A stretch of 64,000 nucleotides of DNA from a virus. The notes under the pieces were generated by a model that was given only the letters and a program-made list of their open reading frames with translations, was not told where the DNA came from and did no database searches. The stretch is from IMG/VR virus record IMGVR_UViG_3300046318_000491, positions 32,001-96,000 of that record. The stretch is one strand, 5' to 3'. Positions 1 through 64,000 of the stretch are shown here, piece after piece (the first letter of the stretch is position 1; every line of letters begins with the position of its first letter). The position numbers and the translations under genes are program-made.

Positions 1-1
1 T

Positions 2-331
2 GTAGTAGCCAGCCGCAGCATGCGAATGATGGTGATAAGCAACATAAGTAGGGATGCCTTTTAGCTCAGGCATACTTTTGTAAAATGGTTTTCCGCCACC
101 TAGCCCGCCTCGCGAAAAGATGCGCCAATTCTTCAGCCAGCGATCTTCATAGTAAGCAATTTGATCTGGTAGACCATAGCTCAATGCTTCTAACAACAGT
201 TCACGGTTAGTGAACCAATCATTTTTTACTTTAGAGTAGCGCTCGGCATGAGCAGCAAATATAATTTTTCCATCTTCAAGTACAGATACAGAAGCATCGT
301 GGGAAGTCTCATTGATGCCAAGTATTCTCAT
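2..331 (-). CDS. Carbamoyltransferase, NodU/CmcH/TobZ family, N-terminal part (runs off the window start; not in the ORF track)
   Basis: Manual translation from ATG 331: MRILGINETSHDASVSVLEDGKIIFAAHAERYSKVKND...AYYE...YHHHSHAAAGYY. This has the ILGI..HDAS, ER..K.K.D and HH.SHAA motifs of the family. Confidence 0.9.
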   Translation of the reverse strand, partial: MRILGINETSHDASVSVLEDGKIIFAAHAERYSKVKNDWFTNRELLLEALSYGLPDQIAYYEDRWLKNWRIFSRGGLGGGKPFYKSMPELKGIPTYVAYHHHSHAAAGYY

Positions 332-340
332 GGAACTATT

Positions 341-574
341 CTATAGCTCTATACCAGAGTTAGTGGCTCGCCAAACACTAGGAGCGTGGTTGTCTTCAAC
401 AGCAAGTTTTGCAGTTGGGTCCTCATATAAACGCAAAATATGAATACACGGGTCAGATTCCTCGAACTCTAAGTCCTCTGCCTCTGATGTGGGTAGCCCA
501 TCATGCGTATAGCAAACGGCTGGACCAACCCATCCAGCAGTGATTCCAGTTTGAAGCCAAGTATCGAAGTCCAT
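341..574 (-). CDS. Hypothetical phage protein with CxxHD and CxH motifs
   Basis: ORF track 341..601; start moved to ATG 574, which follows an AGGAGAG SD. Confidence 0.7.
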   Translation of the reverse strand: MDFDTWLQTGITAGWVGPAVCYTHDGLPTSEAEDLEFEESDPCIHILRLYEDPTAKLAVEDNHAPSVWRATNSGIEL

Positions 575-638
575 TTGCTCTCCTAAAATTAAACCCTCCA
601 CCCAGAATAGGGCAAAGGGTCTAATTTGTCAAATAGGA

Positions 639-923
639 CTACTGGTATTTTTCTTCTTCAGGCTTTGATTCACCAAGACCGTCAGCAGTTGCTTTAGGGT
701 CTTTCACATTGAAGGCAGCATTAATTTCTTCAGCAGTTAGTTTGCCATCATCGATGTAGGCACGAGCTAGACGCTCAACTACGGCTGCTACAGCACCAGC
801 ACCTGCCATTAGGCAAGCCTGTGCAAGGCCAACACCAACGATAGATCCAGTACCAATAACGCTAAGCGCGGTGGCGATAAATACCGCCATAATTCGGTAT
901 ACGATACCTAGAACAGTTTTCAT
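639..923 (-). CDS. Small membrane protein, possibly holin-like
   Basis: Two hydrophobic segments followed by a charged C-terminal tail; GGGAG SD upstream. Confidence 0.5.
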   Translation of the reverse strand: MKTVLGIVYRIMAVFIATALSVIGTGSIVGVGLAQACLMAGAGAVAAVVERLARAYIDDGKLTAEEINAAFNVKDPKATADGLGESKPEEEKYQ

Positions 924-980
924 TTTTCTCCCGGGATAGAGGTTAGTTAATTAAGCCTCTCTCCCAAGGGCATGAAATTA

Positions 981-1295
981 TTATAGCATTTTAGCGATAT
1001 TGCGAGTGCGAAGGCGTCGCATCATACGCCGACGGTCCATTTGAGTCATGCCTCCCCAGATACCCTGTAAATCAAGGCGCTCTAGCGCAAAGCCAGCGCA
1101 TTCCAGCTTATAAGGGCATTCAGCACAGATTGCTTTAGCCTCTCGCTCATTGGAGTAATACTCGAACTTAGCGATTATGGCATCAGAATGATCGACAGGG
1201 AAAAATATATCCGGGTCTGTTTGACTGCATAAAGGGTCACCATTGTCTGTAAAGTTAGGGAAACCCTCTAAGTATCCAATGCTATCAAAATCCAT
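981..1295 (-). CDS. whiB: WhiB-family Fe-S transcription factor
   Basis: C...DPDIFFP...AKAICAECPYKLEC...GIWGG...RRR: four Cys, the G[IV]WGG turn and a basic tail. Confidence 0.93.
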   Translation of the reverse strand: MDFDSIGYLEGFPNFTDNGDPLCSQTDPDIFFPVDHSDAIIAKFEYYSNEREAKAICAECPYKLECAGFALERLDLQGIWGGMTQMDRRRMMRRLRTRNIAKML

Positions 1296-1319
1296 GGCGA
1301 GAGCCTTCCTAGTGCATAG

Positions 1320-1505
1320 TTATCTGTTCGTATGCTGGAACCCAGAACCTTTAAAAGTAATTGGCGGAGCACTGAACACTCTCAATAGTTTACCTTCGCA
1401 ACCCTCTTCAGCGCAAGTCGATCTAGTAGAAGGTTCGGTAATACTTCGGATCTCGGAGTATTTATGCTCCGGGTTCAAGTCACATTTAAATTCGTAAGTA
1501 GGCAT
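1320..1505 (-). CDS. FmdB-family zinc-ribbon protein
   Basis: MPTYEFKC...C...C...RVFSAPPITFKGSGF signature. Confidence 0.85.
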   Translation of the reverse strand: MPTYEFKCDLNPEHKYSEIRSITEPSTRSTCAEEGCEGKLLRVFSAPPITFKGSGFQHTNR

Positions 1506-1524
1506 GGGTACAAGTTTACAGGGT

Positions 1525-1553
1525 AAAAGAAAACCCCTACCGAAGTAGGGGGT
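1525..1553 (-). terminator. Intrinsic terminator of the nrdHIEF operon
   Basis: Minus strand reads ACCCCCTAC-TTCG-GTAGGGGT-TTTCTTTT (UUCG-loop hairpin plus U tract), 12 nt after the nrdF stop. Confidence 0.85.
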
Positions 1554-1565
1554 CTCTCATCTGAA

Positions 1566-4654
<3,089 letters not shown>

Positions 4655-5064
4655 AGCTGCTCTAGCCTTTCAGTTATTTCCATAATGTCATCTGGCGTTC
4701 CTAGTATCTCTGCTCGGTATAGCAACGGAACGCCCGTCTTTGCTACAACGACATCTGCGGCTAAGCAATAGTGCTCACCAAAGTTGGTGTTACCAGTGCC
4801 GATGACCCCGCGGATAAGGTCTCTGTTTTGTTGCAAATTTAAAAACTTTACTACTTGACGTGGAACTGCTTTTTCATACTCTCCCCCGCCATAGGTAGGA
4901 AGGATCAAAACATATTCACGTTTTACAAGCAGAGGGCTCTCTGCATCCCACTTAAGTGGAATTTGTACAAGACTAGTCAGAAAAGAGAACTTTTCTGCAA
5001 AGCGCTTAGTGTTTCCAGACGCGCTGGAGAAATAGACGATGTCGTACATAACATCAGCCTACTA

Positions 5065-5292
5065 CTAGTTAACTGATAAAGCACCTAATTTGTCAGGGCG
5101 GAAGCCTGACCAGTGGTCGTCGCCAGCGATAACGATTGGTGCAGCTTGATAACCAAGAGTTTTTACCATTTCATATGCAGCTTCATCCTGGCTAAGGTCA
5201 ATAACGGAGTACTCAACGTTATTTTTGTCTAAAACCTTTTTTGTACTTTCACATTGAACGCAAGATGGAAGTGTATAAACGGTTACAGACAT
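5065..5292 (-). CDS. nrdH: Glutaredoxin-like NrdH
   Basis: CVQC active site and WSGFRPD motif. Confidence 0.95.
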   Translation of the reverse strand: MSVTVYTLPSCVQCESTKKVLDKNNVEYSVIDLSQDEAAYEMVKTLGYQAAPIVIAGDDHWSGFRPDKLGALSVN

Positions 5293-5329
5293 TAGGAGAG
5301 CCTTTCAGGGCATAGAGTTATAAGCCAAA

Positions 5330-5385
5330 TCCTGACGATTTTTCCAAAATTTCTCTGGTTCGTCAGGAGGCGGATTACTAGTATA
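5330..5385 (-). promoter_or_regulatory. Candidate -10 (TATACT) and 5'-UTR stem-loop of the nrdHIEF transcript
   Basis: TATACT at 5385-5380; inverted repeat TCCTGACGA/TCGTCAGGA at 5330-5338 and 5360-5368. Confidence 0.5.
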
Positions 5386-5413
5386 AGTCAAAAAATGACG
5401 AGCGATTTTTTCG

Positions 5414-5644
5414 CTAAAAAAAGAATACAGCGTCCGCGATCTCTTTGCAAATCGGGCAAAGTTTTAAACGCTCAGGGTTTTTTGAAGGGATAAAAATTTT
5501 TCCACATAGGGCCTCAACAGGGGTTCCCATTATGTAGCCCTCCGTCACAGATGCGGCCTCAGCGTAATGAGCCAGTTCATCGTTGTTTTCAGAATCCGTG
5601 TCCTGGTCTAGGTTAGTTTCTACCAGATCTAAAACCTGAGTCAT
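5414..5644 (-). CDS. DUF3039-family protein (actinobacterial)
   Basis: AHY...GTPVEALCGKIFIP...CPICKEI pattern. Confidence 0.85.
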   Translation of the reverse strand: MTQVLDLVETNLDQDTDSENNDELAHYAEAASVTEGYIMGTPVEALCGKIFIPSKNPERLKLCPICKEIADAVFFF

Positions 5645-6594
5645 ACAGCCTCCAGCATTGATAGCACCTTTGATTTTGGAATTGTAGCAAGGTGGCTACT
5701 TAAATCATTTGTACCATAAGAGATAACAAAATTAGAACCGTGCTCTACTAGTCCAGCAGCAAATTCAATGCCATTAATTTCAAACTGAAATTCCGGCGAG
5801 ATCGCAATCAGATCCCCTAGCTGGTTGTAGCGAACAAACTGATGCGTATAGAACTTCTGCTTACCAGCCTGTACCGCAAATGTCCTACGGCTCTGATACG
5901 TGACATTCTTGACGTAGAGAACGTGTACAACAGCGAGGTAAGTGCCATCGCCTAAGTCGTGAAGATTAGTATTCCCCCGAAGACCGCTGAGCTTTTTGTT
6001 TGAATTAAATTTATTGATTAAAGTACTGTCTTTAATTATAGCAGTGGGGCCGTAAATATACTCAAAGTTGGGATTAGGTTCGTAGGGGGCCATCCAGTTT
6101 TTCTCTGGCTTGGCATATTCTGGACCGTCATACTTCTCAACTAGAGTAGCCAAATTCTTTTTATGATCATATTTATATAGAGCCACACGAGCAACTGGAG
6201 TATGGCCTTTTTCCATCATGATGCCAGTAAAGTACCAAGAGCCATTACGCCAAAAAAGTTTTGCATCTTCAATCCCTCGTTCTAATAAAAACTCAGATTG
6301 AGCAAACTCTACTTGTCGTAAATTTTTAAAATTTAGCTGATCGTCAAGCTCAGTGAACCACACTTGATTTTTAATCTCACCCTGATTGGTGACCTCTAAG
6401 TACCCAGTGTCTAGATAGATAACGTAATTACTGGAGCGAATTGTTATGGCATAGCCCTCGATTGGAGAATATGCAATTGAAGGGTTAAAGGCAGACCAGG
6501 TTTTTACATCAGGATCTACTAATCTGCGAATCTGTCTGGTGGCCCCGCCCAGTTTCGCAATAGTAGGGTATGTTTGCTTAATTTTATTTTTCAT
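5641..6594 (-). CDS. Putative five-bladed beta-propeller glycosidase-like protein (GH43/GH130-like clan)
   Basis: FNPSI, EDAKLF, EKNWM, IEFAAGL and SYG..D motifs recur in phage proteins of this type; specificity unknown. Confidence 0.55.
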   Translation of the reverse strand: MKNKIKQTYPTIAKLGGATRQIRRLVDPDVKTWSAFNPSIAYSPIEGYAITIRSSNYVIYLDTGYLEVTNQGEIKNQVWFTELDDQLNFKNLRQVEFAQSEFLLERGIEDAKLFWRNGSWYFTGIMMEKGHTPVARVALYKYDHKKNLATLVEKYDGPEYAKPEKNWMAPYEPNPNFEYIYGPTAIIKDSTLINKFNSNKKLSGLRGNTNLHDLGDGTYLAVVHVLYVKNVTYQSRRTFAVQAGKQKFYTHQFVRYNQLGDLIAISPEFQFEINGIEFAAGLVEHGSNFVISYGTNDLSSHLATIPKSKVLSMLEAV

Positions 6595-7400
6595 ACATAA
6601 ATCACTGCCGGATAGCGATCCTTAACGTCAGATATCTTTTTTGCAACTGCAAATAGATTATCCCCCATATCAGCCAAGTCCAAGTTATATCCAGCACCCC
6701 TGAGGCGCTCTACGTCATCCAAGAACGGGTCTTCAAAGGTATTCTCGGTCCAGATATCGACCTGAAATCCTGCAGCCTCTAGGACACTTTTAAGGGTTCT
6801 TTTGCTGTACTCGTAGTTGTGTCGGTACGGGTTTCGGTCCTTATGATATTGCATGTAGAAATATGGCTCATAGCCACGTAGAATCTTCCACAAGCCCTGA
6901 GTACTGCAAGAGTTAGGGGTACTTAGGATTAATGTCCCATCCACCTTCAGTACACGATTAAGCTCAGATAGCATAAACATGGGGTCTACATCTAAGTGCT
7001 CTAATACCTCGGAGCATAGAATGGAGTCATATAGTTCATCCTCTACGGGCAATGTGGTGGACTCGAGATCCACTGCCATGTAAGTAGCCGTCAAAGAGGT
7101 AGAACCAAATACAATGCTCAGCTCTCCTTTTATTGGCATAGACAGATCAAAATTAGTGACATCTACCGTGACTCCAGGAGCTAATTTAGCTAAGGCTACA
7201 GGGATTATAGAGCTAGTGCCGACCTCCAACATACGGCCCCCTAGAGGGTTGCTTAATAAAATTTCTAGTGTTCTAGCATGACGTCTAGCATGAGTAGCAT
7301 GGTAGTGCTCATCGGTGCCATATCCCGACTCTTCTTTTATTAAACTTTGCAGGGTACTTGCAATTTTCTTATCTACCCCAAGATACGGTAGTGAAATCAT
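6591..7400 (-). CDS. Class I SAM-dependent methyltransferase
   Basis: MLEVGT motif I, LP..DELYDSILCSEVLEHL and ELNRVLKVDGTLILSTPN. Confidence 0.88.
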   Translation of the reverse strand: MISLPYLGVDKKIASTLQSLIKEESGYGTDEHYHATHARRHARTLEILLSNPLGGRMLEVGTSSIIPVALAKLAPGVTVDVTNFDLSMPIKGELSIVFGSTSLTATYMAVDLESTTLPVEDELYDSILCSEVLEHLDVDPMFMLSELNRVLKVDGTLILSTPNSCSTQGLWKILRGYEPYFYMQYHKDRNPYRHNYEYSKRTLKSVLEAAGFQVDIWTENTFEDPFLDDVERLRGAGYNLDLADMGDNLFAVAKKISDVKDRYPAVIYV

Positions 7401-7492
7401 CTTTAATCCCTAAATGTGCCTCTAAGGTGCTCATCTTACCACACTGTAAATGCTGTAAAATAAGTATTGACTGTATCTCCCGAAAGTGCGTA

Positions 7493-7855
7493 ATGAGTAC
7501 ACCTGCTGGTCTTTATAACATCATAGCCGATCAGGGCTCTACTTTCTCGCGCACAATCGTATGGCGAGATCCAGCCAAGAAACCAATCTTGATGGAAGGC
7601 TACAAAGCCCGAATGCACGTCAGAACCTCAGTGGATGCTTCCGATACAGTCCTCGTACTCACCACTGAGAATGGTCGAATTAGTCTTCACCGAACTAATG
7701 GTCAGATTACTTTAACCATAGACGATGACACGATGGCTGCTATTCCTGAAGACAAGTACGTATATGACTTAGAGCTGCTTGGCCCTACTGCTTCACTATA
7801 CGTATACAAATTACTAACAGGCAATTTTGTTGTCCGAGCAGAGGTGACTCGATAA
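7493..7855 (+). CDS. Small beta-sandwich virion protein, putative fibre attachment/adaptor (paralog of 29505..29870)
   Basis: Start moved to ATG 7493. YNIIADQGSTF...YVYDLEL...GNFVVRAEVT aligns by eye with YDIIVDQGATL...YVYDLEM...GNLTVRPEVT. Heads a fibre gene block. Confidence 0.6.
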   Translation: MSTPAGLYNIIADQGSTFSRTIVWRDPAKKPILMEGYKARMHVRTSVDASDTVLVLTTENGRISLHRTNGQITLTIDDDTMAAIPEDKYVYDLELLGPTASLYVYKLLTGNFVVRAEVTR

Positions 7856-8172
7856 TGGCTGGAGATGTTCCAAGCAGTGTCGCGACGGGAAGATATGTCC
7901 GTCAAATTGTCGTTTCCGCTCCAGGTCCACAGGGCCCTGGTGGTGTTGATGGCGTTCAAGCCGATGACATTGTTGCTTTGGTTTCATATCGTCATACTCA
8001 AAACACCCCACTCACTACGTGGACAGTAAACCACAACTTAAACTTCTACCCAAATGTAACAGTGTTCAATAGTGCTGGAAATCAGGTAGAGGGAAATGTA
8101 ATACACACTGATGCAACATCCCTAACCATAACTTTCTCGACAACCGTGTCGGGAAAAGCTCATCTCTCATAA
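7855..8172 (+). CDS. Small structural protein
   Basis: Short GPQGP stretch, then a WTVNHNL..PNVTVF domain that resembles the C-terminus of the next gene; TAATG coupling. Confidence 0.6.
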   Translation: MAGDVPSSVATGRYVRQIVVSAPGPQGPGGVDGVQADDIVALVSYRHTQNTPLTTWTVNHNLNFYPNVTVFNSAGNQVEGNVIHTDATSLTITFSTTVSGKAHLS

Positions 8173-8182
8173 GGAAAAATAA

Positions 8183-10276
8183 ATGGCTCGCCAATTTCTA
8201 ACTGGGCTCAATCTAAATAAGAATGAGCTTCTAAATGCAAAAATCCAAAACCTCTCGACCACAGACATTGCTGCTATCAGCAGTCCTACAGCTGGTCAAC
8301 TCGCTTTTGACACCGACCTACACCAGCTCAAGGTATATAGCGGCACCGCATGGCTAGCTCTAGCTGCTGGCGGTAATGTACAGGAGGCAATCACAGCCGC
8401 TATTGATGCATTGACTACAGATGACATCGAAGAGGGCTCCACTAATCTCTATTACGAGACCGGCCGCGCTAAGACCGACGCTGCAGCCCTTCTAACTAGT
8501 GCAACTAAGACCAACATCACCATCACTGGTGACGGTGATGGTCTCACAATCACAGCTGAGAACGGTGTTGCTGACTCAACCACTGACGACCTTACTGAAG
8601 GTACTACTAACAAGTACTTCACCGACCAGCGTGCAATCGACGCTGTTGGTGGCTCAGCTAGTTCCGCAAATGACCCGAACACCGTTGTAAAGCGTGATGG
8701 CTCCGGGAATTTTGCAGCTGGACAGATCACAGCGAATGAGATTGTAGTTCAAACTGCCGGTAGCATCTTCGAGGACTCTGCCCTTAACATTACATCGACC
8801 AGTGGAAATGACATCAACATTTCTGCTAACCAAGACGTAAACATCACCTCGGCTAACGGCGACATTGTTCTTAACCCTGATGGCAACCTATACAAGGGCT
8901 CAGTAGGTTCTACTAACGAGATTATTACTCAGAGCAGACTTGACTCATACATCGGTGACAACACTGTAAACGGTTCGACTGGTAACACTGTTGCTGACCG
9001 AATTGGCTCAGTCACTGGTAACCTAACCACGCACATCAACGACACCTCTGCTCACGGCACTACCGGAGATGTTGTTGGTACCTCAGACTCCCAGAGTCTA
9101 ACCAATAAGACTCTCGGAACTGGCACAGTTCTTAGCGCTAACGTAGATGCTAACACCTACACCATTACCGACCTAGGTACCCCTTCAAACGACTCTGATG
9201 CCGCTACCAAGCTCTATGTAGACGACACAGTACTTGACCACGCCGCTGCGACAAGCGGAATTCACGGGGTTACAGGTAACATAGTTGGCACCTCAGACAA
9301 TCAGACCCTAACCAACAAGAATTTTGGTTCAGGTAACGTACTTACTGCAGATCTAGATGCTGATGGCAGCACCATTACCAACCTACCTACACCTACTAAC
9401 TCGGGCGACGCAGCAACAAAGGGCTACGTTGACAATGCAGTTGCAGGTCTAACTTGGAAGCCAGCAGTTCACTTGCTTGCAACTTCTAACGTTGCTTTGA
9501 CTGGAGATAACGAGACCCTCGTTATTGACGGCCACACTGCGCTAGGTGTTGATGAAGTTGGTTACCGAATCTTGCTAACCGCTCAGACAACAGACTCACA
9601 AAACGGTATCTATGTATACGCAGACACCGGGACTACATATACCCTCACACGTTCTGCAGATGCAGATGTCTACACCGAACTAAAGGGTGCAACTGTATTC
9701 GTCCAGGAAGGCACCACTTACGGACAGTCGGCATGGACTCAAGGCAACACATACCTAACTGACTTTACTGCTCAAGATTGGGTACAGTTCTCTGGTGCAG
9801 CTCAGATTGTGGCAGGCGCTGGTCTAACCAAGGATGGAAACACTCTTGATGTAGTTGGAACCACCAACCGCATCACCGTGCACGCTGACAACATTGACAT
9901 TTCTACAAGCTATGTCGGTCAGTCAAGCATTACAACCCTTGGAACCATTACCACTGGTGTTTGGAATGGTACTGACATTGCTGTCGCAGATGGTGGTACT
10001 GGTGCTTCAACAGCTGCTGGTGCTCGTCAGAACCTTGGTGCAACCACTAAGTACACAGAGGCTAACCCAGAGCTAATCGTTTCAAGCGGTGAAGTCACTT
10101 GGACCGTAACCCACAACCTAGGTATTCGTACTGTAGTTGTTCAGGTTTATGACACTGTAGGATTTGACTCAGTGGAGGTTGACGTAGAGCGCACCAACAC
10201 CAATACTGTCACTCTCCAGTGGCCAGCATCAGCAACTGTAGATGCAGGATCATACCAAGTAGTAATCATCGGTTAA
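8183..10276 (+). CDS. Tail-fibre-like structural protein
   Basis: Thr/Gly/Asp-rich; repeated EG.TN.Y[YF], AATK.YVD and HG.TG..VGTSD.Q.LTNK fibre motifs; AAGGA SD. Confidence 0.75.
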   Translation: MARQFLTGLNLNKNELLNAKIQNLSTTDIAAISSPTAGQLAFDTDLHQLKVYSGTAWLALAAGGNVQEAITAAIDALTTDDIEEGSTNLYYETGRAKTDAAALLTSATKTNITITGDGDGLTITAENGVADSTTDDLTEGTTNKYFTDQRAIDAVGGSASSANDPNTVVKRDGSGNFAAGQITANEIVVQTAGSIFEDSALNITSTSGNDINISANQDVNITSANGDIVLNPDGNLYKGSVGSTNEIITQSRLDSYIGDNTVNGSTGNTVADRIGSVTGNLTTHINDTSAHGTTGDVVGTSDSQSLTNKTLGTGTVLSANVDANTYTITDLGTPSNDSDAATKLYVDDTVLDHAAATSGIHGVTGNIVGTSDNQTLTNKNFGSGNVLTADLDADGSTITNLPTPTNSGDAATKGYVDNAVAGLTWKPAVHLLATSNVALTGDNETLVIDGHTALGVDEVGYRILLTAQTTDSQNGIYVYADTGTTYTLTRSADADVYTELKGATVFVQEGTTYGQSAWTQGNTYLTDFTAQDWVQFSGAAQIVAGAGLTKDGNTLDVVGTTNRITVHADNIDISTSYVGQSSITTLGTITTGVWNGTDIAVADGGTGASTAAGARQNLGATTKYTEANPELIVSSGEVTWTVTHNLGIRTVVVQVYDTVGFDSVEVDVERTNTNTVTLQWPASATVDAGSYQVVIIG

Positions 10277-10301
10277 CATCTAACGATTAAAAGGATCCCA
10301 G

Positions 10302-11216
10302 TTGTCTAGAAAGTTTTTAACACCAGTTGGCCTACCGAAGGGCGACACACTCCCTTCGGTAGGCTCTGCTGGCGATCTCTTTTATAAACTAGACGCGCAA
10401 AAGATCTATGTCCACAATGGCACTGAATGGGTAATTGCTCAGGGTTCTGGCGGGCAGACTACTGTTTCGGCAACAGCACCAACTGGAGCAACCGAGGGCG
10501 ACACTTGGTTTAATACCACTAACGCCAGGAGTTACGTCTACTATGACGGCGCTTGGGTAGATATTTCAGTTGGAAGTATTGGCGCTACGGGGCCTACTGG
10601 ACCGACTGGCCCCCAGGGTGATGCAGGCCCTGGCGGTATTCAGGGTGATACTGGTCCAACTGGTGCTCAGGGTGCATCGATCAACTTCGCTGGATCTGTA
10701 GCAGACTACAGCGAGCTTGACGCAATCACTGGTCAGGCTGTCAATGATGCCTACATCGTGCAGTCTGACGGCAACTTGTGGGTGTGGGATGGCGCAAACT
10801 GGAATGACGTAGGTCAGATTGTTGGACCTACGGGACCTACAGGACCTCAGGGTGCAACTGGTGCTACTGGAGCAAGCGTCACGGGACCTACAGGACCTCA
10901 AGGAGAGACAGGCGCAACAGGTGCAACTGGCCCCCAGGGTGAACCGGGCGAGGGTGGCGGCGTCAGCTCAATGGATCTGCTGACAGATGTTGCTCTAGCA
11001 GATTTACTAGATGGTGACGTACTTTTTTACAATCAAGCAAGTTCAAAATGGATCAACGTAAGCCTAGTTTCAATCCTCGCTGATCTTGGAGCTCTCCCGG
11101 GGATATCTGGCGGAGACTATAACACAACAATATTCGCTGGTACAATTGATGGTGGGCAATACAACACCACCAGCTTTGGATCGTCAATCGACGGTGGAAA
11201 TGAAGGTAGCTTCTAA
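10302..11216 (+). CDS. Collagen-like fibre protein
   Basis: G-X-T/G-X-Q triplets flanking a [16 protein letters not shown] module; [13 protein letters not shown] motif. Confidence 0.75.
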
Positions 11217-14200
11217 TGGCAGTTAAAATTCAAGTACGTCGCGGAACCGCGGCTAACTGGACCTCAACCAACCCTACCCTTTCAGTAGGCGAGCTTGCGT
11301 TTGAGACTGATACCGGCAAGATAAAGGTCGGTACTGGTTCAACAGCATGGACCTCGCTTCCATATGCAGGTATGACCCCAACGGAAGTTGCTGCCGCCAT
11401 TACAGCAGCCGTTGGGAATGTTATCGATCTAGCTCCTGACGCACTGGACACTCTAAACGAGCTTGCTGCAGCAATTAATGATGACCCAGACTTTTTCAAT
11501 ACAATCTCAACTGCCCTGGGAACCAAGCAGGACAAGGTAACTGGCGTATCTGACACTGAAATTGGATATCTAGACGGCGTCACCTCGGCTATTCAGACTC
11601 AGCTAGATGGTAAGCAAGCGATTGTCTCAGGCGTGAGCTCAACCGAGATCGGGTATCTAGACGGTGTTACCTCTGGTATTCAGGGTCAGCTAGATGCCAA
11701 GGCTTCTTCCACTGACCTTTCAAACCACGCCTCCGACACCACAAGCATTCACGGTATTGCAGACACCTCGGCATTGGAGACCCAAACCGGGGCTCAGACC
11801 AAGGCTGATACAGCCGAGCAAAACGCTAAAAACTACGCAGAAGAAGTTGTAGCCAGTTTAATTGATTCAGCGCCAAACGCGTTAAATACTTTAAACGAAA
11901 TTGCTGCAGCAATTAATGATGATGCGTCATTCTTTATGTCTGTGGAGTCACGTGTTCAGGATGCTGAAACAGCTATTACAACTCACAATGCTGAGCTAGT
12001 AAACGTACACGGTATCTCTGATACTCGTGACTTGGTCTACGAGACTCAGATGATCACAGCAATTGGCACCCACAGCGATGACACAACAAACGTTCACGGT
12101 ATCGCTGATACGGCTGACATTGCACTGAAAGATAGTCCAACATTCACCGGCAGCGTGAGCCTCCCAGCTACTACAACAATTGAAACAACTGGCGGCGTTC
12201 TCCAGGTTGGCCCTACCGAGTTCGCCAAACTTAGCGAAATTACTGCAACAGCTACAGAGTTAAATACTCTTGAGGGCATTACAGCATCTACCGCTGAGCT
12301 AAATACACTTGATGGCATCACTGCCAGCACTACCGAGCTGAACACTCTAGATGGTATTACAGCATCTACAGCAGAGCTAAATATCCTTGACGGCGCGACT
12401 GTCACCGCTACAGAGTTAAATACTCTAGAGGGTATTACAGCATCTACATCAGAGTTGAACACTCTAGAGGGTATTACAGCCTCAACCGCTGAGCTAAACC
12501 TCCTCGACGGAGTCACCGCGACCACTGAAGAGTTGAACATCCTAGATGGAGTAACTGCTACTGCTGCAGAGCTAAATACTCTGGATGGTATTACCTCTAC
12601 TACTTCAGACATTAATAAACTTACTGGACTATCTACTTCTACTACAGAACTAGACTATGTTGCTGGAGTAACCTCTCCAATTCAGAATCAACTTGACGAT
12701 AAAGCACCTATTGCTAACCCTACTTTCACGGGTACAGTGGCCGGTGTCTCAAAGTCCATGGTTGGCTTAGGAAGCGTAGACAACACAGCTGACGTAGATA
12801 AGCCAGTTTCAACCGCGACTCAGGTTTTGATTAACCAGAAGGCGGCTCTAAACAGCCCGACCTTTACTGGAACTGTTTCAGGCATTACCAAGTCAATGGT
12901 TGGCCTAGGTAACGTTGACAACACTTCAGATGCAAACAAGTCAATCTCGAGTGCAACTCAGACTGCGCTTGATGCAAAAGCTTCGTCAACTGATTTGTCC
13001 ACTCACGCTTCAGACACCACAAGCGTTCACGGTATTGCCGACACTTCATTGCTTGAAACCACCTCAGGTGCTCAGGACAAGGCAGATGCAGCCGAGACAG
13101 CAGCTAACAGCTTTACAACCTCTGCAATAAACGCGCTTACAACTTCAGACATTGAAGAAGGTACAAACCTCTACTTTACCAATGAGCGTGCTCAGGATGC
13201 AATTGGTAACAACGTAGGCGATGGTCTAGCGTATAACGATGCTACTGGAGTTGTTTCTGTAGCTGCCGGTACTGGTATCCTTACCTCTCTTAGCGGCTTA
13301 GTAGATATAAACACCGCGGTAGTTGCTACTCTCGATGGAGAGCAAACTTTAACCAACAAAACTATTGACACTGCAGACAACGACATCACTGTCGTGGTTG
13401 CAGATGTCTCTGACTTGACGGCATCAGCATCTGAGCTAAACGTGCTTGACGGCATTACAGCTACAACTACCGAGCTTAACTACGTAGACGGTGTTACTGA
13501 CCCAATTCAGACTCAGCTTGATGCTAAGGCATCTCTTGCTGGTGCAACATTTACTGGAACTGTAAACGGTATTACTAAGGCCATGGTTGGTCTAAACAAT
13601 GTGAACAACACAGCGGATGCCAACAAGCCGGTATCTACTGCGACACAGACTGCGCTTGATGCAAAGCTATCACTGACCGGTGGAACTTTAACTGGTGACC
13701 TAACACTTAATGCTGCACCAACATCTGACTTACACGCTGCAACCAAAGCATATGTAGACACTCTTGCAACAGGTCTTCGAGTTAAAGATCCAGTAGTCGT
13801 AGCTACCACTACAAACCTAACTGCTACATATGACAATGGTACTGATGGTCTAGGAGCATTCCTAGAGGGCAGTTCAAACGGTGCTCTAGGTTTAATTGAT
13901 AACTATGCAGTAACTACCAACGACCGAGTATTGGTTCGTTCTCAGACTGATGCCACCGAAAACGGTATCTATTATGTAGACAGCCTAGGCTCTGGCTCGG
14001 CTAAGTGGAAGCTCATCCGTGCATCAGATGCAGATAACAGCCCTTCAGCCGAGGTTGCTGGTGGTAATTTCTGTCTAGTACAATTTGGTGACACCAATTC
14101 TAATGCCGGATTTATCATCTCAACCGTGGGAACAATAACCCTTGGTACTGATGATGTCGTGTTTACTCAGTTCAGTGCCGCTCAGAACATTCTTGCAGGA

Positions 14201-14998
14201 ACCGGAATTGTTAAAGACGGTTCAGAGATTTCAATCGATGCAGCTGTAGTTGCAACTTTAAATGGTTCTACGTTCACCGGAACTACAGTTCTACCAGTTA
14301 CTACCTCTATTGGTGCAGTTACAGGTACAGAGATCTCGTACCTAGAGGGTGTTACATCTTCAGTTCAAGACCAAATTGATACCAAGGCCCCGTCAAACAG
14401 CCCAATCTTTACTGGCGAGGTATATGTACCGCTAACTGCTGGTGTAGTTAAGTCTTCTGCCGGTGGCCTTCTATCTGCAGGAAACATTCAGCCAGCCGAT
14501 GTTGCAGGTACTGCAGTAATTACCACAGACTCTCGACTATCTAACTCTCGTACTCCGAGCGGTTCTGCTGGTGGAGACCTAACTGGTTCTTACCCAAACC
14601 CAACCTTGGCAACCTCAGGCGTAACCGCTGGTTCATACACCAATGCAAACATCACAGTGGACGCAAAGGGTCGAATCACCCTTGCATCTGATGGTGCTGG
14701 TGGCGGTGCAAGTCTTGCCGTATCAGCAACTCCTCCAACCGGGGCAACCGAGGGCGACCTATGGTTTAACAGCGAGGCAGCTGGAATCTATGCATTCTAC
14801 GACGGCTACTGGGTTCTAACCTCTGGTGAAGCTGGTCCTCAGGGCCCAGCTGGTCCTACTGGCCCTGCTGGAGAGGCACTTCCTACAGGAGGAACTACTG
14901 GCCAGTTCTTGACCAAGGCCTCGAACACTAACGGCGACGTTGAGTGGACAACCCTGCCTACTGATACCGATATAATGGTAATCATGGGTGCTTACTAA
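11216..14998 (+). CDS. Long tail fibre with Mtd_N/hyaluronidase-like N-terminal domain
   Basis: N-terminus [36 protein letters not shown]; [31 protein letters not shown] and 13-aa repeats. Confidence 0.8.
12242..12670 (+). repeat. Eleven tandem 39-bp (13-aa) repeats, consensus TASTxELNxLDGI
   Basis: Counted in the translation from [13 protein letters not shown] to [13 protein letters not shown]. Confidence 0.85.
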
Positions 14999-15031
14999 CA
15001 GATAACGCACAAAACAAGAAAGTAGTAAATA

Positions 15032-15346
15032 ATGGCTACCACAACTAAAGCCCTAGCGCGAACTGCATTCGCCACAACCGAGGGCGATCTCTATACAGTG
15101 CCTACCACTGGAACTACCACCGTTGTCACCAACGTTGTTGTGGTAAATACCAGCCCTGCACAGCAGACCTTTAACCTTCTTCTAGATGGAGTCGAGCTAT
15201 TTGAGCAGACTCCTATTGCTGGCTACGGTACAATCTCCGTAGATATGAAGCAAGTTCTAGATGCAAACTCAACCGCTAAGAAGATTCGCGGTTTTGCATC
15301 AGCAACATCAGTAAAAGTCCACATTAGCGGAGTAGAGATAGCGTAA
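15032..15346 (+). CDS. Small structural protein
   Basis: LYTVP..TTTVVTN...V.VHISGVEIA pattern; coupled to the next gene (TAATG). Confidence 0.6.
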   Translation: MATTTKALARTAFATTEGDLYTVPTTGTTTVVTNVVVVNTSPAQQTFNLLLDGVELFEQTPIAGYGTISVDMKQVLDANSTAKKIRGFASATSVKVHISGVEIA

Positions 15347-18300
15347 TGAGTATTCAACAGTTCCCAGCGTCAGACGGTCGTTTTAACCCAACCGAGATCC
15401 TGACCGACCCAGTAAATAAACTACGTACCTCAACCGCTCAGGCGCTGATCGATACTGACTTCGAGTACGGTACCCAGCAGTCAAAGTGGGAGAACCTTGG
15501 CGTAACTAACAACCGCCCTTTTGCTGCACCCTCAGCCACTGCAATCCCTAACGTGTCTGCAATTACTATGTCTACCAATGCTCGCATTGTGACAGTTACT
15601 CTGACTACAACTACAGCCACCGTAACCAACGCGCTTTCAGCAACACCTGTTACGGGCTACGTTGAGTACACAACCTCGGCTGCTCACGGCTTTTCAACAG
15701 GTCAGTACGTAACCATCTCTGGGTCATCAGTTTCTGGATACAATGGTACTTTTCTAATCTACTCAACCCCAACTACTACAACTTTTGCAGTTGCCAACTC
15801 AGCCACCGGAATCGAAACTTGGTCGTCAGGTCAGGCAGTTTCCGGTGTTGCTCCGGTGACTGGAACTGCAGTCAACGTACAAGACACTTTCCTTGCGGCA
15901 GCTAACGGTAACTTCTTAATTGAATCAGGTGGTGGTACTGGAAGCTTTACCTACCTAGGTCGTGCCCAGAACAAGACAACTGTTACTGATATTTTGGACC
16001 CAAACAAGACTTCAATTTATGTTGCAAACCTGTACACAAATGCAAAAATTGGAGATGCTCCTACTCTTAGCGTTTCTGGGTCTAATCTAAAAGTCACCGT
16101 AACTACCACCGTCCCTCATGGTCTGTCTATTGGTAACACAATCGCCGTGACTGGTGTAACTGGAACTAATCCGCCAAACGGCTCGTACCGCGTGGCAACA
16201 GTTTCAACGCCCACTACCTTTGTCTACTACGCTGACCCTACCGAAGGCAATCCAGCAAGCTTGACAACAACAAACGCAGCTATCTATGTACGTCCGCAGG
16301 CTCAGTTCTTGCACCGTGCATTTGACGGCGGTGTTCTGTTCTCCGCTAACGCAAGTTCAAACTACGAGGCCGCTATTCGTCAGACTCGTCGTTACTTCCG
16401 CTACCAGTCTGGTAAGGGTCTTCAGATTTCATCTGGAACAATCTTTAAGCCTTACGCAACCATCGACGGTATTACTTCTTCTGGAACCACGGCAACAGTA
16501 ACCACCAAGGAACAGCACAACATTCAGCCAGGCACCTCAATTTTGGTATCAGGTGCGAACGAAACTCCTTATAACGGTGTTTTTACCGTCGCAGAGATCA
16601 CAGGGTTTAATACTTTTACATATGAGATGGAAACATCAGCTGCTGGCCCAGCCACTGGAATTGTAAACCTAAATGTTAACTCATGGTATGGCTCATCTAA
16701 CCGACTAGGCCAGTTTGACGCCCAAAACGGCGTCTTCTGGGAATTTGACGGTCAGGGTCTCTATGCTGTAAAGCGTTCATCTACCCAGCAGCTTTCTGGT
16801 CGATCAACCGTGACTCAAGGCTCTAACGTAGTAACCAGAACTAGCGCGTCTTTCCCTACTTCATACTCAAGTCAGCTAATTCCTGGTGACTATGTAGTAA
16901 TTCGCGGGCAGTCATACAGAGTTACTGCAGTTGATGATATATCAGCCACCCCTAACTTCACTATTTCACCTTCATATCGCGCTGCAAGCGCCTCCCACGT
17001 CAGTATCTCAAAGACTATTGATACCCGCATCCCTCAGTCAGAGTTCAACCTAGACAAGGTCGATGGTACCGGCCCTTCAGGCTACACTGTTGATTTGACC
17101 AAGATGCAGATGTTCTACATTGACTACTCTTGGTACGGTGCTGGCTTTATCCGCTGGGGACTTCGCGGTGAAGATGGCAACGTGTTCTATGTTCACAAGA
17201 TGAAGAACAACAATGTTAACAACGAAGCATACATGCGTTCTGGAAACCTTCCAGCTCGCTATGAATCATCAACCTTGCCTCCAACAACTCGTGTAGACGC
17301 GAGCCTTTCAGACACTGATACTACTATGACAGTTCTGGATACTTCGGCTTTCCCTACAGCTGGAACTCTAGTTATTCGCCCTAGCACCACAGATAACCAG
17401 GCGGGACTACTTCACGAGTACGTGAACTATACCGGCAAGACTGCTACAACTTTTACTGGACTAACTCGTGGAGGCGCTGGAGCAACTAGCGTTGCATCTA
17501 CTTGGACTATTGGTTCAAACACTGGCACTGTTGCAAGTGCTTCTGGACTTCAGATTGGCCAGCGTGTATTCTCTAGTACATCACCTAGCCCAGTACCAGA
17601 CGGTGCTTTTATTACAGGCATTTCTGGAACCGTTATCACCCTAAATACTGCAATTACCGGGTCAAACCCGACTCTAATTTTTGCTCCTATGGGTGCCACG
17701 GCTCAGACATATACTCACGTTGATACTGCACCTACATCAGTAGAGCTGGCGTTCCCTTCATTTGCACCATCTATCTCCCACTGGGGTACTTCGGTAATTA
17801 TGGATGGTCGTTTCGATGATGACGCGTCCCTTATCTTCACCTACGGTCAGACTGGAACAGTGTCAATCCCTGCCAACGCATCGAAGGCGCTATTCTCAAT
17901 CCGTCTAGCTCCTTCAGTAGATAACGGTATTAGTGCTAACTTCGGACAGCGCGAGATCATCAACCGCATGCAGCTAAAGATGAACAGCCTCGGTGTGACC
18001 ACAACCTCAGCATCCACGAATTACCTAGTGCGTGCTTACTTGAATGCAGTACCATCTGCAGGAGTTACTTGGACCACTCCAAACTTCTACGAGACCGGAA
18101 CTGCTAACTCATCGCTAGCTCAGATTGCTGACTACCGCGCTAACGGAAACGTTACTGTCTCTGGTGGTGAAATTACTGGTGGTTTCTTGTCTCAGGGTAC
18201 CGACTCAATTGAATTGAACCGTCTACGCGACCTTGGTAACTGTATTCTTGGCGGTGGAGGTACAACCTCAAACAGTGGCATCTACCCAGACGGCCCAGAC

Positions 18301-18384
18301 ACACTTACCATCGTTGTAACTAACCTATCAACAGCTACCGCGTCATTTAGCGGTCGTCTAGCATGGACAGAGGCACAGGCATAA
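15346..18384 (+). CDS. Large virion structural protein with repeated HG[FL]..G..[VI].[VI].G domains
   Basis: 1012 aa, Thr/Ser/Gly-rich, inside the fibre operon; three such repeats plus RQTRRYFRYQSGKG and IDYSWYGAG. Confidence 0.7.
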   Translation: MSIQQFPASDGRFNPTEILTDPVNKLRTSTAQALIDTDFEYGTQQSKWENLGVTNNRPFAAPSATAIPNVSAITMSTNARIVTVTLTTTTATVTNALSATPVTGYVEYTTSAAHGFSTGQYVTISGSSVSGYNGTFLIYSTPTTTTFAVANSATGIETWSSGQAVSGVAPVTGTAVNVQDTFLAAANGNFLIESGGGTGSFTYLGRAQNKTTVTDILDPNKTSIYVANLYTNAKIGDAPTLSVSGSNLKVTVTTTVPHGLSIGNTIAVTGVTGTNPPNGSYRVATVSTPTTFVYYADPTEGNPASLTTTNAAIYVRPQAQFLHRAFDGGVLFSANASSNYEAAIRQTRRYFRYQSGKGLQISSGTIFKPYATIDGITSSGTTATVTTKEQHNIQPGTSILVSGANETPYNGVFTVAEITGFNTFTYEMETSAAGPATGIVNLNVNSWYGSSNRLGQFDAQNGVFWEFDGQGLYAVKRSSTQQLSGRSTVTQGSNVVTRTSASFPTSYSSQLIPGDYVVIRGQSYRVTAVDDISATPNFTISPSYRAASASHVSISKTIDTRIPQSEFNLDKVDGTGPSGYTVDLTKMQMFYIDYSWYGAGFIRWGLRGEDGNVFYVHKMKNNNVNNEAYMRSGNLPARYESSTLPPTTRVDASLSDTDTTMTVLDTSAFPTAGTLVIRPSTTDNQAGLLHEYVNYTGKTATTFTGLTRGGAGATSVASTWTIGSNTGTVASASGLQIGQRVFSSTSPSPVPDGAFITGISGTVITLNTAITGSNPTLIFAPMGATAQTYTHVDTAPTSVELAFPSFAPSISHWGTSVIMDGRFDDDASLIFTYGQTGTVSIPANASKALFSIRLAPSVDNGISANFGQREIINRMQLKMNSLGVTTTSASTNYLVRAYLNAVPSAGVTWTTPNFYETGTANSSLAQIADYRANGNVTVSGGEITGGFLSQGTDSIELNRLRDLGNCILGGGGTTSNSGIYPDGPDTLTIVVTNLSTATASFSGRLAWTEAQA

Positions 18385-19241
18385 TGGCTATTAATTTTCC
18401 TGCAGAACCAGAAGTAGGAGATGTTTACTCCTATAACAATCGTTCTTGGACATGGTCCGGCGAAGTTTGGACTCCTAACCGCCCGCAGTACACCGCAGAT
18501 CGAGACATCATTTCAGATGCCGATGGGTACCTTGTAGCTGCCACCACCACGTCAACCGAAATTGGTTACGTGGCTGGTGTCACCTCATCTGTGCAGGACC
18601 AGCTCGATGATAAGGCTCCTTTAGCTAGTCCAACACTTACCGGCGCACCTACAGCTCCGACTGCAACTGCAGATCAGACTGATACGCAGATTGCTACTAC
18701 GGCTTTTGTAATTGGCCAGGCTTCCTCATCGACACCAGCTGCTAACGGGACAGCTGCAACTGGAACTTCAAAGAAATATGCTCGTGCAGACCACGTTCAC
18801 GCAACTGACACCACTCTTGCACCTAAGGCAGCTCCTACTTTTACGGGTGTTGTCACAGTGGCTGCTGATGGAATTGCCTTCACTGACGGGACCCAAACTA
18901 AGCAGGGCGTGCCATCTTTAACTACAATCAAGGCAGCGATTACCGCTAATGCAACTACATCTACGCTAAGCAATGCACTAACCTACCGCGACTCTTTAGT
19001 CCCAATAGCGGGAGCCTGGTCGGTTACCATTGATGCGGATACCACTAACTCAATCACTTTCCCGATTGGGACCTCGATTGATTTCTATCAGAGCTCCGGT
19101 ACCGGAGCTAGCTTTGTGCAAGGCGCTGGTGTAACCCTACTTAAAACTCCGGGTCTAAACTTCCGCACTACTTACTCATCTGCTACAATAACCAAGGTTG
19201 CTAACAACACTTGGCTTGTGTACGGCGACTTATCAGCTTAA
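18384..19241 (+). CDS. Short fibre-like structural protein
   Basis: Start moved to ATG 18384 (TAATG overlap). KAPLASPTLTGAPTAPT...TQIATTAFV fibre repeat; C-terminal FPIGT...W.V.GDL domain. Confidence 0.7.
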   Translation: MAINFPAEPEVGDVYSYNNRSWTWSGEVWTPNRPQYTADRDIISDADGYLVAATTTSTEIGYVAGVTSSVQDQLDDKAPLASPTLTGAPTAPTATADQTDTQIATTAFVIGQASSSTPAANGTAATGTSKKYARADHVHATDTTLAPKAAPTFTGVVTVAADGIAFTDGTQTKQGVPSLTTIKAAITANATTSTLSNALTYRDSLVPIAGAWSVTIDADTTNSITFPIGTSIDFYQSSGTGASFVQGAGVTLLKTPGLNFRTTYSSATITKVANNTWLVYGDLSA

Positions 19242-19266
19242 TTTTATTAAGGTAGAATGACATACT

Positions 19267-20628
19267 ATGAGCAAAAGAACTGGTAGACACTCCGCGCAGC
19301 AAAACGACTTTTTGCAGCCTAGTGCCGTAACTATAACTAACGCATATAACGTTGGCACTAACCGCCCGTATCTATTGACTGCCACTGGCACTAATGGTCA
19401 GGGTGGCGCTGTTGCACTAGTATGGACTCTACCGGGAGACTCACCTGCTGCTCTTAGCTATGACATAACATCTAGCCCAGCTACAGTCACAAAAAATACC
19501 ACTAGCCTACCAACAGGTGGATCTCCTTTTATTTTTGAAGGTCTAGCATCTGGTGTTTCATATACCTTTACTGTAATTGCAAAGAATAATGCTGGCAGCT
19601 CTCTGCCGACAACATCAGGATCAGTGGCTGTATCAACAGTTCCCGCAGCTCCAAGTGCCCCTACAGTACGAAGTGTCACAAACGAGCAGATTGACTATGT
19701 AACCATCACAGCTCCTTCAGCTAATGGTGGTTCTAATATTCTTGCAACCGCAGGCTATTCCTGGGAGAGCAATGATGGTAAATCAGGCAACCGTGACGCA
19801 ACTGGAGAATTTGCTGTTGGTCAGGAAGCAAATACATCTCAGCAATATCGAGTTAAAGCTAATAACTCCAACGGATCATCAGATTGGTCTGCCTATTCTG
19901 GTGCCGTAACCACCCCCCCTTACTTTCCTCCATACTTTCCACCTTACTTCCCTCCGTTCTTCCCTTACTTCCCTCCATACTTCCCACCTTACTTCCCACC
20001 GTTCTTCCCTTACTTCCCTCCGTTCTTCCCTTACTTCCCACCGTTCTTCCCGTTCTTCCCGTTCTTCCCACCGTTCTTCCCTTACTTCCCTCCGTTCTTC
20101 CCTTACTTCCCACCGTTCTTCCCGTTCTTCCCACCTCGCTTCGGATGTATTGAAGCAGAGACTTTGATCGAGACAGCCAACGGTCCTGTAGCGGCTAAGG
20201 ACTTGAAGGTAGGAGACACTATCCTCTCAATGTCACTAGAAGAGCTAGGCGCTGAGCAGATGACTCCTATCGAGTTCACTATCGGAGATAGCTTGACTTT
20301 CGGAGCTGAAGGCTTGGTTGACACTACAATCACCGCGATTGTAGAAAGTGTAAAGACTGGAATTGTCTACTTCAACGGCAAGAAGGAGTCTCGCTACTCT
20401 AGCCAGCAGCCAGTGTTTATTAAGTCAAACGGCGAATTCCACGTTCGTATGGCTGGAAACCTAGTAATTGGCGACACTCTAGTTCAGGTAAATGCCGATG
20501 GCACATACCAGGAAGAGATGATTACCGAGACAACCGTGCTACACGGCGAGTTCACCGTCTACCAGTTCACATGTTCCCCGCACCACTGGTTCATTGCTGG
20601 TGGGTATCTAGTCCACAACAAGCTCTAA
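19267..20628 (+). CDS. FN3-domain protein with Pro/Phe/Tyr repeat tract and C-terminal Hint domain
   Basis: FN3 motifs (GLASGVSYTFTVIAKNNAG; YRVKANNSNGSSDWS). Repeat tract at aa 217-292. Hint runs from G|CIEAETLI..ANG...KDLKVGD to VYQF....HHWFIAGGYLVHN, then KL-stop. Confidence 0.9.
   Translation: MSKRTGRHSAQQNDFLQPSAVTITNAYNVGTNRPYLLTATGTNGQGGAVALVWTLPGDSPAALSYDITSSPATVTKNTTSLPTGGSPFIFEGLASGVSYTFTVIAKNNAGSSLPTTSGSVAVSTVPAAPSAPTVRSVTNEQIDYVTITAPSANGGSNILATAGYSWESNDGKSGNRDATGEFAVGQEANTSQQYRVKANNSNGSSDWSAYSGAVTTPPYFPPYFPPYFPPFFPYFPPYFPPYFPPFFPYFPPFFPYFPPFFPFFPFFPPFFPYFPPFFPYFPPFFPFFPPRFGCIEAETLIETANGPVAAKDLKVGDTILSMSLEELGAEQMTPIEFTIGDSLTFGAEGLVDTTITAIVESVKTGIVYFNGKKESRYSSQQPVFIKSNGEFHVRMAGNLVIGDTLVQVNADGTYQEEMITETTVLHGEFTVYQFTCSPHHWFIAGGYLVHNKL
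19915..20142 (+). repeat. 21 tandem (P)PYF/(P)PFF units (76 aa; pyrimidine-rich 9/12-bp DNA repeats)
   Basis: PPYF x5, PPFF x7, PYF x5, PFF x3, PPRF x1, read directly from the translation. Confidence 0.95.
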
Positions 20629-20637
20629 AAATAAAAG

Positions 20638-20667
20638 AATAAGGCCCTACGGGGCCTTATTTTTTTT
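20638..20667 (+). terminator. Intrinsic terminator after the Hint-domain gene
   Basis: AATAAGGCCC-TACG-GGGCCTTATT followed by a T run. Confidence 0.9.
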
Positions 20668-20729
20668 GCCAAATTATACTATTAGTGCTAGACTCATTTA
20701 AGCCAGAGTAAAACCGACATGGGAGAATA

Positions 20730-21482
20730 ATGGATTCCAACCAAGGACAAAATGATTGGTTCACTAAAGACCGATCAGAAACAGCTAGTAATAGATCAGC
20801 TGATCGCCAGCTAGGGCCAATAAAGGTAGCAAATCCAGCCCTCGGCATCAATGTGTATAGCGGAGCCATAACTAAAGAGCAGGGTCAAGCATACATCCAA
20901 ATCTTAGAGTCTAAGCTGAACGGTCAAACCAGATACGAATGGCAGGGCGCACGAGTTACTTCATCTGATGAAGTCGCTCTATACGCCCGTAATGCCTTGG
21001 ACTTTAAAGTTAGTTCTAACAATCTAGGACTTAAAGACGCTGATAACGCGGAGCTTTATGACATTCACGAGCGAATATTTCAAGCGATTCGCCGCTGTGT
21101 AGACGACTACGGACGCATCTGGGGAGTCGGCATTGCGTCCTACGAGTCCTTCAACTTTGTAAAATATGACGGTCCTGGAACCCACTTCAAGATCCATGCT
21201 GACCACGGGCCTACTTACGTATGCACTATCTCAGTTTGCGTATATCTAAATGACGACTACGAAGGCGGGGAAATCCATTTCCCTAGGTTTGATGGCCTAA
21301 CTATTAAGCCAAAGGCCGGAGATATTGTAGTATTCCCCTCGACCTATATCTATGAACATGCATCTTTAGATATGGTTAGTGGCATTAAGTATGCAGTAGT
21401 AGTCATGACTGACTACAATGATCGTGATGGCGTGAACCATCGAGTATCGCCTACAATTCAAGCATACGAGCTTAAGTACTAA
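20730..21482 (+). CDS. 2OG-Fe(II) oxygenase, prolyl-4-hydroxylase-like (1 of 10)
   Basis: HADH, YLNDDYEGGEIHF, PKAGDIVVFPS..YEH, G.KY. Confidence 0.9.
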   Translation: MDSNQGQNDWFTKDRSETASNRSADRQLGPIKVANPALGINVYSGAITKEQGQAYIQILESKLNGQTRYEWQGARVTSSDEVALYARNALDFKVSSNNLGLKDADNAELYDIHERIFQAIRRCVDDYGRIWGVGIASYESFNFVKYDGPGTHFKIHADHGPTYVCTISVCVYLNDDYEGGEIHFPRFDGLTIKPKAGDIVVFPSTYIYEHASLDMVSGIKYAVVVMTDYNDRDGVNHRVSPTIQAYELKY

Positions 21483-21483
21483 A

Positions 21484-22056
21484 TTGAGCAATAACATTAA
21501 GGTCTACGAGAATTTTGTTTCTGCGCAGGAAATAGATTTTCTACTGAGCTTTTTTATTGACTACAGTGATAACTTCGAGCTGATAAATAACTCAGTGAAT
21601 CTACTTGGATTTGGTCAAGACAATTTCCCAGCCTCCTCCCTGTTCAATAATCCTAATAGTTTTTCGGACATTCTTCCTCAGGAAAAAATTAAGTTTATAC
21701 AGGACTACTACAAACGTGTAGAAACTACAGTGGGCTCCGATATTGCTAAAGACATAAGCATGTCAGCACTATGGTTTGTGAAAACTATGGAAGGCGGGTT
21801 TCCGGAGCACGGCGATAATGAACCAGACGCCATCTATCAGTACGAGCAGACATGTATTTTATATCTAAACGACTGCGAGAATGGTGGAGAAATAGTGCTC
21901 CCGGAGTTCGACTACAGCTTTTTACCAAAAGCGGGATCCTTACTATCATTCCCAGCAAATTACGTACATGCAGTTCTACCCGTGTCTCACCCGAGGTATA
22001 CGATGCCTAGCTGGCTTACCGAGAATAAGGCATATTCTTTAGACAATTACGTATAA
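21484..22056 (+). CDS. 2OG-Fe(II) oxygenase (2 of 10)
   Basis: HGD, YLNDCENGGEI, PKAGSLLSFP..YVH.V..V..PRY. Confidence 0.85.
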   Translation: MSNNIKVYENFVSAQEIDFLLSFFIDYSDNFELINNSVNLLGFGQDNFPASSLFNNPNSFSDILPQEKIKFIQDYYKRVETTVGSDIAKDISMSALWFVKTMEGGFPEHGDNEPDAIYQYEQTCILYLNDCENGGEIVLPEFDYSFLPKAGSLLSFPANYVHAVLPVSHPRYTMPSWLTENKAYSLDNYV

Positions 22057-22151
22057 ATACCAGGTATTTAGTGAATAATTTTTAGTTTTAGTGTAGAGTT
22101 AAGCCATAAATAGGTTTAACCTATAGCTGACCATAGCGATAGAAGGAACAT

Positions 22152-22901
22152 ATGGAACCGGAACACATTAGCGGGCCTGATGAAGAAATGCAAAAGCAGA
22201 TGGACGATCACAATGTCCGCCTTAAGGCTTGGTACACCATAGATGAGCAAACTTGGAGTTCTGCCGAAGAGGTATCCCCTGGAACCGGCATATGGGTTTA
22301 TCATGATGTTCTACCAAAGAGCCTAAATATCATTGACCGTTTAGAGAATGTTTTGAATGATGAAACTAACTCATACAACTACGCTGATGCAATGGTGGGA
22401 TACGGCATTAAGATGCCGGAATATCGAGACTGCTTCGATTTTAAATACAAGAAAAGCGATATTGCAGAGGATCAAAGTGAAGCAGGGCTAGCCCTTCACT
22501 CTTTAGCCGACGACACTTACTCCCGCCAGGTGCAAGCTGTAAAGCACTACACAAAGCACTACAATATCGGCGAACTACGCTACTGGGAAGCAACTAACTA
22601 CATTAAGTACGGCCCGGGTCAGCATTTCCAGGAACACCATGACCACGGGTTCTCTTACAACTGCGTAGTCTCTATTGTAGCTTTCCCTAATGATGATTAC
22701 GAAGGCGGGGAATTATACTTCCGACTACATAATGTAACCATTAAGCCAAAGGCTGGTGACATCTACGTATTCCCTTCAAACTTTATGTATCCACACCGGG
22801 CTATGCCTGTCAAGTCTGGTACAAAGTATTCAATGGTTACAATGCTCGACTACTCGGATAAGTATCACAAGCCGGGATTCTATGAAGAAACTGGAAGTTA
22901 A
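22152..22901 (+). CDS. 2OG-Fe(II) oxygenase (3 of 10)
   Basis: HHDH, NDDYEGGELYF, PKAGDIYVFPS..YPH, GTKY. Confidence 0.9.
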   Translation: MEPEHISGPDEEMQKQMDDHNVRLKAWYTIDEQTWSSAEEVSPGTGIWVYHDVLPKSLNIIDRLENVLNDETNSYNYADAMVGYGIKMPEYRDCFDFKYKKSDIAEDQSEAGLALHSLADDTYSRQVQAVKHYTKHYNIGELRYWEATNYIKYGPGQHFQEHHDHGFSYNCVVSIVAFPNDDYEGGELYFRLHNVTIKPKAGDIYVFPSNFMYPHRAMPVKSGTKYSMVTMLDYSDKYHKPGFYEETGS

Positions 22902-23656
22902 TGAGTTCGATTAAGGTCTACAAAGGCTACCCAAACACTGCCACAGTAGCGCCGCTACCGGCAGCCCGCGACTGGATGGATAAGTCTCATGACAAGCACG
23001 CCTACATGTGCTTCCCAATGGCACTAACCAACCGTCTTGGCTGGGGCATTTCATTCCCTGAAGATATTGTTTTTATCTGGGATGGCATTGATGATACGAC
23101 TCCAGACCACGTTAAGGTTTTAAAGGGTCAAGAGTGGGCAAACTCAAAGCGCGGTAACGCCACGCTTAGCTTCGAGACAGGTCTTATTTTTAAGACAGAC
23201 CCAGACGTGACGTTGTTAACTATGCCCGTCCCAAACCAGTTCATTGCTGGTACACAGTGTTTTACCACTCTGATCAGTACGTCGTTCTATATGCCACCGC
23301 TTCCAATTGCCTGGAAGCTGACAGAGGCTAACAAAGAAATTACAATCCCCGCTGGTACGCCTGTTGCAGCACTGCTCCCTATTTCACTAGGCCACCTAGA
23401 GAATGATTACGTTATGGAGCTTAACAAGGAGATCTTAGACAACTCGTACTGGCAGGAGTTGCAGAAATACGGTGATGCAGCTCAGGCTAAAAATGCAATA
23501 GGCGACTGGTCCAAGATGTACCGAGACGCCGTTGACTACAAAGGAGATAAAGTGGGAGCCCACGAAACTAAATCAATCAAGCTTAAGACTGTGACATGCC
23601 CGTTCACCGGTCAAACCTATGAAGTAGAGGATGACTCGGTTGAGCCTAACGAATAA
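22901..23656 (+). CDS. DUF6065-like protein
   Basis: RDWMD...HAYMCFPM...N.LGW...WDG and IPAGTPVAALLP motifs. Confidence 0.65.
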   Translation: MSSIKVYKGYPNTATVAPLPAARDWMDKSHDKHAYMCFPMALTNRLGWGISFPEDIVFIWDGIDDTTPDHVKVLKGQEWANSKRGNATLSFETGLIFKTDPDVTLLTMPVPNQFIAGTQCFTTLISTSFYMPPLPIAWKLTEANKEITIPAGTPVAALLPISLGHLENDYVMELNKEILDNSYWQELQKYGDAAQAKNAIGDWSKMYRDAVDYKGDKVGAHETKSIKLKTVTCPFTGQTYEVEDDSVEPNE

Positions 23657-24380
23657 GATTAAGTTTGTCATGAATAGGCCTTGGCTGACAAAAGACAGTC
23701 CGTCAGCACCAGGGCCAACCATTAAAACTATTCCTGACTGGTATCGCAAGGCGGATAGATTTGCTATTAATCCCCACACTAACGAGCCCTGGATCAATCC
23801 TCAGGATGGCGGAAAGGTCCCTACTTGGAAGGCTTGTCCAGCAGTCTTTGACATCATGGGAACCGGATACGTCTACAAGACCCCGTGCGATGTAGAAGTT
23901 TACGAAGAAAATGGCGAGATCAAGATCAAGATAGAAGATCAGTACAACAAGGATTTTGTTGGAGATCGCATGCCTATGCCTCAGTTTGTTCCGCCTCAGG
24001 GGTACCACGAAAAGCACTTTGCATGGTGGTCTGACTGGGCAGTAGTACTGCCAGAAGGGTATAGTGCTCTGTATACTCAACCATTTAATAGGTTTGAGCT
24101 GCCATTTCTAACAACCAGCGGTATTATTGACAATGATAAGGTCCACCTTCCTGGAACTATGCCCTTTTTTATTGTCAAGGGATTTACAGGGGTAATCCCG
24201 GCAGGAACTCCTTATGCTCAGATTCTCCCTTTTAAGCGTGAAGACTGGACATCAGAACTACAGACAAACATCAGCTACGAGCAGATGATGAAGAACAACA
24301 TGGAAAACAGTAATAAATATCGAGTACCTAATGGTGGCGTCTACCAGAAGGAAGTATGGACTCGCCGAGTCTACGAGTAA
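23631..24380 (+). CDS. Conserved phage protein, DUF6065-related
   Basis: IPDWY...TWKACPAVFD...GY...P.D, PEGYSALYTQP.NR, SGIIDND and IPAGTPYAQILPFKRE. Start uncertain. Confidence 0.55.
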   Translation: MTRLSLTNKIKFVMNRPWLTKDSPSAPGPTIKTIPDWYRKADRFAINPHTNEPWINPQDGGKVPTWKACPAVFDIMGTGYVYKTPCDVEVYEENGEIKIKIEDQYNKDFVGDRMPMPQFVPPQGYHEKHFAWWSDWAVVLPEGYSALYTQPFNRFELPFLTTSGIIDNDKVHLPGTMPFFIVKGFTGVIPAGTPYAQILPFKREDWTSELQTNISYEQMMKNNMENSNKYRVPNGGVYQKEVWTRRVYE

Positions 24381-24394
24381 GGTAGGATAGCAAT

Positions 24395-25069
24395 ATGACC
24401 GAACAAGAATTAGCTAACAGCCACCGCGGAGCACCTCGCGTCTCTATCACCCCTTCGGGGTATTATGGTGATTCACCGGACAATATTGTCACACTAGAAA
24501 ACTTCATGACTGAAGAAGAGATCGTGGCTCTAGATACTTTTATCCGTAGTAACACGGAGTGGGACGTCACTGAAACTCACTATAACGAAGAGGGTACAGT
24601 AATTTATGACTCGGATTACTGGAAGGATCGAGTAGCAACTTACACGACTATCGATCGGGTAGACCCAGAAATCCCTGCAATTATTGAGGGTATGGTCGAG
24701 CGACTAAAGGTAGAAGTAGATAAATTTTTTAAGGTAGATGCTATGCCTACCAGTCCAGCATTGGTCCGCTGGCTTCCGGGAATGCTGCAGCAGCCTCACG
24801 CTGATAAAGAGCTGCACCAAGGAAACGATAGAGGCAAGCCAAATGACTTTCCATACTATGACCTAGCAGGCCTTTTTTATATCAATGATGACTATGAGGG
24901 GGGCGAGTTGTATTTCCCTAATCAAGGGATTCAGTTTAAGCCTAAGCGCGGAGCTGCCTACTTCTTTCCTGGAGATTTAAATTATATTCATGGTGTAACC
25001 GAGATTACCTCTGGAACTAGATATACTTGCCCATTTTTCTGGACAATTGTAAAGCATGTCGACGCTTGA
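24395..25069 (+). CDS. 2OG-Fe(II) oxygenase (4 of 10)
   Basis: HAD, YINDDYEGGELYF, YIHGV..I.SGTRY. Confidence 0.9.
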   Translation: MTEQELANSHRGAPRVSITPSGYYGDSPDNIVTLENFMTEEEIVALDTFIRSNTEWDVTETHYNEEGTVIYDSDYWKDRVATYTTIDRVDPEIPAIIEGMVERLKVEVDKFFKVDAMPTSPALVRWLPGMLQQPHADKELHQGNDRGKPNDFPYYDLAGLFYINDDYEGGELYFPNQGIQFKPKRGAAYFFPGDLNYIHGVTEITSGTRYTCPFFWTIVKHVDA

Positions 25070-25688
25070 ACCATATGAGATAGCCCCCCTGGTTTTTGTA
25101 TATCCAGGGGTCTATAAAGACGCGCCCACTCTAGTAGATGCACTAGAAAATGGACCAAAAGGGATCAACTACTCGATTTACGACTGGGAGCCATGGGAAG
25201 GTAGAGGCAAGCATGCCACTATAAACCCAGGGCTGCAAGTCAAACTAGAAGAAGACGACAATGTTTTTGATGCGGTCAGATCTTTCGTTTCGGCGTATGA
25301 TGAAATTTTTGCTGATTATATTTCTAGAAAAAACATACAATTAAGCGGTCCAGTGATGTCTAATATTGCATGCAATTATTATGAAGAGGGAGCATCCATG
25401 GGGTTTCATACCGATTCCGATCCTGAAGACGAGCAAGCTCCTTACTACTCCATTACAGTAAATTGCTACCTAAATGATGACTACGAGGGCGGAGACTTAG
25501 TCTTTAACCTCTCTACTGAAGAAAACGCAGAGACTGTTAGATACACACCAAAAGCTGGCGACTTTGTTGTCATCCCCGCCTCACCGCCATATTTACACAA
25601 ATCTGAAAAAATTATCTCTGGTAAAAAGTATTTTTCGCACCGAGTAGTGACTGAAGATAAAAAGCCAATATGGCAGTTAGGAGTCTAG
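25056..25688 (+). CDS. 2OG-Fe(II) oxygenase (5 of 10)
   Basis: HTD, YLNDDYEGGDL, PKAGDFVVIP..PYLH, SGKKY. Confidence 0.88.
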   Translation: MSTLEPYEIAPLVFVYPGVYKDAPTLVDALENGPKGINYSIYDWEPWEGRGKHATINPGLQVKLEEDDNVFDAVRSFVSAYDEIFADYISRKNIQLSGPVMSNIACNYYEEGASMGFHTDSDPEDEQAPYYSITVNCYLNDDYEGGDLVFNLSTEENAETVRYTPKAGDFVVIPASPPYLHKSEKIISGKKYFSHRVVTEDKKPIWQLGV

Positions 25689-26453
25689 GTGGATATCAAG
25701 GTTTTATATCCAAAGATCCATATCTACAGTGGACTTCTTGGTGACTCTCAGGAGTTAATAGCCACCCTACGCGACGTATACGATTGGAGCGGTTGGTATA
25801 CTTTTGGAGATCTAGCAGTAGTGCAGATAGATCGTCGAAATTTTGATACGTTTCCCTCGCGTGAAGACTGGGACCTGGTAGAGCAATCTATTGAAAAGCC
25901 AAACGCAGCTGCCTCTTCTATTATCAATGCTTTCTACAGTGCCACTAGCCACTATGTAGATGTCAACAACGTTAGCCCAGTTAGCTGGAACTTTAACTCT
26001 CCAGCTGTCTGCATGTATAACACTAATGCCGGGGCGTCTGAAGACGTTGCTATGCACTACCACACTGACTTCCAGCAAGAAAAAAGAGATGAACCAGGGT
26101 TTAAGCCTTACATCACCTGCACTATGTACCTAAATGACGATTATGAAGGTGGAGAGATCGAGTTTAAAGTACTACAGTCAGATGGCTCATTCGATCGCGT
26201 CTCATATAAGCCAAAAGCAGGGGATATTTTAGTTTTCCCTTCCGATGAACCGTACTACCACGGAGTAAATCTAACCACCAAGGGTAAAAAGTACTTTGTA
26301 CGGTCTTTCTGGGACTACTACTTCCCGGGAACTGAAGAGTGGCACGAGGGTTTAAAAACCTACGGAGAAGAGACTTGGCTTAAAATGGAACAGGATCGCG
26401 AAAAAGCCGAAAGAACTACTGGACGCTACAACCTAATGAATAGGGGTAACTAA
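25689..26453 (+). CDS. 2OG-Fe(II) oxygenase (6 of 10)
   Basis: MHYHTD, MYLNDDYEGGEI, PYYHGV, KGKKY. Confidence 0.88.
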   Translation: MDIKVLYPKIHIYSGLLGDSQELIATLRDVYDWSGWYTFGDLAVVQIDRRNFDTFPSREDWDLVEQSIEKPNAAASSIINAFYSATSHYVDVNNVSPVSWNFNSPAVCMYNTNAGASEDVAMHYHTDFQQEKRDEPGFKPYITCTMYLNDDYEGGEIEFKVLQSDGSFDRVSYKPKAGDILVFPSDEPYYHGVNLTTKGKKYFVRSFWDYYFPGTEEWHEGLKTYGEETWLKMEQDREKAERTTGRYNLMNRGN

Positions 26454-27178
26454 TGTTTGATTCAATAGACGCCTCTACCTTTATTTACTACAAAGATGAA
26501 GAGAATACTCTTTCTAAACTAGGCGTTACTAAGAACAGAATTGTTGAAGTCCCTAACTTCATAGACGCTGATACTGCTAAAAAGTTAGTTGACTACTTTG
26601 ATAATGGCCCGGAGACCTGGGATTTTATAGCCTTCTACCATTCATACGGGATGGGCCTTAACCCCGACCCTAAGGAATTAGCTGTATTTGATCTCGATCC
26701 AAACGTATTTGACAAAATAAACGCCGGAACTAAGACTTTAGTCGAGCTCATATTCGAGCAGAGGGTTAAAGCAAATACGGCTCATGCTCAGAAATGGGTA
26801 GAAGGCGGTTTTGCAAATCCGCACTCGGACAATTCAGATGAAGATGGTAACCCCACCGCGTTTGAGATAAACAAATACGTAGCTATTTTGTACTTAAATG
26901 ATAGCTATGAAGGCGGAGAACTCTACTTCCCTGAGCACGGTCTAGAGATCAGACCAAATAAGTACTCTTTATATGTTTTACCTGGGGGGATAGAGAATAT
27001 ACATGGAGTGCGCGAGATACTTTCTGGGGAAAGGCATACCATGCTCTCTTTCTGGGACTTTGCAGACGCTGAATACTCAGAGGAGCGCAAGGCTGAATGG
27101 GCTGCCGAGCTCAAAGAAGTCAGAGCCTCACAGGCGGAGCAGCGTATAGAATGGAAGAATGGAAATAAATATGTTTAA
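26453..27178 (+). CDS. 2OG-Fe(II) oxygenase (7 of 10)
   Basis: HSD, YLNDSYEGGELYF, NIHGV..I.SGERH. Confidence 0.88.
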   Translation: MFDSIDASTFIYYKDEENTLSKLGVTKNRIVEVPNFIDADTAKKLVDYFDNGPETWDFIAFYHSYGMGLNPDPKELAVFDLDPNVFDKINAGTKTLVELIFEQRVKANTAHAQKWVEGGFANPHSDNSDEDGNPTAFEINKYVAILYLNDSYEGGELYFPEHGLEIRPNKYSLYVLPGGIENIHGVREILSGERHTMLSFWDFADAEYSEERKAEWAAELKEVRASQAEQRIEWKNGNKYV

Positions 27179-27986
27179 TTCAGAAGAACTACTGACAGAT
27201 CTGCCCACTCCAACGGAGATCTATCCGCGCATATTTGTGTACAAAGCAGCATTTAAAAACCCGCTAGAGTTTATTGAAAAAGTAAAGCAACTGCCTACAT
27301 GGCAGTCTTGGTGGACTTTCGGAGATATGGCTAGCGTCCCCGGAATCGAATATACCAAGTTTGACACTAAGCCTACCTACGAAGAGTGGGAGGCATTTAT
27401 TGCTGGATACGTGGAAGATACAAAAGGCAAGCCGGGCTGGGACTTATCTCCTTATGTAGATAAGTTATTCTACAAGGCTACAGAAGATCACATGAAGAAG
27501 TATCCTCTAGAGATACCCAACTGGTCCCACCAAAAGCCATCTATTGCAAAATACGTAGCCCTAGGCGGGGTAGATGATGACAAATACTCCATGCACTACC
27601 ACACTGACTTCCAGCGAGAAAAGGCTGATGCCCCAGGGCTTAAGTATGCCCTAACCTGTACTATGTATTTAAATGATGACTACGAGGGCGGGGAGCTTAC
27701 GTTTAAGATAGCAAACGGCTCGGGCGGTTTCGACACTATTGACTACAAGCCAGGGGCTGGCGACGTAGTGGTTTTTCCTTCGGTAGAGCCGTACTTCCAT
27801 GGAGTGAAGCAGATTACCTCGGGAGATCGATACTTTATTAGGACTTTTTGGACCAGTGAATTTGCTGGCACCCCTGAGTGGCTTGCAAATCAAGAAAAGT
27901 ATGGTAAAGAAGTTTGGGCTCAGATGGAGAAAGAGCGCGAGAGCGCCTTCAGACGCGGCGAGTCCACAGACATATACAATGATTAG
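27171..27986 (+). CDS. 2OG-Fe(II) oxygenase (8 of 10)
   Basis: MHYHTD, MYLNDDYEGGEL, PYFHGV..I.SGDRY. Start moved to ATG 27171. Confidence 0.88.
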   Translation: MFNSEELLTDLPTPTEIYPRIFVYKAAFKNPLEFIEKVKQLPTWQSWWTFGDMASVPGIEYTKFDTKPTYEEWEAFIAGYVEDTKGKPGWDLSPYVDKLFYKATEDHMKKYPLEIPNWSHQKPSIAKYVALGGVDDDKYSMHYHTDFQREKADAPGLKYALTCTMYLNDDYEGGELTFKIANGSGGFDTIDYKPGAGDVVVFPSVEPYFHGVKQITSGDRYFIRTFWTSEFAGTPEWLANQEKYGKEVWAQMEKERESAFRRGESTDIYND

Positions 27987-28026
27987 CGAGTATACTTATA
28001 TTCTAACTATTAAGAATGGGTTATAA

Positions 28027-28710
28027 ATGTTTCCAGAACCAGTATGGCTTAAGGATGACGTTGTCACGTTCCCAGGATTTTTAGATCCTGAAGAGTGCCA
28101 GAAAATTATCGACTTCTTTGAAGATCAAGGTAAAGAGTATTGGATGCAGACATGCTTCTATGACTCCCTTGGTATGGCTCTCGTCTCGGACGTTGATGCG
28201 CTAGAACGCTCGGGCCTAGAGGACATCCATAAAGACTACTTCCGCTGGCTACCAGAGCACATTCGTGCTGCAGTGGAGTTGGCATACGACCGAGGAATTA
28301 AGCTAAACAGTGCTCATGCTCAGAAGTGGCCTAAGGGCGCTTTCGCTCGCTGGCACTCAGACAGCTCGGACATTGACGGCAACCCAACCGCGTGGCGCGA
28401 CAACAAGTTTGCTAGTGTTCTTTACCTAAATGACAACTATGAAGGCGGAGAGCTAGAGTTCCGTGACCACAACCTAAGCGTAAAGCTTCCTCAGGGTAGT
28501 TTGATTGCTTTTCCAGGTGGAGTAGAGAATATCCACCGCATCAACGAAATTATGGATGGCACAAGATTCACCATCGTAGGTTTCTGGGACTACATCGACT
28601 CTGTCTATACAGAAGAAGAATTGGCTCAACGCGAGGCCGAAATCGCTTATGAGCGAACTCGCCAGGATGAGCAAAAGCGCCAGTGGGCTGCCGGTAATAA
28701 AAACGCCTAA
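28027..28710 (+). CDS. 2OG-Fe(II) oxygenase (9 of 10)
   Basis: HSD, YLNDNYEGGEL, NIHRI..I.DGTRF. Confidence 0.88.
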   Translation: MFPEPVWLKDDVVTFPGFLDPEECQKIIDFFEDQGKEYWMQTCFYDSLGMALVSDVDALERSGLEDIHKDYFRWLPEHIRAAVELAYDRGIKLNSAHAQKWPKGAFARWHSDSSDIDGNPTAWRDNKFASVLYLNDNYEGGELEFRDHNLSVKLPQGSLIAFPGGVENIHRINEIMDGTRFTIVGFWDYIDSVYTEEELAQREAEIAYERTRQDEQKRQWAAGNKNA

Positions 28711-28726
28711 TTAGCTTGGGAGAGCC

Positions 28727-29416
28727 ATGATTGATGAATCAAGAGTAACAATTTACGCTGATCGCATCTTCTATTTCGAGGGGATTTTAGACAACCCGGA
28801 GTATGCGATTAATATGCATCAAGTCATGGATGAGATGCTTAACTCAGATACGGGTGAAGTTTTTCACAAGCTGGTGCCTTGGCAGACCTCTGACGCAGTT
28901 CCTCACGTCTATGGGACAAAGCGTATGACCACACGCGAAAACTTAGAATCTACATCAAATCAAGAAGTTAAAGATTTTTATATAAAAGTAGATTCAATAT
29001 TTGACGAAGCGGGCAGATATTATTTTGAAAAGCTAGGGCTAGACTACCAAAACGGTAAGTTAATGACTGACTATGCAATGTTTCATTACAACACCGGCCA
29101 AGAGATGGGACCTCATGTTGATGACAACTACGAGCCTCTAGTTGATCCAATTTGTACTGGTCTAATTTACCTAAATGACGATAAAGACGGTGGAGACCTT
29201 TGGTTTCCAGAGCAAGACGTTCTAATAAAGGCAGTGCCTGGGAGCATGGTAATTTTTCCATGCGTTAAGCCTTTCTTCCATGCATCTACTAAGTTAAAGC
29301 AAGGTATCAAATACCACATTGGAACTGGATGGAAGCGTCATCGAACCCCCGCGGAGATAGAAGCATTAGGGCCAGACTATGGAGCCGATGCTCACCGTGG
29401 TATGGCAATGGAGTAA
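28727..29416 (+). CDS. 2OG-Fe(II) oxygenase (10 of 10)
   Basis: MGPHVD, YLNDDKDGGDLWF, PFFHAS....GIKY. Confidence 0.88.
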   Translation: MIDESRVTIYADRIFYFEGILDNPEYAINMHQVMDEMLNSDTGEVFHKLVPWQTSDAVPHVYGTKRMTTRENLESTSNQEVKDFYIKVDSIFDEAGRYYFEKLGLDYQNGKLMTDYAMFHYNTGQEMGPHVDDNYEPLVDPICTGLIYLNDDKDGGDLWFPEQDVLIKAVPGSMVIFPCVKPFFHASTKLKQGIKYHIGTGWKRHRTPAEIEALGPDYGADAHRGMAME

Positions 29417-29504
29417 TATATCTTATTTACTAAAAAAGCCAAATCAATAAGGCTTGCAGTAGTAGGGTAAAATATAAGGGACCACCTATAATTTAGGGAC
29501 TTCC

Positions 29505-33793
<4,289 letters not shown>

Positions 33794-33800
33794 GTAAGTA

Positions 33801-34658
33801 ATGGCTACGTATACGCAGGCCTTTTCAGGCAGATCATCGCTGATTTTAAGGTACATCGTAACCGAGACCTCAACGAATACTACTGCTTATACAACTACTG
33901 TTTCATGGTCCTTGGCTATAACGGCTGCCGGAAATACTTCTACAGCATTTAACACTGGAAATACCGCGGCATGGACTATTGACGTAGATGCAAGCGGAAG
34001 CACTCCTATATCTTCCGGTACCTATAACTATGACTTCCGAGCCCCTAATACAACCACAACAAAAAGTATCTCTAGCGGTACAAAAACAATTAACAGAAAT
34101 GGCCCTGGGTCATATACGACGGTACTTTACGCTACTGCCGATGGTGGTACTGGTGGTGTAATTGGTAGCGCGACTATCAACTCATCTTTGGCACTTACAA
34201 CTATTGACGTGCCACCACCTTACTTCCCTCCATACTTCCCACCTTACTTCCCACCGTTCTTCCCTTACTTCCCTCCGTTCTTCCCTTACTTCCCTCCATA
34301 CTTCCCACCTTACTTCCCTCCAACTGCGGACGTACCTAACGTTACAGGTCAGTCCCTAGCCACGGCTCAAGGCAACATAGAAGCCAGCAGTTTTGTCTAT
34401 GCATTAGGTACTAGCCCAGTTTCCACAAATACCGCATCTAACGTTGGATTGGTTTCATCTTACTCTCCTACCGGCACACAGGTGGTTGGAACTACCGTGA
34501 CTGTACAGACCTATTACTACAACGAGCCGGGGTCTAGAATCGATGACTCAGGATCACCAGTTAAAGTCACTACAGCTAAGCGTTTTGATGGTACTAACTG
34601 GGTAGATGTCACCACTAGGCAGCGTTTTGATGGTACTAACTGGGTAGTCATAGAATAG
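33801..34658 (+). CDS. Structural protein with a second PPYF repeat tract and a PASTA-like domain
   Basis: Beta-rich N-terminus; 37-aa PPYF/PPFF tract; VPNVTGQSLATAQ..I...F...GLVSSYSP.G..V.GTTVTV (PASTA pattern); duplicated RFDGTNWV at the end. Confidence 0.75.
   Translation: MATYTQAFSGRSSLILRYIVTETSTNTTAYTTTVSWSLAITAAGNTSTAFNTGNTAAWTIDVDASGSTPISSGTYNYDFRAPNTTTTKSISSGTKTINRNGPGSYTTVLYATADGGTGGVIGSATINSSLALTTIDVPPPYFPPYFPPYFPPFFPYFPPFFPYFPPYFPPYFPPTADVPNVTGQSLATAQGNIEASSFVYALGTSPVSTNTASNVGLVSSYSPTGTQVVGTTVTVQTYYYNEPGSRIDDSGSPVKVTTAKRFDGTNWVDVTTRQRFDGTNWVVIE
34212..34322 (+). repeat. Second (P)PYF/PPFF tract (37 aa)
   Basis: 34218-34294 is identical over 77 bp to 19963-20039. Confidence 0.95.
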
Positions 34659-34727
34659 GGGATACCCCTGCCTATGGTAAAATAGAGCTAGATTTGACTA
34701 ATCGCCCCCCCATGCTCAGGACAGACA

Positions 34728-36791
34728 ATGACCACTGCCATTAATTTTCCAGACAATCCCTCGCTGAATGACCAATTCACGTCTAATGGCCGTGTATGGG
34801 AGTGGGATGGGTCTGCTTGGGGTGCAGTTACTGGTGTAAGTATTGGCGCTACGGGGCCTACTGGACCGACTGGCCCCCAGGGTGATGCAGGCCCTGGCGG
34901 TATTCAGGGTGATACTGGTCCAACTGGTGCAGACGGAGCCGATGGAGCTTCTGGCCTTGTCTATCAAGGCACGTGGAGCAGCGGAACTACTTATGCAGCC
35001 AACGACGTGGTAACTCTAGATGGGTCAGCGTATATCTCTACCATTGGAAACAATACTAACTTTAGCCCTACTGCAGGAATGTATTGGAATGTGTTTGCCG
35101 CTGCATCAGCGGGTGCGACGGGTGCTGATGGCGCAGATGGGGCAGCTGGTGTAGTCTATCGAGGCACGTGGGATTCTGGTACTACGTATGCTCAGGACGA
35201 TATTGCAACATATAGTGGCACTACATACATCTCGACAATCAATAACAACACTAACTTTACCCCTGGTGGTATGTACTGGAACGTATTTGCAAAAGCTGGC
35301 ACTGGATTCCGTTGGACCGGCACCTGGAGCAACATGGGCTATAACGGGTATTCCTATGTCACTAATGACGTAGTCGAGTATCAGGGCGGTGTGTATGTCT
35401 GTAAGGCATACTCTATGACTTCACAGACACCATTAGACTCAATGAGTGGCAATGTAAACTCAGACTGGTCACGAATGGTACCTAAGGCTACTAGTTTTAG
35501 GTATCGAGGTACTTGGTCGAGCATGGGCCCTGGAGATATGCTTGGCAGCTATGCAACAAATGACCTAGTTAATTATGGTGGAAATGTCTATCTTGCGACA
35601 ACAACCCCAAGCGGCACCCCTGGAACTATGGATGGCTATAGCTGGAGTGTTTTTGTTCCTAAGGCAACTGGATTCACTTTCCGCGGCGCTTGGCAAGACG
35701 GGCAGAATTCATACTACTACCAGCTAAATGATGTAGTTACTTACGAGGGATCAGCGTGGATTGTTGCCAGCACTAGCACGGGCATGGTCAACGGTTATCC
35801 AGGACAGAACTCCGGGATTTGGACCGTTTTTGCTGCAGCTGGCGCCACTGGTCTTGACTGGCGCGGAGCTTGGTCAGGCAGCGCTGACCCAGCCTATGCG
35901 GTAGGCGATGCAGTCGAATACAACGGAAGTAGCTACACGCTTGTAGAAAGCTATGGCAATATGCTACCCCCAGCGGCTGAAGACGGCTCAACTAACAGCG
36001 GCTGGAATCTAGTAGCGGCTAAGGGTAGCGAAGGCCCAACAGGGCCAGCCGCATTCAGCTACGTCGGCGCATATGGCACTGGTGGAAACTACTCCATTGG
36101 TGATGTTGTTACCGAAAGTGGTTCTACATATTTAGCTCTTGATATTGGCTCACTGAGCTGGCCTGCTGAAAGCCCCGACGAATGGGCACTACTTGCGGCG
36201 GCTGGTGCTACCGGGCCAACTGGTGCTGATGGAATAACACCTGCAGCACCGTTTACAATTACTCAGTCAGAAAACAACGCTGACTACCCACTAACTATCT
36301 CTTCTGCCAATGAGCAGAGCGGCGGGGCTGGCTACTCGGATATCCTGAAGTTGATTAACTCTAAAGCAGGGGCTACTAACGCAGCTAAGCACTTTAGAAT
36401 GAACACTGCAGGTGCATTAGAAATAGTTAATAGTGCATACTCTTCAACCATTTTCTCGATTGCAGATTCAGGAATCGTAACATCTTCAAATCTTGGAGAC
36501 ACTGGCTGGATCTCGGTCACATCATTTAATAGCGGATTTAGCGGTACAAGCGTTGCATATAGACGACTCAACAATGTTGTGTATTTGCGTGGACGTCTTA
36601 GCGGTGGTACTGCAGGATCAGGCGCATTTACATTGCCCGAGGGGTATAGACCAGCAACTATCGAGGTCGTAATTCCTACTCAGCAATATGGTACTGCAGG
36701 ATTAACCTACACATCAGTTGGAAACGATGGAAACGTTGTTCCAAATGCAACTGCTACTTGGCTTTCTAGCGTATCGTTCCCAGTAGGTTAG
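34728..36791 (+). CDS. Tail fibre / receptor-binding protein with seven CBM5/12-like aromatic repeats
   Basis: Repeats of [YFW].G.[WY]...Y...D.V.Y.G..Y; collagen-like linkers; C-terminal DTGW...YRR...VYLRG...FTLPEGYRP head typical of phage RBPs. Confidence 0.78.
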   Translation: MTTAINFPDNPSLNDQFTSNGRVWEWDGSAWGAVTGVSIGATGPTGPTGPQGDAGPGGIQGDTGPTGADGADGASGLVYQGTWSSGTTYAANDVVTLDGSAYISTIGNNTNFSPTAGMYWNVFAAASAGATGADGADGAAGVVYRGTWDSGTTYAQDDIATYSGTTYISTINNNTNFTPGGMYWNVFAKAGTGFRWTGTWSNMGYNGYSYVTNDVVEYQGGVYVCKAYSMTSQTPLDSMSGNVNSDWSRMVPKATSFRYRGTWSSMGPGDMLGSYATNDLVNYGGNVYLATTTPSGTPGTMDGYSWSVFVPKATGFTFRGAWQDGQNSYYYQLNDVVTYEGSAWIVASTSTGMVNGYPGQNSGIWTVFAAAGATGLDWRGAWSGSADPAYAVGDAVEYNGSSYTLVESYGNMLPPAAEDGSTNSGWNLVAAKGSEGPTGPAAFSYVGAYGTGGNYSIGDVVTESGSTYLALDIGSLSWPAESPDEWALLAAAGATGPTGADGITPAAPFTITQSENNADYPLTISSANEQSGGAGYSDILKLINSKAGATNAAKHFRMNTAGALEIVNSAYSSTIFSIADSGIVTSSNLGDTGWISVTSFNSGFSGTSVAYRRLNNVVYLRGRLSGGTAGSGAFTLPEGYRPATIEVVIPTQQYGTAGLTYTSVGNDGNVVPNATATWLSSVSFPVG

Positions 36792-39407
36792 TTAGAAACT
36801 ATTAGCAGCTCGTAGCGTGTTGCCCCAGTTAACTTCTCCGGTAGGTACTGCACGAGGATTTAGAACTCTATTGAGAATAGTCGCCTTTGCACCCTGACCA
36901 ACAACATCTAGTCCTCGATCAGATAGCTTACGTTGGAAAGCAATTTGAGTCATAGGACGTTCGCCACGCTCGCCAGACCACATACGGTAGACGGAGTAGA
37001 GGCTACTTACAATAACTGAAGTCTCCGCTGCTTCACGAGTTTCCTCATCGAGGAAAAGTCCAATACGGTCTTCGTTCTTACGGTAAATATCTGCTGCTTC
37101 ACGAACTGCAGTACACCAACCAAGAGGGTCGCGCTCACTAGAGCCCAGATACTTAATAGCACCTTCGACAGCCCATGATAGGACTGCAGGAAGACCGCCC
37201 TCTGGGTCAGACAGGTAGGCCTTAAGGTCAGGGTTAGAGCGGCTAGGGTCTGGAACGTGAGTCCAAGGAATTGGACGCAAGCGACGCCACATAGCATCGT
37301 CATTGATGATAGGTCGGTGGTTAGTGGTAATCCACAGCTTCCCCTGAGCCTTAAATGTAAACGGCTTTTCACCTGGAGAACGGCCCTGAATAGTAGAGGA
37401 ACCAGTCATCTGCTTGATCTGGTTTTCGTTTAGACGTTCAGACTCTGGCAACTCGTCAATCCAGATCATACGCTTACCGCGAAGTTCAGCCATGTAGTAC
37501 TGCGCAGACGAGTCGTTTGACTTACCAGCTGCCATAGTCTCAGATGGAAGCTTTCCAGCATACTGTTCTGTACTAAGAGCCGTGACAATAGTTTCAACAA
37601 ACGTGTTCTTACCGGAACCGGCTGGACCGTAGACCAGGAACAGGATATCCTGATTACTTAGCCCAGTGAGTGTATAGCCTACCGCACGCTGGATCCAGTC
37701 CTGAAGTTCCTTATCGCCACCAGTTGCAAAATCAATAAACTGCTCCCAGCGGACGTTGCGTAGACCTGGCGTATAAGATACTGGCGCACGCTTTGTAATA
37801 TACAAGTCAGGCTGACCCTCAAGCAGGTCGCCAGTGCGTAAGTCAACAACACCATTAAGTACGCCCAGTAGGTGAGCATCGCCGTCCCAGCGTTCAACGC
37901 CAGTTACAACACGAGGGTCCGAGTTAGCGTTCTTAATTGTTCCAGAGATAATCGTATTTGACTTGGCTTTCTTAGCCCAAGTTACAAGTTCTTGACGCTT
38001 AGTATCATCGCTAGCCGGGTAGTTAGTGACCTCACCCGCGATTACTGGAGCAAGCTTCTTTACAAGCTCTTGAATCTGTAGATCTTCAGAGTCTGGGTGC
38101 CAGTACTGACCGGTCCAGTGGAACCAACCAAGGCCAGGCGTGTATCGAATTGCAGATCCAAAAGTATCAACAAGACGACGACCATTACCCACATCGGTAA
38201 GAGTACGGAATCCTGGACGCCCGCCGTCCTCTGGGCTAACAGCGTCAACGTCGTTAGGCAGTGCTACGTTACCGTTACTAGTCGCTTCAGTAACAGACAT
38301 GCCCTGTTCGATCATTTCTGCTACAGCATCACCGACGATTCCGCTAGGAGATACTTCGGTTGAAGGAGCGTCTTGATTCCTGGAAGAAGCCTGTTCAGCC
38401 CACTCGCGCCCCTGAGTTTCAACCCAGTCTGATAGTCCTGGCCATGAGCGATCAATCTTTGGGTTGTTAGCAACAAAATCAATTGCACGGTGCACGTGCA
38501 TCAGAAGTGAGTTCTGTCCCTCGAGCTCCATTGGAGGGTGAACCATCTCGTGGTTAAAGCGAATCATCATTGATTCAATTGCAAGACGGCCCTTTTCATC
38601 AGTACCAAACTTATTTGCAAGTGCACAGCCGAGTCGATAGATCTCTACAGCACGCTGTCCCTCAACTAAACCCTCAGTGAGGATTTTGTCAATATCAACT
38701 GGATCCCCGGCAAACTCGAGGTCCTCCATCCAATCCCAGCTGCCCTCTTTATAAGAGCTACCGCTACCCTTACGAGCACTCTTAGCGCGTAGTACTGCAA
38801 GAAGTTCTTCTGGAGCTTCTGTAGGCTCCATCTTCCAAGGCTCGTGACCTTCCTTCCACTCGTATGTGATACCAGAGAAGTGGCGAGAAGGGTTTAGAAG
38901 AATATATCCATTGTGCTTTACGTCAATACCCTTGAGGCCAGCCTTGTCAAAATTACCAATGAACTTTTCGTTAGGGTCGCACTTATAGATTAGGTGACGG
39001 CCACGGACAACTTTGCCGCGGACAGTGTACTCGCCGGTGTGAGCTTCAACGGTTGGAGGTAGAGCACCATCAGAACGAGCCTCTAAAATCTCAAAAGAGT
39101 CATCTCCACCCGAACGCGGGTCGATATCAATTGCAAAAAGTCCAGAGCCCTTACAAAAAAGACCAACGTTATAGTCAGGATTTTCTGTCCACCACTTCTC
39201 AATCTGAGCTAAGTCAGTAGTGGCATCGGTCTGCCCGCCAGAACTGGCTGGGTGCTTACCAATATCTTTAATTTCCCCATGAGGCTTGCCGCATGTGCAG
39301 CGCCCATCGGAAGTGATTCCATGAACAGGAAGAATCTGCCAACCCTTTTTTGCATAGTAGGTTGCACCAGTAATCATTCGACCGTTAGCGGATGCCCAAT
39401 CTCCCAT
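36792..39407 (-). CDS. Bifunctional Prim-Pol primase fused to D5/P4-type SF3 helicase
   Basis: N-terminal C.C..H/KHP, W...PDYNVG and IDIDPR; TDVGNGRR (D5_N); Walker A GPAGSGKNT; TNHRP and DDAMWRRL. Confidence 0.93.
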   Translation of the reverse strand: MGDWASANGRMITGATYYAKKGWQILPVHGITSDGRCTCGKPHGEIKDIGKHPASSGGQTDATTDLAQIEKWWTENPDYNVGLFCKGSGLFAIDIDPRSGGDDSFEILEARSDGALPPTVEAHTGEYTVRGKVVRGRHLIYKCDPNEKFIGNFDKAGLKGIDVKHNGYILLNPSRHFSGITYEWKEGHEPWKMEPTEAPEELLAVLRAKSARKGSGSSYKEGSWDWMEDLEFAGDPVDIDKILTEGLVEGQRAVEIYRLGCALANKFGTDEKGRLAIESMMIRFNHEMVHPPMELEGQNSLLMHVHRAIDFVANNPKIDRSWPGLSDWVETQGREWAEQASSRNQDAPSTEVSPSGIVGDAVAEMIEQGMSVTEATSNGNVALPNDVDAVSPEDGGRPGFRTLTDVGNGRRLVDTFGSAIRYTPGLGWFHWTGQYWHPDSEDLQIQELVKKLAPVIAGEVTNYPASDDTKRQELVTWAKKAKSNTIISGTIKNANSDPRVVTGVERWDGDAHLLGVLNGVVDLRTGDLLEGQPDLYITKRAPVSYTPGLRNVRWEQFIDFATGGDKELQDWIQRAVGYTLTGLSNQDILFLVYGPAGSGKNTFVETIVTALSTEQYAGKLPSETMAAGKSNDSSAQYYMAELRGKRMIWIDELPESERLNENQIKQMTGSSTIQGRSPGEKPFTFKAQGKLWITTNHRPIINDDAMWRRLRPIPWTHVPDPSRSNPDLKAYLSDPEGGLPAVLSWAVEGAIKYLGSSERDPLGWCTAVREAADIYRKNEDRIGLFLDEETREAAETSVIVSSLYSVYRMWSGERGERPMTQIAFQRKLSDRGLDVVGQGAKATILNRVLNPRAVPTGEVNWGNTLRAANSF

Positions 39408-39442
39408 TAGTAAACCGCCTGTTCGTCATTAAAGAAATTCAT
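39407..39442 (-). CDS. Putative 11-aa leader ORF (MNFFNDEQAVY) coupled to the primase start
   Basis: GGAGAG-cat-ATG at 39442; its TAA overlaps the primase ATG (TAATG). Confidence 0.5.
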   Translation of the reverse strand: MNFFNDEQAVY

Positions 39443-39465
39443 ATGCTCTCCATATATCTAAGAAC

Positions 39466-39494
39466 AGCATACACACGGGTCGAGTACGCTGCAA
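39466..39494 (-). promoter_or_regulatory. Candidate sigma-A promoter for the primase
   Basis: TTGCAG-N17-TATGCT on the minus strand. Confidence 0.55.
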
Positions 39495-39634
39495 GTCAAA
39501 ACGCTAAATTGAGGTAAAGATACCTAACTCATTGGCGATCTGATTTAACAGCGCGTCAAATAAGGACGACCCTATTAGGGTAAAATAGGAAGAACAAATC
39601 TAATTGTTTCCCTCTAGAGAATCTATTATAGGTC

Positions 39635-39964
39635 ATGCCCATCGAGATTATTTTTACTATTGCAGCCGTAATTACCGCCCTTGGTGTAATCTTCGGTGGT
39701 GTATATGCTACCTTCCGCCTAGTCAACCGTATTAGTCAAGCAATTGGCGTAGACAGTAAAGGCAGAACTATATCAGAGCGTCTAGACCGTGTAGAGCACC
39801 AGCTCTGGGAAAATGGCGGAAGTTCATTGGCTGATAGAGTAAATGTGATCGGAGATCATGTAGTTAAGCTCTCAGCCGAGACCGAACTTATTAAAGATAT
39901 GGTAATTGGCGTAAAAACATCTCCAGTAAAAGTTGTAAAGACGCGCGTTAGAAAAGCTAGCTAA
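39635..39964 (+). CDS. Single-TM membrane protein of actinophage type (possibly lysis-associated)
   Basis: N-terminal TM helix, then RLDRVEHQL.ENGGSSLADRV. Confidence 0.55.
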   Translation: MPIEIIFTIAAVITALGVIFGGVYATFRLVNRISQAIGVDSKGRTISERLDRVEHQLWENGGSSLADRVNVIGDHVVKLSAETELIKDMVIGVKTSPVKVVKTRVRKAS

Positions 39965-40019
39965 CCAGCAAAACATGTAGTAGGATTTTCCTAGTGTAAC
40001 TTTAATCACTAGGAGAGAC

Positions 40020-40298
40020 ATGAACCTCAACGACAAGCTGAAGGTTGCTGCTGATGAGGCCGCTACCAAGCTCTGTAAGTTAGCAACGGTGCTTAACGGT
40101 CCAGAGCTTACTACGGACGAGAAGAAAAATCTAATCGCCCTGCTTGAAGTAGATGAGCGTAACCCTGCTCGAGTTCCTAGTTCAACCATCGGGCAAATTC
40201 TAAGAGAAGAAGGCTATGACCTCAGCGATAGCGCTGTAGATCGTCACCGCCGTAACCCAAAGACCTGCGCCTGCAAGCGAACAGTAGGTAAGAAATAA
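40020..40298 (+). CDS. Small putative Zn/DNA-binding protein coupled to the metallophosphoesterase
   Basis: N-terminal Cys plus C-terminal RHRR...CAC; TAATG overlap with the next gene. Confidence 0.55.
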   Translation: MNLNDKLKVAADEAATKLCKLATVLNGPELTTDEKKNLIALLEVDERNPARVPSSTIGQILREEGYDLSDSAVDRHRRNPKTCACKRTVGKK

Positions 40299-41500
40299 TG
40301 GGACTAGCAGATCGTCTTGAAGCACTAGCTTCTCCGGGTAAATCCGGCTCGGATTTTAAATTACTTAGCACTCCAGAAAACTGGCGTCCACGTATGGACA
40401 TCGACAGTGTCGCTGGAGGCTTTCTTATTTCTCAGGCACGCCCTGAAGGTGAATCTGTCGGTGCACGCGAAGTGCTACAAGAATTCAACCTAAACCCAGA
40501 TGAATGGAATGTAACTTCCGTACGTCTAGGTAAGTGGCAGAAATATGATGGCGAGTACCTAGAGTCTCAGCGTGTTAACGTTGTACCTGCAGCTACTAGC
40601 CGTATCGAGCAGCTAGATGCAGAGAAGCTCATCGATGAGATTAAAAAGTGGCGTCCAGCTAAGGGGACTAAGCAAGCAACTGGTCAAGGTTCATTTGCAT
40701 TGTTCCCGGCTGACCAGCAGATTGGTAAAAAGGCTGGCGGTGGTGGTACTCAGCAATCGATCAATCGAATCCTTGCACTAACAGAATCAGCAGTAGATCG
40801 TTTCAAGGGCTATCAGAAGATGGGCATGAACCTTGGCACAATTACTCTTGGCCTCCCAGGTGACCACGTTGAAGGTAACGTATCTCAGGGTGGACGCCTT
40901 CAGGGCCTAGCTGCATCTGATCTTGGAATCACCGAACAGGTACGTGTTGCACGTCGCTTACTTATGGCGCAGATTAAAGCGTTGGCTCCTCTTGCGGAAA
41001 ACATGATTGTTCCTGTTATCAACGGTAACCACGACGAGACCGGCCGCTATGTTGCAACCGATCCAGCTGATGGTTGGAACGTTGAGATTGCATCATCAGT
41101 ACAGGATGCTTGTGCGGAGAACCCTGCCCTACAGCACATTGAGTTTCGCTACCCTTCGTCAGGTCACCAGACTCTTGTGACAGAGATTTGTGGTGTACAC
41201 CTAGGTATGTTCCACGGCCACCAGGCTAACCAGAACAGTATCGAGAAGTACCTAGCGGGGCAGACTCTTGGTCAGACCGCACTAGGCGGTGCAGACATTT
41301 GGGTTTCAGGACACTTCCACAACTTCCGTACAATGGATATCGGTGAGCGCCTATGGTGCCAGTGCCCAACCACTGACCCCGGCTCTGACTGGTTCCGTGA
41401 CCGTGCTGGCGCTCAGTCGCGAGCCGGCCTGCTTACAATGGTATTTGGTGGAAGTTACGATGCACGCGAGAACCTCAGCGTGCTATCTATGAAGGGTTAG
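40298..41500 (+). CDS. Calcineurin-like metallophosphoesterase
   Basis: ADQQIG, GDHVE, GNHDE, HGH and GHFH motifs in canonical order. Confidence 0.85.
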   Translation: MGLADRLEALASPGKSGSDFKLLSTPENWRPRMDIDSVAGGFLISQARPEGESVGAREVLQEFNLNPDEWNVTSVRLGKWQKYDGEYLESQRVNVVPAATSRIEQLDAEKLIDEIKKWRPAKGTKQATGQGSFALFPADQQIGKKAGGGGTQQSINRILALTESAVDRFKGYQKMGMNLGTITLGLPGDHVEGNVSQGGRLQGLAASDLGITEQVRVARRLLMAQIKALAPLAENMIVPVINGNHDETGRYVATDPADGWNVEIASSVQDACAENPALQHIEFRYPSSGHQTLVTEICGVHLGMFHGHQANQNSIEKYLAGQTLGQTALGGADIWVSGHFHNFRTMDIGERLWCQCPTTDPGSDWFRDRAGAQSRAGLLTMVFGGSYDARENLSVLSMKG

Positions 41501-41502
41501 AA

Positions 41503-42570
41503 GTGAAGGTTGCAGTTTACACAATTGCTCTTAATGAAGAAAAGCATGTAGAACGTTGGTATAACTCTATAAAAGATGCAGACTACATTCTTATCGCTGA
41601 TACAGGATCTACGGATAAGACTGTAGAGATCGCTAAAAGCCTTGGAATCAATGTAGTAAACGTCCTCATAAAGCCATTTCGTTTTGACACTAGTCGTACA
41701 GCAGCTCTTGCTGCACTTCCTGCGGACATCGACTATTGCATTTCGTTAGACATGGACGAGGTCTTGACTGAAGGGTGGCGTCAAGATATCGAAACACTAG
41801 CCCCTCTAGAGCCGACCCAATCAGCAATCCTGAGAAGCACGCTAACCTGGAACTTTAGAGAAGACGGCACCCCCGGGCTACAATATGGCGCGGACCGTAT
41901 ACACTCTCGCTGGGGCGTTATGTGGCGTCAGCCAGCTCACGAAATTATTGGTACCTACGGTGAGTATAAAGAAGTACGTGGCACTGTCGGTTTTGGAATT
42001 CATCATTTAGCGGATGCCACTAAGTCCCGTGGGCAGTATATGGCGATGCTGAAAATGGCGGTAGACGAGAATCCATATAGCGATAGAAACGCCTTCTACT
42101 ACGCCAGAGAGCTCTATTTTTACGGTTTGTATAAGGAAGCTGCTAAAGAGTTTAAACGCCACCTAGAGCTTCCTACGGCCATATGGAAGCCAGAGAGAGC
42201 TGCCTCTCTACGCTACCTATCTATCTGTGAACCAGATAGTGCCGAGACTCACCTCGTTAAGGCCGTAGCAACGGACCCAAGCCGACGAGAGCCTAAGGTT
42301 GCACTTGCGCAGGAGTTCTATAAGAAGGAAGACTGGGAAAACTGCTACAAATGGTCGGTATCAGCCTTAGAAATCGAGAATAAGCCACTTGACTATATGT
42401 GCGAAGAGTTTGCATGGGACCACACACCCTTGGACCTTGCCGCGTTGGCTGCATACAACCTAGGTAAGTTTGAAGAAGCTCGTGAGTATGGCGCTAGGGC
42501 TGTAGAAATAAACCCAACAGATAATCGACTAATTGCTAATCTTCGTTGGTACTCTTCGGTGACTTCCTAG
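41503..42570 (+). CDS. GT2 glycosyltransferase with C-terminal TPR repeats
   Basis: IALNEEK, DTGSTDKT, F.FD.SR.AAL, SLDMDE and HE motifs; TPR-like helices. Confidence 0.9.
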   Translation: MKVAVYTIALNEEKHVERWYNSIKDADYILIADTGSTDKTVEIAKSLGINVVNVLIKPFRFDTSRTAALAALPADIDYCISLDMDEVLTEGWRQDIETLAPLEPTQSAILRSTLTWNFREDGTPGLQYGADRIHSRWGVMWRQPAHEIIGTYGEYKEVRGTVGFGIHHLADATKSRGQYMAMLKMAVDENPYSDRNAFYYARELYFYGLYKEAAKEFKRHLELPTAIWKPERAASLRYLSICEPDSAETHLVKAVATDPSRREPKVALAQEFYKKEDWENCYKWSVSALEIENKPLDYMCEEFAWDHTPLDLAALAAYNLGKFEEAREYGARAVEINPTDNRLIANLRWYSSVTS

Positions 42571-43012
42571 TTTTCTGAGCGTGAAAAGCTTCTACTGCAT
42601 TTGCACTAGTTCTACTCTGCCAGTTAAATCCACAATCAGTACACTTTACCATTTTCATGGTTGACCAGCGACCCTTACTAGGTCGCTCTACTGTTTCTGT
42701 AACTAAAGAATCTGTCTTGCTCTTGCAGTAAGGACATAGTGGAAAACGTTTATGACGCATCTCTTGTCCCTCCCAGTTCACTGAAAGAGTTCTACGAATC
42801 TGTTCCGGAGTTAGCCCACCCCAGATTCCCCAAATTTGCTTATTCTCCAGTGCCCACTTAGTGCATTCTGCCCTAACAGGGCATGCGTCACATAATTTTT
42901 TTGCATCCAATTGCTGAGACGGCTTATTAGCAAAGAACGTCTCTAAGTAGACTCTATTTTTTGGCTTAGAGCATTCAGAATTTTCATGCCATTCAGGGGA
43001 TGATTCTATCAA
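42536..43012 (-). CDS. whiB: Second WhiB-family protein with C-terminal zinc ribbon
   Basis: W...SEC...FF...AKKLCDACPVRAEC..WAL...GIWGG, then CPYC...CTDC. Confidence 0.88.
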   Translation of the reverse strand: MIESSPEWHENSECSKPKNRVYLETFFANKPSQQLDAKKLCDACPVRAECTKWALENKQIWGIWGGLTPEQIRRTLSVNWEGQEMRHKRFPLCPYCKSKTDSLVTETVERPSKGRWSTMKMVKCTDCGFNWQSRTSANAVEAFHAQKTRKSPKSTNED

Positions 43013-43344
43013 AAGTCATTTACCTTAACCCAGGTGGCAGGAGTTACAAAGTCTAAAACATATCCATTTTCTGTTTCACCAAGTTCGTCGCAGGGCATAG
43101 GCCCGTCTACACCAGTTGGAGACATTCCAGAATAACTATAATCTACTTCAGCCATATCAATCATTTTAAAGCCTTGCCCTAGGGATAGAGCAATTCCTTC
43201 ACGCTGGAGAGTAGATGCTAGTGCCTTCCGCACAACTTCGTGCTCAAGGTCAACATGCCCTTCGGTATAGAAAAGCAGCCCATCGCCAGATGAGTCTACG
43301 TCCCATAAAAACCAAAGGGACTCGCCGATACGAGAATCTTTCAT
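43009..43344 (-). CDS. Hypothetical phage protein
   Basis: ORF track 43009..43365; ATG 43344 lies 6 nt after TACAAT and may be the real start. Confidence 0.6.
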   Translation of the reverse strand: MKDSRIGESLWFLWDVDSSGDGLLFYTEGHVDLEHEVVRKALASTLQREGIALSLGQGFKMIDMAEVDYSYSGMSPTGVDGPMPCDELGETENGYVLDFVTPATWVKVNDF

Positions 43345-43402
43345 AAAAAGATTGTATCTTGACAAGTCCCTTTGGTACGGAATACTTACCGTAAATTACA
43401 AA

Positions 43403-43636
43403 TTAGAATGGCTTGGCTACACTGTGCTTAACATTGCCAAAAGCAGTGACTACAAAGCTAGTAGCTAGATCGGAATCCTTTTTAGGGTCTGGAACGGATA
43501 CCTTCAGTTCAATGTCAACAAGAGCTGGGGCAGCTAGTTCATCTACGCCCATAAACTTAGCTACTTCTTCATAGGCAGTAGCTCTTGCTTCGTCTAAAGT
43601 ATCCGCGCCATACTTCAATTCAAAATGAACTCGCAT
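43403..43636 (-). CDS. Hypothetical phage protein
   Basis: Coupled ORF within the minus-strand operon. Confidence 0.6.
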   Translation of the reverse strand: MRVHFELKYGADTLDEARATAYEEVAKFMGVDELAAPALVDIELKVSVPDPKKDSDLATSFVVTAFGNVKHSVAKPF

Positions 43637-44064
43637 TACTTTACCTTCTTTTCTAGCTTGTACGGGGAGTAGTGGACGCCCTTAAGATCAGGCAGCTTGC
43701 CATCGGTCGAGTTCACGATTACATCTCCATAACGGACAGCAATAACCTTACCTCGGCGACCATTATGAGCGACTCCAGTGCTGTCATTAAAAGCGTCTGT
43801 AAGAACGCGCACCTCATCACCAACCTTGATCTGACCTGGCTGTAGTGGAATCCAAATAGCGTCAGGTTCATCAATCGGAGTCAATATAGTTGCATTAAGA
43901 GCCAACTTGCTAAATACGGCTACTGCTTCTTTAGCTAGATTCGGCGAGAGCTTATCCATCGTCTCCCACACTTCTAAAAGCTTAAGCACTGCATTTCCCG
44001 AGCCAATTTTTACCTTGGCCTCCTGGAGCTGCTGACGTACCCAGTCATAATTTACTTCTGGCAT
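43636..44064 (-). CDS. Hypothetical protein with C-terminal SH3/KOW-like domain
   Basis: IKVGDEVRV...HNGRRGKVIAV; AGGAG SD. Confidence 0.6.
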   Translation of the reverse strand: MPEVNYDWVRQQLQEAKVKIGSGNAVLKLLEVWETMDKLSPNLAKEAVAVFSKLALNATILTPIDEPDAIWIPLQPGQIKVGDEVRVLTDAFNDSTGVAHNGRRGKVIAVRYGDVIVNSTDGKLPDLKGVHYSPYKLEKKVK

Positions 44065-44072
44065 TTTTTCTC

Positions 44073-45071
44073 CTAGTTTTTATTTGTTAGTAGAGACTTG
44101 ATTAGATTTAGTGAATGTTCCTTATTAGGGATGGATCTTAAATAATCCTCCCGCTGGGCTCGAGCAATGTCCAAACGCTCCTGGGCTGTAGCTTCTTCTA
44201 AGGTAGAACCTAGTAGATACCAATTCTGGGATAGCGAACCAGTATCTCGCCAATCAGAAACTATGGGGACACTAGCATTCAGAGCCTGAATATATCTATA
44301 GGACCACCAGGTTCCGACCCCCCTATCCTGAGGAGCAACCAACAGCCCAAAGCTTGAGGCAATTCGATCAAAGACCTGTTCATCAGTATCTCGAGGAGTT
44401 GACTTCAGAGGGATAGTTGGAAGACTAAGAAGTTTTTCTATCTTCTTGGTCCAAACGGAGCTAGGTGAGTCTGCCACCCAAAGGGGAGCGGGGGACTTAG
44501 CTGGCTTTGGTTCGGACAGTAGCATTGCATCCAGATTAATCCCGACTAAATTGTCTGACCCTTCTGTAGAAATAAACTTGCTGACTTCTTGGGCAGTCTT
44601 CCACGGGAGCTCCGGGTATATAGTCTTAGGCCAGGCAGAGTTAAGTAGCTTATATGCCGCGATTTGGATGCCGCTGGATATATCGGGGGTGGAGGCAATC
44701 TTGTATTCTCGCCTTTTAGAGTAAAACGGGGTAAATATGGTAGAGACATCACGTGCTACAGAGGCAAGGCTGGCCTTAAACTGCCACAGCTGAGGGTTAT
44801 CCACCACTAGGACGAGCTTTGATGAGTCATAAAGAGCATTGATAACATGCATAGCTCCGTAGACTTTATTGGCTCCTAGGCTAGTAGGCGGAACAAATCC
44901 CACTATGACAGAGTCATACTGGCTTAAAAATTCTTTAGTCCAAGTCACGCTTGGAGTAGCCCACTCTACAGTTGCGAAAGTCTCTACGGCCTTCACTAAG
45001 GTACCGAAAAAACTAGTATTTGTAGATGGCTTAGTGTGGGAGGAAGCCATTCCCGTTACAAGTACCTTCAT
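44073..45071 (-). CDS. Phage protein, possibly a GT-B-fold glycosyltransferase
   Basis: Start moved to ATG 45071 (AAAGGA SD). Rossmann-like MKVLVTG start and C-terminal GLLVAP....WWSYRYIQAL...PIV. Function tentative. Confidence 0.4.
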   Translation of the reverse strand: MKVLVTGMASSHTKPSTNTSFFGTLVKAVETFATVEWATPSVTWTKEFLSQYDSVIVGFVPPTSLGANKVYGAMHVINALYDSSKLVLVVDNPQLWQFKASLASVARDVSTIFTPFYSKRREYKIASTPDISSGIQIAAYKLLNSAWPKTIYPELPWKTAQEVSKFISTEGSDNLVGINLDAMLLSEPKPAKSPAPLWVADSPSSVWTKKIEKLLSLPTIPLKSTPRDTDEQVFDRIASSFGLLVAPQDRGVGTWWSYRYIQALNASVPIVSDWRDTGSLSQNWYLLGSTLEEATAQERLDIARAQREDYLRSIPNKEHSLNLIKSLLTNKN

Positions 45072-45092
45072 GTTAAATCCTTTGATGGAGCA

Positions 45093-45116
45093 GTGGGGCA
45101 CCTTTCGATGCCCCAC
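45093..45116 (-). terminator. GC-rich hairpin after the SSB-like gene (terminator or mRNA stabiliser)
   Basis: Minus strand GTGGGGCATC-GAAA-GGTGCCCCAC; no U tract. Confidence 0.55.
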
Positions 45117-45128
45117 CACAGTCGTCAT

Positions 45129-45677
45129 TTAGAACGGTGTATCTTCTGAAGCGCTAACAGGTGATGCAGGCGCTGGTGCTGGTGCCGGTGCTGGTGCTGG
45201 AGCAGCTGCTGCTGGAGCAGGAGCCGGAGCAGCAGGGGCAGCTGCAGCAGCAAATGCCTCACTCGCTACAGCCTGTACAGGGTAGTAGCTCTTGATTTCG
45301 TTGCTGCGGTTACCGTTGTAGGTACGAGTACCAATGTTTCCACGGAAGGTGCGGTGAAGCAGAGCAGACTCGATCTGAGCGTTGCTAGGATTGCTACCGA
45401 AGTACTCCTTGTTTAGACCAAGAACACCCATCTTCATGAAGAACATTCCAAGTGCCTTGTTGTTCTCAGGTGAGATAACAAGGTTGTCCCATACGCGACG
45501 CTTCGCGTGAGGACCACTCTGAACCTCGGTAGTGATCTTGAACATAGTCTTACCTGACTGAGACACGGTGGCCTTAGATTCGATAACCTTTAGTTCGTAG
45601 TCACCATCTGGTAGTGGCTCGTATGAAGCGGTTTCTCCCGCTTCCTTGACTAGGTCAGTCCAGTTAATTGAACTCAT
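45129..45677 (-). CDS. DUF669-family single-stranded DNA-binding-like protein
   Basis: YEPLPDGDY, SGKTM, G..AKRRVWD and Y.G...NEIK; Ala/Pro linker and acidic C-terminus EDTPF. Confidence 0.8.
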   Translation of the reverse strand: MSSINWTDLVKEAGETASYEPLPDGDYELKVIESKATVSQSGKTMFKITTEVQSGPHAKRRVWDNLVISPENNKALGMFFMKMGVLGLNKEYFGSNPSNAQIESALLHRTFRGNIGTRTYNGNRSNEIKSYYPVQAVASEAFAAAAAPAAPAPAPAAAAPAPAPAPAPAPASPVSASEDTPF

Positions 45678-45680
45678 GGT

Positions 45681-46466
45681 TTAGTTTCCTTCTGCTGTTG
45701 TAGCGGTTGTTTTCTTTGTTGTTGCTTTAGTCTTCTCACCGAAGACGATGTCTAGCATACGCTCGACACCGAGGTCCTGCTGCTCTACGATCTTACCGAG
45801 ACGCCCTTGAACACGTTCTCCAGCTTCCCATTCGGCCGTGCGCTCAACATACATGCGACGAACCTTATAAGCGGGCTGCATAGGGTCAGGGTTTGGCATA
45901 GTTTCTACCGTGATTGCGCCCAGAATGTCATAGAAGTACGGAGCCTGAATTGCTAGCTGACCCTGTAGATACGGACGGTATACACCATCAGTACCCTTAC
46001 GAGCCATAGCAGTCAGGATTACGGCCTCCAGAGGCTGGGTTGGGTGCATTGTCAAGTCGCGAAGGTCACGAAGTAGCGCACCCATGTGGCGAAGCAATTC
46101 GCCCCACTGCTGCATCTTCATCTGTTCGGTTCCTGCAATGTTGTCCATGCACTTGACCTGTAACTCAGAGATTGAGTCGATGATCAAAGACTTGAACTGG
46201 TGCTTGCCGCTTTGAAGCCACTGAAAGGCCTTCATAACGACTTCATAGTCGCGAACCTGGACCACTACTGTGTCCCAAGTGCCATCTGCAACAGGTGGCG
46301 CTTCGCTAATTGGATCCCAGTACTTAACGTTGATCGGGAGGAAACGGTGTCCACCCTCAACGTCGAGCATTAGGCGTGGGTACGGAGCTGTAACGGCAAA
46401 GCTGGACTTACCAACCTTGGATTCGCCATAAACCATAATTGTTAAACTGCGATCGACTTCCGACAT
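45681..46466 (-). CDS. AAA_24/Sak4-like P-loop NTPase (ssDNA annealing)
   Basis: MVYGESKVGKS, LDVEGG and IIDSISE; sits between the exonuclease and the SSB-like gene. Confidence 0.85.
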   Translation of the reverse strand: MSEVDRSLTIMVYGESKVGKSSFAVTAPYPRLMLDVEGGHRFLPINVKYWDPISEAPPVADGTWDTVVVQVRDYEVVMKAFQWLQSGKHQFKSLIIDSISELQVKCMDNIAGTEQMKMQQWGELLRHMGALLRDLRDLTMHPTQPLEAVILTAMARKGTDGVYRPYLQGQLAIQAPYFYDILGAITVETMPNPDPMQPAYKVRRMYVERTAEWEAGERVQGRLGKIVEQQDLGVERMLDIVFGEKTKATTKKTTATTAEGN

Positions 46467-46468
46467 TC

Positions 46469-47407
46469 CTACTCACTTCCTTTCTTCTCTTCGATTCCAT
46501 AGTAACCGTACGGGTCGGATGACTCGAACGCATCGCTAAGTGCTGCCTCTGCCGCCGAACCATCGTCGAACATCGGGCAAATAGCGAAGAACTGGCACTT
46601 CCACTTGCATTCACGGGAGGGCTTCGGGTAGGCAGCCTTCATGTGGCTGACTCCTTCGTCCAGTCCATCGCGAACGCGCATCATATCTTCCAGTGTGCCT
46701 TCAAGGCGCTGGTAGAAGGAGCGGAGTGCAAACTTATTGTGGCGAACCTCAATCTGGTCATAGAACGGTGGCTTAGCATAAGCACCGCGCTTAACCTTAC
46801 GAAGCATCGTGAAGATAGCGCCGTCTGAGCGTTCGCCATCCTGGTTTTGAGCTTCTTCTAGAAGCATGTAGGTTAGGACCTGCTCGTTCATGTGGGCGAT
46901 AGATCCAAACTCAGCGAACGAACCACCAACGGTCTTAAAGTCACGGAGCATACGAGCGCCGTCAATCTTACGACGAACACGCATATCGATCTTTCCCTGA
47001 AGCGTGACACGGCCATCTAGCATTGGACGCTCAATGACTTCTTCTGTAGAAATCATTTCAAGCTCTGCATCGATACCCTCAAGTTCAATCCACTCAAGGT
47101 AGCCCTCTAGCATTACGCGACCTAGTTCAGCTTCAGTCTCTAGCTCAGTCGAGTCCCGGCCGGAGTCAGTCAAAAGCTTCATATCAAGCTTGACTAGTTC
47201 TGCGTGAACTTCAAGCAGGTTCTTCTCCATGCCAGAGCTGTAGTACTGGTCTAGAGCCTCGTGAATACGAGAACCTAGTGCAAGAGCACCAGTAAAGTTC
47301 TGCATCTTTGGCTTTAGACGACGGTAGTAGGTCAGCCACCAGCGACGGCGACAGTCCTTGAAGGTCTGGATCTCTGAGTTAGAGATTCTAATTGGTGCAT
47401 TTGTCAT
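46469..47407 (-). CDS. PD-(D/E)XK exonuclease, Cas4/RecB-like
   Basis: SNSEIQTFKDCRRRW, GSRIHEAL, GKID...DFKT, Q...Y and C-terminal C...C.F..IC. Confidence 0.87.
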   Translation of the reverse strand: MTNAPIRISNSEIQTFKDCRRRWWLTYYRRLKPKMQNFTGALALGSRIHEALDQYYSSGMEKNLLEVHAELVKLDMKLLTDSGRDSTELETEAELGRVMLEGYLEWIELEGIDAELEMISTEEVIERPMLDGRVTLQGKIDMRVRRKIDGARMLRDFKTVGGSFAEFGSIAHMNEQVLTYMLLEEAQNQDGERSDGAIFTMLRKVKRGAYAKPPFYDQIEVRHNKFALRSFYQRLEGTLEDMMRVRDGLDEGVSHMKAAYPKPSRECKWKCQFFAICPMFDDGSAAEAALSDAFESSDPYGYYGIEEKKGSE

Positions 47408-49218
47408 TTTGTAGTTGCCTTGCTTTCTTTCAGCATCTTGAGCAGCTGTTCCTTATCACGAACAATCTGCTCAAAGTTGTCGGCTTTAGTGTCTAGAGCC
47501 TGAATCACTCGTTCTTCAATTGTGTTCTCGGTCACGTAGTCGGTAATAATCACCGAATCGTGGATCTCTGAACCAATACGGTGCACTCGGTCTAGAGCTT
47601 GCTTGTGGTCCACGAGTGACCACGGCCTTTGTAGCATAACAAGACGACGTGCAGTTGTCAAGGTGACACCGACACCACCAGCCTGAGCAGTGAAAAGAAT
47701 CCACTTAGTCTTGCCAGACTGGAAGTCATCAATAGACTTCTGACGCTCATCCTGATCCTGAGCGCCAGTGATTAGCCCGTGCGTAATGCCTTCTTTAGTA
47801 AGACGTGCACTAAGGATTTCAATCAGCTGACGCGATACAGCACAAACAGCTACGGAGTCATCTCCAAAGTCGCCGTTCTTCATATCATCCATCAGAGCAT
47901 CAACCTTACAAGAAGGGTCCGACAAAAGAACCTTTTCTTGACCTGACTCATCTACAGACACTTCCGCATATGAGCTAGATAGCTGAAGAAGGCGAAGAGT
48001 TTGAGTCAGAGGATTAGGCGCTACTACAGAGTCACCGATGCTACCGTCCTCGTTTTCAAGAAGTGTAATCATGTGCTCAAGCATCTGCTTGTAAGCCTTA
48101 GCCTGCTTAGCGCCCATCTCTACGTCTCGGCGTTCAGTAATCACTTCTGGCAACCATGGCAATACACGAGACTTCAACATGCGACGCATGCGTGGGTTGA
48201 TGGCTGCATAGAACTCCTGTTCCATGTGAGGCTTAACACCAATAACCATCATTCCGCCAAAGGCATTAATCATGGTGTCAATCATTCGGTCGATCCACTT
48301 AGTCTTTGATGGCCATTCGCTAGGAGCAATCCAGTGAAGGATTGGCCATAGATCAACAACATCTTTAGCAATAGGAGTACCAGTTAGAGCAAAGCGAATA
48401 TCGGCATCGCCAGATGCAGCCCAAAGGGCTCGGGTCTGCTTAGACTTAGGATCCTTTGAGCGGTGAATCTCATCGGCAACCACTGCTTTAAATGGGATGT
48501 CATTCAACTCACGCTGATGGACTTCGCAGCGGCTCGGTGTGATACGGGTATCATGACCCTTACATTCAGGACAACGAGCCAAAGCAATTGAGCCATAAGA
48601 TGACAACTTTGAGTGGGTGCGCAAAGACTCCCAGTTGATTACAATTACATCAGATTGCTGATCAAACTGAGCACGGCGCTGAGTAGCAGAGCCATTGATA
48701 ACAGTTACGTTTACTCCTGGCCACCAGCGATCAAACTCACGCTCCCAGTTCTTTTTAAGAGTGTTTGGGCAGACAATTAGGGCTGGAAAAACTTCCTCGC
48801 CTCGATCATGAAGCTTCTTTAGGGCACGAATCGCCTGAGCAGTTTTACCAAGGCCAGGCTCGTCAGCCAGTAGCGCACGGCGGGCAGTGGATAGGAACTC
48901 AACGCCAGCACGCTGATGTGGAAATAGGTCTTGATCCCCGTCTTCCATAACATCTATATCGCGCAACTCATTGGCGAGATCAACTCGATTAGCTTTCTCA
49001 TCTTTAGCCCATTGAGTCAGGTTAGGCCCTAAAACAAGCTCAGCCTTGAATGTAGACCTTAAAGCAAGGCAACCAGACCAGGACGTAGGAATACGCCAAA
49101 TCTGCTCCTTGGCGCTCCAGGAGGCTCCTGGAAGGCTCTTACAGAGCTCTTTTAGGCGCCATTCAGCGTTCACAATGATGTGCGAGCCTGATTCGTCTAG
49201 TTCTACAAAGACTGACAT
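47404..49218 (-). CDS. SNF2-family helicase
   Basis: LADEPGLGKT, DEIH, ALTGTP, GGVGVTLT and QALDRVHRIG. Confidence 0.92.
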   Translation of the reverse strand: MSVFVELDESGSHIIVNAEWRLKELCKSLPGASWSAKEQIWRIPTSWSGCLALRSTFKAELVLGPNLTQWAKDEKANRVDLANELRDIDVMEDGDQDLFPHQRAGVEFLSTARRALLADEPGLGKTAQAIRALKKLHDRGEEVFPALIVCPNTLKKNWEREFDRWWPGVNVTVINGSATQRRAQFDQQSDVIVINWESLRTHSKLSSYGSIALARCPECKGHDTRITPSRCEVHQRELNDIPFKAVVADEIHRSKDPKSKQTRALWAASGDADIRFALTGTPIAKDVVDLWPILHWIAPSEWPSKTKWIDRMIDTMINAFGGMMVIGVKPHMEQEFYAAINPRMRRMLKSRVLPWLPEVITERRDVEMGAKQAKAYKQMLEHMITLLENEDGSIGDSVVAPNPLTQTLRLLQLSSSYAEVSVDESGQEKVLLSDPSCKVDALMDDMKNGDFGDDSVAVCAVSRQLIEILSARLTKEGITHGLITGAQDQDERQKSIDDFQSGKTKWILFTAQAGGVGVTLTTARRLVMLQRPWSLVDHKQALDRVHRIGSEIHDSVIITDYVTENTIEERVIQALDTKADNFEQIVRDKEQLLKMLKESKATTK

Positions 49219-49243
49219 TTAAATCCTTTTTCGTTAGATAAAT

Positions 49244-49272
49244 ATATTATCAGAAAAAACAAAGTTTGACAA
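49244..49272 (-). promoter_or_regulatory. Candidate sigma-A promoter for the helicase/recombination operon
   Basis: TTGTCA-N17-TAATAT on the minus strand. Confidence 0.6.
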
Positions 49273-49290
49273 TGTTTTTTGATAATAACT

Positions 49291-49761
49291 TTATTTCAAT
49301 AAGTCTAGTGGCTTCCAACCGCTTTTGACAAGTCTTAGAAGACCGTGTCGGATTGCATCTATAGCGTGACCTTCGCCACCTCGGTGCCAGAATCCAATCT
49401 TCTTTAGGGCTTCATTTGGAAACATAGCCTTGGCATCAGCCGGACTTTGGAAATAGATATCATCTGGAGCACGACCAACATCCATAAGGCACTGCTTTAA
49501 GATCCCGATCTGCTCTAGCGAATAAGGAGCTTGGGAGTTACGCACGGTCTGAGCATTGATGGTGAATCGTTCGCAAACAACCTCGATGCCACCCTCTTCT
49601 GGACCATAAAGTGCTAACGCCTGGCGAATAGGCTTAGCATACTCATCCTGCTGAACCTCCTGAGACCAAAGAAGGATAGGCTCTCCTCCTGGCTCAAAAG
49701 AAAATAGTGCTAGTCCAGTAGCCTTACCTGGATCAACTGATAAAACCCATTTAGTAGTCAT
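49291..49761 (-). CDS. RuvC-like (RNase H fold) Holliday junction resolvase
   Basis: VLSVDPGKATG, VVCERF and H..DA..H. Confidence 0.75.
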   Translation of the reverse strand: MTTKWVLSVDPGKATGLALFSFEPGGEPILLWSQEVQQDEYAKPIRQALALYGPEEGGIEVVCERFTINAQTVRNSQAPYSLEQIGILKQCLMDVGRAPDDIYFQSPADAKAMFPNEALKKIGFWHRGGEGHAIDAIRHGLLRLVKSGWKPLDLLK

Positions 49762-51578
49762 TAGTACTTTTCTCCCCAGTTTTCTAGAGGTCCGTCAACG
49801 TCAGCAGTAAGAGGCACTGCCCAACCTTCGCGAGTAGTCATACACTCACGGACAATCTGTTTAATTTCTTCAGCGCTTTCACGCGGTGCATTCAAAACAA
49901 TTTCATCGTGCACCGGAACAATCAGCAGCTCTGTGAGATCAGCTTGATCTAGCTTTACTAGGTTTGATTTAAAGATCTCAGCTGCGCCACCCTGAATTAG
50001 GTAGTTGACCAAAGTATATACACGGTCCTCATCGCAAGGCAAGCGACGTCCAGTCCAAGTATTTACATAACCTTGACCTTCTTCACGAACGCGACGCATA
50101 CCGATATCTTCTACCTTCTTTTGGAATGTAGCCATACCGGGGAATCGCTTATCAAACTCATCGGATACCGCACGCATCTGGGTCTCCGGGACACCAGCAG
50201 TAAGTGCTTGCTTAGCAACACCAGCACCGTATAGACGCCCATAGACAACGCCCTTGATAAGGCCACGGCGCTTGTCAGACTTCTGCATCGTCGGATCTTG
50301 ATAGATCTCGCGACCGATTTCAGTAAACGGGTCAGAGCCAGTAGCATCTGCCAGATTAAATAGTTGGATAAGATTGGGATCCTGAGACAGCGTGGAGAAC
50401 ATGCGGAACTCAACCTGGTCAAGGTCAGAGGTGATGATTACGTGGTCATCATCCTTTGGAAGGAATGCACGGCGGACAGTGTCGTCACCCTTTGGAAGAG
50501 TCTGCAACGCGGGGTTCTGGATAGACATACGTCCAGTACGAGCACCCATGGTCTTAACAGATGGGTGGACAAACCCATTTACATTATCATTAATGAAGTT
50601 CGAGAAGTAAGTTGAAGCAAGCTTGTCAGCCTTACGCTGCTTTAAGACAGTTTCGGCAAGTTGCTTGACTTCAGGAGTGCCATCGCGAGCAAGAAGCTTT
50701 AACTGATCCGCGGATGCAGACTTAGCACCAGAGGGGGTGGTCTGGGTGATATTGGCTCCTAATGCCTCGAACTGGCGAACAAGCTGAGCATTACTTGTAA
50801 TTGATAGACCGTTGTAGCTATCCTTGCCCCACTGCTTAACTTGCTCGGTATAGTCGACGAGTTCTTGGTACTTACGCTTTGAGTAGTCAAGATCTAGACG
50901 CGCACCATTAAGCTCCATGCGAGTTACGATACGGCGGGTATTCATTTCAAGTTCATACGCTTGAGAGTACGGACGGCCGGGTGCGCACTTTTCCCAGAAC
51001 TGCTCGAATAGCTTCATAGTAAGAACAGTATCGAGAGCACCATAAGCCCAGTAAGGCTGGTAGTTGACCGGAACGGTGCCCCAGGTCCAACCATTCTTAA
51101 CCATGCCATCATCTAGCATCGATTGAGCGTTAGCAGCCTTAGCGTCCACATATTGAGAGGTTAGACGTTTCAAGGCACCAGACCCGAGTGGATCAATAAG
51201 ATGAGCCATGATCATGGTGTCGTGGGCCTGATGCCAAGGCATATCCCAGTCGGACTGAACATCAAACCAGCGGGCTTCGAAGGCAATGTTGTGGCAGACA
51301 ATAGGTCCGTCAAACTGATTCATACCTTGATAGAAGACGCCCTTCCAGTGATCCCATGGGATGGACCAGCCAGTCTTCGCGTCACCTACCTGAACAAGAC
51401 GTAGACGACCATGCCAAGGAGATAGCGCATCATCGCGCTTACCGCCTGGAAGTTCACCGGTTTCAGTATCAATAGCGATGGCGTCCATGGGGCGGCGTTC
51501 GCCTAACCATGTGAGAAATTTTTCGGCCTGCTCTACGCTATCTACTAGCTGTAGGCTGACTTCACCAAGTCCGCTCAT
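49761..51578 (-). CDS. polA: Family A DNA polymerase (3'-5' exonuclease plus polymerase; no 5'-3' exonuclease)
   Basis: IDTET, HNIAFE, YGALD, TGRMS..NP.LQ, DLDQVEFR (motif A), R...K...YG.LYG (B) and VHDEI (C). Confidence 0.95.
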   Translation of the reverse strand: MSGLGEVSLQLVDSVEQAEKFLTWLGERRPMDAIAIDTETGELPGGKRDDALSPWHGRLRLVQVGDAKTGWSIPWDHWKGVFYQGMNQFDGPIVCHNIAFEARWFDVQSDWDMPWHQAHDTMIMAHLIDPLGSGALKRLTSQYVDAKAANAQSMLDDGMVKNGWTWGTVPVNYQPYWAYGALDTVLTMKLFEQFWEKCAPGRPYSQAYELEMNTRRIVTRMELNGARLDLDYSKRKYQELVDYTEQVKQWGKDSYNGLSITSNAQLVRQFEALGANITQTTPSGAKSASADQLKLLARDGTPEVKQLAETVLKQRKADKLASTYFSNFINDNVNGFVHPSVKTMGARTGRMSIQNPALQTLPKGDDTVRRAFLPKDDDHVIITSDLDQVEFRMFSTLSQDPNLIQLFNLADATGSDPFTEIGREIYQDPTMQKSDKRRGLIKGVVYGRLYGAGVAKQALTAGVPETQMRAVSDEFDKRFPGMATFQKKVEDIGMRRVREEGQGYVNTWTGRRLPCDEDRVYTLVNYLIQGGAAEIFKSNLVKLDQADLTELLIVPVHDEIVLNAPRESAEEIKQIVRECMTTREGWAVPLTADVDGPLENWGEKY

Positions 51579-51604
51579 TTAAATCCTTATCAGTTTGGAG
51601 TATC

Positions 51605-51634
51605 ACTCTAACAAACTTGATAATAACTTGTCAA
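51605..51634 (-). promoter_or_regulatory. Candidate sigma-A promoter for polA
   Basis: TTGACA-N18-TAGAGT on the minus strand. Confidence 0.6.
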
Positions 51635-51652
51635 CCTGGCTTGGCGTGTCGT

Positions 51653-52123
51653 TTAAGGAATTATTTCGTAGCGGTAGATGTCAGCTATTGCAGGATCGTT
51701 TTTAGCTGCTTCTTCTAAAAGTCTTTGAGCAACGTTAGTCAGATAGCGTGCTCCACCGTCATCATACTTATAGAGCGCATCTAAAACTGCAGCTCCTTCC
51801 TCGGAAACTTGAGCCCAGAACCGATATTTTTCGGGAAAAACTAGTTCAGCTTCTTCGGATGGTTGGCACTCGGCGCAGGGTATGGCGTCTTTGGAGATAG
51901 AAGAGTACTCGACCTCACTGAGGCCATAACGCCTAACTAGCGTGCAGGCAGCTCCGTGAAATATTAAAGACACTCCAACTCGGGACAGGATGTAGGATCC
52001 GCTATCGGTTTTATATAGTTCAAACTCGATCCATCTGGTGGACCCGTACCTCCAGGAAGTAGATTTACCTAACAACTTCCCGTTGAATTGTAGGGTTCTT
52101 GCCCCGTCTTTTACCTCAAACAC
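51653..52123 (-). CDS. Hypothetical actinophage protein
   Basis: RW.E..LYKT..G.Y motif and H...C...C..C residues. Confidence 0.65.
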   Translation of the reverse strand: MFEVKDGARTLQFNGKLLGKSTSWRYGSTRWIEFELYKTDSGSYILSRVGVSLIFHGAACTLVRRYGLSEVEYSSISKDAIPCAECQPSEEAELVFPEKYRFWAQVSEEGAAVLDALYKYDDGGARYLTNVAQRLLEEAAKNDPAIADIYRYEIIP

Positions 52124-52305
52124 TATTTATCAGAGCTCTTGGCTTCTAGTGTTCGAACCTGGTGCTGAAGCTCGGCATTTTTTCGACGCTCTACAATTAG
52201 TAGTGCCTCTAGCTCAGCGGAAAGGCTCATCGCCTTTGCTAGCTGTTCCCGGGTAACGCCTAGTACGTTTCCTAGGATCTCTTGCTGGTCGTTCTTTTCA
52301 GTCAT
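52123..52305 (-). CDS. Small coiled-coil protein
   Basis: Start moved to ATG 52305 (GAAGGA SD); heptad-like C-terminal half. Confidence 0.55.
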   Translation of the reverse strand: MTEKNDQQEILGNVLGVTREQLAKAMSLSAELEALLIVERRKNAELQHQVRTLEAKSSDK

Positions 52306-52358
52306 TTGTCTTCCTTCATAGGTATGTTTCAATTATATTTATACTTTAAACCGGCTAT

Positions 52359-55300
52359 TTAGACCACTGGTGGAGGCAGCTTATCTACCCAGGCAGGCGT
52401 AGGGTCAGCAGCTTCGTCATAGATCTTAACTACAGTAGCTGCTACCCAGCCGCTAGTCTTTTTGACATTCATGGTTGAAATTTTCCACTTAATTACCGTA
52501 CCAGGGCTGTCGGGAGCATACGGTCCGGAGTCTGGCTCGTCGGGAGCCGTTTCAGGTACAACGGTAAAAGTGGTAGTTGAAGGTGTCGTAGATACATAGT
52601 AAATACCATCGAAGGCTGGTGGTGTCGTAGTTGCTTCTAAGAAATGGTCATCCAAGGAAATAGTTACAATATCCTTAGGTACTAAACCGTGAACGGTTGA
52701 AGTAGTAAACAGGAACTTATTAGCAACTACCGCCGTATTAGAGATGCTCTTAGACGCGACAGCAACCTTGGTGCCTACAGGCACCGCGGTCAATTGGGTA
52801 GTCACAGATAGAATCTCACTGTTTGTCCCTGTATGATCACTAGCATCATCATAGTTATATGTAGAAGTGCCGTTGTTGTGGTAGTCCGAAACAAGGTTTA
52901 CAGCAGCTATAACGACTTCATACGTGGCTCCTGGAGTTAGTCCAGTAATAGTGTACTCGCCAGTGCTTACACCTGTAATTTTTCCAGTGGAAATCCACTC
53001 GCCATCGGTTTCCTTATAAAGAATACGATAGCCCGTAACTGCCACACCGCCGTTGCTTAGTGGCATGTTCCACGTCACGTCAATTTCTGTTGACGGGTCG
53101 TTAGCGCCAATGTCAGCAGCTACACCGGTCGGAGAGCTAGGTACGGTCCTCCATTTAAAGTCAATATACATATTAGAAGCGGGAGTTCCAAAGGTAGCGT
53201 TATAGTTTACGCCGTCCCGATAGATGATGTTGTCACCAGTGATGTTAGTTCCAGAGTCCCCTGGTGCTCGATAAAATAGGACTGATGCACCAGAAATCAT
53301 TCGGAACCCCGCGTACCATTTTTCGCCAGTAAAGGTTAGTAGGTATCTGCCAGCTGCATTTCTAGGAGTGAAGCTTAGGACCTTGTCTGTGTCCGCGTCC
53401 GGATCTTTGGTGAGAGCAGCATTATTAGTCGAAGAAGTCCACTGGTGGTACCTAGTCGCCTGGGTAGGGTTTGCCCTATCATCCATCTGCAGTTGAACAG
53501 TGCCGCTACCACCGGAACGGAAGTGCACTGATGCACTGTTCACGTGAATAGGCTTAACGGTTACAAAATCAGTGCCATCAAACGCGCCGGATACGTGGCC
53601 TACGTTGAAAGTGACACCAGAAGTGTAGTCAGTATTAGCCGTGTCCGCGCCAGTGAACGGCGATCTTTCACTACCGCCTATTGTTTCGCTATACCCTAGG
53701 AGAGGGATTGCCGGGGCTGTAACTGCTGTAGAGGTATATATGGCAACAATAGTGCTGTCGTTGTACGCTCCTATCGTGTAAGTATAGGAAGTGCCAGCTA
53801 CCCCGGTATCATCGATGTATGTTTCTGTAATAGAGCTTCCAGCTGGTACTGTACCAGCAGTTATCTCATCGCCATCGCTTCTAGTGATAGTCCAAACCGT
53901 GTCACCGCAAAGTGCCGGCGAGTCTACAGCGTATGACAATTGGATAGAATAGCCGGAAACCGAGGCTGCTACGCTAGCCGTAGGAGGGGTAACACCAGCG
54001 GTAGTTGTAGCAGCAACTGAGTAGTAGCCAGCATAGTTGTAGATATATAGAGTGTATGTATGCTCGGCTCCTGGGGTTAGATTAGAATCAGTAAAATATA
54101 AGATCGACGAGGTCGTTCCCTCGGCTTGGTACGACGCGTACACTTCCGTGTCTGTGGGATTTGTCCCTCTAACCACCCTTGCAAACGTATAGCCATTTTC
54201 TCCCGCCCCTGACCTAGCGCTGTAGCGTAAAAGCATGTCGATACTGCCGCTAGTAGCTGAAGGTTCAGCATCAAAAGCTATTACGTTAGTGCTTAGCGGA
54301 GGAGCCTCCGGCGTGGGCATAGGGTCGAAGTCCAGACCAGTAGAAGAACTGCTATTCGACATGTGCAGCTCGTAGCGAAGGAGCCCTTCAGTAGGGGACC
54401 AGTTAGTAGTAATATTAAGGAGGCCTAGATTCTGAGTAGACCCGGCTGATACTGAACCAGAAGAAACATTTCCCCCACTAGCCCTAGAAATATACCAATA
54501 AGTAGTTCCCGAGTCGGCAGGGGCAGTCACGCTTCCAGCAAAAGAGATTACTCCAGCAGCATTAGAGCTAACATTTATATAGCCGTATGGTGCTATATAG
54601 TCTCCGGCTTTTTCAGACTTACTTGTGGTGTAGTATCCAGAGTTGTTGTATAAATATACATAGAAAGTTCTTAAGCTATTAGCTGTATATCCACTGGCTT
54701 CAATGCTCTGAGTCGTACCCGTGACACCCGCTGCTAATTCGTAGTTGGCTATTAGCGTACCTAAATCGTCTTTTATCACAGCATAGTTGTTTGTATTACT
54801 AGAGCCTACCGCGGAGTATCTAAACGATATATCAACTGCACCTATCTTGGTAGTAGATTGCGTTACAGTGAAAGTGAGTAGGTTAGTGGATTTCGGGGCC
54901 CAGGCTGTATTTACAGAGGGTGCGTCTACGGTAACAGTACTTCCCCAGTTAGTAGCTGTCAGCCTGTACTGAAGTAATCCGGAAGTCGGGGTAGTGGTTA
55001 TAGATATAGCCGGACTAGGGGCACTACTTAGATTATAAGATCCTGTACTAGAGCCAGGGTCAGATGTGGTGCCAGAAGCTGAATATGCCTCCCCTTGAAT
55101 TTTTGAGATGCTCCATGAAGCAGGGCCACCGTTTGCGGGTAGGGTGATTATCGAAGTATTACGAGGCTTAAGAGTGTCTCGGTCAGTACGGTCAAGAAAA
55201 AATGCTGCGGTTAATTGAGGAAAGATACTTAAAACAGATGCGTTAGTTCCAGTGTGGTAGTTAGGTAGGCTGTAGTAAGAAGTACTTCCACCATTTACCG

Positions 55301-56132
55301 CTGTGCTCACGGAGTTATATGCAGCAACGAATACGTCATAGTTAGCCCCTGAGTCTACTGTCACATCTGAATAGAAGTATCCAGACCCATCAGTGGAGAA
55401 TGTTCCAGTAGCTTTTACCGTATAGGTATTGGTGCTGGTATTGCGAACCATAACTCGATAACCATCGACAATTACGTCATTACTAACGCCACCATTCTGA
55501 GCTGGAGCTAGCCATCTAACTCTAAAACTTCCGTTACTGCGCGAAGAGATGTTTATACTTGTAGGGGCGGTGGGTAAAGTACGAAGCCTAAGGTTGGCTC
55601 GTAGCATCGTTCCGGTGTTTTCCTGAGCATAGTCAAGGCTACTGTCATCTTTAAGATAGACGCTTTGGCCCCCTGTGTACGAGGCGGTGATACCGCGATA
55701 CATAGTAGACCTACCGGAGGTTGCATTATTTCGCTTAGATCCGTAAGCAATATATTTTACATCTGCGTACATATATACGCCGATAGAGCTTAAAGCAGCC
55801 ACCTGCAGGGTAGTGCTCATCGCAAAATTGCCGTACGAGTAGATAGGGTCTACATTGAAGGTGGGAGCGTACCCGCTAGGGCCGCAGAGAAGGCTAACGT
55901 CAGGCGATGCCGGCGAGTTGGCAGCAAATGTTATTGCTAGCTCTTTGATAAAAATCGGTTGAAGAGCTTGGCCTGGCCTATTGTCACCAAAAAACTCGGT
56001 GTTAATAGCACCGCTAATCGGTGCAATAAAAGCTGGATCATATACGGATAGACGCGCTGGACGTGTAGTAGCACTCGAGACAATAGCCGTAGTTCCTAGA
56101 CCAAGGGCTATATTAGCTCCTCCTAATGCCAT
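52359..56132 (-). CDS. Large FN3/Ig-repeat virion (tail) protein
   Basis: Several FN3 motifs (W.AP..NGG...GYRV; SNLTPGAEHTYTL; TGLTPGATYEVVIAAVN) and a C-terminal HGL..D.VTI domain. Confidence 0.75.
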   Translation of the reverse strand: MALGGANIALGLGTTAIVSSATTRPARLSVYDPAFIAPISGAINTEFFGDNRPGQALQPIFIKELAITFAANSPASPDVSLLCGPSGYAPTFNVDPIYSYGNFAMSTTLQVAALSSIGVYMYADVKYIAYGSKRNNATSGRSTMYRGITASYTGGQSVYLKDDSSLDYAQENTGTMLRANLRLRTLPTAPTSINISSRSNGSFRVRWLAPAQNGGVSNDVIVDGYRVMVRNTSTNTYTVKATGTFSTDGSGYFYSDVTVDSGANYDVFVAAYNSVSTAVNGGSTSYYSLPNYHTGTNASVLSIFPQLTAAFFLDRTDRDTLKPRNTSIITLPANGGPASWSISKIQGEAYSASGTTSDPGSSTGSYNLSSAPSPAISITTTPTSGLLQYRLTATNWGSTVTVDAPSVNTAWAPKSTNLLTFTVTQSTTKIGAVDISFRYSAVGSSNTNNYAVIKDDLGTLIANYELAAGVTGTTQSIEASGYTANSLRTFYVYLYNNSGYYTTSKSEKAGDYIAPYGYINVSSNAAGVISFAGSVTAPADSGTTYWYISRASGGNVSSGSVSAGSTQNLGLLNITTNWSPTEGLLRYELHMSNSSSSTGLDFDPMPTPEAPPLSTNVIAFDAEPSATSGSIDMLLRYSARSGAGENGYTFARVVRGTNPTDTEVYASYQAEGTTSSILYFTDSNLTPGAEHTYTLYIYNYAGYYSVAATTTAGVTPPTASVAASVSGYSIQLSYAVDSPALCGDTVWTITRSDGDEITAGTVPAGSSITETYIDDTGVAGTSYTYTIGAYNDSTIVAIYTSTAVTAPAIPLLGYSETIGGSERSPFTGADTANTDYTSGVTFNVGHVSGAFDGTDFVTVKPIHVNSASVHFRSGGSGTVQLQMDDRANPTQATRYHQWTSSTNNAALTKDPDADTDKVLSFTPRNAAGRYLLTFTGEKWYAGFRMISGASVLFYRAPGDSGTNITGDNIIYRDGVNYNATFGTPASNMYIDFKWRTVPSSPTGVAADIGANDPSTEIDVTWNMPLSNGGVAVTGYRILYKETDGEWISTGKITGVSTGEYTITGLTPGATYEVVIAAVNLVSDYHNNGTSTYNYDDASDHTGTNSEILSVTTQLTAVPVGTKVAVASKSISNTAVVANKFLFTTSTVHGLVPKDIVTISLDDHFLEATTTPPAFDGIYYVSTTPSTTTFTVVPETAPDEPDSGPYAPDSPGTVIKWKISTMNVKKTSGWVAATVVKIYDEAADPTPAWVDKLPPPVV

Positions 56133-56148
56133 AACTAACCCTGCCTAG

Positions 56149-56286
56149 TTATTGAGCCGAGCACACGTAGGTGTGGGCTTCGTCGTATGTGTCAAAAGCT
56201 GCTTCAGATTTACCATTTAAATTATTAACAACAAGAAACTGGTCGCGACCTAGTTCCTCGTCATAAAAACTAATTATTTTATACAT
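56149..56286 (-). CDS. Unlisted 45-aa ORF (MYKIISFYDEELGRDQFLVVNNLNGKSEAAFDTYDEAHTYVCSAQ)
   Basis: Fills the gap between two tail genes on the same strand; TAGAAT lies 8 nt upstream of the ATG. Confidence 0.6.
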   Translation of the reverse strand: MYKIISFYDEELGRDQFLVVNNLNGKSEAAFDTYDEAHTYVCSAQ

Positions 56287-56297
56287 CACTAACCATT

Positions 56298-59200
56298 CTA
56301 CGCGGTCACTTGAATCCAAATGTCGCCAGTAATGGCAGCAGCGGGGGTTACCGACCCTGCATATAGTTTAGCAAATGCAGTGGTGTCAGTGTTATAAACA
56401 AAACCGCTAGGCATGGAAATAACATTAGACTCACTAATCTCGATTGGGCTAGACGGATCAGCAGTATAGATAGCACCACCGCCACCACTACCACCGAACG
56501 CTCCAAAACTAATATCGGTAGTGCCTACTTCTATACTTGCCGCGCTGGTGTCATTGATAAAGGCTCTACCAGCCATAGTCTCCGAGCTAGTGCCTACATA
56601 AATTAAATCACCTTTAGTAATTTTTCCTGTAATACTGCCGTTATAAGAATCTAGTCTTCGCAGCTGGGCTTTAGTAGATTCATCACCTACAATTTCTACA
56701 GAATAAACACCGTTTTGTTCACCGGCAACCTGGTCTTTAATTAGGGCAACTTCTCCGGCAGCCATCTCGTGACCATCGATAGTGTACGTGCCAAAGGCTT
56801 GACGCGTAAGTGTTGCACCTACTCCCGAAGTACCGTTACTGTAGTCAGAGTCAGGAAGAGCTGCAATAGTTGCTACGTCCACAAAAACGTGTTGGTATGC
56901 AGCTGATCCGCCGGAAGATAGTGCATCTACCTTATTTTTAACCCAGGAAGTCGTGGCAACCTTATCACTATTATCGTTAATACTTAGAGATGAAGAGCCG
57001 AGCACCTGTGGGTGTGAGTCAGTGAATACATCTACGTATCCGCCAGTCGAGGAGATATCAGTAGCCTCGAGGCCTACAATATCAGCATTTACTGTTTCGA
57101 TAGTAAATTGATCGAAAGAGTTTGAAACCCTACTCATGGTATAGATACCGCTTAGGCCAAAAATACCGGTAGCCCAAATATCTACTAGCCCACCATCAGC
57201 GCGGCTCATTGAAGACTCCGAAACTGGATCGGTAAGTGTTACTGTCCAGACGCTAGTGAGCTCCGACTCTCCAGGTGCTGTTCGAGTCATGGTAGAGATT
57301 TCCCAGAAATCGGTATAAACCTTAGTGTTAAATTCAGCATAGCCGTCAAAGTACACGCTTAAGGGGTTCCTATTGCCCTCGTCCATATCCCAGGAGTTCC
57401 AGTTAGTAAAGTTAATGCTGTCAGCACTGACAGTTATCTCGGAGGATAGCTCATCGGAATATAGTCCGATCATTGAAGCGTACGTGGACGCCACCTTACC
57501 AGTATCATTACTAGACCACTGAGTAGCACTAGTTAGCTGTATGTAAGTGTCTTGCAAACTTGTACTGGAGGTTAAAGTGCTCTCGTACATGATTAAGGCA
57601 GTCTCTAGTGGTAGTGACTTCAATTTAAGAGGCGCGGGGGTCTCTAAATTGTAGTTTAGTAGCCCTCTTTGATACTGCCCAGAAGAGAGCTGAGTGCCGG
57701 TAGCATCGTCATCACTGTACCCGTAAAGAACTACTCTAGGGTTTATTGTCGCGTCATTAGCTAGGCCAGGGTAGTTAAGCAGTGCGCCAGAGAACCCGGG
57801 TGCACTTAGTCTAATGTCATCTACATAATTAATTCTCGAAGTCTGAGCCTCTAGGTCAATGTCAATCCACGTCTTAGGGGCCTGGACTGATGCAGTATCA
57901 GGCCTAGATGCGGTGTCATACCAAGACTGGCTACCGTATTTAGATCCTCCATAAAAGAACTTGTTTTGACTAGACAGCATCACGGAGTCGAGCATGTAGG
58001 AAGTGGTATCTAAGTCGCCTACAGTATTCTTTAGCCACGCCGGGATCGCAAGTTTAAATGATTTTTTTGCCTCTAGAGCAGCAGAATCCAAGTCTTTATA
58101 TTGCTGATACAGCTTTGCGCTGCTAATTTTGATTGTGTAAGGTACTCTGAAATACTCTTTAGACTTTTGATTTTTTAGAGTACCAGTGGCATCAATAACT
58201 GACAGATTTGGCATATAAGAGGCCATAGTCAAGGCACCAGAATATAGGTACACATTGGCGTCGATCTCGTCTAGGCTTAATGTCAACTTTTTAGTATGCG
58301 GTACCGAGGCCCACGATGCTTTAGTGGAGTCGTCTATCACATCCGAGATGCTGAGGAATGTGCCGTTATCAAACTTAAACTTAAGGTCTGATATGTCAAA
58401 CTCTGGAACATTGATTTTGTATATTTTTTGATTAGTTAGAGGTAACGACTGAGCCTCTGGGGGAGTACTAGGGCTTCTTCCAAATACAGCAACTGTAAAA
58501 GTATCGGTAGTTACTTCAGTAACCTTGACGATCTTTCTGTATTTTTGTTCAATCTTCTGAGCTTTAGTGTCTAAGTACTCGACCAAATGGCCTGGCTCTA
58601 GCCCCGTCTCAACGTCGCCATCAGTAGGCTGGTCTGACCTCCAGTTGTAGACATAATCACCGACTTTTAGTTCGTGACCGACAGAAGTAACAATAACTGA
58701 GGTTACGTCCTCGGATAGTGTAATTGCTGTAGGTACAAGCTCCTTACCAACCGGGTTAGAAAATATATCAAAGTTTAGATACAGTAGGCGGCCATATTTA
58801 ATGGCTGGCTCTATAAGGGAGTAGTTGGCAGTACCGTAAACATACTTGTCAGTGGTAGCCCCCACACCCCAGGATACGGAGATGCCGTATGTACTTTTCG
58901 CAGCATAATCCTGAATAACAGAAACCTCTGCTACTCCAATCGAACTATCCGACTCCCAGCCTGCCGCCGAGTGCACCTCGCTCTGCGAGTCGTCCAAGTA
59001 TTCAAAGCTTGGGTTATGGATTACGTTATAAATTTTAGCTGATACGTAATTAATACCCTCGTTAGAAAAATAACCGTGGTCAAATAGGGCTTTAGAGTAG
59101 TCATTTAAATAGAGACCCGCTACGTTTTCATCATGGTAGAGAGCATGACCGGTGAAGCTAGTTGCATACTCTATGTCAATATTCGGACCAAAGTTCTCGT

Positions 59201-60092
59201 ACTTAAAGCTAGCAAAGTCTGCTTCTATAACTGTAATAAATGCAGGTCCAGTGGAGAAACTAAAGCCGGTCTCGGAGACTGATCTAAATACCTGAGCGTC
59301 CTCGCTGCTTACTGCAGTCGACTCTACATCGCTAGCTGTTTTTGCAAAAACTAAAGTCTTATTAATATTTCTAATCGAGTCAGAGACATCTACTAGTGTG
59401 TAAGTCCCATTAAACGTGGAGTCCACGCCGCTGATCGTTACGCTATCTCCGGCTCGAAAACCGTGAGCATCGTTTGTGGTTAAATAAGCATAATTACTAA
59501 CAAGTTCCTTGTTCGTAATTACATAGGTGTGGGTGTTGTAAGAGGTCGTACCAGTGACTGCAATACGGACTCGGTCGCCAGTTTTATATCCATGGTCACT
59601 AGCGAGAACTATTGCAATATCATTTTTTCTATAGATACCAGAGACTGCAACTTCTGGCTCTCGGTAGGACCTATAGAGACCAACGTAAACACCGGTAGTA
59701 TCGTCGATATCGCTATCGCCCAGGTTCTCACTTTCGATAAAGGTACCGAAAAGCTTTTTAGTTCCGATATTACGTTCTACACCAGGGCTAGAGATATTCC
59801 AATAACCGATTGTCCCCGAATACGCATTGATATCACCACGTACGAATACATCGGAGAACTCGGCAACTCCAGTTCCGTCAATTTTCCAACCGGACAACCC
59901 TTCAGAGAAGTTTCCGCTTTGGATACTATTCGTTATTAACTCTGTAGTAGAGGCTAGGTTTGCTCCAGTAACTACACCGTCAGCAATTCCAGTTATAACA
60001 TTTGCCTGAGACTGAAGAGCCTTGACATCTTTATTAATCCCTGCAACGTATGAACTAAAGCTATTAGTTCTTTTTATACGACTACTCGCCAA
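56298..60092 (-). CDS. Large minor tail protein
   Basis: Start moved to TTG 60092 (AGGTGG SD). IQSGNF..G.SGWKI...G.AEF..V.VRG.I.A.SG.IG tail motif; HG[YF]..GD repeats; fibre-like C-terminus (GDIWIQ). Confidence 0.75.
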   Translation of the reverse strand: MASSRIKRTNSFSSYVAGINKDVKALQSQANVITGIADGVVTGANLASTTELITNSIQSGNFSEGLSGWKIDGTGVAEFSDVFVRGDINAYSGTIGYWNISSPGVERNIGTKKLFGTFIESENLGDSDIDDTTGVYVGLYRSYREPEVAVSGIYRKNDIAIVLASDHGYKTGDRVRIAVTGTTSYNTHTYVITNKELVSNYAYLTTNDAHGFRAGDSVTISGVDSTFNGTYTLVDVSDSIRNINKTLVFAKTASDVESTAVSSEDAQVFRSVSETGFSFSTGPAFITVIEADFASFKYENFGPNIDIEYATSFTGHALYHDENVAGLYLNDYSKALFDHGYFSNEGINYVSAKIYNVIHNPSFEYLDDSQSEVHSAAGWESDSSIGVAEVSVIQDYAAKSTYGISVSWGVGATTDKYVYGTANYSLIEPAIKYGRLLYLNFDIFSNPVGKELVPTAITLSEDVTSVIVTSVGHELKVGDYVYNWRSDQPTDGDVETGLEPGHLVEYLDTKAQKIEQKYRKIVKVTEVTTDTFTVAVFGRSPSTPPEAQSLPLTNQKIYKINVPEFDISDLKFKFDNGTFLSISDVIDDSTKASWASVPHTKKLTLSLDEIDANVYLYSGALTMASYMPNLSVIDATGTLKNQKSKEYFRVPYTIKISSAKLYQQYKDLDSAALEAKKSFKLAIPAWLKNTVGDLDTTSYMLDSVMLSSQNKFFYGGSKYGSQSWYDTASRPDTASVQAPKTWIDIDLEAQTSRINYVDDIRLSAPGFSGALLNYPGLANDATINPRVVLYGYSDDDATGTQLSSGQYQRGLLNYNLETPAPLKLKSLPLETALIMYESTLTSSTSLQDTYIQLTSATQWSSNDTGKVASTYASMIGLYSDELSSEITVSADSINFTNWNSWDMDEGNRNPLSVYFDGYAEFNTKVYTDFWEISTMTRTAPGESELTSVWTVTLTDPVSESSMSRADGGLVDIWATGIFGLSGIYTMSRVSNSFDQFTIETVNADIVGLEATDISSTGGYVDVFTDSHPQVLGSSSLSINDNSDKVATTSWVKNKVDALSSGGSAAYQHVFVDVATIAALPDSDYSNGTSGVGATLTRQAFGTYTIDGHEMAAGEVALIKDQVAGEQNGVYSVEIVGDESTKAQLRRLDSYNGSITGKITKGDLIYVGTSSETMAGRAFINDTSAASIEVGTTDISFGAFGGSGGGGAIYTADPSSPIEISESNVISMPSGFVYNTDTTAFAKLYAGSVTPAAAITGDIWIQVTA

Positions 60093-63000
60093 TTCGATCC
60101 ACCTGCCAATCTGTAACAATAGCTAGATCGATTTGCTCCGGGAAAGCCGGATTATTTGGCACAGTCACTTTGACAGAGTCGATCTTTCGAACAATAACAT
60201 CCTTGCGAGGCTCTAGCGTACTCTCTAGACGGTGCTTTACGAAGTCATCATTTACAATGATAGAACACCAGTCACCAGGTGAGTACGACCCAACTACTGG
60301 GTTCAATGAGCCATTCACTGTAATAATGAAATTTCCAGCGGGTGGCTTTGATTCATAAGCAAATCGTTTAGCAGTTCTATATAGATCGAGTTCGCTGTCA
60401 TAGTTGCCCCAGCTGTCGATATTAGTTTTATCGTTACCAATTAATGGCCAGTCAGCTTTTTCTGCTTTATCCAAAAGTGGCCAGCCATCAGCTAACAAGT
60501 CTTCCGAGACCGCTCCAGAGTAGGCGGCATCACCGCCTCCGGCTTGACCATTAGCACTAGATACGAAAACACGAGTTGCAGAGTTTTCTGCGTTCTCGGC
60601 GAAGCTAATATTAGAGATGTTTCCAGGGTACTCAAACACAACTTTATCTGCGCCGAAAGCAATAGGAGGTGCTGACTGCCCCGGAGCCAGGCCAGGCTTA
60701 CGATCCTGAGGTCGATTGCCATTTGGATTGTACGGGTCATCCTGTAGAGGTAGCGAGTTTATATATTTAGTTAAGCTTGCCGGGTACAGAGGAATTAATC
60801 TAAAAATTCTCTTAAACTTCTTATTACCAGTAGTTGGATCAATGTAAAGTTCGCAGTCGATTCTGTAATCAAACCCCGTAATAGTGTTTGAATACTCTTC
60901 TAGGTGCTGGCCCAGATTTACTAGATCAGAGCCCCTAAGTGGAGTGTTCTTGCTATTCAACGCACTGTAGAGGCTAGTGGAGAACTCTACCCCTCCTAGG
61001 TTGGCGCTTTGAGAGTATTCTCCATAGGTTCTAGTGAACGCGATAGGCTCCCTAGAAATCATAGGCGAAGGCAGAATTACGCCAATAGCCGTCTCATCGG
61101 CCACGTCAGTAATAGACGCAGCGGTAGATAGGGTAACTGTTCCAGTAGAAGCTAGGGCTTTTGTCTTTGTAGTCGGTAGAGTGACTGTCTTAATAAATGA
61201 CAAAGTTCTAGGAGTAGCGGTAACTAAAATAGCCGTACCAGTTAGCTGGCTAGAGACGGCACTAGGGAAGCTAGACAGTTCTATAGTATCTCCGACAACA
61301 AACCTGTGGTAATAGCCAGTGGCAACGGTAAGAGTGACGGTAGTCTTTGTTGTATTTTTCGCGATTGAGTAATGCGAAACTTCAACCGAATCAGAGCCAG
61401 GAACAGTGTAAGTAAGAGTATCTTCAGAAGGAACGCTTGTTATCTGTATTGGCTCATTATTGCCATTCAGAGAAAGCGTGTTTTTACCATAAGTCCAAAC
61501 GTTAACCCAGTCGCCTACAGCAAGCCCGTGTCCAGGTGATGTCAAGGTTGCCACGGACGAGGAGGCCCTAGCCAGAGCAGTAATATCTCTGGTCTCGGAG
61601 GAAATTGACCCGTAATCCAGAACTGCAACACCGGCGACGTTATGCGAAGACGTAGCTTTAACTTGACTATTAGGGTATACAAAAGGTTTAGGGTCAAAGG
61701 CATGAAGAACTTTATGAGGGCTTCTTAGCGTTATATCTGTCCATCGTTCTTGACCAGTGGGTGACTCGGTACTCGGGTCTTTTACTACCTTAAGAACCTG
61801 CATATCCTTACCGTTGAAGATAGAGTACTTATTAGTACCGCTGTCTTTTAGCCCCGAGATTTTAAAAGTATCTCCGACAAAAACCTCTGGTGATGCAGTA
61901 GACGGACCGTTCTTGTTGAATACAGCAGTAATCTTCTTCTTAACAGTGGCAGTCACATTGAAGCCAGATACTGGCGTATTGGCAGGGATCGCGACTGACT
62001 GAGTGGTTTTAACCCAGAAAGTCTCTTTATTGGTCGTCATCTTTTTGATGACGCCAGTGTCATTGTAGACAGAGTACTTTACGATCTGCTTTGCAGAGAT
62101 CTTCGATGGGTCGGTGTGTGCACCCATGTAGACGTTACCCTTGTCAGAACCGTGTCGAGTAGCAAGCGGTGTGCTTGAGGTTGACTTCGCCGAGTCCCAG
62201 GTCCAACTAATACTGTACTTACCATCGCAGGGGACATCGATGTAGTAGTTTAGGGGGATTCCAGTTGAGCCGCGAAGGGTTCCGTACCCTAAGGTGTACT
62301 CGTCTGCTTTAAATTTTTTATTCTTAAGGTATGTATCTACGATAGGTTTTACAGCTACAGTACGAGTTCCGGTGGTTGTGCCTTGTAGGCCCCACATGTT
62401 AATTGTTATGACTTTATTCTTTTGCTTAGAAGAGCCGCTAGTACCAAGGGCTTTTTGAGATGTAAAGCCGCTCAGGACCACTTTTGATGTTTTAGCCAGC
62501 TCGGGGTTGACATCGAGATACATCCTAGCAACGCCAGTTTTCTTTTTAACATTGGTGCACTTAAACTCAATTTTGTACGGAGCAAGATTTTTTGCCTCTA
62601 CAACTGATGGCTGATCTGACGACTGGTCCGGAAGCCCTTCAATAGTTACGCTGTCTCCGATACTAAAATTAGTAGCGTTAGCTCCTGTAGTCGTAAATAC
62701 TACATAGTCATCGCCAGTAGCATTCATTTCTGTCTGAATAGACCCGATTGACACGGCAAAAGTCTGCTCGGTATCTTCGTTACCCTGTTCCGCGGAGTCA
62801 GCAATAAAGTTGTCTGTAACTACCCTAGTCACAACGGTGTAAGGGCTAGTGGCCTTGTCAACTTTATTCTTAGTCTTAGGGAAGGAGATGTTTCGAACAA
62901 TTACTTCGCTACTCACGTCAATATCGCCAGGCACGTAGTACTTAAAAGTATTCTCGGTGGCCTCAATAATTTTTACTGTTCCACCGTTACTGTCATAGTT

Positions 63001-63999
63001 AGAGTACGTGGAGTCAGAGAATGTGACAATTATGTTATCTCCGACAGCCAAGTTGTGGTCATCAGAGATGGCAGTCACTAGATTACCATCGGTGTGGATC
63101 TGCCTAATAGTCGCTTCAACGATTGGCGTGCCGCTAATTCTAGCTTTGGTACGAGTTAAAAGTCCCTTCTTAGGAGACTTCTTGACATCGTAGAAAGGAG
63201 TGGTTGCATCTGCAAGCTTGTAGACAATAGTGTCTCCGTCGCTATTGCCTTTCACGACTACGGAACGGCCGCCATAGATTTTATCTGTAGCCGCGTCGGT
63301 GAAGTTCACCTTTACGGTGTCGCCAACGCGGAACACGTGACGATCAACCGTATTCACGTAGACAGTGCCGGCTCGGTCTTTAGTAGAGATACCGGTGTCA
63401 TACTCAAGCGACGCAATTTGCGCGGTTGAGTCAGGTTCTGCGAGATTAACTGTAGAGAGTTGATCATAGCCTGGATCCATAGTAATCCACGAGGTACCGT
63501 AAACCGAAGCAGTAGAGCCGCTAACTGATGTTTTAGCGATATCAGCATCAATATTTTTAATAAAAGATAGGGTCCACTGAGAAGAACTCTCGTTTGCAGG
63601 AGTAACCTTTTCAATCTGATGGGTGCCCTTAATGACAGAGTTGGTAGAAGTTACGGTTATAAACTCGCTCTCCAAAATATCTGGATCTTCATTGAAGTAG
63701 AGCAAAACAGTATTATCGTCGCCATCTGCTTCGTAGGCAACAATAGTCTTTGGGGTACCTTGGTCCGAGTCAATAACAATGTTGTAGCCATCGTAAAGAG
63801 GTGTAGGCCAGTTAATAGCGTCAACGCCAGAAATTTTAATTCTATCTCCAGCACCGTACCCATGGCTGTCTCGAGGATATAGCTTCAGCTGAGTCCTAGG
63901 AGTAGCTAGAGCTACGGTGTTATTCTTTGGAACCTTAGTAGCCGTCTTAGGGATATCGTAAGCACTAGAGGTATATTTAGGGTCTAGGAATTGGATGCT
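60082..63999 (-). CDS. Large tail protein, 5'-truncated by the window end
   Basis: The frame stays open from 63999 through the track's start at 63705. Repeated H....GD.V.V domains; C-terminal VFEYPGNI...E.AE..ATR and YSPGDW. Confidence 0.75.
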   Translation of the reverse strand, partial: SIQFLDPKYTSSAYDIPKTATKVPKNNTVALATPRTQLKLYPRDSHGYGAGDRIKISGVDAINWPTPLYDGYNIVIDSDQGTPKTIVAYEADGDDNTVLLYFNEDPDILESEFITVTSTNSVIKGTHQIEKVTPANESSSQWTLSFIKNIDADIAKTSVSGSTASVYGTSWITMDPGYDQLSTVNLAEPDSTAQIASLEYDTGISTKDRAGTVYVNTVDRHVFRVGDTVKVNFTDAATDKIYGGRSVVVKGNSDGDTIVYKLADATTPFYDVKKSPKKGLLTRTKARISGTPIVEATIRQIHTDGNLVTAISDDHNLAVGDNIIVTFSDSTYSNYDSNGGTVKIIEATENTFKYYVPGDIDVSSEVIVRNISFPKTKNKVDKATSPYTVVTRVVTDNFIADSAEQGNEDTEQTFAVSIGSIQTEMNATGDDYVVFTTTGANATNFSIGDSVTIEGLPDQSSDQPSVVEAKNLAPYKIEFKCTNVKKKTGVARMYLDVNPELAKTSKVVLSGFTSQKALGTSGSSKQKNKVITINMWGLQGTTTGTRTVAVKPIVDTYLKNKKFKADEYTLGYGTLRGSTGIPLNYYIDVPCDGKYSISWTWDSAKSTSSTPLATRHGSDKGNVYMGAHTDPSKISAKQIVKYSVYNDTGVIKKMTTNKETFWVKTTQSVAIPANTPVSGFNVTATVKKKITAVFNKNGPSTASPEVFVGDTFKISGLKDSGTNKYSIFNGKDMQVLKVVKDPSTESPTGQERWTDITLRSPHKVLHAFDPKPFVYPNSQVKATSSHNVAGVAVLDYGSISSETRDITALARASSSVATLTSPGHGLAVGDWVNVWTYGKNTLSLNGNNEPIQITSVPSEDTLTYTVPGSDSVEVSHYSIAKNTTKTTVTLTVATGYYHRFVVGDTIELSSFPSAVSSQLTGTAILVTATPRTLSFIKTVTLPTTKTKALASTGTVTLSTAASITDVADETAIGVILPSPMISREPIAFTRTYGEYSQSANLGGVEFSTSLYSALNSKNTPLRGSDLVNLGQHLEEYSNTITGFDYRIDCELYIDPTTGNKKFKRIFRLIPLYPASLTKYINSLPLQDDPYNPNGNRPQDRKPGLAPGQSAPPIAFGADKVVFEYPGNISNISFAENAENSATRVFVSSANGQAGGGDAAYSGAVSEDLLADGWPLLDKAEKADWPLIGNDKTNIDSWGNYDSELDLYRTAKRFAYESKPPAGNFIITVNGSLNPVVGSYSPGDWCSIIVNDDFVKHRLESTLEPRKDVIVRKIDSVKVTVPNNPAFPEQIDLAIVTDWQVDRIGE

Positions 64000-64000
64000 A

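Follow-up and report, generated by a model that had tools for sequence, protein, structure and literature searches.

The collagen- and extensin-type prolyl 4-hydroxylases (P4Hs) of bacteria and algae act on proline-rich peptides of the polyproline-II type. P4H-type 2OG oxygenases are also among the most abundant 'auxiliary' genes of aquatic viromes. Their use by phages has been called cryptic (PMC9301287), and proposals for the cyanophage oxygenases have been limited to DNA repair or 2OG handling (PMC3037559). In the chlorovirus PBCV-1, the likely P4H substrates are the virus's own Pro-rich repeats (Eriksson et al. 1999, as cited in PMC9301287).

We investigated a phage locus in which a gene encoding a Pro/aromatic tract adjoins an array of P4H-type oxygenases, a module of which we found no published description. 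The tract linkers of the fibre region may be the substrate of this co-conserved cassette in freshwater phages, a reading to which we give even chances. The evidence is wholly comparative, and every locus comes from one phage group. Because the candidate substrate is a conserved protein encoded by the phages themselves, the role of the oxygenases can be tested directly.

Layout of the tract gene and its cassette

The window studied is a stretch of 64,000 nt (positions 32,001-96,000) of the IMG/VR record IMGVR_UViG_3300046318_000491, a genome of 154 kb. Its source is an uncultured lake phage, within a large set of uncultured freshwater phages whose hosts are probably actinobacteria; two WhiB genes in the genome indicate an actinobacterial host. 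The tract gene is followed in the same orientation by 12 genes (20730-29416), consisting of ten P4H-like 2OG-Fe(II) oxygenases, one DUF6065 gene and one remote DUF6065 paralogue. Phrog tail-fibre matches identify fibre genes on both sides of this block, bearing out a preliminary description that had placed the array between two fibre blocks. The features are as follows.

18363-19241, + strand: tail-fibre-like gene (phrog tail-fibre matches), which always precedes the tract gene
19267-20628, + strand: tract gene, FN3 / FN3-like / Pro-Tyr-Phe tract / Hint protein of 453 aa (translation, Pfam, model)
19915-20145, + strand: DNA coding the (P)P[YF]F tract, ~20 units, end PPRF-G
20146-20628, + strand: predicted Hint (bacterial intein-like) domain (alignment, AlphaFold model, Foldseek)
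20638-20667, + strand: intrinsic-terminator-like hairpin (20638-20661) and T run, kept only in the nearest relatives
20730-21482, + strand: P4H-like 2OG-Fe(II) oxygenase, optional group o1, found where the tract has single-Pro units
21484-22056, + strand: P4H-like oxygenase, rare group o2; no Pfam match, triad aligns
22152-22901, + strand: P4H-like oxygenase, core group o3
22901-23656, + strand: DUF6065 protein, predicted dUTPase-like fold (PF19541, E 8e-31, 107.7 bits against a cut-off of 26.6)
23631-24380, + strand: remote DUF6065 paralogue (hhalign, phrog_7084)
24395-25069, + strand: P4H-like oxygenase, core group o4, single copy, the most conserved of the groups
25056-25688 and 25689-26453, + strand: two P4H-like oxygenases, core group o5/6/8
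26453-27178, + strand: P4H-like oxygenase, core group o7/9
27159-27986, + strand: P4H-like oxygenase, group o5/6/8
28027-28710, + strand: P4H-like oxygenase, group o7/9
28727-29416, + strand: P4H-like oxygenase, core group o10
33801-34658, + strand: second tract protein, with an N-terminal domain, (PPYF/PPFF/PYF) x9 and a PASTA domain (E 9.5e-7, above cut-off)

The translated tail-fibre-like product ends in ...PGLNFRTTYSSATITKVANNTWLVYGDLSA, a C-terminal motif that recurs in the gene upstream of the tract gene at related loci. The tract-gene product itself contains, after an N-terminal region, an FN3 domain at residues 42-115 (Pfam fn3, E 1.2e-6, above cut-off), and FN3-like motifs at residues ~120-215, a region called only FN3-like because it has no Pfam match. 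The tract that follows comprises 78 residues, all P, Y or F except one R, arranged as PPYF, PPFF, PYF or PFF units, after which come a Cys and a 160-aa domain. The FN3-FN3-tract-Hint order first reported is confirmed, with the second domain given as FN3-like. Judged from its sequence, the product is a multi-domain virion-type protein rather than a precursor peptide.

The C-terminal 160-aa domain is modelled as a Hint fold. The Pfam family Hint_2 matches it weakly, below cut-off (E 0.007; 17.2 against 28.4 bits), and Foldseek comparison of its AlphaFold model (pLDDT 92) retrieves bacterial intein-like domains, BIL2, mini-inteins and Hedgehog Hog domains (best 2lwy, E 1.9e-8, TM 0.69/0.80). Position 1 is Cys or Ser in all 33 aligned homologues, and is here a Cys after Gly. 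The block-B TxxH motif reads SSQQ in this protein, with Gln in place of His, a His that ~12/33 Hint relatives have and that is Gln or Glu in the others; Hint cleavage in this phage may therefore be slow or absent. The protein lacks the C-terminus of a splicing intein, ending HN-K-L-stop without a C-extein, and the C-terminal Asn is missing from many relatives, whose last residues are ...IA or ...HK.

Between the tract gene and the array, a promoter-like site (20666-20694) follows the terminator-like hairpin and T run. A terminator in this position was found at 8/61 loci; most relatives have gaps of 17-90 nt with no terminator, so that co-transcription of tract gene and array is likely in most of them. 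The terminator that had led the preliminary description to call the link positional is thus present here, but is limited to this lineage.

We identified only two tract genes in the 154-kb genome, both flanking the array. They have in common an identical 72-nt stretch (19966-20037 = 34221-34292), and DNA-level homogenisation can thus explain the likeness of the tracts without shared modification. Pro/aromatic tracts also occur as internal linkers in other large proteins, and PPYF, PPFF, PFF, FFxPPx and other types are present in the fibre- or adhesin-type proteins of these phages; the tract is a general linker module. The PASTA domains present in tract proteins were counted in favour of cell-wall binding.

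Nine of the ten oxygenases match PF13640 above its cut-off of 27 bits, with scores of 29-51. In the tenth (21484-22056), the HxD...H, NDxxxGG and K/R columns align with those of the other nine, and its score against a paralogue HMM (9e-46) is partly circular, because the HMM was built from all ten sequences including its own. The HxD...H triad and the basic residue for the 2OG C5 carboxylate are invariant in all ten, as first described, and of 527 oxygenase ORFs, 524, 524, 523 and 525 (~99%) retain the His, Asp, His and Lys/Arg, respectively. The best solved relatives of the oxygenase profile are the B. anthracis P4H (4e-12), PiuC, P3H1, the PBCV-1 P4H and the Chlamydomonas P4H, and o4, the most conserved member, has the same ones; it matches Tet_JBP weakly (E 3.5e-4, below cut-off). 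These matches mark the enzymes as prolyl-hydroxylase-type, in agreement with the preliminary description, which named an oxygenase class that includes prolyl-4-hydroxylases, and make them putative peptidyl-proline hydroxylases by sequence kinship.

The core of the array consists of five collinear ortholog groups (group support 0.79-1.0) and the DUF6065 pair, an ancient, non-redundant set and not a recent expansion; the cassette in the window's phage genome has ten oxygenases, expanded from this core of five. Seven more P4H-like genes lie elsewhere in the same genome, far from any tract, and the gene family comprises >1,500 sequence clusters in lake metagenomes.

For the DUF6065 pair, the model of the 22901-23656 product (pLDDT 89) resembles dUTPase 5y5o (VIA Z 10.5, rmsd 2.6 over 116 aa), placing DUF6065 in a dUTPase-like fold on structural modelling and ruling out the pair as tailoring oxygenases. 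The product of 23631-24380 fails Pfam DUF6065, and is linked to it by hhalign (probability 86%, E 4.9e-6) and by a match of both genes to phrog_7084. By eye, its 'GIIDNDK' and 'AQII' resemble dUTPase motifs III and IV. Neither the DUF6065 proteins nor the profile of the remote paralogue matched a dUTPase sequence in the Protein Data Bank. A canonical dUTPase is encoded elsewhere in the same genome, and DUF6065 relatives in haloarchaeal viruses and a cyanophage adjoin thymidylate synthase and DNA polymerase, or ribonucleotide reductase.

Pairing of tracts and oxygenases across related phages

Loci were collected from three starts: the Hint domain, the oxygenases and the tract. Oxygenases lay downstream at 11/13 Hint-anchored loci. 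A tract gene was found upstream of the array at all 47 oxygenase-anchored loci having at least 1.5 kb upstream, one apparent exception having been resolved. Finally, 34 of the 41 tract-anchored genes had an oxygenase no more than 5 kb downstream; 7/41 had none nearby, and four fragments that carry tract genes were without any oxygenase. The FN3-tract protein, with or without Hint, was always the last in the fibre block, immediately before the cassette. The Hint domain is optional, with about half of the upstream tract genes lacking it and stopping a few residues past the tract. Thus, the association of Hint-ended repeat genes with oxygenase arrays anticipated in the preliminary description holds for the tract from all three starts but for Hint in only about half of cases, and Hint processing, which it had made part of the system, falls outside the conserved core.

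The pairing extends to divergent, Pro-poor lineages, in which the minimal pair is one tract gene and one oxygenase. Lineages with FGFTP or GAF tracts (L004/5, L012, L104) and PASTA or other N-termini have a single oxygenase directly after the tract gene, and the GAF tract of L012 contains zero prolines. In L050, a second tract-Hint gene adjoins extra oxygenases, while L028 and L095 carry inserts exactly at the tract-array junction, comprising a sulfotransferase, an Asp/Asn beta-hydroxylase, a luciferase-like monooxygenase and a methyltransferase-like gene.

Array content, which the preliminary description proposed to compare with repeat composition, follows it in part. Pro-poor tracts are accompanied by 0-1 oxygenase and Pro-rich tracts by 5-11, and o1 accompanies single-Pro units (counts 27/0/6/30), both being lost in L036; the correlation of o1 with single-Pro units, however, involves only two changes on the o4 tree and is not significant. 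The evidence is weakened by shared descent within one phage group, as constant adjacency may reflect inherited gene order. The pairing of tract and cassette in dozens of related fragments makes the tract a testable candidate substrate.

Proposed role and competing explanations

In the explanation we favour, which taken as a whole is evenly poised between right and wrong, the cassette would be a late, structural-module set conserved across the phage group. During late infection, the oxygenases would hydroxylate tract prolines, with separate paralogues serving separate sequence contexts or ring positions. Through hydroxylation, a P/F/Y stretch that is otherwise extremely hydrophobic would become soluble and stiff, an extensin-like spacer within the appendages by which the phage attaches to the host cell wall. 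In proteins that have it, the Hint domain would remove itself by cleavage after an N-S acyl shift at the conserved Cys/Ser1, leaving a C-terminus (...PPRF-G) equal to that of the Hint-less orthologues. If true, the host-recognition appendages of phages contain spacers rich in hydroxyproline that resemble plant cell-wall material, a role is assigned to an oxygenase family with >1,500 lake-metagenome clusters, and a C-terminal Hint domain is added as a maturation device of virion proteins. Points counted against this explanation include the shared descent of the loci, the non-significant correlation of o1, the seven P4H-like genes far from any tract, the tract genes with no oxygenase nearby, the proline-free GAF tract of L012, the block-B Gln and the identical 72-nt stretch. 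In addition, ten paralogues seem a large number for a substrate of three letters, and the dUTPase-like fold of DUF6065 and the neighbours of its relatives fit a nucleotide-directed function no worse.

It is possible, although unlikely, that the adjacency is inherited gene order only, with the cassette acting on virion proteins other than the tract protein, for instance the adjacent fibres, collagen-like ones included, and the tract gene merely ending the fibre block. All loci are kin, the array lies between fibre blocks, and in this genome a terminator parts it from the tract gene. A collagen-like gene of 1307 aa offers 45 prolines at X positions; its 233 Y positions hold mainly Thr (155) and Gln (34). 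However, collagen-like ORFs (at least 12 GXY triplets) were found at only ~20/93 loci, with large ones limited to the nearest kin, and since most array loci have none, these fibres are the poorer substrate candidates, as the preliminary description had judged from the Thr/Gln at their Y positions. Moreover, tract-oxygenase adjacency is kept in rearranged and minimal lineages, and no other Pro-rich virion gene is conserved beside the array.

It is equally unlikely that the oxygenases and the DUF6065 pair act on a nucleotide, nucleic acid, small metabolite or host proteins, as an auxiliary or takeover module to which the tract is unrelated. Such a target would suit the dUTPase-like fold, the nucleotide-metabolism neighbours of DUF6065 relatives in other viruses, the weak Tet_JBP match of o4 and the functions proposed for cyanophages (PMC3037559), and the seven dispersed P4H-like genes of this genome must have targets other than the tract. 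Against this, the nearest solved relatives of the cassette enzymes are peptidyl-prolyl hydroxylases and PiuC, neither AlkB nor TET; the cassette is placed within the structural module and shares the strand of the fibre genes; a canonical dUTPase is encoded at another site of the genome; and the remote DUF6065 paralogue is without a dUTPase match in the Protein Data Bank.

A bolder version of the hydroxylated-tract explanation, which we consider improbable, would have the tract form a densely hydroxylated, extensin-like rod and the Hint thioester, beyond serving self-removal, join the modified appendage covalently to an amine of another virion protein or of host peptidoglycan. Joining would proceed by E1/E2-free conjugation, as in Tetrahymena BUBL domains, and in some relatives the rod might also carry sulfate or other decorations, a possibility suggested by the L028 insert. 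If true, the phage adhesin would install itself and be tailored post-translationally.

Finally, the RiPP-like logic of the preliminary description, in which the tract is a core peptide freed by Hint cleavage and diffusible or secreted, draws on a repetitive 'precursor' beside tailoring enzymes and a self-cleaving domain, but is very improbable, because the product has several domains and is of virion type, tracts also link domains inside other large proteins, Hint rather than the tract would be freed by cleavage at Cys1, with the tract staying on the FN3 domains, half of the orthologues have no Hint, and the 12 downstream genes include no protease or exporter.

Comparison with known systems

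The phage locus resembles RiPP clusters in that a repetitive substrate gene adjoins tailoring enzymes. It differs in that the candidate substrate is a 453-aa multi-domain structural-type protein, with no leader/core logic, protease or exporter seen. The T4-like cyanophage 2OG-Fe(II) oxygenases (PMC3037559) belong to the same Pfam family and occur in several copies per genome, with matches in 270 phage records, but are dispersed between auxiliary genes, in many cases on the opposite strand, with no tract gene and no collinear cassette.

The phage Hint domain has the same predicted fold as BIL domains, Tetrahymena BUBL BIL2 and Hedgehog Hog (2lwy, 6tmm/6y75, 1at0; E 1.9e-8 to 8.5e-6). Common to all are an N-terminal Cys/Ser nucleophile, a C-terminal place and no real C-extein, and cleavage or transfer of the upstream polypeptide via a (thio)ester would be expected in each. 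In contrast to these domains, the phage Hint has a block-B Gln for His and sits in a fibre-module protein.

Among solved structures, the P4Hs of B. anthracis (3itq/5hv0; E 4e-12) and Chlamydomonas (2jig; E 2e-8) are closest, with the same HxD...H and Lys/Arg, although they share little sequence identity with the phage enzymes and have unrelated N-terminal halves. The phage tract is without the X-Pro-Gly or Ser-Pro4 patterns. The PBCV-1 enzyme (5c5t), matched by the window's oxygenase profile at E 1.4e-8, is likewise a virus-encoded member of the P4H family. PBCV-1 is a eukaryotic virus with one enzyme, whose (PAPK)-type repeats are not adjacent to it, whereas in the phages described here an aromatic P/Y/F tract lies strictly adjacent to 5-10 conserved paralogues, accompanied by a DUF6065 pair and, optionally, a Hint domain.

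Pairing of tract genes with oxygenase arrays

We examined the linkage between genes encoding a Pro/aromatic repeat (tract genes; (P)P[YF]F in the window) and the oxygenase array from three sides, anchoring the comparison on the Hint domain, on the oxygenases and on the tract itself. All 13 Hint-anchored loci encoded an N-terminal domain, an aromatic low-complexity tract, a Cys or Ser and a Hint domain, and oxygenases were found downstream at 11 of them; at L010/11, where a tract-Hint gene occurs without oxygenases, a second tract gene precedes the only oxygenase of the contig. For the oxygenase-anchored set, 80 of at least 546 matches were taken, and the test was limited to the 47 loci whose upstream DNA extends for 1.5 kb or more. 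A tract gene was present upstream of the array in all 47, and lay just upstream in every locus except L028. This apparent exception was resolved with 4.5 kb more of the contig, which placed a tract-Hint gene 3.6 kb upstream, behind an insert. The insert, as seen in the related locus L095, consists of further tailoring-type enzymes, positioned exactly at the junction of tract gene and array:

L095 377-4086: sulfotransferase (PF03567); Asp/Asn beta-hydroxylase (PF05118, E 1.6e-12); luciferase-like monooxygenase (PF00296, E 1e-28); methyltransferase-like gene; second sulfotransferase-like ORF

Finally, a search with a DNA pattern for three PPFF units yielded 41 tract genes that are in frame and have 3 kb or more of sequence downstream; in 34 cases an oxygenase starts within the following 5 kb. 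The other seven are built differently, with the tract as a linker inside large proteins that are multi-domain or rich in Cys. On two of these seven contigs, six oxygenase genes occur at other positions (as an array in L114); four contigs are small fragments without any oxygenase. Thus, the co-occurrence of Hint-terminated repeat genes with oxygenase arrays, proposed in the preliminary description, was recovered from all three sides as regards the tract, but the Hint domain is present in only about half of the upstream tract genes at oxygenase-anchored loci, the remainder stopping a few residues past the tract. Arrays independent of such precursors, which would have spoken against the link, were not found among the 47 testable loci, while tract genes without a nearby oxygenase amounted to 7 of 41.

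The terminator previously noted between tract gene and array, and taken to make their link positional, is a real hairpin in the window (20638-20661), but it occurs in just 8 of 61 loci, namely the nearest kin of the window phage and a few others. The intergenic gap of most relatives measures 17-90 nt and contains no terminator, indicating that tract gene and array are likely co-transcribed in most of this phage group.

The preliminary description also asked whether array content tracks repeat composition, and this held in part. PP-rich tracts accompany 5-11 oxygenases, whereas FGFTP and GAF tracts (L004/5, L012, L104) are directly followed by a single oxygenase resembling ortholog groups o1 or o3. 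Group o1 occurs at 27 of 27 loci with at least three single-Pro units in the tract and is missing from 30 of the 36 others (raw Fisher p 4e-12). On the tree of group o4, this correlation comes down to two changes only, a deep split and the loss of both traits in L036, and is thus suggestive, not significant.

The oxygenases and the DUF6065 pair

Ten of the 12 genes 3' of the tract gene encode P4H-like 2OG oxygenases, and the HxD...H triad, NDxxxGG motif and K/R ascribed to them earlier are indeed invariant in all ten. The four catalytic positions are retained in 523-525 of 527 homologous ORFs; judged by sequence comparison, the array oxygenases are enzymes under purifying selection. Against solved structures, a profile of the paralogues matched the Bacillus anthracis P4H (4e-12), PiuC, P3H1, the PBCV-1 P4H and the Chlamydomonas P4H, and o4, the most conserved group, returned the same list on its own. 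A nucleic-acid oxygenase of TET/JBP or AlkB type was accordingly rejected, as neither AlkB nor TET appeared among these matches and a single sub-threshold Pfam hit was obtained.

The tree and group HMMs revealed a collinear core in nearly every relative (o3, DUF6065, its paralogue, o4, o5/6/8, o7/9 and o10), with o1 and o2 optional and extra duplications in some lineages, the genome containing the window having expanded to ten oxygenases. Such collinear ortholog groups rule out a recent tandem burst. This large family, in which o4 by itself accounts for 1,545 clusters, is purely environmental. We additionally identified seven further P4H-like genes outside the window, scattered in the phage genome and for the most part on the opposite strand:

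genome C1, 8590-11240
genome C1, 14184-14879
genome C1, 24893-25540
genome C1, 145780-147116

These retain an intact triad, are remote from any tract and fall outside the ortholog groups of the array, which counts against tract hydroxylation as the role of the cassette.

The remaining two array genes, described previously as DUF6065-like, are one DUF6065 gene and one remote paralogue (phrog_7084). The DUF6065 model (pLDDT 89) is not a double-stranded beta-helix but a dUTPase-like barrel (Z 10.5, rmsd 2.6 over 116 residues), and a canonical dUTPase is encoded elsewhere in the genome; the paralogue profile had no match in the Protein Data Bank.

Window 22901-24380: DUF6065 gene and paralogue
L224 6848-7738 and L225 6998-7792: paralogue relatives in the haloarchaeal-virus/cyanophage context set

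Such dUTPase-fold partners also weigh against the tract, and keep alive the alternative that the cassette targets a nucleotide, since paralogue relatives adjoin thymidylate synthase and DNA polymerase in haloarchaeal tailed viruses and follow ribonucleotide reductase in cyanophage S-RIM4, in neither case with an oxygenase array. Bacterial contexts of DUF6065 were limited to eight short MAG contigs (L096-L103), assigned to Bacteroidota, Acidimicrobiaceae, Beijerinckiaceae and Luteolibacter. As all carry the same phage cassette despite these inconsistent phyla, they are probably mis-binned phage DNA and hence not an independent context. Our literature search found no publication on DUF6065.

Tract proteins and the Hint domain

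The tract gene of the window (19267-20628) was described as FN3-FN3-tract-Hint with 21 repeat units. One FN3 domain is backed by Pfam, the second stretch being FN3-like without a Pfam match, and the tract comprises 78 residues in about 20 units of PPYF, PPFF, PYF and PFF, terminating in PPRF-G. It is followed by a Cys and a 160-residue domain in which Pfam sees Hint_2 weakly. An AlphaFold model of this domain (pLDDT 92) supports the Hint fold, matching a Clostridium thermocellum bacterial intein-like domain (E 1.9e-8, TM 0.69/0.80), Tetrahymena BUBL BIL2, mini-inteins and the Hedgehog Hog domain. Across an alignment of 33 homologues, position 1 is invariably Cys or Ser, no C-extein was found, and the block-B His is replaced by Gln in the window phage. 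The expected chemistry is thus N-terminal (thio)ester formation and cleavage rather than splicing. Hint-less orthologues (L075/L082 at about 5.2-6.2 kb, L030, L078, L022) include some with Cys-rich tails after the tract, e.g. GCSGCIRSYCWQACPGCCGSCGC, or with Cys inside the tract itself, PFFPNFCPSFCP; these features may serve as another means of C-terminal anchoring or cross-linking.

A second tract gene was identified, and the genome contains only these two, both beside the array:

33801-34658 (+): N-terminal domain, nine tract units, PASTA domain (E 9.5e-7)

A stretch of 72 nt is identical between the two tracts (19966-20037 = 34221-34292), indicating that DNA-level homogenisation occurs. Two long ORFs across the tract DNA were rejected as by-products of the low-complexity repeat:

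19859-20134 (-): long ORF, other strand
19884-20153 (+): long ORF, other frame

Genome setting and candidate substrates

The phage genome (153.7 kb, with direct terminal repeats) includes the window as its bases 32001-96000, which contain ribonucleotide reductase, a primase-polymerase and many fibre genes. As described previously, fibre genes flank the tract-gene/array block on both sides. An actinobacterial host is suggested by two WhiB genes. Neither megablast with the region nor tblastn with the tract-Hint protein detected a close relative in cultured phages; the phage's large virion protein shares about 40% identity with its T4-like cyanophage counterparts.

981-1295 (-): WhiB family (PF02467, E about 1e-19)
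42536-43012 (-): WhiB family (PF02467, E about 1e-19)
29505-29870 (+): 121-aa gene preceding the collagen-like fibre, likely a fibre chaperone (phrog_3304 'L-shaped tail fiber protein assembly', E 4e-12)
41503-42570 (+): beta-1,4-glycosyltransferase-like gene about 12 kb 3' of the array (phrog_13126, E 1e-107), possibly relevant if hydroxyprolines carry glycosylation

We give an even chance to a model in which the cassette would hydroxylate prolines in the Pro/aromatic linkers of virion appendage proteins, of which some bear peptidoglycan-binding PASTA domains, with the Hint domain as an optional, self-removing cap. Its chief weakness is that all lines of evidence are comparative and come from one phage group. 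Among the readings considered, tract hydroxylation is the best supported, ahead of other virion proteins as targets, a nucleotide or host molecule, and a RiPP-like product. The collagen-like fibre, whose Y positions are Thr or Gln as noted before and which has 45 prolines at X positions, was rejected as the main substrate because collagen-like genes are missing from most array loci.

Phage P4H and 2OG genes are of unknown use in the literature searched (PMC9301287, PMC3037559). Among the publications examined, those on bacterial intein-like and Hint domains in phages concern terminase inteins only, and the one on freshwater phages does not mention the array oxygenases. No cassette was found in cyanophage oxygenase neighbourhoods. 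The closest precedent is the chlorovirus PBCV-1, with its P4H and its own Pro-rich repeats.
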